Below are positions 1-32,000 of a stretch of 32,000 bases of DNA, in pieces. Under the pieces are notes generated by a model. It saw nothing but the letters and a program-made list of their open reading frames with translations, did no database searches and was not told where the DNA came from. Both the position numbers and the translations under genes were made by a program. Each line of letters starts with the position of its first letter. Within the stretch, counting starts at the first letter, position 1. Source of the DNA: Candidatus Nanosynbacter sp. BB002 (GTDB lineage Bacteria; Patescibacteriota; Saccharimonadia; Saccharimonadales; Saccharimonadaceae); assembly GCF_037013405.1 (NCBI RefSeq), contig NZ_CP146064.1:510001-542000 (forward strand), written 5' to 3'.

Positions 1-1
1 C

Positions 2-277
2 CTCACCTACGCGGCTCAGTGGTACGAGCCAGCCGTCCATCACATTAACGCCTACATTGATGATCAGAACCAAAAAGTCACCGGCACAGTGACGGTCCGC
101 CTATACAAAGGTACCATCACCGTCGTCAGCGTGGACTCACCGCATTCGTTGTTTGATATCAATCTTGCAACGTTTGATTCCAACACCGCATTCAACCAGA
201 ATTCGTCCGCCGGATTCATTGAATTATATTCATTAAGTCAGCGAACAGCTGAAGGAGCATACTCATATGGCAAATAA
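2..277 (+). CDS. argG: argininosuccinate synthase, C-terminal fragment (5' part lies upstream of the window)
   Basis: The frame is open from nt 2, the same frame as track ORF 89..277. It reads LTYAAQWYEPAVHHINAYIDDQNQKVTGTVTVRLYKGTITVV...AGFIELYSL, which resembles the conserved ArgG C-terminal region (VTG-V-L-LYKG, GFI-LY). It is followed directly by argH. Confidence 0.8.
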   Translation, partial: LTYAAQWYEPAVHHINAYIDDQNQKVTGTVTVRLYKGTITVVSVDSPHSLFDINLATFDSNTAFNQNSSAGFIELYSLSQRTAEGAYSYGK

Positions 278-1463
278 ACTATGGCAATCAACCGCAACCG
301 GCTCACTCCACCCACTAGTCGAGTCATACACCGTTGGCGACGACCAAGTGCTGGACCAACATTTGCTGGGGCATGATATCACCGCCACTAAAGCGCACGC
401 TCACATGCTAGAAAAAATTGGCGTATTGACCAGCGACGAGTATCAACAATTAGCAGCCGCCTTGGACGAGCTGCTGAACGAGTGGAAAACTGGTGCCTTC
501 ACCCTCACCAGCGAGCACGAAGATGGCCACACCGCCATTGAGCTGTATCTGACAGAAAAGCTCGGCCCCATCGGCAAAAAGGTTCACACTGGCCGAAGCC
601 GCAATGACCAAGCCTTGGTGATGATGCGCTTGTTCATCAAAACAGAGCTTGAAGCAGTAGCCGAAAAGCTGGAAGCAGTCGCCCAGGCCTATGCTGGCAA
701 AATCACTGCCATCGGCCAGACCGAAATGCCTGGCTACACCCACACCCAAAAAGCCATGCCAACCACAGTCAGCATGTGGCTTGGTTCCTACCACGATGCG
801 TTCAATGACCTCCGACAACTGGTGGCACACAGCATCGCCGCCATCGACCAAAATCCACTGGGTAGCGCCGCTGGCTTTGGCGTTACGCTGCCACTTGACC
901 GCCAGATGACGACCAGTGAACTGGGCTTTGCCAAAGTGCAAGAAAACCCAATGTACTGTGGTCTGTCACGCGGCGTGTTTGAACTAATTGCCGTGCAAGC
1001 GCTCAACCCAATCATGGTCTTTGCTGGTAAATTTGCCGAAGACATGTTGCTATTTACTTCGCAGGAGTTTAATTATTTCAAACTGCCCGTCACCATGACC
1101 ACCGGCTCGTCCATCATGCCACACAAACGCAACTACGACGTCTTTGAGATTATGCGCGCTACTGCCCACGCTTATCCAAATTATGCTCTGCAGCTCCAAG
1201 CCATTTCGACAGGTGCCGGTAGCGGCTACCACCGTGATTTGCAGTTGACCAAAAAAATCACCATGGACGCCTTTACGTCGGCACTCGACACACTGGAAGT
1301 TCTGGCGCTCTGTGTCAGCGAGCTGGAAGCCAACACTGACCGATTGGCCGAGGCGATGACCGATGAACTTTACACCGTTGCCAAAATCAACGAATTGGTG
1401 GAAAAAGGTGTGCCATTCCGCGACGCTTACCAGAAGGTTAAGCAATCATTTCTGGGTGAATAA
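267..1463 (+). CDS. argH: argininosuccinate lyase (short, 398 aa)
   Basis: Carries the fumarate-lyase superfamily signature GSSIMPHKRN (GSxxMxxKxN) plus the TGRSRNDQ and GYTHTQKAMPTT motifs typical of ArgH. The ATG at 267 overlaps the argG 3' end by 11 nt. Confidence 0.9.
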   Translation: MANKLWQSTATGSLHPLVESYTVGDDQVLDQHLLGHDITATKAHAHMLEKIGVLTSDEYQQLAAALDELLNEWKTGAFTLTSEHEDGHTAIELYLTEKLGPIGKKVHTGRSRNDQALVMMRLFIKTELEAVAEKLEAVAQAYAGKITAIGQTEMPGYTHTQKAMPTTVSMWLGSYHDAFNDLRQLVAHSIAAIDQNPLGSAAGFGVTLPLDRQMTTSELGFAKVQENPMYCGLSRGVFELIAVQALNPIMVFAGKFAEDMLLFTSQEFNYFKLPVTMTTGSSIMPHKRNYDVFEIMRATAHAYPNYALQLQAISTGAGSGYHRDLQLTKKITMDAFTSALDTLEVLALCVSELEANTDRLAEAMTDELYTVAKINELVEKGVPFRDAYQKVKQSFLGE

Positions 1464-1494
1464 TCCCTGATTTTCACTGGTAACCGCCAACTAT

Positions 1495-1524
1495 TTGACA
1501 AACACAAGCTTTTTGTGCTATAAT
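1495..1524 (+). promoter_or_regulatory. sigma70-type promoter for the LOG-family gene
   Basis: TTGACA (1495-1500), 18-nt spacer, TATAAT (1519-1524), with TG at 1516-1517 giving an extended -10. It lies 38 nt upstream of ATG 1563. Confidence 0.7.
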
Positions 1525-1562
1525 CAAAAGATACGTGAATTAAAACATAAAAAGGCAGAAAA

Positions 1563-2261
1563 ATGACAGACAACAAAGATCTGGTGTGTATACCACGCGA
1601 AATTGAACTCCAAGCTGCAATGTTCCGTTTGGGCAATATTAACGAGGAAATTCAAAAAGGTTATGAAATTCTCAAAAAATACCATAAGACGGTGACCTTT
1701 TTCGGTTCGGCGCGTACCTGCCCAGACAGCCCATATTACCAAGCTGCCAAAGAAGCCTCTGAGCGTTTGGCAAGCTTGGGTTATGCAGTTGTCTCTGGTG
1801 GTGGCCACGGTATCATGGGTGCTGCTAACGAAGGCGCCAACAAAGCGGTCCAAAAAGGTGCGCGCGCTGCCGGTGGTGAATCAATCGCCTTTAACATCAA
1901 ATTGCCCCACGAACAGGATCTCAATGAGTATGCGACTGAGGCGTTTGAATTTCAGCACTTCGCTCCCCGAAAAATCGTTATGACCATGTACGCTGATGCT
2001 TACATCTATTTCCCAGGTGGTTTTGGTACCTTGGATGAATTGGCGGAGATATTGACCTTGATCCAGACACAGAAAACCAATCGCGTACCAGTCATCCTGT
2101 TTGACACGGCGTTCTGGAGCGATTTGGATACGTTCTTCCGCAACCACATGTTAGCCGAATCAGCAATCGTCAAAGAAGACCTTGATATTTACACCATCAC
2201 TGATAGTGTCGACGAGATCATCGACATCGTTACCGCCAACAAAACCTATTGCGATCACTAA
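1563..2261 (+). CDS. LOG family / TIGR00730 Rossmann-fold protein (lysine-decarboxylase-like nucleotide phosphoribohydrolase)
   Basis: 232 aa with GGGHGIMGAANEGA and PGGFGTLDELAEILTLIQT, the two hallmark motifs of the LOG family. Confidence 0.85.
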   Translation: MTDNKDLVCIPREIELQAAMFRLGNINEEIQKGYEILKKYHKTVTFFGSARTCPDSPYYQAAKEASERLASLGYAVVSGGGHGIMGAANEGANKAVQKGARAAGGESIAFNIKLPHEQDLNEYATEAFEFQHFAPRKIVMTMYADAYIYFPGGFGTLDELAEILTLIQTQKTNRVPVILFDTAFWSDLDTFFRNHMLAESAIVKEDLDIYTITDSVDEIIDIVTANKTYCDH

Positions 2262-2737
2262 TCCAAGATGTCATCAACCCGCCGACAGATGCCGCCATCA
2301 CAAATGATGCGACTAACGGCTGGGTTGTGCGTCTGCGGATGATCCCGGAAACGGCGGTAAATTTCCTGACCCAGGGCAACTTTACCGTGTTTAGTGGTAT
2401 TCCTGCCAAGTGATAACTGATGGTGATAGTTTTCAACAATGTCCACAGGATGAAAAGAAATAATGTGCCCATCTATGTCTGCCAGTACCCAGTCGCTAGC
2501 TTTGAAACAGGCTCGCTTGTCGATTTCTGGAGCCACCGCCATCAGCGCCTGGTAGACTTCATTTGCTGTCGTATCACGCGGATCCAGACCCAAGGCACGC
2601 AATACACTGTGTGTTCGCGCCAATACATCCGACATCAACCGGATATCACTATCGTCACGCGTCATTCGATTTAGCTCCTGTAGAGCGATCTGTACATTTG
2701 CTCCTTCTCCTAGTAGTCGAGCTAAGTGTTGTGCCAT
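2258..2737 (-). CDS. hypothetical protein (159 aa), last gene of the fba-pfkB string
   Basis: Clean ORF whose ATG lies 2 nt after the pfkB stop. I recognise no family motif. Its stop codon interleaves with the convergent LOG stop (CTAA at 2258-2261). Confidence 0.55.
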   Translation of the reverse strand: MAQHLARLLGEGANVQIALQELNRMTRDDSDIRLMSDVLARTHSVLRALGLDPRDTTANEVYQALMAVAPEIDKRACFKASDWVLADIDGHIISFHPVDIVENYHHQLSLGRNTTKHGKVALGQEIYRRFRDHPQTHNPAVSRIICDGGICRRVDDILD

Positions 2738-2739
2738 GA

Positions 2740-3702
2740 TTATATACTCCTTTCCTGTAACGGCATCTCGTGGAGGGGAGCGCCTTTATGTAAAATTCCC
2801 GCCTTAGCACTAATTTTCGCGACGACGGCGCTGGAATTTGCGCTGGCAAAAATGACCGAATCTCGCAAACTGCCGCCTTCTGCCCATCTGCTCAAAAATC
2901 CTGAGGCAAATGCATCACCAGCCCCTGTCCTGTCAATGGCTGGGACGTCTTCATACATGCCAGCGCGGACAATTGTCTTGCCGTCGCTCGCCATGGATCC
3001 GTTGGCGCCGTCTGTGACCAGTAGTGTCGGCACCAAATACAGCCCGTGGCGAATCAAACTCTCCAAATCACTTCCTTCGACAAGCTGCTGCATCTCCTCT
3101 TTATTGACGGTCAAAATATCTACGTCTTGTAGTAACCCAAGCAATAGTTCGCGCTGCGCCAACTCTTTTTTGCCAGGATTAAAACAGATTTTAATGCCAC
3201 GTTCGCGCGCTTGGGTAAACAGTTTACTGAGCGTTTGTATTTGTCCCGCCAGGTTGGAAACATACAGCCAATCCGCCTGAACATTTTCCAGAGAAAAGTC
3301 GCCTGGATGGTAATGCGTCGAAGCGCCGCGATAGGTCAAAATAGTCCGCTCGCCATTTGGCGCTAAAAGCATGACCGAATATCCGGTGTTGTATTTGTCA
3401 GAGAATTTCACTAGCTGCGTACCAACACTTTCACTGTCCAGTGCATCCAACACTGCTTGACCTGCCGGATCGCGTCCAACCACTCCCATGAACTGGGTTT
3501 GGTGACCCTGACGAGCAAACGTCACTGCTGCGTTAGTAGCACCCCCACCGGTAGAGAAATGAATCTGATTGACATCAATCTTTGAACCCAGTTCCAAGCG
3601 CTGGAAGCAATGTTCTGGGCTTTCACAAACAGGCGCCAGTGCTGGCGAGTGGCTCAAAAATACGTCTTGAACAGCAGCACCAATGGTAATAATTTTAGCC
3701 AT
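2740..3702 (-). CDS. PfkB/ribokinase-family carbohydrate kinase (substrate unresolved)
   Basis: 320 aa. Has the N-terminal GGGATNAAVTFARQG motif and C-terminal DRTGAGDAFASGF, which matches the PfkB signature DTxGAGD. Its ATG shares 1 nt with the fba stop (TGATG), suggesting translational coupling. Confidence 0.85.
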   Translation of the reverse strand: MAKIITIGAAVQDVFLSHSPALAPVCESPEHCFQRLELGSKIDVNQIHFSTGGGATNAAVTFARQGHQTQFMGVVGRDPAGQAVLDALDSESVGTQLVKFSDKYNTGYSVMLLAPNGERTILTYRGASTHYHPGDFSLENVQADWLYVSNLAGQIQTLSKLFTQARERGIKICFNPGKKELAQRELLLGLLQDVDILTVNKEEMQQLVEGSDLESLIRHGLYLVPTLLVTDGANGSMASDGKTIVRAGMYEDVPAIDRTGAGDAFASGFLSRWAEGGSLRDSVIFASANSSAVVAKISAKAGILHKGAPLHEMPLQERSI

Positions 3703-4613
3703 CAGATCACCACCCTTCCGCTTGAACCAAATGCCATGATTTTTTCTTCAACGACTTTCTGGACTGCTAAATATACCTCGGGCATCAGCTTAACGATAGC
3801 ATATTCATTTGGATTTTCACGCAAGGTTTTTTCCAGTGTGGTGCGGAAAGCATAGCGCATATCGGAGTTGATGTTGATTTTAGAGACGCCAATTTTCGCC
3901 GCCTCCTCAAAATAATGCAGTGGCGTACCCGACCCACCATGGAGCGAAATCTGGCAGTGCAGCGCCTCGCGGATACGTGCCAATAATTCCAAATCCAATA
4001 CTTTCGGCACCGGATATTTACCGTGCAGATTACCGACTGCTGCTGCAAAGGTATCAATCCCCGTCGCCTCGACAAACGCCCGCGCACTGTCTGGTGTAGA
4101 AAAAGTTTTCTTGATCTCTTCATAGTCAATAGCTTCAGTGTGAACGTTAGAGCTGCCACCAAAATAGTGCGGCTCGGACTCGACCAACGCGCCGGTAAAT
4201 TTAGCGTACTCCACGACCTCGCGGGTTTTAGCGATGATTTCCTCGTCGGAAGCGTCGTGATTTGCCTGGGAAATGTCGATGTGCACAAACTCATAACCAG
4301 CGTCAATGGCTCGTTTGCAGCCCTCAACCGTTGGTCCATGATCCAGATTTAGATACATCTCGATGCCGTATTCGGCCTTGTAATTGTCCACCAAATCACG
4401 CACATTTTCCAGTCCCATGGCCTTCACTTCAGCGTCTGACACTTCGACCAAAACTGGCGACTGCAGCTTCTGTGCTGCCCGTGCCACTGCGATCAGCGTT
4501 TCTTGATTATCAATATTAAACGCCCCGACCGCAAAATGTTGCGCCCGTGTCCGCTGCATCAAATGACGCGCTCGCGTCGTGTTTTGCCGAATCTCTGAAA
4601 TCGATAGTCCCAT
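3702..4613 (-). CDS. fba: class II fructose/ketose-bisphosphate aldolase
   Basis: Motifs AFNIDN, LNLDHG, VHIDIS, LHGGSGTP and KININSD are typical of the class II aldolase family. I set the start at ATG 4613 (MGLSISEIRQ...), which has AGGGGG 5 nt upstream. The longer track ORF (to 4667) would run into the promoter at 4639-4668. Confidence 0.85.
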   Translation of the reverse strand: MGLSISEIRQNTTRARHLMQRTRAQHFAVGAFNIDNQETLIAVARAAQKLQSPVLVEVSDAEVKAMGLENVRDLVDNYKAEYGIEMYLNLDHGPTVEGCKRAIDAGYEFVHIDISQANHDASDEEIIAKTREVVEYAKFTGALVESEPHYFGGSSNVHTEAIDYEEIKKTFSTPDSARAFVEATGIDTFAAAVGNLHGKYPVPKVLDLELLARIREALHCQISLHGGSGTPLHYFEEAAKIGVSKININSDMRYAFRTTLEKTLRENPNEYAIVKLMPEVYLAVQKVVEEKIMAFGSSGRVVI

Positions 4614-4638
4614 ACTGCCCCCTAAAATACTTATGGTA

Positions 4639-4668
4639 ATTATAGCAATTAGCGCACGTTCTGCCAAG
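4639..4668 (-). promoter_or_regulatory. sigma70-type promoter for fba-pfkB operon
   Basis: On the minus strand: TTGGCA (4668-4663), 17-nt spacer, TATAAT (4644-4639). It sits about 25 nt upstream of the proposed fba ATG. Confidence 0.65.
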
Positions 4669-4708
4669 GGTGGTCTGCTACGCGTCAGGCCTGTGTGCAG
4701 TTGATAGG

Positions 4709-4737
4709 TTGACTTTTACGGTACTATGTGATATATT
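4709..4737 (+). promoter_or_regulatory. sigma70-type promoter, orphan (drives the small-ORF cassette)
   Basis: TTGACT (4709-4714), 17-nt spacer, TATATT (4732-4737), preceded by TGA to give the extended -10 TGATATATT (4729-4737). It is divergent from the fba promoter. Confidence 0.65.
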
Positions 4738-4750
4738 ACAAGTAACTTCT

Positions 4751-4802
4751 GCTCGAGGTTTGTCTGAGGGTGGAAGAGCCCTTTGACCTCGAGCACGTTT
4801 TT
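4751..4802 (+). terminator. terminator-like hairpin in the 5' leader (attenuator or about 55-nt sRNA)
   Basis: GCTCGAGGT (4751-4759) pairs perfectly with ACCTCGAGC (4786-4794), a 9-bp stem. It is followed by ACG and TTTTT (4798-4802). It lies about 10 nt downstream of the predicted TSS and 18 nt upstream of the small-ORF ATG. Confidence 0.5.
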
Positions 4803-4819
4803 CCTGAAAGGAGGGAAAA

Positions 4820-4987
4820 ATGTCGTGGAGATTTGCCCTCTTTTTAGGGGGCATTGCAGGTGTTACCGTCTATGTAGTGTGTTATGTTATGACACACTAC
4901 CTGGGCGAGCTCCCTGTCCCCCTGTACGTACCGGCGCTAATCAGCGCCTGTATCTGTACTATACTGCAAAAGTACATGGAGGGCTGA
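4820..4987 (+). CDS. small hydrophobic protein, 55 aa, two predicted TM helices (absent from the ORF track because it is under 60 aa)
   Basis: Hand translation gives MSWRFALFLGGIAGVTVYVVCYVMTHYLGELPVPLYVPALISACICTILQKYMEG followed by TGA. A strong SD, AAAGGAGGG, ends 5 nt before ATG 4820. The gene has its own promoter upstream and a hairpin downstream. Confidence 0.55.
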   Translation: MSWRFALFLGGIAGVTVYVVCYVMTHYLGELPVPLYVPALISACICTILQKYMEG

Positions 4988-4997
4988 GAGGGCTGAC

Positions 4998-5114
4998 GCC
5001 CACCGAAAATAGCTCGCTGAAAACTGGTTCAATCTGAGTTGAGACGCAATTTCTCGCGTTTCCTGGGTTGAGTTATCCAGTTTCAGCTTGAGCACGTTTT
5101 CGGTGGGCTATTTT
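4998..5114 (+). terminator. long imperfect hairpin (about 110 nt) with U-tract: terminator or structured RNA
   Basis: GCCCACCGAAAA (4998-5009) pairs perfectly with TTTTCGGTGGGC (5097-5108). Inner helices are GCTC/GAGC, GCTGAAAACTGG/CCAGTTTCAGC and an apical GAGACGC/GCGTTTC. TATTTT follows on the plus strand only, and its end touches the tkt stop codon. Confidence 0.45.
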
Positions 5115-6076
5115 CATTGGAGAAAATTTACGACGCTACGCACAATTGAATCGATATCTAAACCATGCTTTTGCCACAATTCAGACGTTTTACCTGACTC
5201 ACCAAACACATTGTTCACACCAATCCGCTTCACTTTCACCGGCAATTGTTCACTGAGTAGTTCTGTCACACTCGAACCAAACCCGCCAGCGATTTGCCCC
5301 TCTTCGGCCGTCACCACACAGCGGCATTTCTGAGCGGCATCCAGCACCGCCGCCTCATCCAACGGCTTGATGGTTGGAAAATGAATAACCTCCGCCTGGA
5401 TGCTATGCTGATTTGCCAGTATTTCCGCTGCCAGAAGCAATTGATAGGTCATCGTGCCAGTGCCCAGCAACGCCACGTCTGTTCCCTGACGCAGAGTATA
5501 GCTCTTGCCGATTTCAAATGTTGCCTGATTTAAAAACAGTGGCATATCAGCCCGCGGCAACCGCACATAATTTGGCCGCAAATCAGCCACCATCGCCGCT
5601 GCCATCAGCTCCGCCTCGTGCGCGTCGCCCGGCGCCAACACCACCATGCTCGGTAAACTCCGCATCAGCGCGATATCTTCCAGCATTTGGTGGGTCGCGC
5701 CATCTGGACCAACGTTCAGTCCTGCATGTGAACCAACCACCTTGACCGGCTGATTATTTAGACAAATCGTCGTGCGAATTTGCTCCCAGTTACGCCCCGG
5801 ACTAAACGAAGCGTAGCTAGCGGCAAACGGGATGTTGCCCATGGCTGCTAGTCCAGACGCCACCGTCACTAAGTTTTGTTCCGCCACGCCAACTTCAATC
5901 AGTCTCGGCGCACCGATATGCTCGGCAAATTTACCAAAACCGACGCTTTCTACCAAGTCTGCGCTCAACGCCACGACGCGGTCGTCCTGCTTGGCCAGTG
6001 TAACCAAACCGTCACCAAAACCACCTCGTACCGAAGTATAGGTAGGCGTTTGCCAGTCATCACGCAGGTACATCAT
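5114..6076 (-). CDS. transketolase, C-terminal subunit (pyrimidine-binding plus C-terminal domains)
   Basis: 320 aa with IEVGVAEQNLVTVASGLA and GPDGATHQMLEDIALMRSLP, typical of the transketolase Pyr domain. It has a 4-nt ATGA overlap with the N-terminal subunit gene. Confidence 0.9.
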   Translation of the reverse strand: MMYLRDDWQTPTYTSVRGGFGDGLVTLAKQDDRVVALSADLVESVGFGKFAEHIGAPRLIEVGVAEQNLVTVASGLAAMGNIPFAASYASFSPGRNWEQIRTTICLNNQPVKVVGSHAGLNVGPDGATHQMLEDIALMRSLPSMVVLAPGDAHEAELMAAAMVADLRPNYVRLPRADMPLFLNQATFEIGKSYTLRQGTDVALLGTGTMTYQLLLAAEILANQHSIQAEVIHFPTIKPLDEAAVLDAAQKCRCVVTAEEGQIAGGFGSSVTELLSEQLPVKVKRIGVNNVFGESGKTSELWQKHGLDIDSIVRSVVNFLQ

Positions 6077-6909
6077 TTCCTATCCTCCAACTGAGCCAAC
6101 GCTCGCTGCGCTTCCTCGGCAGTAGGAACTTTTCCATGCCAATGATAATCGCCTTCCATAAAATTGACCCCCTTGCCTGGTATGGTGTGGGCAATGATGA
6201 CACTTGGTCTATCCGTCACAGCGCGAGCCATACTCATGGCCTCACAGATACTCTCCATATTGTGCCCATCAATCTCCTGAACGTGCCAGCCAAAACTGCG
6301 CCATTTGCCTCGCAAATCTTCCAGCGGCATGACGTCCTCAGTACTACCACCAATTTGAATATTGTTACGATCAACGATGCCGATGAGATTGCCCAAGTTG
6401 TATTTACCAGCAAACATCGCTGCTTCCCAGATATTACCTTCGTCTAATTCACCATCGCCCATCAGACAATAGACAAACCGCTTGGGTTGCGGATGCAAGT
6501 ATCGTACATGGTATGCCATACCCGAAGCTTGACTCAAGCCCGAGCCCAAGGGTCCGCTAGTCGTCTCGATACCAGGCAGTGCTTGACGTTCTGGATGCCC
6601 CTGCAATCGAGAGCCAAACTGTCTGAGTGTCGCCAATTCTGTCTTGGGAAAGAAACTACGCTCCGCCAAAGTCGCGTACAGTACCGGCGCGCAGTGACCA
6701 TTGCTCATGACGAAGAGATCTCGTTCATCCCAATCAGGGTTTTCTGGACTGATGTGAAGCACAGCAAAATACAAAGCCGTCATGATGTCCGCCAAGCCTA
6801 AGGCGCCAGCAGTGTGACCACTACCAGCGTGTTCCAGCATGGTGATGATGGAGCGGCGCACTGACGAGGCATGCTGCTCCAATTGTTTACACGTGACGTT
6901 TGGCGGCAC
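6073..6909 (-). CDS. transketolase, N-terminal (TPP-binding) subunit
   Basis: 278 aa with GSGHTAGALG, SNGHCAPVLYA, GPLGSGLSQASGMA and GDGELDEGNIWEA, the TPP/metal-binding GDG-x-N region. Confidence 0.9.
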   Translation of the reverse strand: MPPNVTCKQLEQHASSVRRSIITMLEHAGSGHTAGALGLADIMTALYFAVLHISPENPDWDERDLFVMSNGHCAPVLYATLAERSFFPKTELATLRQFGSRLQGHPERQALPGIETTSGPLGSGLSQASGMAYHVRYLHPQPKRFVYCLMGDGELDEGNIWEAAMFAGKYNLGNLIGIVDRNNIQIGGSTEDVMPLEDLRGKWRSFGWHVQEIDGHNMESICEAMSMARAVTDRPSVIIAHTIPGKGVNFMEGDYHWHGKVPTAEEAQRALAQLEDRK

Positions 6910-7559
6910 TAGCCCAACATGCCCTTTTTGTTAATTTCATTTTGAATGTTTTGATAGGCTTCTCGAGGATTTGGCGATTTTTGGATAGCACCACCAACCA
7001 CCAAAACATTGACGCCGCTGTGCGCCAAGCCATAGGCGTTGTCTGGCATAACGCCACCGTCCCAGCCAATCTCTACAGCCGGGTTGATGTCTTTGATGAG
7101 GCGGATTTTTTCCAATTGCATCAAACTGGCACTGCCGCCAAAACGACCAAGTTCGCCAGAAAATATCATGACGTGATCTGCTGCCTTGATAAGGTCAACG
7201 ACGGTACTGGGAACAGTTGGACGCATCAACACCAAGCCAGCTTTGATATCTGCTTGTTTGATTTTCTGCAGCGCGCCGAGAACGTCGCCGTCAGACTCAG
7301 CGTGGAGCAAAATCATATTTGGGCGTAGCGCCACCAAATCTTCTATGTATTCATCGACATTTTTCACCATGGCATGAATATCAATTTGCCAGCCTTCTGG
7401 TGCCCACAAATCTCGCAAACCAACTGTCAAGTTTGGCGCAAATTGGCCATCAGAAATATCAACGTGCGCTCGCTCGGCAAAACCAGTGATTCGCTCAATT
7501 TGTTCTTTGTATTGATCGACATTTTCCGCCAAAATACTAGGAGTGATTACTGTGGTCAT
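6909..7559 (-). CDS. rpe: ribulose-phosphate 3-epimerase
   Basis: 216 aa. PSILA...HVDISDGQFAPNLTVG and the C-terminal IGWDGGV...VLVVGGAI resemble the Rpe TIM-barrel motifs (H-D-MDG-FVPN, DGG, GSA). It sits inside the pentose-phosphate operon. Confidence 0.75.
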   Translation of the reverse strand: MTTVITPSILAENVDQYKEQIERITGFAERAHVDISDGQFAPNLTVGLRDLWAPEGWQIDIHAMVKNVDEYIEDLVALRPNMILLHAESDGDVLGALQKIKQADIKAGLVLMRPTVPSTVVDLIKAADHVMIFSGELGRFGGSASLMQLEKIRLIKDINPAVEIGWDGGVMPDNAYGLAHSGVNVLVVGGAIQKSPNPREAYQNIQNEINKKGMLG

Positions 7560-8008
7560 AATAATTGGTCCAACTGCGCATTGCGCCTATTAAATCTTGG
7601 TGCATTGACATACGGAGTGTTAAGCCATGTCTCCATGATCCCTTTCCACGCCGCCTCATTGTCTTCCAAAACACGAGCCGGCAAGCACAACACGTTTGAG
7701 TTGTTGTCCTGGCGTGTCATTTTGGCTTCGTAAGCATCCCAAATGACGCTGGCACGAATCCCCTTGAAACGGTTCGCCGCCATACACATACCTTGGCCGC
7801 CACCACAAATCAAAATTGCTCGTGGATCGTCCGATTCATCACCAATCACCCGCAAAGCCGCCGCTTGAGCAAACTGAGGAAAATCATCATCCGGGTTCAA
7901 CTCTCGCCCACCAACGTCTTCAACTTCATAGTTATTTTTCACCAAATACGCGAAGACTTTTTCTTTCAACAGAAAACCGCGATGATCAGATCCCAAGTAA
8001 ATTTTCAT
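7556..8008 (-). CDS. rpiB: ribose-5-phosphate isomerase B (RpiB/LacAB family)
   Basis: MKIYLGSDHRGFLLKE... and ILICGGGQGMCMAANRFKGIRAS match RpiB motifs. I set the start at ATG 8008; the track ORF begins at a TTG at 8044. It overlaps rpe by 4 nt. Confidence 0.85.
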   Translation of the reverse strand: MKIYLGSDHRGFLLKEKVFAYLVKNNYEVEDVGGRELNPDDDFPQFAQAAALRVIGDESDDPRAILICGGGQGMCMAANRFKGIRASVIWDAYEAKMTRQDNNSNVLCLPARVLEDNEAAWKGIMETWLNTPYVNAPRFNRRNAQLDQLL

Positions 8009-8045
8009 ACTAATAAGTATAAGCGGTTTGGGAGCTTTTTGCAAA

Positions 8046-9068
8046 TTAGCCAGCGCGTTTCAATACAGCGCCAATGTCTGCCACCAACTCCACCAAACGG
8101 TTTGAATAGCCCCATTCATTGTCATACCAAACCATGACTTTGATCAAATTACCACCAACGACTTTGGTGAGTGGCAAATCAACAACCCCAGAGTGCGAAT
8201 TGCCGATAAAGTCGCGACTGACGAGAGGCTCTTCACTGACACCCAAAATGCCTTGATAGAACGTGTCTTGAGCTGCTTTTTTGAACGCCTCGTTCACCTG
8301 CTCGACTGTCACGTCACGCCGGAGAAGCGCCGTCACGTCACTGAGCGACACCACTGGTGTTGGTACACGGACACTCAGACCGTCAAATTTGCCAGTCAGC
8401 TGCGGCAACGTTTTCGTCACAGCAATGGCTGCACCCGTTGTTGTCGGCACCATGTTTTCAGCTGCGTTACGGCCTTCACGCAGATCTTTAGCAGGTGCGT
8501 CCTGTAACCTTTGACTGGCGGTGTAGCTGTGCACTGTCGTCAGCATTGATTTTTCCACGCCAAACTCTGTGTCCAGGACAGCCATCACTGCGCCCAAACT
8601 GTTGGTGGTACAACTGGCATTTGAGACAATCGGCGTTGCCGAGGCGATCTTGTCGTCATTGGTACCAAATACAATCGTATCCACACCATCAGACTTGGTT
8701 GGACCACTGATGACCACACGTTTCGCACCAGCTTCCAAGTGTTTGCCCGCGCCCTCTTTGTCGGTAAAGAAGCCAGTCGATTCAATCACGACATCGATAT
8801 TCATATCTTTCCATGGCAATTGCTGCGGCTCTTTCTCTGCCAAAACCTTGACAGATTGACCATCAACGATGAGTTCATTTTCTGTAAATGTCACTTGGCG
8901 GCCGTATTCACCGTAGTTACTGTCGTGCTTGAGGAGATATGCCAGTGTCTTTGTGTCCGTCAAATCATTGATGGCGACAATCTCCAAGTCGCTACGCTCA
9001 CGCGCAATCTTAAACGCATTGCGTCCAATCCGCCCAAAGCCGTTAATTGCTATTCTTGTTGCTGCCAT
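8046..9068 (-). CDS. gap: type I glyceraldehyde-3-phosphate dehydrogenase
   Basis: 340 aa with the NGFGRIGR NAD-binding motif, catalytic SNASCTTN and WYDNEWGYS. SD AGGGAGGG precedes the ATG. Confidence 0.95.
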   Translation of the reverse strand: MAATRIAINGFGRIGRNAFKIARERSDLEIVAINDLTDTKTLAYLLKHDSNYGEYGRQVTFTENELIVDGQSVKVLAEKEPQQLPWKDMNIDVVIESTGFFTDKEGAGKHLEAGAKRVVISGPTKSDGVDTIVFGTNDDKIASATPIVSNASCTTNSLGAVMAVLDTEFGVEKSMLTTVHSYTASQRLQDAPAKDLREGRNAAENMVPTTTGAAIAVTKTLPQLTGKFDGLSVRVPTPVVSLSDVTALLRRDVTVEQVNEAFKKAAQDTFYQGILGVSEEPLVSRDFIGNSHSGVVDLPLTKVVGGNLIKVMVWYDNEWGYSNRLVELVADIGAVLKRAG

Positions 9069-9116
9069 ACTGCCCTCCCTGTTAAGCGTTAGCCTTTTAT
9101 CCTATTATATACCAAA

Positions 9117-10280
9117 CTATTTTTCTCTTCTAGCGTGAAACTCTGCAAATAGACCAATGCCGACAAATACAACTGTCATAGAGCCTGCGACAAAGATACT
9201 CGTAGTATTTGACAGAAAACCAAACAATAATGCACATGGGATGAATATCAGACGACCAACAGTATTGATCACCGAACCAGCACCAGCGCGATATTTTGAT
9301 GGTAGATAGTGCTGCATTTTTGATGTAAGCGCAAGAACTAGTGCAAACGACAGCGTGCCAATAATAAACTGCAGTCCAACGGTTAACCAAAATAACGGAC
9401 TGATAGTCATGCCGATTGCGGAGATAAAGCAGACAGCTAGCGCCAATAGGACTCGTCGTCGAGTGGCAAAGAAGCGAACAATCGCACCGCCAGAACTATA
9501 TGTACCCGTGATGATAGCTCCTGCTATACCAAACAATGCTACCGGCATAGACAACGCCGCATACCACAGTTGATAGAACTCGCCATTCATTTTCTGTACC
9601 AAAAATACTACCAGCATAACAACCACCAGCCAGGCAAGGTCAGGGTTCTTGAAAACAGCCGCAAACGTACCCTTCGTATGCTCGATCAATTTCGCATCGG
9701 TTGATTGCTTGTGAATCGTTGTATCTCGATAGAATAATAAGACCACTGCTGCTAACCCTGCAGTAATGATTGTTGCAAAGAACGCCGACCTAAGCGATGT
9801 GGCAGACGCCAACCATCCACCTAATAACGCGCTGATGATTAAAGCAATACCGCCAAGCATCTCAAAGCGACCCAAAATCTTATCGTAGTTTCTTGTATGC
9901 CCCTGCTCTTCCTTAAGCAAGTCATAAATCATGGCTGAACCAGTACCGCTGGCAAGAGCATCAAAGAATCCCCAGAATGCTGCCGACACGACATACAGTG
10001 ATGGGTCATTGCTAATCCACCCAAAATAACTGCTTAGTAACATACTTAAGGCCGACAGAATCATAACACCCTTTCGACTCCAGCGATCCGCCAGTACGCC
10101 AGATGGTACTTCCATTAAGACTGACATTACCGCATAAATTGCTGCCATCAAACCAATACTGGCGTCATTGAATCCTATGCTGTACATAAATAGTTTTTCG
10201 ATGGAATACCAAAACACGAAGCACAGCAAGAATTTCGCAATAAACAGTGGCGCCAGGCGTCGGACGAGTGGATTTTTCAT
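9117..10280 (-). CDS. MFS transporter
   Basis: 387 aa, hydrophobic throughout (about 12 helices). GVLADRWSRKG matches MFS motif A (G-x-L-A-D-R-x-G-R-K) after TM2. Confidence 0.8.
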   Translation of the reverse strand: MKNPLVRRLAPLFIAKFLLCFVFWYSIEKLFMYSIGFNDASIGLMAAIYAVMSVLMEVPSGVLADRWSRKGVMILSALSMLLSSYFGWISNDPSLYVVSAAFWGFFDALASGTGSAMIYDLLKEEQGHTRNYDKILGRFEMLGGIALIISALLGGWLASATSLRSAFFATIITAGLAAVVLLFYRDTTIHKQSTDAKLIEHTKGTFAAVFKNPDLAWLVVVMLVVFLVQKMNGEFYQLWYAALSMPVALFGIAGAIITGTYSSGGAIVRFFATRRRVLLALAVCFISAIGMTISPLFWLTVGLQFIIGTLSFALVLALTSKMQHYLPSKYRAGAGSVINTVGRLIFIPCALLFGFLSNTTSIFVAGSMTVVFVGIGLFAEFHARREK

Positions 10281-10286
10281 CCCATT

Positions 10287-10295
10287 ATTATACCA
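10287..10295 (-). promoter_or_regulatory. extended -10 box (TGGTATAAT) for the MFS gene, leaderless geometry
   Basis: The minus strand reads TGGTATAAT. The hexamer ends 6 nt before ATG 10280 and there is no SD. Confidence 0.5.
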
Positions 10296-10298
10296 TAA

Positions 10299-10307
10299 TG
10301 TTATACT
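10299..10307 (+). promoter_or_regulatory. extended -10 box (TGTTATACT) for rel, leaderless geometry
   Basis: TGTTATACT, with the hexamer ending 6 nt before ATG 10314 and no SD. It lies back-to-back with the MFS -10 box inside a 33-bp spacer. Confidence 0.5.
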
Positions 10308-10313
10308 ATATAT

Positions 10314-11831
10314 ATGACGCGTGAAGAGCTACTCGCCACAGCTGGGCAAAAGTATGATGAAGTGCCAGTGCTGGTTTTGGCGAGTGCGATTGATTATGCG
10401 ACTGAAAAACACGCTGGACAAAAACGCAAAAGCGGTGAGCCGTATATCAATCACCCGCTGGCGGTGGCCGAGATTTTGATTGAGTGGGGCATGGACATCG
10501 ACACGGTGGTGGCGGGCGTGCTGCATGACACGGTCGAGGACACCGACGCGACGCTAGATGAACTGGAGAGTTTATTTGGACGAGACGTGGCGTTTTTGGT
10601 GGATGGCGTGACCAAGGTGTCGCAGGCACGCGCTGGCATGCGCAGTCTGGACAGCTATTTGCCACACACCAAGGATAATTTGACTAAATTGATGATCGCG
10701 GTCGGTGAAGATGTGCGGGTAATTATCATCAAATTGGCGGATCGCCTGCACAATATGCGGACGCTGCAATTTATGTCGCCAGAGAAGCAGAAGAAAATTG
10801 CTCGCGAGACGATCGAGGTGTTTGCGCCGCTGGCAGACCGATTGAACATGGGTCGCGTGCGTGTGCAGCTGGAAGAGTTGAGTTTCAAATATTTAATGCC
10901 GAAAGATTTTCACCGCACCAAAAATTTGATGGATAGTCGATTGAAAAAGTCGCAGCGAAAACTGGACCGTGTTCGCCGTGAAGTCGAGGCGCGACTGAAG
11001 GCGGAAAAACTCGTTTTCCAGATGGACGGCCGTGTCAAAAGTGTCTACAGTCTGTTTAAAAAACTTGATAAGGTCGGCGATATTGATAAGATTTATGATT
11101 TGATCGCCCTGCGGGTTATTGTCGATGATTTATCGACGGGATATTTGGTTCTGGGGATTTTGCACGATATGTATCAGCCGATGTACGAGCGGATCAAAGA
11201 TTATGTCGCCAACCCCAAGCCAAACGGTTACCAAAGTCTACACACCACCGTGCAAACGCCGAGTGGGCAAATTGTTGAATTTCAAATTCGCACCAAAGAG
11301 ATGCACGAATACGCTGAGCGTGGTTTGGCGGCCAGCTTCCACTACAACGAGCAGAAATTGACCGACGCGTACAAAAAGGGTCGTATGGGCGCTATGCCGG
11401 CAGACCTGTCGTGGATTCGCGACCTTCAGGAAGCGGCAGCGTTGGCGGGCGAAGGCAAACGATTTGATTCTAATAAGTTCCGCATGAAATTGTTCTCGGA
11501 CCGCATTTTCGTGTATTCTCCAAAAGGCGATATTTATGATTTGCCACGCGGCGCTTTCCCATTGGATTATGCCTACCGCATTCACTCTGACATCGCGGCG
11601 CACGCTAGTGGTTTCAAAATCAATGGTGTCATGAAGCCGTTTACCTATCATTTGCGGCACGGCGACACCATCGAAGTCTTAACCAATAAGTCCGCCCACC
11701 CCAAGCCGGATTGGCGCGAACTGATCATAACGCCTCACGCTAAAGACAAGCTGCGTTTGCAATTGTCGCGTAGCGGTGGCATCTTGCAGCAATTGACTGG
11801 CGGCGTTTCGTCACTGTTTCGGCACCGATAA
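10314..11831 (+). CDS. rel: RelA/SpoT-homolog (p)ppGpp synthetase/hydrolase, short form (HD + synthetase + TGS only)
   Basis: 505 aa. HD hydrolase motifs are HPLAVAEIL, HDTVEDT and RLHNMRTL. Synthetase motifs are YQSLHTTV and EFQIRTKEMH. The TGS domain is IFVYSPKGDIYDLPRGAFPLDYAYRIHSDI...GDTIEV. The protein ends about 45 aa after TGS. Confidence 0.9.
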   Translation: MTREELLATAGQKYDEVPVLVLASAIDYATEKHAGQKRKSGEPYINHPLAVAEILIEWGMDIDTVVAGVLHDTVEDTDATLDELESLFGRDVAFLVDGVTKVSQARAGMRSLDSYLPHTKDNLTKLMIAVGEDVRVIIIKLADRLHNMRTLQFMSPEKQKKIARETIEVFAPLADRLNMGRVRVQLEELSFKYLMPKDFHRTKNLMDSRLKKSQRKLDRVRREVEARLKAEKLVFQMDGRVKSVYSLFKKLDKVGDIDKIYDLIALRVIVDDLSTGYLVLGILHDMYQPMYERIKDYVANPKPNGYQSLHTTVQTPSGQIVEFQIRTKEMHEYAERGLAASFHYNEQKLTDAYKKGRMGAMPADLSWIRDLQEAAALAGEGKRFDSNKFRMKLFSDRIFVYSPKGDIYDLPRGAFPLDYAYRIHSDIAAHASGFKINGVMKPFTYHLRHGDTIEVLTNKSAHPKPDWRELIITPHAKDKLRLQLSRSGGILQQLTGGVSSLFRHR

Positions 11832-11860
11832 TCAACGGTACAATCTTGTAGGCGGAATAT

Positions 11861-11986
11861 AAAAAAACAATATCACCCTCATCTCAGGGGCCGTGACGGG
11901 CGCGAAAGCCCGTCAGCCGAACGCCACAGGCTGACCGTAGGTCACCTGTAAAGAGTACTCTGAGTGAGGTGTGATATTGTTTTGTT
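11861..11986. terminator. long inverted-repeat element between convergent rel and ppa: bidirectional terminator, structured RNA or MITE-like element
   Basis: The 23-nt arms AAACAATATCACCCTCATCTCAG (11865-11887) and CTGAGTGAGGTGTGATATTGTTT (11960-11982) pair with 2 bulges. An A7 tract lies 5' and a T4 tract 3'. The 72-nt interior holds two further hairpins: GACGGGC/GCCCGTC with loop GCGAAA, and GTCAGCC/GGCTGAC. Confidence 0.5.
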
Positions 11987-11998
11987 GCGTCGATACTC

Positions 11999-12532
11999 TT
12001 ACGCTTGCTCGTTCCAGCGAATGATCGAATCGCGAATGATTTGCTTGGCACGCTCAACGTCACCAAAGCCCTTGACGACTGTCGAGCCTGGCTTTTTCAT
12101 ATCTTTGTAGTGATTGAAATGATGCTCAATTTGTTTGAGCAGTTGTGGCGGTAAGTCTTCCAATGAGTTAATAGCATCACCGGTGTTGCGGTCATCAGCT
12201 GGCACCACGATCACCTTATCGTCAACTTCATCATCATCAACAAACTCCAGCACACCAATAACCTTTGCCTCCATGAAAATACCCGTTGTCAGTGGCTGGT
12301 CGGTGATGATTAAAGCATCCAATTCATCGCCGTCCTCGTCCAATGTCTGCGGGATGAAACCATAGTTGGTTGGCTTGGCAAAAATTGCTGGCTCGACGCG
12401 GTCCAGTTGCATGACCGCTAGCTCACGATTCCACTCGATTTTGTGGTTTGAACCTTGCGGGATCTCAACGACAACATTCACGATGCCGTTTTCTACGTCA
12501 CCTGGTGTTAAAATTTGATTGAAGTCTGCCAT
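11999..12532 (-). CDS. ppa: inorganic pyrophosphatase (family I)
   Basis: 177 aa with VNVVVEIPQGSNHKIEWN, YGFIPQTLDEDGDELDALI and VIVVPADD, typical of soluble family I PPase. Confidence 0.9.
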   Translation of the reverse strand: MADFNQILTPGDVENGIVNVVVEIPQGSNHKIEWNRELAVMQLDRVEPAIFAKPTNYGFIPQTLDEDGDELDALIITDQPLTTGIFMEAKVIGVLEFVDDDEVDDKVIVVPADDRNTGDAINSLEDLPPQLLKQIEHHFNHYKDMKKPGSTVVKGFGDVERAKQIIRDSIIRWNEQA

Positions 12533-12535
12533 GAT

Positions 12536-13468
12536 TTACTCCTCTCTGGCTTTTTCTTGTAAATATTCACGAATTTGCAACGCTGCGACCGCGCCCTCGC
12601 CGACCGCCGAAGCGATTTGCATGGTTGCACCGGAACGCACGTCACCCGAAGCAAAGACACCGGGAACATTGGTGTGCAAATGCTCGTCGGTGACGATGTG
12701 TCCGCCGAGGTCCAGCTCAACATCTGAGTCTGTCAAAAACTGCGTATTTGGAATCAAGCCGATGAAGACAAATAAGCCGTCTGCAGTAAACTCTTTCTGC
12801 TCGCCGTTCTGGGTTGATTTGACACCGTAGAATTGGTCGTCCTTCACGATAATTTCATCGGTAGTTGCACCGATGTGGACGGTAATGTTGCCTGCGTCAA
12901 CGTATTTTTGTAGTTCTTTTTGCAAGACGTCGCTGGCGCGTAATTTGCTGCGCACCAACAGGTCAATGTGGCTTGCGTAGCGAGTCAAAAATATCGCTTC
13001 TTGCACCGCTGAGTTACCGCCACCAACGACGATCAGTTTCTTATCGCGGTAAAATGCACCGTCGCACGTCGCACAGTAATGCACGCCACGACCATACAGC
13101 TCGTCTTCGCCTGGCACACCCAGCTTCCGATGATTTGAGCCGGTCGCTAACAACACAGCTTTAGTTCGCACTGGCTGACCATCAACTGTCAATTCCAATT
13201 CGCCATTAACTTGCTTCAGCTCTGTCACGTCACCGTACTCAATATCCGCACCGAACCGCTCAGCCTGCTGCTGCAATTCGGACGCCAACTTCATGCCGGT
13301 CACGCCCTCAGCGAAGCCCGGGTAATTATCAATTTGGTCAGTAATAGCCGCCATGCCGCCGACCACGCCGCGTTCATACAGTGTCGTTGGCACGTCTTCA
13401 CGCGACAAATAGATGGCTGCGGTGAGCGCGCTTGGACCAGCGCCAACGATGATAACTTCTTTAGACAT
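12536..13468 (-). CDS. trxB: thioredoxin-disulfide reductase
   Basis: Redox-active CATC (HYCATCDGAF), IIVGAGPSALTAAIY (FAD-binding) and VVGGGNSAVQEA (NADPH-binding). I set the start at ATG 13468 (MSKEVIIVGAG), which has an AAGGGGG SD. The 30-aa longer track ORF overlaps the FKBP gene. Confidence 0.9.
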   Translation of the reverse strand: MSKEVIIVGAGPSALTAAIYLSREDVPTTLYERGVVGGMAAITDQIDNYPGFAEGVTGMKLASELQQQAERFGADIEYGDVTELKQVNGELELTVDGQPVRTKAVLLATGSNHRKLGVPGEDELYGRGVHYCATCDGAFYRDKKLIVVGGGNSAVQEAIFLTRYASHIDLLVRSKLRASDVLQKELQKYVDAGNITVHIGATTDEIIVKDDQFYGVKSTQNGEQKEFTADGLFVFIGLIPNTQFLTDSDVELDLGGHIVTDEHLHTNVPGVFASGDVRSGATMQIASAVGEGAVAALQIREYLQEKAREE

Positions 13469-14138
13469 TGAGCCCCCTTGATTTATAATATCGTTTGATA
13501 ATTTCTGGCATTTCTGGCTGTGGAATATTTGCTGGCTTTTCAATGGCCATGATGACAAACTTCAGCGGCGCATTGGCAGGGATTTTATCACCCTGACCTT
13601 GACTGCCGTAAGCTTTATCAGCTGGAATTGTCAATTCACGCACACCGCCAATCTTCATCCCAACTAGGCCCTCTTTCCAACCCTGGATGACTGCGGTATT
13701 CGCCGGACCGTTTATGGCAAATGGTGCTTTCAATTTACCATCAGCGATTGACTGGTCAAATACTTCACCTTTGGCATTCCATCCAATGTAATACACCGCA
13801 AATTTGGTGTCATCTTTGACTTCTGCGCCGTCACCTTCCACCAAGTCCTCTTTGCCGAGTTCTTTGACATCGCCAGCTTCAAACGCACCGACCCGTGAGC
13901 CAAACTCAGCAAATTTAGCATAATATTTATTGTTTAATTCCGCCGTCTGCGCGTCAACTTTCTTTTGGCGTTCTGTATTTGCTGCTTTATAGCTTTCTTG
14001 CGCTCGCTGCAGCTCAGCCTGATCTTTGGCTTCATTGCCCGGAGCCACTATCATGGCGATAAATCCGCCAACTGTACCCACTAACATTGTGATTGTAATA
14101 ATCCAAATTCCTATTCTTTGCGATCTTGCTATCGCCAT
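13461..14138 (-). CDS. membrane-anchored FKBP-type peptidyl-prolyl cis-trans isomerase
   Basis: 225 aa with an N-terminal TM helix (IGIWIITITMLVGTVGGFIAMIV). The C-terminal FKBP domain reads VYYIGWNAKGEVFDQS...VIQGWKEGLVGMKIGGVRELTIPADKAYG. SD GAGGAGGA precedes the ATG. Confidence 0.85.
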   Translation of the reverse strand: MAIARSQRIGIWIITITMLVGTVGGFIAMIVAPGNEAKDQAELQRAQESYKAANTERQKKVDAQTAELNNKYYAKFAEFGSRVGAFEAGDVKELGKEDLVEGDGAEVKDDTKFAVYYIGWNAKGEVFDQSIADGKLKAPFAINGPANTAVIQGWKEGLVGMKIGGVRELTIPADKAYGSQGQGDKIPANAPLKFVIMAIEKPANIPQPEMPEIIKRYYKSRGLNV

Positions 14139-14163
14139 ATCTTATCCTCCTCTGTTTATCCTA

Positions 14164-15966
14164 TTATACATCAACTTTTGGCTCGGCGGCAATGTCATAC
14201 GCAGCCAGCCGCTCGCCCGCTACACCAGGATTCTTTTGCAGCTCCAGCAACTTGGCGTAGATGCCATTTGTCTTAGCCAATTCATCTGGCGACCCAATCT
14301 CATCAACTCGTCCATTTTTCAGAGTGATAATGGTGTCGACCGCTGCAATGGTCGACAAGCGGTGAGCGATGATCAATGTAGTGCGACCTTTCATCAACCG
14401 GTCAAGCGCTTGCTGCACCAAATGTTCATTCTTATTGTCCAAATTACTGGTTGCCTCGTCCAATATCAAAATTGGCGCATCTTTCAACACCGCACGTGCA
14501 ATGGCAATGCGCTGTTTCTGACCTCCTGAAAGTTTCAGACCATGCTCACCAATCTGCGTGTCGTAGCCATAGTCCAACTGGCGAATAAACTCATCAGCAT
14601 TGGCGGCTTTGGCGGCGGCAAAAATTTCCTTGTCCGTTGCATCTGCTTTACCATAAGCAATGTTTTCACGAATTGTACCAGAGAAAAGCACCGGGTCCTG
14701 AAAGACTGTTGCAATGTGTCCGCGCAAACTGCGCTGGGTCAGGTTGCGAATGTCAGTATCATTGACTGAGATGACGCCACTATCACGTTCATACAGCCGC
14801 ATCAACAAATTGGTAATCGTGGTTTTACCACCACCCGACTCACTGACTAAAGCCACGCGCTTACCAGCAGGAATTGTAAAGGAAATGTTGTGCAAAACTG
14901 GACGATTTGGCACACTAGCGTATCGGAACGACACATCGTCAAAGGAGATCGTCGCCTTTTCCGTGTTCAGGTGAGCCGCATCAGGCGCGTCCTTGATACC
15001 AGGTTTGAGCTCCATGGCCGCAATGAAATCTTTACTCCCTGACACTGCTTTCTGAAAGCCATCAACGATGAAACTCATACTAAAGAGCGGCGTTCGCAGA
15101 TTGTTGATCAAGGTGATGAGCAAAATCATCTCACCAATCGTAAACTTTTTCTCGGTCGTCTGAACAAAAATGTACGCAAAGATGAGGAAAAAGACAATGC
15201 TCAAAATTAAGCCGCGAATGACATCCATTTTGTGCCAATAGCGCGACTGCTTGCGCGTTACGGCGATGGTTTTACGGTAACGTTTGGCAAAATGTCGGTA
15301 CTCTAAACTTTCGCGAACATAGCTTTTGACCACTTTGATTTGCGATACGACTTCTGCAAATCGGCCGCTAGCCATATCGACTTCGTGATTTTTATTTGAC
15401 TGGAAATAGCGCCATTTTTTGCTGGTCAATACTGCCAGCCAGATGAACAACGGATACAATATCAATACCAGCAGTGCCAGCTCTAAGCTGTACGTCAGGA
15501 CGATACCAATCGTGATACAGCTGGTCAGGAGCATTTGCAGGAAATTGTTTGCAAACATATTCAGGAAATTGCTCATTTCAGTGATGGCGCGGTTCAGGCG
15601 GTTGATGATGGTGCCTGTCAGTTCCCCATCAAAATAACTTTGTGGCAGGCTAAGCAAGTGGTGATAATAATGCGTCGACAACTGTGCTTTGAGCTTGGTG
15701 GACATAACATCGCCCCAGTAGCCACCTAAGTTACGAATCAACACATTGGCAACGTCAAACACCAATAGCAAAGCTGCCAGCCACAGCACCTGACCAACGC
15801 CGATGTTGTTGCCTTCAACCACTTCCACCATCAAAGTAGTAGCCCGCGATATGACATACGGCATGGCGATGCCAGTCAACGCCACCAATATCGAACACAG
15901 GCTAATCTTGACATAAAACGGCAGCATATTGTGCGTATAGCCCAAGGTACGGAGGAGCGATTTCAT
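14164..15966 (-). CDS. ABC exporter, fused permease/ATPase (MsbA/type I exporter-like)
   Basis: 600 aa with a 6-helix N-terminal TMD. Walker A is SESGGGKTT, the signature is LSGGQKQRIAIARA and Walker B is ILILDEATSNLD. Its start overlaps the pheT stop by 1 nt. Confidence 0.9.
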   Translation of the reverse strand: MKSLLRTLGYTHNMLPFYVKISLCSILVALTGIAMPYVISRATTLMVEVVEGNNIGVGQVLWLAALLLVFDVANVLIRNLGGYWGDVMSTKLKAQLSTHYYHHLLSLPQSYFDGELTGTIINRLNRAITEMSNFLNMFANNFLQMLLTSCITIGIVLTYSLELALLVLILYPLFIWLAVLTSKKWRYFQSNKNHEVDMASGRFAEVVSQIKVVKSYVRESLEYRHFAKRYRKTIAVTRKQSRYWHKMDVIRGLILSIVFFLIFAYIFVQTTEKKFTIGEMILLITLINNLRTPLFSMSFIVDGFQKAVSGSKDFIAAMELKPGIKDAPDAAHLNTEKATISFDDVSFRYASVPNRPVLHNISFTIPAGKRVALVSESGGGKTTITNLLMRLYERDSGVISVNDTDIRNLTQRSLRGHIATVFQDPVLFSGTIRENIAYGKADATDKEIFAAAKAANADEFIRQLDYGYDTQIGEHGLKLSGGQKQRIAIARAVLKDAPILILDEATSNLDNKNEHLVQQALDRLMKGRTTLIIAHRLSTIAAVDTIITLKNGRVDEIGSPDELAKTNGIYAKLLELQKNPGVAGERLAAYDIAAEPKVDV

Positions 15967-18479
15967 CAGACAAGCTCCGCGCCGTAAGTTTGTTGCATGG
16001 TCTGCTGGATCGATTCGATAATTGGCGTAATGTCGGAATCAACCAAGGTGCGCTGATGACTCGTGAAGACTAAGCGGAAGGTTAAGGTTTTTGTTGTCAC
16101 ATCGTTTGATGGCTGGTATATGGATACCGCATGAAAGGCCGCATCAATCTCCACCGTTTTGAGAATGCGATCAATGCCTTGAGCGACAGATGCATAATTG
16201 ATATTAGTTGGTAGTTTCAGCGAAATATCGCGACTGGTTGATGGATAGCGGCTGAGCGGTTGGTAATGACTACCGTGCTTGGCGTAGACGGCCTCTAGGC
16301 CAGCTGTATCCAAGCTGGCCGCAGCTACGTACGCTGGCAATTTGAAATTCTTGATGACTGGCTGTTTCAATTCTCCGACTATACCGATGAACTGCCCGTC
16401 AGTCGTCTCGACCAGTGCACTGCGTGATTGGTCAAACGGTGCCGTGACCGGAAACGCAAGTTCTTGTTCAATTGGCTTAAACACCAGTTCGGCACCAAGG
16501 TCATGTGCTAGCTGCTCAACCAAGCGACGAATTTTGTAAAATGGTGCACCCGCTCCCGGCTTTTTGGCGGCATAGACGATGTCGGTGAACTGACTAGCTT
16601 CTGGCAAACCATCTTCGCCTAAGCCGTGCATTTTGACATGGCCCTTACCCATTTCAAACAAGGAAAATTCATCATGCCCAGCCTTGATGTTAGCGTGAAC
16701 TTTGTCGAGCAAACTCGGCAGCACCGTCAAGCGGTAATATTGCAAATCAGGACTGAGGGCGTTTGATAATTTGTACGCCTGGCTAATGTCTTGCTCGGCG
16801 TTTTTCAGGATGCGTTCATGAACGAAGCTGTAGGTCAAGACTTCATTAGCGCCAGCACGCGACAGACTTTGACGAACGGCGTTTTTTAGCTCACGACGCA
16901 AGTTTTTCGGTGTTGATTTGATGCTACGACGCGGCAATTGGCGCGGCAATTTATCAAAGCCATACAGCCGGCCGACCTCTTCGACAATGTCCTCCGGTAG
17001 CTCAAGGTCGGTGCGCCAAAATGGCGATTGGATGCAAATATAATCCAATTCTTCTTCCGGACCATGACTCTTTATTTCCACGTTATTCAACAAGTCGCAA
17101 ATATCATCGCCAGATAAGTCCAAGCCCAATCTCTCATTGATAAATTTACTGTCGATATCAATATTAGCCGGCGTGTATTTTCCATCAAAATAATCGTCGA
17201 GCTCGTCACTAAATTGCTTCAAATCAAACACTTCGCTCGCCTGCACTCCACCCACCATGTTCATCAGCTGCTTCAGCACAGCAGCATTTTGGAGCGGCGA
17301 CTGACCCTTATTAAACCGCGTCAGCGCGTCGGTGAAAATACCATGTCGCATGGCGGTGCGGCGCAGCGCATACATGTCAAAATTAGCACATTCGAGGACG
17401 ATGTTTTTCGTGCCATCCGAAACCTCAGTATCAGCACCACCCATAATTCCCGCCAGGCCGATCACACCCTCGCCATCAGCGATGACGATGTCGTCCGTCG
17501 TCAGCTCATATTTCTTGCCATTCAGCAAGCTAACTTTCTCACCATCACGAGCCAGCCGCGCCTCAAGTTTATGTCCGCGTAATTTATCATAATCATAGGC
17601 GTGCGTTGGCTGTGCCGTTAGTAGCATGATATAATTCGTGGCATCGACAATGTTGTTAATCGGCTTGCCACCCATCGCCACCAATTTACATTGTAGCCAC
17701 AACGGGCTTGGACCCACGGTAACGTCACAAAACGCTACTGCCATGAACCGCGGCACTAATTCTGGCGCATCGTTCGCTACTGTTAGCTCCAGACCCTCAG
17801 CGCCAGCAAACTGCTGTTCTGACTTATACCACTCAGGGCTGGCAAACTGCTGATGAAAAATCCCAGCAATCTCGCGTGCCACGCCAAGCTGCCCAAAGCA
17901 GTCCGGCCGGTGCGTAAACATCTTATTTTCGATATCTAGCACATAGTCATCCAAACCAAACGTCTCAGCAAAACGAGCGCCCGCCGTGAGCTCAACACCC
18001 GCCGGCATGTCATGTTGGTGAATTTCAATAATTCCCTCGTGATCCGTACCAATCGCCAGCTCGTCTGCCGCCGCCAACATACCCTGACTGAGCACGCCAC
18101 GCAGTGGTCGTGCATCCAACACGAACGGCTCATCGTCATCAAAACTCGCCGGCACCGTACTTTTCGGCGGCAACCAAATCGCCCACATATCTGCATGTAC
18201 ATTTGGCGCGCCGCAGACCACCTGCACCAGACCATTGTCATCACGCGGCACATCCGCCACCGCACTGCCATCATCGATCTTGGCCACACTCAGACGATCA
18301 GCGTCAGGATGCTTGGCACATTCAACCACCCGGACAATTCGCGCGCCGCCATATTTAGCGCTGAGGTCGATCACTTCTTCGACGCCGCCGAGTTGCTGAT
18401 TGACCCGCGCCACCAACTCATCTACGGGAGGTAATTCAAAATTAATCAATTGTTTGATAAGGTTTAGGCTGACTTTCAT
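15966..18479 (-). CDS. pheT: phenylalanine--tRNA ligase beta subunit
   Basis: 837 aa. It has an N-terminal tRNA-binding OB domain (KHPDADRLSVAKIDDG...QVVCGAPN), followed by B3/4 and B5 regions and a C-terminal FDX-ACB-like domain. The length is typical of bacterial PheT. Confidence 0.9.
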   Translation of the reverse strand: MKVSLNLIKQLINFELPPVDELVARVNQQLGGVEEVIDLSAKYGGARIVRVVECAKHPDADRLSVAKIDDGSAVADVPRDDNGLVQVVCGAPNVHADMWAIWLPPKSTVPASFDDDEPFVLDARPLRGVLSQGMLAAADELAIGTDHEGIIEIHQHDMPAGVELTAGARFAETFGLDDYVLDIENKMFTHRPDCFGQLGVAREIAGIFHQQFASPEWYKSEQQFAGAEGLELTVANDAPELVPRFMAVAFCDVTVGPSPLWLQCKLVAMGGKPINNIVDATNYIMLLTAQPTHAYDYDKLRGHKLEARLARDGEKVSLLNGKKYELTTDDIVIADGEGVIGLAGIMGGADTEVSDGTKNIVLECANFDMYALRRTAMRHGIFTDALTRFNKGQSPLQNAAVLKQLMNMVGGVQASEVFDLKQFSDELDDYFDGKYTPANIDIDSKFINERLGLDLSGDDICDLLNNVEIKSHGPEEELDYICIQSPFWRTDLELPEDIVEEVGRLYGFDKLPRQLPRRSIKSTPKNLRRELKNAVRQSLSRAGANEVLTYSFVHERILKNAEQDISQAYKLSNALSPDLQYYRLTVLPSLLDKVHANIKAGHDEFSLFEMGKGHVKMHGLGEDGLPEASQFTDIVYAAKKPGAGAPFYKIRRLVEQLAHDLGAELVFKPIEQELAFPVTAPFDQSRSALVETTDGQFIGIVGELKQPVIKNFKLPAYVAAASLDTAGLEAVYAKHGSHYQPLSRYPSTSRDISLKLPTNINYASVAQGIDRILKTVEIDAAFHAVSIYQPSNDVTTKTLTFRLVFTSHQRTLVDSDITPIIESIQQTMQQTYGAELV

Positions 18480-18489
18480 ACTAGTTACT

Positions 18490-18498
18490 AGTATATCA
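18490..18498 (-). promoter_or_regulatory. extended -10 box (TGATATACT) upstream of pheT
   Basis: The minus strand reads TGATATACT. The hexamer ends 10 nt before ATG 18479 and there is no obvious SD. Confidence 0.45.
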
Positions 18499-18548
18499 TC
18501 TTATCTGTAACTATTCGACTTTTGTAGAGCCAAGCCGCAGGTCGGTAA

Positions 18549-19253
18549 TTATCGGTAATATTCTTTAGCTTTATATTTGGCAATGATGTCCTGCTGTTCG
18601 GACGTAAACCGCCTTGATTCGCGCATTTTTTGGTAAGCTTTATTGCGCGTCCAGGCATCAACATGTCCGTTTTCTAGTTCAGCCAGCGTCAGCTCAAAAA
18701 AGTTTACCGCCGCCGTGGCGTATAGCCAAGCCAACGCCATTTTGACATAGTAACCATCGTGCGTAATGTCACGTAGTACTGCAAAAACCTGATTGATATG
18801 CGCCTCATCCAGAAAATTAGTCATCAAAGAAACCACACCGTAGCGCACTGTAAATTCAGCCTCACTCTGCAAACATTCCAGTGCAAAATTCCACCACGAT
18901 TCACCGGCAAATCGTCGCTTTTTCTCAATAACAACGTCAATGTGCGCCCACGAATCAACGCGGGGCAAATATTGCTTGGTCAAATCAATCGCCGTCTGAT
19001 CATCGAGCCTAGCGTGCGTAATCAACAATCCACACAACAACACGTAGTCGAAAGATTCATCCTGAACCGTCAGCAGTTCACTAATATCCGCTGCGCTCAT
19101 ATCAGGCGCTAACTCCCTCGCCAAGCGCCGCAAATCCGGCACCCGTATACCGATGACCGGCATCTCGGTATTGACGATACGCTTGTTAAACTCAGCGTAC
19201 GTCTCATTACCCTCAGCAAGCTTTGCCAGCTTTGTTACAATGTCATCATACAT
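18549..19253 (-). CDS. DNA alkylation repair protein (AlkC/AlkD-like HEAT-repeat family)
   Basis: 234 aa and all-helical. The pattern ...YAEFNKRIVNTEMPVIGIRVPDLRRLAREL...SWAHIDVV...ALAWLYATA...WTRNKAYQKMRESRR resembles the DNA alkylation repair enzyme family. The call rests on recall of that family pattern only. Confidence 0.6.
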   Translation of the reverse strand: MYDDIVTKLAKLAEGNETYAEFNKRIVNTEMPVIGIRVPDLRRLARELAPDMSAADISELLTVQDESFDYVLLCGLLITHARLDDQTAIDLTKQYLPRVDSWAHIDVVIEKKRRFAGESWWNFALECLQSEAEFTVRYGVVSLMTNFLDEAHINQVFAVLRDITHDGYYVKMALAWLYATAAVNFFELTLAELENGHVDAWTRNKAYQKMRESRRFTSEQQDIIAKYKAKEYYR

Positions 19254-19345
19254 ATCGCTATTAGCCTTCGTGCTTAATTAATATAGACCAGCGCAATACC
19301 TAGTCATATTATTTATTCTACATTATTCCCATATTCATAAATATA

Positions 19346-19354
19346 TGATATAAT
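19346..19354 (+). promoter_or_regulatory. extended -10 box (TGATATAAT), leaderless geometry
   Basis: TGATATAAT, with the hexamer ending 7 nt before ATG 19362. There is no SD and the upstream region is AT-rich. Confidence 0.5.
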
Positions 19355-19361
19355 ATATAAG

Positions 19362-20405
19362 ATGCATCGGAAGCCTTCTTGCGAGACGTTGGCTCGCGCT
19401 CATCAACAGATACTCACGCAAACAGTGGGTGATTTTCTACAGCACGCACACACAGCTGATATTCAGCCAGATGCAGCCACCGTTTTTGTGCATGATGAAT
19501 GCAATCCTGATTCGATTGGGGCAATCGCTACCGCATGCTCACCGCAAGCTCCGACTGACGGCCGATTTGATTTTCAAAAAGCACATATCACAGGGCACCG
19601 CGTTGATGGGTCGTCAGTTGCTGGACGTGTCATTGAAGGCAATCAAGACGACATTACTCTAACTGAGAGTGCGATGAATCCTGATCATCGCGTCCTCAAC
19701 TTGCCGCTGCCCGACCAACACGCCGTTCTGCAAGCTGCTTTCACCAAAGACCGTGCGCCAACTAAACGTCAGCTGGGCAAACTAGAAACACTATGGCGAT
19801 ATGACAGAACCAAAACTGCACTCAGTGTTGGCATCACAGCACTGCAAGCATTGGCGAGAGCATCATACCCCACTCAGTCAGTCGCCGACATGCTAGCCCT
19901 CAAATCACCCACCACACCGAACGCAATCCTCACCACGTGGGATGTGTCGGACTCAACCAGGGAGATGGCGCGTGATAATGGAAAACTGCGCTCATTCATC
20001 GTTTGGTTTGGTAGCCAAGCAATCACTGCTGTGCAACGTTATGGCGGCGAGCTGATCGACTGGACAGGCGACGGGCAGAATCTTGCAGTGCCACTACCGC
20101 AGAGCAACGCGCGTTTCTCACGTGAGCAGCGGGCTGATTTTGGTCACAAAACGCTCATCCCGCTACTCAGTCATCTCACCGACATCGCCAAATCACAGGA
20201 TGAATATACGGTTCGACTGACCGCCGGTTTTGGCCGACTCGACAATCTCCCTGGTGGAAAAATGAGCCCACAGCTCTTTGGCATGACGAAATTATCCAAG
20301 CGTCAGCCACGTGACCGATTGTCAATCGCCTTGACTGGCGAATCCTATGATATGCTCGCGCCTAATTTACCCGACACATTGCAGCACCACTTGTACCACA
20401 ATTAA
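19362..20405 (+). CDS. hypothetical protein, 347 aa; C-terminal half weakly resembles a class III nucleotidyl-cyclase fold
   Basis: Single ORF between oppositely oriented neighbours. ILTTWDVSDST, GGELIDWTGDGQNLAV and VRLTAGFGRLD loosely parallel the cyclase beta1 (F-D-x-G-x-T), GGxxxKxxGDG and V-R-I-G-x-H-x-G motifs. The N-terminal roughly 190 aa are unrecognised. Confidence 0.5.
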   Translation: MHRKPSCETLARAHQQILTQTVGDFLQHAHTADIQPDAATVFVHDECNPDSIGAIATACSPQAPTDGRFDFQKAHITGHRVDGSSVAGRVIEGNQDDITLTESAMNPDHRVLNLPLPDQHAVLQAAFTKDRAPTKRQLGKLETLWRYDRTKTALSVGITALQALARASYPTQSVADMLALKSPTTPNAILTTWDVSDSTREMARDNGKLRSFIVWFGSQAITAVQRYGGELIDWTGDGQNLAVPLPQSNARFSREQRADFGHKTLIPLLSHLTDIAKSQDEYTVRLTAGFGRLDNLPGGKMSPQLFGMTKLSKRQPRDRLSIALTGESYDMLAPNLPDTLQHHLYHN

Positions 20406-20421
20406 ACCCTAGTTACCCCTT

Positions 20422-21063
20422 TTATTTTTTCTTACTGAGTTGAAGCTTCTTATCCTTCAGCTTCAATACTACATCCGCTTGCTTGGCCAGCTGTTTACTA
20501 TGAGTGACGACGATGACACATTTGTCGTTTTTGTGGGCGGCCCGGCGCAGGATGTTGATAATGTCGGCAGCGGTGGTTTCGTCCAGGTTACCAGTTGGCT
20601 CGTCCGCCAAGATAATCGGTGCGGAGGATACCAGCGCTCGCCCGATCGCCACGCGTTGTTGCTGACCGCCAGAAAGTTTCATGACGTTGCGATTGATATG
20701 ATCGTCGTCCAGTCCCATGGCGTGCAACGTTTCGTTGGTAGCCTTCGGATTAACTAATTTCAAGTTTTCCAGCGGCGTCAAGTAGTCGATCAGGTTATAA
20801 TTCTGAAATACCAGTGAGATATTGTGTTTGCGATGATGCGAGTAGCCCTGCTCGGCGATGTCTTGATCATCGAACAAAATCTGCCCGCCAGTCGGTGTGT
20901 CTAGCCCCGCTAGCAGTCCCAGCAGTGTCGACTTGCCGGCGCCAGAACTACCGACGATGGCGTAGAATTTGCCTTTTTCAAACTGATAATTGATGCCGTT
21001 GAGCACATTGCTAGTGCCGTCGGCGTATGAGTAAATGATATCGCGTAACGTAAGTATTGACAT
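20422..21063 (-). CDS. ABC transporter ATP-binding protein (MacB/LolD-like)
   Basis: 213 aa. Walker A is GSSGAGKSTLL, the signature is LSGGQQQRVAIGRAL and Walker B is ILADEPTGNLD. Confidence 0.9.
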   Translation of the reverse strand: MSILTLRDIIYSYADGTSNVLNGINYQFEKGKFYAIVGSSGAGKSTLLGLLAGLDTPTGGQILFDDQDIAEQGYSHHRKHNISLVFQNYNLIDYLTPLENLKLVNPKATNETLHAMGLDDDHINRNVMKLSGGQQQRVAIGRALVSSAPIILADEPTGNLDETTAADIINILRRAAHKNDKCVIVVTHSKQLAKQADVVLKLKDKKLQLSKKK

Positions 21064-21071
21064 AATAACTC

Positions 21072-22313
21072 CTAACTTAATTTTGCTAAAATTTGCTTTG
21101 GTGATTGGCGCATAATTGGCGCGGTGGCAGCGGTGGCTGATAGCAGAACGACCATGTAGCCGAAGGCGAAAGCCTCTAGGTAGGTCGCCACTGGCGCGGC
21201 GTGCACCGCAGTCTTTTCTGTGCGCTGGCTTTGGTCGGTTTGCGCTGTCAGGGCAGTAGAAATTTGCGATGAGGCGACCGAGCCAATGGCGAGCGCGAAC
21301 ACCGAACTAACTAGAGCGATGATGGCCAGCTCTGCCAAGAACTGCCCGATAATCTGCCGCTTCGACGTGCCGATAGACAGCAAGATGCCAATTTCATGCA
21401 AGCGGCCGCGCACCCAGAACACCAGCACCAGTGACAGTACCGCCAACCCCGCTGCGGCTGCGCCGATGGTGGCAATCGTCAAAATATTTTGAATGCCAGC
21501 GATGTTTTGGAGAACTCCAGCGAACACGGCCCCGTTGTCAGTCAGGCTGAATTTCTGCCAATCGACGTTTGGTAAACTTTTGACGTGGTCCGTTAACGAC
21601 TTCAGCTGATGCGGATTTTCGGCGAAATACGTCGCTCGAGTCAACTGCTGGCTACCCGTCAGCTGCTGCGCCACAGCTAAGTTGGTTATGACATGATTCT
21701 CCGCCATGTCGGACTGTAAGACCGCTGGCTTTTCGCCTTTGCCGCTGAAGATACCAGCGACAGTCACCGTCACCCGCCGGCCGTCTTTGGTGATGTCCAG
21801 CTTGTCGCCTGGCTTGATATTATTTTTCTCAGCGAACGTTTTGTGAATCAGGGCCGCGTTTTGATCGTGCTCGGTCAAATGCTTGCCCTGCTCCAGTTGG
21901 TAAAATTTACCAGTGAACTCGCTAAGCAGATTACTCTGTGTGGCGCCCGTCACCTTCGCTTCGCCAGCAATCCCAGCGTCCAGCTGCACACCGCCGCCTG
22001 CCGTGTCGATTAATTGCTTGCCCGGCAGTCCCGCGGTGGTCTCTGTCTGGAAATTGTGCGCTTTGACGCCATGTGCACGCTGCACCTGTCGTGCCATTTC
22101 CATCGGCACCTCGCCCGATGACTGCTTGCTGGCGATACTAAAGCCAGCGCGGATGTTCCGCTCGACCGATTGCTTCAGCTGCGCCATCGTCTGCTGCACT
22201 GTCAGCGTACCGATCAGCAGCGTGAAAATCAGCGTCATGATCAGGGCGATGGTCAGGCTGCGACGCCGCCGCCGCGCCACAGCCGTCCAGGCTCGTTTGA
22301 TAATCGTCATCAT
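21072..22313 (-). CDS. ABC transporter permease, FtsX/MacB-type (4 TM, large extracytoplasmic domain)
   Basis: 413 aa. TM1 lies near the N-terminus (LTIALIMTLIFTLLIGTL), followed by a soluble loop of about 230 aa. The C-terminal FtsX module has three TMs and RGRLHEIGILLSIGTSKRQI. Confidence 0.85.
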   Translation of the reverse strand: MMTIIKRAWTAVARRRRRSLTIALIMTLIFTLLIGTLTVQQTMAQLKQSVERNIRAGFSIASKQSSGEVPMEMARQVQRAHGVKAHNFQTETTAGLPGKQLIDTAGGGVQLDAGIAGEAKVTGATQSNLLSEFTGKFYQLEQGKHLTEHDQNAALIHKTFAEKNNIKPGDKLDITKDGRRVTVTVAGIFSGKGEKPAVLQSDMAENHVITNLAVAQQLTGSQQLTRATYFAENPHQLKSLTDHVKSLPNVDWQKFSLTDNGAVFAGVLQNIAGIQNILTIATIGAAAAGLAVLSLVLVFWVRGRLHEIGILLSIGTSKRQIIGQFLAELAIIALVSSVFALAIGSVASSQISTALTAQTDQSQRTEKTAVHAAPVATYLEAFAFGYMVVLLSATAATAPIMRQSPKQILAKLS

Positions 22314-22319
22314 TCGCCC

Positions 22320-23702
22320 CTAGTCCACTTCAGTTAGTAATTCTTTTGGCGTTGATTGGGTAATCGGCCGCGAAGCCAGCAGCACTGCAATGATAATCAC
22401 CGCCAGTCCAGCGCCCCACACTGCCAGCAGATCTGTCGGTTGTACACCAACCGTCACCTTTTCTAGCGTGCGCGATGACGTCACCGAGTCAGCGTCAGCA
22501 CCGAGCGATGCACCATTGAGGGAACTGCCAGCTTGACGTGTGGCATTCTGCGCCGCCTGCGACACCACGTGATCGCCCATTTGTTGAGCAATCAGCCCTG
22601 CAGTAAAGTACGACGCACCGAAGCTCAGCACCGCGATCATCACCAGCTCAGCGATGTATTGCAGTACAATCTTTGACTGCGGCACACCCGTCGCCAAGAG
22701 TACGCCCGCTTCGCGCTTGCGTTCGTTCATCCACAAGTACAGCACCATGCCGATCACCGCCACACTAACCAGCGCCGTCGCCCACAACATACCGTCGATC
22801 AGACCGTACACACCGTTCACTGCGCCAGTTACGCCAGCCAGTTCCTGGTTATTCTTATTCAATTGATACTTTTGCCAATTGACCGGCAATTTATTTGCCC
22901 GTGCCATCACCTCATCCAACTGTTTGGTGCCCTTGGTGAAGAACGTAGCGTCCTGGTAAATCTCATTTTGCTCGGTATAGGCATTCAGCTGGCGGGTTGT
23001 CGTGAGGTCAGTCAAGAACAAATTCTCGAACAGCTCCACCTGATAGGTCGCCTGCTTTGGGTTTTTGCCGGTAAATATACCGACGATTTCTACCTCGACC
23101 TCGTCCTTGGATGGATGCTCGTTATCGGTGTCGTATTGATTGGCCCTTAACTTAATTTTGCTACCAAGCTTCAGGTTGTTGGCCTTGGCGAAAGCTTCGT
23201 GCACCAAAATCTTGTGCGAATCGTTCTCGGTGATGTGCCGGCCAGCGATGAGCTTGAGCGACTCAGCCCGGAACTTTTTCTCGGACTCAGATTTATTAAC
23301 ACCGATGATGGTAGCGGCGTTACCAAACTGTTTATCTTTCTCGGCATCATAACCGCTGCCGCCACTCGGTAGTGGCACTAGCTTGGTATTGATAAAATCG
23401 ACCGTGGCGTTCTGGCGCTTGACATAGTCCGTCACACCCCCCAGATTCTTCACCGCGTCGATGTCTTTGTTTGACACCGTTCCCGAACCGCGGGCGGTTC
23501 CTGGATTGGTGCGCGGATTATTGCCCAGCGTGAAGCCGGCCTTGAGCGTTTTGTCCAGCGACTGCGCCGCCGCGTCGGTCGAATGCTTAATGGCAAATCC
23601 ACTCAGCATAATCGTCGACATACACAGCAAAATCGCCAGCAAAATCAGCGTTTTGAGTTTTTTCCTGGTGATGTAGAGCCAGGCACGTTGTACAAATGAC
23701 AT
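22320..23702 (-). CDS. ABC transporter permease, FtsX/MacB-type paralog
   Basis: 460 aa with the same architecture: TM1 LILLAILLCMSTIMLSGFAI, a large loop and NERKREAGVLLATGVPQSKI in the FtsX module. SD AAAGGAG precedes the ATG. Confidence 0.85.
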   Translation of the reverse strand: MSFVQRAWLYITRKKLKTLILLAILLCMSTIMLSGFAIKHSTDAAAQSLDKTLKAGFTLGNNPRTNPGTARGSGTVSNKDIDAVKNLGGVTDYVKRQNATVDFINTKLVPLPSGGSGYDAEKDKQFGNAATIIGVNKSESEKKFRAESLKLIAGRHITENDSHKILVHEAFAKANNLKLGSKIKLRANQYDTDNEHPSKDEVEVEIVGIFTGKNPKQATYQVELFENLFLTDLTTTRQLNAYTEQNEIYQDATFFTKGTKQLDEVMARANKLPVNWQKYQLNKNNQELAGVTGAVNGVYGLIDGMLWATALVSVAVIGMVLYLWMNERKREAGVLLATGVPQSKIVLQYIAELVMIAVLSFGASYFTAGLIAQQMGDHVVSQAAQNATRQAGSSLNGASLGADADSVTSSRTLEKVTVGVQPTDLLAVWGAGLAVIIIAVLLASRPITQSTPKELLTEVD

Positions 23703-23727
23703 AGATCTCCTTTCTTGGTTCTATGTC

Positions 23728-23736
23728 AGTGTAGCA
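23728..23736 (-). promoter_or_regulatory. extended -10 box (TGCTACACT) for the permease-permease-ATPase operon
   Basis: The minus strand reads TGCTACACT, about 25 nt upstream of ATG 23702, with AAAGGAG between them. No good -35 element is visible. Confidence 0.4.
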
Positions 23737-23798
23737 AGGGTATGTGAAGGGAATGTGAAATGGGTGAGGTTGTATAAATTTAACCTCCCATCTCTCAT

Positions 23799-23812
23799 AG
23801 ATATCAGATATC
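23799..23812. repeat. tandem AGATATC-AGATATC repeat (two GATATC palindromes)
   Basis: An exact 7-nt unit repeated head-to-tail, about 65-85 nt upstream of the putative ABC-operon -10 box. Confidence 0.6.
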
Positions 23813-23820
23813 TCTTCCAA

Positions 23821-23873
23821 GAAAAATAGGCTAGTTGTTCGATACCTTAAGTCAGGTATCAGTGACACTAGCC
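23821..23873 (-). terminator. intrinsic terminator of the GNAT-ASCH gene
   Basis: On the minus strand, GGCTAGT...ACTAGCC forms a 7-bp outer stem. It encloses the hairpin GATACCT-GACTTA-AGGTATC and is followed by TATTTTT. There is no U-tract in the plus orientation. Confidence 0.6.
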
Positions 23874-23943
23874 CAAGTCACTCGCATTTGTTCAGATGGA
23901 TTTCTCCAATCTAGGGGATGCGCACCCCAATCTGTTGTCCTAT

Positions 23944-25290
23944 CTACTTCTCGACCTCAATGACGTGAACGCCGAGGCGTTCCTTGTGGTCAGGGTAGAT
24001 CTTGCGGAGGAGGCGAAGTGCCTCCTCTTCACTCTTCGCCTGCGGCACGATCTGCTGCCACACTTCCGATGAGAGCATGTCAGCGAAGCTACGGTAGATG
24101 CGGATCGACTTGATACGTACCACGCCAGACGTATGTCCAGTCTCGAGCTGCAACAGCCCTCCCGCCTTAAGGCGCTTGATACTGTTGTAGCCGACGCGAA
24201 CTTCGAGAGTCTTACAACCCTCCATGATGGCGTCGAAATAGGGCTTCTTGATGCGCATCTTACGCACACTTGCTCCTTCCTTGTTGAAGTTGAATCCCCA
24301 CTGCTGAACCACGCTGTTCGGCGCGTACCCACCGGGGAACACGCCCTCCAGGCTCCAGCCATGACGCTGGAGACAGGCGACCTGCCACGGCTCGGGAACC
24401 AAGTGGACATACAGCTTGTGACCGTAGTCCTCCAACAACCCCTGCAGGTCGATAATGAGTGCCTCAAACGCCGCCTCTGACGAGGCCACCAAAGGCATCA
24501 GCTTGATGGGCCGCCCCTTCTTAGGAGTAGCCCCAGCGACACCGACCACCCGACCGTCGCACTCAGCGACGAAGATGATTTTGAACTTGGTGTTCACGTC
24601 GCCAGACTCCATACGACGGTAACCAGCAAATAGGGCGTCAACCCAGTTGCTATCCACACCGTCGAAGTCGCCACTCATCTGCGACAGAATGAGAGCTCGC
24701 GCGCCGTCGGCGTGTTGGCTCTCATCGAACGGAACCACAGAGATGTTCGGCGAGTCAAACCCCGCCTCGTCAATGAGCTGCTTATACAGCATATGCTCAT
24801 CGATGCCGATCTTGTAGTGATCCTTCGCTGTTCCGGTGATGCGGAAGCCCTTCCGGAGGAAGAATCCCAGCGCCTTTTTATTCGGTTCTGCCACAGTGCA
24901 GTAGATCTGCCGAGCACCGAGGCTACGGGCGAAATCTTCAGCGTGCTTGAGCAGCATGCTTCCAACGCCCATCTTCCCTCGGTACGCCGTATCAACGATG
25001 AGGGGGCTGATCTTGACAGTCCCCTGCTTCTTCTCTACGACGTGGATGACTCCGACCTGCCGTCCATCGCTCTCGGCGATGAACATGTACTGTCCAGCAG
25101 AGAACTGGCCAACACGGTCAATGCCACCCGCGATGTGCGCGTCAAAGATGCGCCGCGCATGTGCGTAGTGGTCACCGTCATAAAACGGTGTGAGCGCCCG
25201 GATCATAAGATCCGCGACGAAATCGAAGTCGTCAGCCCTTGCTGGGCGCACGACGATGTTGCTGACTGATGCTTCAGTCACAATGTACAC
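23944..25290 (-). CDS. three-domain protein: GNAT acetyltransferase + degenerate GNAT-like domain + C-terminal ASCH (PUA-like) domain
   Basis: 448 aa.
- GNAT 1 has the acetyl-CoA motif A: LIVDTAYRGKMGVGSMLLKHAEDFA...ALGFFLRKGF.
- The second GNAT-like repeat (VVGVAGATPKKGRPIKLMPLVASSEAAFEAL...LQRHGWSLEG) lacks the R/Q-x-x-G-x-G/A loop.
- The last roughly 100 aa (MRIKKPYFDAIMEGCKTLEVRVGY...GVHVIEVEK) match the ASCH pattern.
- The start is a GTG at 25290 or 25281, after AGGAAGG. Confidence 0.75.
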   Translation of the reverse strand: MYIVTEASVSNIVVRPARADDFDFVADLMIRALTPFYDGDHYAHARRIFDAHIAGGIDRVGQFSAGQYMFIAESDGRQVGVIHVVEKKQGTVKISPLIVDTAYRGKMGVGSMLLKHAEDFARSLGARQIYCTVAEPNKKALGFFLRKGFRITGTAKDHYKIGIDEHMLYKQLIDEAGFDSPNISVVPFDESQHADGARALILSQMSGDFDGVDSNWVDALFAGYRRMESGDVNTKFKIIFVAECDGRVVGVAGATPKKGRPIKLMPLVASSEAAFEALIIDLQGLLEDYGHKLYVHLVPEPWQVACLQRHGWSLEGVFPGGYAPNSVVQQWGFNFNKEGASVRKMRIKKPYFDAIMEGCKTLEVRVGYNSIKRLKAGGLLQLETGHTSGVVRIKSIRIYRSFADMLSSEVWQQIVPQAKSEEEALRLLRKIYPDHKERLGVHVIEVEK

Positions 25291-25340
25291 CTTCCTGTGA
25301 TGGCTACGATTTTTGACGTAGCTCGGATAGGACAGTCATT

Positions 25341-25349
25341 ATTATATCA
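25341..25349 (-). promoter_or_regulatory. extended -10 box (TGATATAAT) for the GNAT-ASCH gene
   Basis: The minus strand reads TGATATAAT and overlaps the stop codon of the upstream ASCH gene. It lies about 45 nt upstream of the GNAT start, with AGGAAGG as SD. Confidence 0.5.
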
Positions 25350-25688
25350 TCGAGATAATATAAATTCAATACCCACTACCCCATGTAGTCTCTGGTCTTC
25401 AATAGAATAAAATTCGTTGATTTGATTTTCTAGCCATGCAACACTCTCGCCGCCAAATTTCTGCGGATCATTGTGCGAAAACAAATCATGAAACGTCGCA
25501 TAGCGCAATAAACCGACGACTGTAACAGCAGCAGTTTGGCTGGGATTGTCTCGATTGGTAAAGATAATCTGGTCGCCGATTTGAATTTTCTGGCGCTTGT
25601 CGTCATATAGCCGTGATTCGATGGTTTTATTGCCAGAAGTGATGGCGTCAAAAGGTTCGGTGGCTAGTTTTAATTGGTGTGTTGTCAT
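25347..25688 (-). CDS. ASCH domain protein (113 aa)
   Basis: HQLKLATEPFDAITSGNKTIESRLYDDKRQKIQIGDQIIF...YATFHDLF...GVVGIEF follows the ASCH/PUA-like pattern (L-K-L...F..I..G-K-T-x-E-x-R...GD). It has the same layout as the C-terminus of the GNAT fusion. Confidence 0.7.
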   Translation of the reverse strand: MTTHQLKLATEPFDAITSGNKTIESRLYDDKRQKIQIGDQIIFTNRDNPSQTAAVTVVGLLRYATFHDLFSHNDPQKFGGESVAWLENQINEFYSIEDQRLHGVVGIEFILSR

Positions 25689-25696
25689 AGTAGATT

Positions 25697-25705
25697 ATTA
25701 TATCA
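25697..25705 (-). promoter_or_regulatory. extended -10 box (TGATATAAT), leaderless geometry, for the 113-aa ASCH gene
   Basis: The minus strand reads TGATATAAT. The hexamer ends 8 nt before ATG 25688 and there is no SD. Confidence 0.5.
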
Positions 25706-25767
25706 GAATAAATTAATACTAACTACCTGGGAAGCGTAGGCTTTACTGTATCACTATTCAATAATCA

Positions 25768-26040
25768 TCAATCAACCCGCTCGGCAAGCGACATCACTTG
25801 ATAGCCGTATTGATCAATATCTTCTTGTTTCCAAAAATCGATTTCTTTCGTGCGTAAAACTTCGCCGACTACGTGACGGACTTTGCGACCGGTTGGCGTT
25901 CCGTCATAATTTACCTCAACCTGTTCCAAAATATCGCCAGGTTGGATGTCAAAATCAGCCACCCTCATATCAAACGTTTTCTCGCCCGCTAGGACTTTTT
26001 CGAATAAATCAGGGTAAGATTTTTTGGTGATAATTTTCAT
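25768..26040 (-). CDS. DUF3850-like / ASCH-related small PUA-fold protein (90 aa)
   Basis: MKIITKKSYPDLFEKVLAGEKTFDMRVADFDIQPGDILEQVEV...TGRKVRHVVGEV matches the DUF3850 pattern (P..F..V..G.KTFE.R..DRDF.vGD.L.L.E....TGR). I set the start at ATG 26040, which has TATAAT 7 nt upstream. The track ORF extends to 26121 and would overlap the divergent gene. Confidence 0.6.
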   Translation of the reverse strand: MKIITKKSYPDLFEKVLAGEKTFDMRVADFDIQPGDILEQVEVNYDGTPTGRKVRHVVGEVLRTKEIDFWKQEDIDQYGYQVMSLAERVD

Positions 26041-26047
26041 ACGTTTT

Positions 26048-26053
26048 ATTATA
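26048..26053 (-). promoter_or_regulatory. -10 box (TATAAT), leaderless geometry, for the DUF3850-like gene
   Basis: The minus strand reads TTTTATAATAAAACGT-ATG. The hexamer ends 7 nt from the ATG. Confidence 0.4.
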
Positions 26054-26084
26054 AAAGATGAATCATGAAACTGCCTACCTTTCT

Positions 26085-26093
26085 TGCTATAAT
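26085..26093 (+). promoter_or_regulatory. extended -10 box (TGCTATAAT) for the 125-aa hypothetical gene
   Basis: TGCTATAAT ends 12 nt before ATG 26106. It is divergent from the DUF3850-like promoter. Confidence 0.45.
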
Positions 26094-26105
26094 CAAGGTT
26101 GCCAT

Positions 26106-26483
26106 ATGAACAATTATTCAAACATCCTGTTCCCAGAAATAATCAATGAAGCGTTTCCAATTCTCGACGATGCATCATATATTCGCCAGCTGGCGTCTCT
26201 CGTTCCGCTCTGTCCTGATACAACATTTCATCTGTTTAGTCATAAGGGGCAGTATCTTGCATTGGTAATGACAGACTATCCTGACCCGTTTTATCAGAGC
26301 GAGGAGCTCAAGCAAATTTCTGGGGAATATAAATTTGAGTTCATCCATATTATCAAGCCTTATGCCAACAACCAGAGTATTGAAATTCGTCCGAACGAAG
26401 ACATGGATGACAGCTTTTTCGTTTCAGATCCGAAGAGCTATTATCGGTATTATTTAGCTGCGGTTAGACAAAATAGCCGCTAA
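26106..26483 (+). CDS. hypothetical protein (125 aa), acidic, no recognised domain
   Basis: ORF MNNYSNILFPEIINEAFPILDD...YYLAAVRQNSR. I chose ATG 26106 because the promoter at 26085-26093 lies inside the longer track ORF, which starts at 26058. Confidence 0.5.
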   Translation: MNNYSNILFPEIINEAFPILDDASYIRQLASLVPLCPDTTFHLFSHKGQYLALVMTDYPDPFYQSEELKQISGEYKFEFIHIIKPYANNQSIEIRPNEDMDDSFFVSDPKSYYRYYLAAVRQNSR

Positions 26484-26499
26484 CTGTAAGTATATCAGT

Positions 26500-26805
26500 C
26501 TACAGTTGCCCATTGGTTATCAATGCCCTGCCGTCGATCAGCTGCTTTGCTTTCACGTTATACTGCTTTGTCCATTTCAATGTCAGCACCAGCGCGCACC
26601 ATATACACAAAATCCCGATGTAATCCAAAATCTGAATGCTATTGTTATAAATGACGCCTCCAATGATGCCACCCAGTACATAATTCTGCACTTGATCGCT
26701 GGCGGATGACGGTGATAAATTACCTTTCCCGGAAATGTTGATGATTATCGTCAGCGCGAAAAAGCCAATCAACAGTTTTATTGCTACTAAAATGAATTCA
26801 TTCAT
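26500..26805 (-). pseudogene. truncated YetF/DUF421-family membrane protein (N-terminal TM module only)
   Basis: The 101 aa align by eye with the first ~105 residues of B. subtilis YetF (sequence recalled from memory): ...GKGNLSPSSASDQVQNYVLGGIIGG...WTKQYNVKAKQLIDGRALITNGQL. The ORF then stops, so the soluble C-terminal domain of about 120 aa is absent. TGCTAAAAT lies 6 nt upstream of the ATG. Confidence 0.55.
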
Positions 26806-26914
26806 GATTTGATTTTAGCACAGATATCTAGTGTCTCGGTATGACATACTTGGTGGCGGTCTTTATGTAAAGCAGGGGCCGAGAGTTCGTTTGACGACTT
26901 TAATCACGCACAAT

Positions 26915-27493
26915 TTAGGACAACCTATTCTTGGACCCGTATTTTTCTCTAGCTATTTTAGTATACTTTCTGATGAAATCACTTTTTGCATCAGTATACC
27001 CATCCCTATCATTCTCAAATTCCTTCCAAAGATTCAGTTTTAATTTTTCGTACTCTTTGGCGATGCTACTATTTTCAATTAGATAATCCCTAAAATAGAT
27101 CTCATCATTATCTCCCGCCACCCTAATGTGGAGATGAAATACCTTATCCGCAAAGCCCTGCTTGGTATATCCATTATTCAATGAGATTCGTTTTGCTTTC
27201 TGACTCATACACAGCCAATTATTTTCAACAAGAATATTTTTTACAGGCTCTAATTCTTTTTCCGACGGGACTTCAAGCAATATATCTACTATATTCTTTG
27301 CCTGTATATTTGGGATAGCTGTACTCCCAATGTGGGATATTCGTGTTATATATTTTTCCGGCACCAATGAGGAGATGGATTTTACCTCCTCATCATACCA
27401 GTGCACCCATTCTCGATTGTGTTCTACAAGAAATATAGGGAATAGTTGCCACAATTCTTCCAAACTCATTTTCTCTAGTTCTCTATCCATCAC
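26915..27493 (-). CDS. GrpB family protein (nucleotidyltransferase-fold, UPF0157)
   Basis: 192 aa. ISHIGSTAIPNIQAKNIVDILLEV, HLHIRVAGDNDEIYFRDYL and YEKLKLNL...DRDGYTDAKSDFI are typical GrpB motifs. AGGAGG SD is present and the ATG lies 6 nt after the kinase stop. Confidence 0.8.
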   Translation of the reverse strand: MMDRELEKMSLEELWQLFPIFLVEHNREWVHWYDEEVKSISSLVPEKYITRISHIGSTAIPNIQAKNIVDILLEVPSEKELEPVKNILVENNWLCMSQKAKRISLNNGYTKQGFADKVFHLHIRVAGDNDEIYFRDYLIENSSIAKEYEKLKLNLWKEFENDRDGYTDAKSDFIRKYTKIAREKYGSKNRLS

Positions 27494-27499
27494 ATCCTC

Positions 27500-28885
27500 C
27501 TACTCAAACCTCACCACAAACCGCATGCCCCGCCCGTGCGGTGTGAAGTCATAGTCAAGGCCTTTGGTGTCGAGTAGCATCTTCACGGTGTAGAGGCCGA
27601 TGCCACTGCTGTCGGCATGTTGCTTCATGTCGTCAGAACTGCGATAAAACGGGTCAAAGACGTGCTGGAGTTGCTGTTTAGTGAGTGGCCTGCAGGCATT
27701 TTCGATAGCCAGCTCATTCTGGTTGCAAGTAATTTTTATCACGCTCCTGACGTCGCCATGGCGCACCGCGTTTGACACCAGGTTTGAGATGACGTGGCGT
27801 ATCATGTCTCGGTTAGCGCGAATGGTCGTCGGACGCGCGTCAACCGTGAAAGTCATGCCGCGCGTTTTTGCTAGCAACATATAATCGTCAACCACCTCAG
27901 CGGCCAGCTTATCGATCCTCAGCCGTTTCTCCTGGTGCAAAGCCTGCTCGGCGACACTGCCAGAGCGCAAAACGTCATTCACCATCGCCGCCAAGCGATC
28001 AACCTGCGCCACCGATTCCGCCAGGTACTGGTCGCGATTTTTATATTCGCCGATGTTTAGTTGCATGTTCTCGAGCATGATCCGGAGGGCTGCTAGTGGC
28101 GTTTTTAGCTCGTGCGAGGCCGCACGTAAAAACGCGATTTTTTCCTTTTCCAGCTGCGTGATCCGCTTATTCTCATGCTCCAGCGAGCGAATCGTTTGCC
28201 ACAGGTTTTGATAGAGTTCGTTAATGTTTCGTCCTAGCACGCCGATTTCATCACTGCTATTTACTGGATAATGCGCATCCTTTTCCAGCCGCTGCATGGT
28301 CGTGGTCACCGCCGCCATCTGGCGAATCGGCCGCGTCACAAAACGGCTATAGATGTACGAAAACACGAGTGCCACCAACAGCGAGCCAAGCATGGTATAG
28401 GGTAGTACCTGCAGCGTGGCGAGCTTGGCCTGAGTGACAGGCGCCACATCGGCCAACAGCTTGACGGCGATCGTTTGACCTTGGCTATTCGCCACACTTC
28501 CCTGCCGCAAAATCACCGAGCGCGGATCAATTGTTTGGCCATCAGCGATTTTCACCACGCTGGCGTCAACCGATTTACCGCTGTCCGTCACAATGTTGAT
28601 CGACTGAAAACCCTGAAAATACTGGTCGCGACCGTCAATCGTCAGCGTGATATTAACATTTTTCACTTGAGCAAACTCCTGGCTGAGACGATGCATTTCC
28701 TCAGTCGATTTGCCACGTAGTTCAGCCACGAGCGCCGTGAGATTGTCCGCCGCCTCGCGCTCTTTTTGTTGCAGATAAAATTGCGGCATCAAGGTGTAGA
28801 CCAGCGCATGTACCAGGACGATCAACGCCGCAAACAGGCCGATTGACACCAAAAATGTTTTGGGGAATAATTTAAGATTCTTCAT
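27500..28885 (-). CDS. sensor histidine kinase (two TM, extracytoplasmic loop, HAMP, HisKA, HATPase_c)
   Basis: 461 aa. The H-box is FLRAASHELKTPL, the N-box is LVSNAVRHG and the G-box is DSSGIGLYTVK. TM1 lies at residues ~10-30 and TM2 at ~160-180. It overlaps the regulator gene by 14 nt. Confidence 0.9.
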   Translation of the reverse strand: MKNLKLFPKTFLVSIGLFAALIVLVHALVYTLMPQFYLQQKEREAADNLTALVAELRGKSTEEMHRLSQEFAQVKNVNITLTIDGRDQYFQGFQSINIVTDSGKSVDASVVKIADGQTIDPRSVILRQGSVANSQGQTIAVKLLADVAPVTQAKLATLQVLPYTMLGSLLVALVFSYIYSRFVTRPIRQMAAVTTTMQRLEKDAHYPVNSSDEIGVLGRNINELYQNLWQTIRSLEHENKRITQLEKEKIAFLRAASHELKTPLAALRIMLENMQLNIGEYKNRDQYLAESVAQVDRLAAMVNDVLRSGSVAEQALHQEKRLRIDKLAAEVVDDYMLLAKTRGMTFTVDARPTTIRANRDMIRHVISNLVSNAVRHGDVRSVIKITCNQNELAIENACRPLTKQQLQHVFDPFYRSSDDMKQHADSSGIGLYTVKMLLDTKGLDYDFTPHGRGMRFVVRFE

Positions 28886-29522
28886 AGCGATAACCCACCC
28901 CCTTCACCGTGACGATGCAGTCTAGGTGCAATTTTTTGCGTAAGTTTTTGATATAGACATCAATCACTCGGTCGAACGGCACCTCATCATCACGCCACAA
29001 TTTATCAATGATAGCCTGGCGGCTCCAGACCATGTTTGGATTATCCACTAGCAGCTTGAGCAACTGCACTTCCTTGGGCTTGAGGTGCGCGTCAGTATCA
29101 TCATAAAATCCCTGATAGGCAGCAAAATCCACCGAGGCCAAACCGCGCTGCCACAAGGTTTTTTTGACAGACTGCTGGCGACGAAGTAGTGCCTTAATTC
29201 GCTTTTCTAAAATCACCAGCGAAAACGGCTTACTCATATAGTCATCCGCCAGCTCGTCAAAACTCGCAACTTGCGTCGGCTCATCATGCAGAGCCGTCAG
29301 CATCAACACCGGCACGTCGCTGGTCTGGCGAATTTGATGCAATACCTCAATGCCACTCATCCCTGGTAGCATGATGTCAAGGACAATCACATCCGCCCCA
29401 GCGAACTTATCAAGCGCCTCCTCGCCGCTGGTCGCCGTTATCACCGTAAAGCCGCGCTGGCGCAGGAATTGCTCGGTGCCAGTGCGCACCGCTGGTTCGT
29501 CTTCAACCAGGAGAATGTTCAT
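28872..29522 (-). CDS. OmpR/PhoB-family response regulator
   Basis: 216 aa. The receiver domain has MNILLVEDE, VLDIMLPG (phospho-Asp) and SKPF. The winged-helix output domain ends in TVKGVGYRY. It has an ATGA overlap with the upstream hydrolase gene. Confidence 0.9.
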   Translation of the reverse strand: MNILLVEDEPAVRTGTEQFLRQRGFTVITATSGEEALDKFAGADVIVLDIMLPGMSGIEVLHQIRQTSDVPVLMLTALHDEPTQVASFDELADDYMSKPFSLVILEKRIKALLRRQQSVKKTLWQRGLASVDFAAYQGFYDDTDAHLKPKEVQLLKLLVDNPNMVWSRQAIIDKLWRDDEVPFDRVIDVYIKNLRKKLHLDCIVTVKGVGYRYEES

Positions 29523-30478
29523 TGCTCATATACCCGTACGTACATGTCGTACAATTCTTTTTTGTATTGCTTCACGGACTTATCTCCCGGCCATATCAAT
29601 TCATGACCAACGCCCATGTGCACTGGTGTCGTTTCATTTGTAAACGTGGCGCCACTGTTTTTAGCCATCTTTTCTGCAATGTCACTTGCCATGGCACCGT
29701 CAATTAAACGGTCCTCGCTACCGATGATCAAACCAACGTGCTTCAACCCTACCGCCTTCAAATCGCTGCGATAATTTTGCTTGATGATGACATAATTTGC
29801 CAATGCCCGGTATGACAAAGCGCCATCAAAAAATTGATCTGGCAGCAGATGATTGCCATAGACATTGCGCAGCAGCGCCACTTGCCACTTTGGTGCCTGA
29901 GAAGCATCCGGCTCATAGTACGGCGAAAGTAGCAGCACCCGCGAAAACAATCCATCGCCATATTGTGCCAACCACGTCGCCAGCGTACCACCGCCCGAAT
30001 GGCCAATCACGCCTAGCTCATCGCCCAGCCCGCTGACCAGCCCAGCACTATCACTCATAAAATTCACCAATTCACTGGCGCGAACTTTGCCGTGCTGCTT
30101 GCCATCTTTCAGGCCATGGTGCGGTGCTCGCGGCACGTAGACATTGTATCCCGTCTGATAGAACCAATCCGCCAACTCTGCCATCGCCGACGGCTCACCG
30201 CTGACGCCATGAAGAATCATCACCGCCCGCGCAGTTTTCTTGCCGTGAGTTTTCAGAATTGGGCGAGATTCTGGACGCACCTCGCCATTAGCCGCATCAT
30301 CAGCAATGACCTTTTGAATATCCTTCACCGACTGGTCATAATCACGCCGCTGAATGTGAGCCTTTTGCAGGTCAGTACTCCGACTTGGACACAGGAATAC
30401 CCAGGCAACAGACGCCGCAATCAGCACCGCCACGACACCGGCTATTGTTATCCCCAGCGCTTTACCACGTACTGCCAT
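29519..30478 (-). CDS. membrane-anchored alpha/beta hydrolase (esterase/lipase-like)
   Basis: 319 aa with an N-terminal TM helix (ITIAGVVAVLIAASVAWVFL), an ILHGVSG oxyanion region and the nucleophile elbow GHSGGG. SD GAGGAGG is present. Confidence 0.75.
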   Translation of the reverse strand: MAVRGKALGITIAGVVAVLIAASVAWVFLCPSRSTDLQKAHIQRRDYDQSVKDIQKVIADDAANGEVRPESRPILKTHGKKTARAVMILHGVSGEPSAMAELADWFYQTGYNVYVPRAPHHGLKDGKQHGKVRASELVNFMSDSAGLVSGLGDELGVIGHSGGGTLATWLAQYGDGLFSRVLLLSPYYEPDASQAPKWQVALLRNVYGNHLLPDQFFDGALSYRALANYVIIKQNYRSDLKAVGLKHVGLIIGSEDRLIDGAMASDIAEKMAKNSGATFTNETTPVHMGVGHELIWPGDKSVKQYKKELYDMYVRVYEQ

Positions 30479-30496
30479 GGCACCTCCTCATTCCAA

Positions 30497-30961
30497 TTAT
30501 TTTATTTCTTGCGCCGCCAAAATCCGCGCCTGAATTTCGTCCAGCTGGGCGTCATCCATTTTTGGACCATCAGCAGTGGTCAGCCAACCCGGATATTCCG
30601 CGTAAAATGCCTGCTCATGCGACACTGCCGAGCCAATACCCTTCGCTAAGTCACCATGCAGCGGTACCAGCTTGGCATGCACATGCGCCACGCCTGTCCC
30701 CTCAAAAATCAATGCCACTCGCGGCGTATCGAAAGCTTTTTCTAAAATATTAGCAACCTTTTTCACTGCCAGCATCATCTCAGAATACAATTCATCATCC
30801 AAGGAAAATACGTAATCGCCTGGATTCTGTTTCGGTATTACCACGGTAAAGCCCGGTGTATTGGGAAACGGCGTGAGAAACGCTAAAAATTTCTCATCTT
30901 CCCAGACTTTCCAAGATTTCATTTTACCTGACACGATATCGTCAAAAATTGTGTAATTCAT
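30497..30961 (-). CDS. HIT-family protein with variant histidine triad (H-V-H-A-K)
   Basis: 154 aa. KVWEDEKFLAFLTPFPNTPGFTVVIPK and GVAHVHAKLVP align with the HIT fold (V-Y-E-D..-AFLD..P...GH.LVIPK; H-x-H-x-H-x-x-P). The third His is replaced by Lys. SD AGGAGGAG is present. Confidence 0.65.
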   Translation of the reverse strand: MNYTIFDDIVSGKMKSWKVWEDEKFLAFLTPFPNTPGFTVVIPKQNPGDYVFSLDDELYSEMMLAVKKVANILEKAFDTPRVALIFEGTGVAHVHAKLVPLHGDLAKGIGSAVSHEQAFYAEYPGWLTTADGPKMDDAQLDEIQARILAAQEIK

Positions 30962-30970
30962 ACTCCTCCT

Positions 30971-32000
30971 TTACGCAAATAAATCGTTCAATGCCTCACT
31001 CACCGTTGGATGAGTGAATATTTGGTCACGCAGTACAGTATATGGTAGGTCATTATCCATTACAGTTTTGATAATATTAATGACTTCTGGTGAGTTACGA
31101 CACAATAAACTAGCACCCAAAATTTGTTCAGTGTTTGCGTCAATCACCGCACGCAGCAAGCCTGTTGTAGCATTATCAACATGCAGGCGTGGAATCGCCA
31201 TAGCAGGCAACTCTTTTACGATAATTTCGCGCCCCGTCGCACGCGCCTCAGCCTCTGTCATACCCACCCGACCTAGCGGCGTTTGCATAAAGACCGCGTA
31301 CGGCAAGATTTTTTGTTTGGCGCGAGTGTACAGACCATCGCCCAGCAACTGGCTTCTCACAATCCGAAAATCGTCCAGCGACGCATAGGTAAATTGTGGC
31401 CCGCCCGTTACATCGCCCATTGCCCAAATATGCGACCGACTAGTGCGAAGTGTTTCATCAACCACAATTGCCCCGCGCTCATCCGTCGCTACACCAGCAG
31501 CTGGTAAATTCAAGCTCATCGTCGCCGGGCGACGGCCCGTAGCCATCAAAACCGCATCATAACCAGCGTAATCATCATGATTTACTGTGCGAATCGTCGC
31601 AGTAGACTCACCCTCAATCGCTGTCACATCCACACTAAACACAATCTCGATACCCTGTGCCTGCAATGCTTCAGTAGTAGCCCGAGCAATTGCTGGATCT
31701 TCACGTGCAAGCAGAGCATCACCCCTCTCAAATACTGTTACTTTTGTACCAAGTTTGGCATAAGTTGAGGCAAATTCTAACCCAATATAACCGCCACCAA
31801 TGATAGCTAGCTGTTTTGGCTGTGTCATTTTATCCAGCAATTCAGTACTGGTATATACAAACGGCTTATCAACACCTGGAATATCTGGGATGATTGATTC
31901 CGCACCGGTGTTAATAAAAATCTGCGGTGCACTCACTATTAGCTCGTCGTCACCCGCCATAACCTTCACAGTACGATCATCTACAAACGATGCCTCACCC
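30971..32000 (-). CDS. class I pyridine nucleotide-disulfide oxidoreductase, partial (N-terminus beyond the window)
   Basis: The frame stays open from 31969 to the window edge (GEASFVDDRTVKVMAGDD...). It has the NAD(P)H-binding IIGGGYIGLEFAS, GDVTGGPQFTYAS and a C-terminal dimerisation domain with THPTVSEALNDLF. The N-terminal FAD/redox-Cys region is not visible. Confidence 0.8.
   Translation of the reverse strand, partial: GEASFVDDRTVKVMAGDDELIVSAPQIFINTGAESIIPDIPGVDKPFVYTSTELLDKMTQPKQLAIIGGGYIGLEFASTYAKLGTKVTVFERGDALLAREDPAIARATTEALQAQGIEIVFSVDVTAIEGESTATIRTVNHDDYAGYDAVLMATGRRPATMSLNLPAAGVATDERGAIVVDETLRTSRSHIWAMGDVTGGPQFTYASLDDFRIVRSQLLGDGLYTRAKQKILPYAVFMQTPLGRVGMTEAEARATGREIIVKELPAMAIPRLHVDNATTGLLRAVIDANTEQILGASLLCRNSPEVINIIKTVMDNDLPYTVLRDQIFTHPTVSEALNDLFA

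Follow-up and report, generated by a model that had tools for sequence, protein, structure and literature searches.

The window analysed, a 32,000-nucleotide stretch of the ultra-small genome of Candidatus Nanosynbacter (Saccharibacteria, TM7), contains three adjacent open reading frames on the minus strand (genes A, B and C), each with an ASCH-type PUA-like module. Three consecutive genes of this kind had been proposed in a sequence-only reading and were confirmed by profile searches, in which Pfam ASCH matched A (1.3e-10) and B (1.3e-9) and DUF3850 matched C (4e-8). An octapeptide of the form GxKxx(E/D)xR is present in all three proteins. The annotated features are:

23944..25290, minus strand: gene A, tandem GNAT plus ASCH fusion, 448 amino acids from the GTG at 25290
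24763..25269, minus strand: domain 1 of A, intact GNAT (residues 8-176)
24961-24984, minus strand: motif A of protein A, YRGKMGVG (residues 103-110)
24277..24762, minus strand: domain 2 of A, degenerate GNAT repeat (residues 177-338), acetyl-CoA pyrophosphate loop gone
23947..24258, minus strand: domain 3 of A, ASCH domain, probably a small barrel (residues 345-448)
24196-24219, minus strand: octapeptide of A, GCKTLEVR (residues 358-365)
25347..25688, minus strand: gene B, stand-alone ASCH protein, 113 amino acids
25611-25634, minus strand: octapeptide of B, GNKTIESR (residues 19-26)
25768..26040, minus strand: gene C, DUF3850 (ASCH-like) protein, 90 amino acids, reading frame extendable to the TTG at 26121
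25963-25986, minus strand: motif of C, GEKTFDMR (residues 19-26)
25341..25369, minus strand: promoter-like site TTGAAT-17-TATAAT with TG, directly 5′ of A and overlapping the end of B (consensus match only)
26048..26077, minus strand: promoter-like site TAGGCA-18-TATAAT, directly 5′ of C (consensus match only)

Database homologues of A begin at codon 4, which would give a protein of 445 amino acids. Promoter and terminator scans found no excess over the shuffled expectation, and Rfam and tRNA features were absent from the window. A string similar to the promoter-like site of A, GATATAATAAT, sits 5′ of B. In the window, A is neighboured by two-component, ABC-transporter and island genes, with no biosynthetic genes among them. 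NCBIfam names were rejected, as every match fell far under its cut-off. A known defence system was likewise rejected (PADLOC gave just one weak generic GNAT match), as was phage origin (PHROGs matches were limited to generic ‘acetyltransferase' and ‘RNA-binding protein' families), and no toxin-antitoxin model gave a match.

An entry named ‘GNAT family N-acetyltransferase' from Ca. Nanosynbacter sp. BB002 / N. featherlites matches protein A at 100% identity. Looking up the exact sequences of A, P0002 and P0138 returned no match. The intact GNAT anticipated from the YRGKMGVG motif was recovered in domain 1 (PF00583 at residues 66-149, 5.7e-17), where R104-G-K-M-G-V-G110 forms the acetyl-CoA pyrophosphate-binding loop, G80, K93, Y130, G148 and E165 are invariant, and YDGDHxAHAxRIF and KKQGTxKISPLIV serve as signatures. 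Single-GNAT structural matches of this domain are SpeG, RimI, Ard1 and PaiA, and its best named sequence matches are RimI (5.8e-11, under the cut-off), Naa50 and SpeG; against the named families (RimI, SpeG, Naa50 and streptothricin acetyltransferases), similarity is equally weak and unspecific. Homologues of A carry the label ‘RimI-like' in one source.

Domain 2 (signatures PKKGxPIKLMPL and TQQW) is an internal duplication of domain 1: residues 8-176 and 177-338 were aligned by hhalign with a probability of 97.5% (E 6e-12, 147 columns), and a five-residue deletion falls exactly at the acetyl-CoA loop, in keeping with the earlier description of a second GNAT-like repeat that has lost this loop. 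The AF2 model of A (pLDDT 80.8) consists of two GNAT folds plus a barrel, with the tandem-GNAT proteins 2wpw/2wpx, VipF and 4my0 as its best PDB matches; its inter-domain geometry is unreliable (pTM 0.45), so that a composite active site cannot be deduced from it.

Domain 3 is an ASCH domain (PF04266 at residues 345-447, 1.3e-10), probably a small barrel; it is modelled as strands and helices at a pLDDT of about 75-90, and is similar by sequence to the Pyrococcus ASCH structures 2z0t, 1s04 and 1xne (PH0355 / PF0455; 6e-11), of which 2z0t and 1s04 are solved barrels. The Lys and Glu of its octapeptide are kept in all fusions compared. The fused domain is basic, with a pI of 9.7 in A and, among 64 homologues, a median pI of 9.8 and a median net charge of +7. 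Pfam found no EVE, PIN or AAA_17 domain, and in A neither GNAT_acetyltr_2 nor the helicase/ATPase, DUF1726 and tRNA-binding domains of the TmcA type.

Protein B is acidic (pI 5.45) and matches Pfam ASCH at residues 7-110 (1.3e-9), DUF3850 over its N-terminal half (5.2e-6) and the same Pyrococcus structures (4e-8), with K21, E24 and R26 invariant. Protein C, also acidic (pI 4.84), matches DUF3850 (PF12961, 33.8 bits versus a cut-off of 22.9) and phrog_986 (1.6e-8), the ASCH model scoring merely 0.066. A sequence search of C against the PDB gave no match, and its single-sequence AF2 model (pLDDT 53) is too poor for use; its assignment as PUA-like therefore draws on the DUF3850 model, on an N-terminal motif common to B (BLASTP 2e-4) and on B matching the ASCH as well as the DUF3850 model. 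The octapeptide of the ASCH amidohydrolases reads GxKxx(T/E)xR, with Lys and Thr/Glu as catalytic residues; neither Lys nor Glu can be dispensed with, and a Glu-to-Asp change is tolerated in TthASCH and EOLA1; A and B keep both residues, while C keeps Lys and has the tolerated Asp in place of Glu.

Conservation of the A-B pair

Homologues of A were collected by a genome scan with a 12-sequence alignment as query. Of the 74 informative genomes, which span several Patescibacteria phyla, 71 have a B-like gene adjoining the tandem-GNAT gene, in either orientation; this bears out the co-occurrence of GNAT-ASCH with stand-alone ASCH genes that the first reading had marked for checking. In Saccharibacteria B lies upstream of A and shares its strand. 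A set of 12 loci with roughly 50% identity, whose titles name Buchanan-, Magasanik-, Taylor-, Andersen-, Doudna- and Moraniibacteria among others, has B downstream of A and convergent with it, and thus the two genes would not be co-transcribed anywhere in that clade. The adjacency survives these rearrangements between phyla, and no other neighbour is kept.

Conversely, C was found near A in about 10 of 85 A-centred loci, every one from Saccharibacteria and at least eight of them recovered through Nanosynbacter-type A proteins, usually at a distance of about 3 kb. It sits in a low-GC, compositionally distinct variable island and shows 95-98% identity when strains are compared that share just 87% identity in protein A. 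The three-gene unit first envisaged is thus rejected, and the conserved unit is A plus B only. In related strains the island beside A-B carries Ham1, NUDIX and GrpB genes.

The pairing is asymmetric. Intact A without B was seen in three loci (L050, L051 and L053), while B occurs without A at the same site in at least 25 of 80 B loci. That B is so frequent on its own argues against any obligate three-part system, and the separate ‘reader' role of the first reading was not borne out. A gene that almost never occurs without a partner that often stands alone fits an eraser or recycler needed by a writer yet useful by itself. A is a strain-variable accessory gene, with presence/absence polymorphism between strains; the chromosomal position of A-B is stable within Saccharibacteria, and no repeats were found on either side of the A indel. 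GC3 is 0.72 in A versus 0.40 in B, with a mean difference of 0.28 over 74 loci, a gap that is unexpected in a co-inherited cassette. This gap, the convergent gene order of a whole clade and the three loci with A alone count against a write/erase pair.

Several of these features would also suit a toxin-antidote or defence pair analogous to the (PIN)-GNAT-EVE operons with ASCH (compared below), with A acetylating cytidine in tRNA, aminoacyl-tRNA, DNA or the CTP pool to arrest growth and B reversing or blocking this. The layout parallels those operons, which have been interpreted as toxin-antitoxin-like; a B often found alone resembles an orphan antitoxin; the basic domain of A and the acidic B are complementary in charge; A is polymorphic and atypical in GC3; and the Mycobacterium relatives form patchy two-gene cassettes with a Nuc_deoxyrib_tr gene. 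We nevertheless consider this very unlikely, since known defence models are unmatched (PADLOC), PIN, AAA_17, restriction-modification and prophage genes were absent near A-B among the neighbourhoods examined, the convergent orientation of a whole clade is unusual for toxin-antitoxin pairs, and the three loci with A but no B, the stable chromosomal position and the A indel without flanking repeats all argue against it.

AmiF-position relatives and their partner domains

Residues 3-333 of A align with protein P0328 of S. rochei at 39% identity over 331 columns (E 1e-75), with one gap and across both halves. P0328 and P0355 (strain SHP22-7) are each the product of the sixth gene, the amiF position, in a cluster whose genes all run the same way. 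Genes 1 to 6 of the cluster encode ADC lyase, DegT, 2,3-dehydratase, ketoreductase, thymidylyltransferase and a tandem GNAT fused to a MazG-like domain, followed by GT, MT, Nuc_deoxyrib_tr, CoA ligase and PABA synthase. The SHP22-7 cluster is the amicetin cluster, starting with amiA (PMC7040171). The clusters of P0328 and P0355 are colinear with amiA-amiN, and the assignment to amiF rests on gene order. AmiF is said, in work attributed to Zhang in 2012, to be an amide synthase that joins an acyl group (PABA) to cytosine N4.

In the Actinobacteria relatives, a MazG-like nucleotide pyrophosphatase domain takes the place of ASCH. More broadly, the partner that is fused to the tandem GNAT or lies next to it is ASCH in CPR bacteria; elsewhere (Streptomyces, Mycobacterium, Corynebacterium and Photorhabdus) it is a MazG-like NTP pyrophosphatase, in some cases together with a Nuc_deoxyrib_tr gene. 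An amicetin-like operon was found in Corynebacterium propinquum, a human nasal commensal. The acceptor-side motif residues Y37, G39, H41, R47, D58, S64, Q67, W312, Q330 and W331 are invariant in ASCH-linked and MazG-linked members alike. Whether ASCH or MazG-like, the partner of the tandem GNAT is in every case of a nucleotide-handling kind.

This homology lends weight to the N4-acyl-cytosine chemistry of the write/read/erase locus first suggested, although not to its three-gene composition. Taken literally, A falls into a well-characterised small-molecule acetyltransferase family, an outcome that the sequence-only reading had held to speak against it; yet the family substrate is cytosine N4, so the acyl-cytosine idea is strengthened. 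The acyl donor of AmiF is an aromatic CoA ester and its acceptor a disaccharide nucleoside, so the specificity of AmiF may not carry over at 39% identity.

The same homology weighs on the view that A and B share no chemistry at all, which we regard as most improbable. A would then be a RimI/SpeG-like protein or polyamine acetyltransferase tethered by its ASCH tail to RNA or the ribosome, and B and C unrelated house-cleaning enzymes that lie nearby by chance. The best named matches of domain 1, the ‘RimI-like' label and the Ham1, NUDIX and GrpB genes of the adjoining island are in line with it. However, the RimI, Naa50 and SpeG matches reflect generic GNAT similarity well under family cut-offs; the homologue at the amiF position aligns with A across its two GNAT halves (E 1e-75); the A-B adjacency outlasts cross-phylum rearrangement while all other neighbours change; and the tandem GNAT appears always with a nucleotide-handling partner domain.

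Kinship with an amicetin biosynthetic enzyme equally invites a role in detoxification, in which A-B would act against cytosine-nucleoside ribosome inhibitors (amicetin, plicacetin or blasticidin-type) from actinobacterial hosts or neighbours, with ASCH cutting the N4-acyl pharmacophore and the GNAT acetylating a free cytosine N4 or another amine. Several Nanosynbacter genomes have, on a single strand, the order response regulator, histidine kinase, B, A, FtsX, FtsX, ABC ATPase, which is typical of sensor-controlled drug-efflux modules. The amicetin-like operon of C. propinquum, the weak matches of A to streptothricin acetyltransferases, the strain-variable occurrence of A and the varied N4-acyl groups accepted by YqfB-type enzymes (PMC6972931) agree with such a role. 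It is distinctly unlikely all the same: the transporter and two-component surroundings are limited to part of Saccharibacteria, with unrelated neighbours at other CPR loci, the A-B pair is present also in groundwater and environmental CPR lineages, and an acetyl cap placed by A would be undone by B.

Proposed function of A and B

We favour, at moderate confidence, a cytosine-N4 acyl write/erase pair of Patescibacteria formed by A and B and acting on the exocyclic amine (N4) of cytosine in a nucleoside, a nucleotide or an RNA cytidine, a proposal built on the domain and homology assignments above. Domain 1 of A would be an acyl-CoA-dependent transferase that places an acyl group (probably acetyl) on cytosine N4, and domain 2, its CoA loop lost, may help to form the acceptor pocket, as inactive halves of other tandem GNATs do. 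The basic ASCH domain would serve to hold a substrate or product that contains cytidine, and it may also remove wrongly placed acyl groups by hydrolysis. B, the acidic ASCH protein, would be an N4-acylcytidine amidohydrolase that sends acylated cytidine back to the usable pool, a step that would be important for organisms dependent on pyrimidine salvage. C would be a further ASCH-like protein of the variable island, adjacent by chance in the BB002 strain. The acceptor atom, the acyl donor, hydrolysis by the three ASCH modules and the physiological substrate are what we infer here; as a rough division, free nucleoside or nucleotide and RNA seem equally plausible substrates, and DNA improbable. 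A writer and an apparently active eraser within one polypeptide look futile, which speaks against the proposal.

As a specific sub-case of this write/erase explanation, A could be an ATP-independent RNA cytidine N4-acetyltransferase, a type of ac4C writer distinct from the two known ones, TmcA/NAT10 and TmcAL, with the basic ASCH as its RNA-binding PUA-like module and B recycling free ac4C from RNA turnover. This is possible, if unlikely. The fused ASCH is consistently basic across 64 homologues while B is acidic, and in a 2026 preprint tRNA was bound by ASCH proteins with a pI near or above 9; PUA-like domains are commonly fused to RNA-modifying enzymes (Bell 2020, PMC7641849); the asymmetry by which A seems to need B mirrors the E. 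coli set of TmcA plus YqfB; and A is dispensable between strains. On the other hand, the closest characterised relative of A works on a small molecule, A has no TmcA-type helicase or tRNA-binding domain, and a fused ASCH that has kept its catalytic Lys and Glu ought itself to remove the mark. It is unlikely that A and B represent an unrecognised class of ATP-independent cytidine N4-acyl writers, in which a basic ASCH domain guides an AmiF-like tandem GNAT to tRNA, rRNA or the CTP pool and a dedicated ASCH eraser is coupled to it in the genome; if true, the smallest known bacteria would possess a compact and reversible system for modification of the ac4C type.

ASCH proteins were recognised as ac4C amidohydrolases just recently, and an ASCH gene tied over several candidate phyla to a transferase akin to a cytosine-N4 acylator makes the favoured write/erase pair a concrete candidate. 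Were its substrate RNA, it would open a third way of making ac4C and lend itself to the study of reversible RNA acetylation in nature; were it a free nucleoside or nucleotide, it would bear on modified-cytidine handling in obligate epibionts unable to make pyrimidines, or on resistance to cytosine-nucleoside antibiotics of actinobacterial hosts. AmiF is also placed in a wider tandem-GNAT family, always with a nucleotide-handling domain, which may aid annotation of nucleoside-antibiotic clusters, including that of the nasal Corynebacterium.

Comparison with known systems

AmiF, from the Streptomyces vinaceusdrappus / rochei group, resembles A in its tandem GNAT, of which the first half is intact and the second degenerate (39% identity across all 330 residues of the module), in common signature motifs, in having a C-terminal nucleotide-handling domain and, as proposed here for A, in cytosine N4 acylation from acyl-CoA. 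It differs in that its C-terminal domain is MazG-like rather than ASCH, and in its setting, an antibiotic cluster of 20 genes that includes ones for deoxysugar, PABA and CMP hydrolase; AmiF uses PABA-CoA on a disaccharide nucleoside, while A is instead partnered with a predicted ASCH hydrolase.

Among ASCH amidohydrolases, YqfB acts on N4-acetylcytidine and accepts varied N4-acyl groups (PMC6972931), and ac4C is also deacetylated by a diverse set of 19 proteins of the ASCH family, among them ones of the GKER type and homologues from Pyrococcus. B and domain 3 of A share the octapeptide GxKxxExR (‘GKER') and, probably, the ASCH fold with these enzymes (YqfB, TthASCH, Pyrococcus/Archaeoglobus ASCH and EOLA1), and B is small and acidic like YqfB, which is of the non-RNA-binding type. 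Unlike them, B has an acyltransferase gene as its genomic partner, this acyltransferase carries a fused ASCH copy of its own, and C has Asp for Glu and matches the DUF3850 rather than the ASCH model.

The known ac4C writers TmcA/NAT10 and TmcAL possibly yield the same product as A, N4-acetylcytidine. TmcA/NAT10 also uses a GNAT-fold catalytic domain and acetyl-CoA, but belongs to another GNAT subfamily and has the helicase/ATPase, DUF1726 and tRNA-binding domain that A lacks. In GNAT toxin / RHH antitoxin pairs (TacT and AtaT type), the toxin is a single GNAT and the adjacent gene is DUF1778/RHH, whereas here it is ASCH.

The first reading knew of no described system with this arrangement. However, Bell, Wolf & Koonin 2020 (PMC7641849) and, as cited there, Iyer et al. 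2013 had already reported from computational work (PIN)-GNAT-EVE fusions whose operon also holds an ASCH gene, with base acetylation in nucleic acid as their predicted activity. The A-B layout is thus not wholly new, and the likeness is one of layout: a GNAT with a C-terminal PUA-superfamily domain and a separate ASCH protein alongside. In those systems the fused domain is EVE and the GNAT single, PIN and AAA_17 partners and restriction-modification or prophage contexts are frequent, and the hosts are Proteobacteria, Firmicutes and archaea, whereas A-B is a pair of the CPR.

Domain organization of the three genes

Three consecutive minus-strand ORFs, each carrying an ASCH-type module as the sequence-only reading had proposed, were recovered by ORF and Pfam (ASCH or DUF3850) searches of the window:

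23944-25290, minus strand, gene A: ORF of 448 aa (tandem GNAT plus ASCH)
25347-25688, minus strand, gene B: ORF of 113 aa (ASCH)
25768-26040, minus strand, gene C: ORF of 90 aa (DUF3850)

By Pfam search, residues 66-149 of A were assigned to GNAT (5.7e-17) and residues 345-447 to ASCH (1.3e-10), ASCH spanned nearly the whole of B (1.3e-9), and DUF3850 was found in C (4e-8) above its curated cut-off. B matched DUF3850 (5.2e-6) as well as ASCH, thus both models describe related folds. The solved Pyrococcus ASCH proteins PH0355, PF0455 and PF0469 were sequence matches of both B and the ASCH domain of A, and the same PDB comparison gave no match between C and solved ASCH structures. The single-sequence structure model of C was unusable. 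The ASCH octapeptide is common to the three proteins (GCKTLEVR in A, GNKTIESR in B and GEKTFDMR in C). A TATAAT −10 box, a candidate promoter element, lies inside similar GATATAATAAT strings before A (25341-25369) and before B (about 25700-25715), and an inverted repeat, GGGGTGCGCATCCCC, without a T-run follows the stop codon of A (23914-23928).

The only annotation of A to date is ‘GNAT family N-acetyltransferase’, the database name that it bears at 100% identity in Candidatus Nanosynbacter sp. BB002 / N. featherlites (Saccharibacteria, TM7). Profile-profile comparison aligned its residues 8-176 with residues 177-338 over 147 columns (97.5% probability, E 6e-12), the second half lacking five residues exactly opposite the YRGKMGVG of the first. 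The AlphaFold model consists of two GNAT folds and a small barrel; with a pLDDT of 80.8 but a pTM of 0.45, the domains are reliable and their mutual arrangement is not. In the PDB it best matches the tandem-GNAT proteins 2wpw/2wpx, VipF, 4my0 and 9en3 and, after these, single GNATs (PaiA, SpeG, RimI and Ard1, for example). The earlier structural description of A (an intact GNAT, a second GNAT-like repeat without the acetyl-CoA loop, and ASCH) was therefore correct in every detail. In some GNAT2-ASCH (tandem GNAT plus ASCH) proteins, namely P0122, P0123, P0124 and P0154, the N-terminus is extended by ~110-170 residues that matched nothing in Pfam.

Pairing of A and B across genomes

Scanning of species-representative genomes found relatives in 199, and neighbourhoods were taken from the best 80 of these, which comprise Saccharibacteria and other Patescibacteria (Levyi-, Buchanan-, Magasanik-, Taylor-, Andersen-, Doudna- and Moraniibacteria). 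One rival explanation is that A and B are unrelated housekeeping genes. In iterative ORF searches, a B-like gene of ~112 aa immediately adjoined the tandem-GNAT gene in 71 of the 80 loci; since contigs end at A in six of the nine exceptions, the informative figure is 71/74. Co-occurrence of GNAT-ASCH with a stand-alone ASCH gene was found. In Saccharibacteria B is upstream of A on the same strand, and in 12 loci at ~50% identity it is downstream on the opposite strand. Three tandem-GNAT genes (L082-L084) lack the ASCH domain, and B is nonetheless adjacent. No other neighbour was conserved across lineages in the loci compared. C is present in only ~10 of the 85 A-centred loci and usually lies ~3 kb off, with NUDIX, two unknown genes and an HU-like gene between it and B; in one locus (L050) it stands directly upstream of A, in B's place. 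The conserved unit is therefore A+B, and the three-gene unit originally envisaged did not hold up. In an uncultured bacterium (L065, 6039-9863) the arrangement is duplicated, with an A paralogue, B, a second A paralogue and a 123-aa ASCH gene on one strand. A NUDIX hydrolase (164-169 aa), not found in the window, recurs as a neighbour in 26/85 loci, either directly after C (L001-type genomes; for example, L001, 2707-3510) or shortly after A (L009-type; for example, L009, 9684-10193).

For the reverse test, 80 metagenomic loci were fetched by their B-like proteins, none of which was below 69% identity to B. A was present in 47 and absent from at least 25 despite ample flanking sequence. A almost always has B, yet B is often alone. 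In two loci (L111 and L140) the FtsX-FtsX-ABC genes known from the window come directly after B, and by DNA alignment ~41 bp stand in place of the ~1.6 kb that contains A, with no repeats flanking the site in either locus. A is thus variable between strains, but its site is fixed.

The two genes also differ in composition, A standing out by its GC3. GC3 in the window is 0.72 for A, 0.65-0.68 for the flanking transporter and kinase genes, and 0.38-0.43 for B, C, GrpB and a 141-aa ORF (orf141; 26058-26483, plus strand). GC3 was higher in A than in B in 93% of 74 loci from several phyla (mean difference 0.28), and that of A is usually far above its neighbours, outside Saccharibacteria too, the L059-L063 clade being the exception. 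GrpB, a YetF truncated from the 209 aa of its relatives to 101 aa, orf141 and C form a low-GC variable island (25300-27500) between the histidine kinase and B; close relatives have the kinase directly beside B, or have Ham1-like, NUDIX and HU-like genes, among others, at the same site. Between the window and genomes whose A and B reach only 87% and 82% identity, respectively, the island genes C, YetF and GrpB share 92-98%, which suggests recent exchange of the island. Conserved as a Saccharibacteria gene family, orf141 had no match in Pfam, NCBIfam or PHROG; its homologues (45-93% identical, in over 40 fetched loci) are usually opposite B's strand and near B, with or without A.

In the window the pair is flanked by a response regulator, a histidine kinase, two FtsX-type permeases and an ABC ATPase (20422-23702 and 27500-29522). 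Another rival, antibiotic detoxification, is supported by this context: in L006-type genomes (for example, L006-L008) response regulator, kinase, B, A, FtsX, FtsX and ABC are contiguous and co-directional, resembling a sensor-controlled efflux/detoxification module.

Relation of A to AmiF and MazG-linked proteins

Three tandem-GNAT architectures emerged when the representatives of clusters at 50% identity were searched exhaustively: (i) GNAT2-ASCH; (ii) GNAT2 alone; (iii) GNAT2 with a C-terminal MazG-like / dUTPase_2 domain, the form of Photorhabdus, Corynebacterium propinquum and Mycobacterium. Streptomyces sp. MNP-20 encodes the MazG-like protein in a separate downstream gene that overlaps the GNAT2 gene, thus the fusion reflects a functional pair. 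Around the Corynebacterium and Photorhabdus genes are others for a DegT aminotransferase, an NDP-hexose 2,3-dehydratase, a glycosyltransferase, a methyltransferase, Nuc_deoxyrib_tr and a CoA ligase, and in Mycobacterium the gene overlaps one for Nuc_deoxyrib_tr. Operons of the amicetin type that include an AmiF-like gene occur in the human commensal C. propinquum and in Photorhabdus temperata (L086/L087, 6001-13356; L090); Mycobacterium attenuatum (L088, 6001-7829) has the overlapping pair as a two-gene cassette, and the fusion protein is also encoded by M. simiae and M. marinum.

A further protein search recovered many Streptomyces members, one from strain SHP22-7. In S. rochei and SHP22-7 the GNAT2-MazG-like gene is sixth in a unidirectional cluster, preceded by ADC lyase, DegT, 2,3-dehydratase, ketoreductase and thymidylyltransferase genes and followed by those for a GT, a methyltransferase, Nuc_deoxyrib_tr, a 403-aa protein, a 4-ketoreductase-like protein, CoA ligase and PABA synthase. 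The SHP22-7 cluster matches the S. vinaceusdrappus amicetin cluster gene for gene, of which the first gene is amiA (ADC lyase) and every gene has the same direction (PMC7040171). By gene order, the sixth gene is therefore amiF. The amiF-position proteins (L172, 10001-11359; L173, 10001-11407) are tandem GNATs that end in a MazG-like domain (Pfam 1.3e-6 and 1.7e-5), an architecture of which no mention was found in the accessible literature. Zhang et al. reportedly described amiF in 2012 as an N-acetyltransferase-family gene on whose deletion, as on that of the CoA-ligase gene amiL, cytosamine accumulates; from the deletions, AmiF is said to be the amide synthase joining PABA to cytosine N4.

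Residues 3-333 of A align with the S. rochei amiF-position protein at 39% identity with one gap (E 1e-75), and the presumed acceptor-site motifs are invariant in ASCH-linked and MazG-linked members alike. This identity strengthened the cytosine-N4 part of the proposed acyl-mark system, and its three-gene and reader parts found no support. A rough neighbour-joining tree placed most ASCH-linked sequences in one group, apart from the Streptomyces/amiF-position clade, but the grouping is unclean: neither group takes in the MazG forms of Mycobacterium/Corynebacterium or a few of the ASCH-linked representatives.

Proposed chemistry and comparison with known systems

All of 19 assayed ASCH proteins deacetylate N4-acetylcytidine (ac4C) in tRNA; the motif Lys and Glu are essential in the mutated TthASCH, EOLA1 and TRIP4-ASCH, and Glu-to-Asp is tolerated in TthASCH and EOLA1 (bioRxiv 10.64898/2026.02.27.708502). 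We give an even chance to a shared chemical theme in which A acylates the N4 of a cytosine moiety and B hydrolyses N4-acylcytidine. In the proposed mechanism, domain 1 of A would transfer an acyl group from acyl-CoA to the N4 amine, domain 2 would shape the acceptor site, the fused ASCH domain would hold the cytidine-containing substrate or product, and B would return cytidine to the pool. Such a mechanism would account for the conserved A-B adjacency, for A needing B and not the reverse, and for the family-wide pairing of tandem GNAT with nucleotide-handling domains; it does not account for a writer that itself carries an apparently competent eraser domain. The target of A would be either a free nucleoside or nucleotide, as for AmiF, or RNA. 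The fused ASCH domain is basic (median pI 9.8, net +7; 64 homologues) and B is acidic (median net −3); by analogy with the tRNA binding of basic ASCH proteins, the former suggests RNA. A rival, specific reading would make A an RNA ac4C writer. TmcA-type domains are absent from A by Pfam.

No known defence model matched A+B. The layout had been thought undescribed, but a parallel one was already on record, from computational work only: there a GNAT carries the PUA-like EVE domain, ASCH is encoded in the same operon, and PIN and AAA_17 are frequent partners; it was read as base acetylation or as toxin-antitoxin-like (PMC7641849, citing Iyer 2013). A toxin-antidote role is likewise a rival for A+B. 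Both systems join a GNAT fused to a PUA-like domain with a separate ASCH gene; A+B differs in its fused ASCH rather than EVE domain, its tandem GNAT and its taxa, and, unlike the GNAT-EVE systems, is without PIN, AAA_17 and RM contexts. By sequence relationship, A is thus classed as a putative acyltransferase, AmiF-like, that has acquired ASCH partners in the Patescibacteria.
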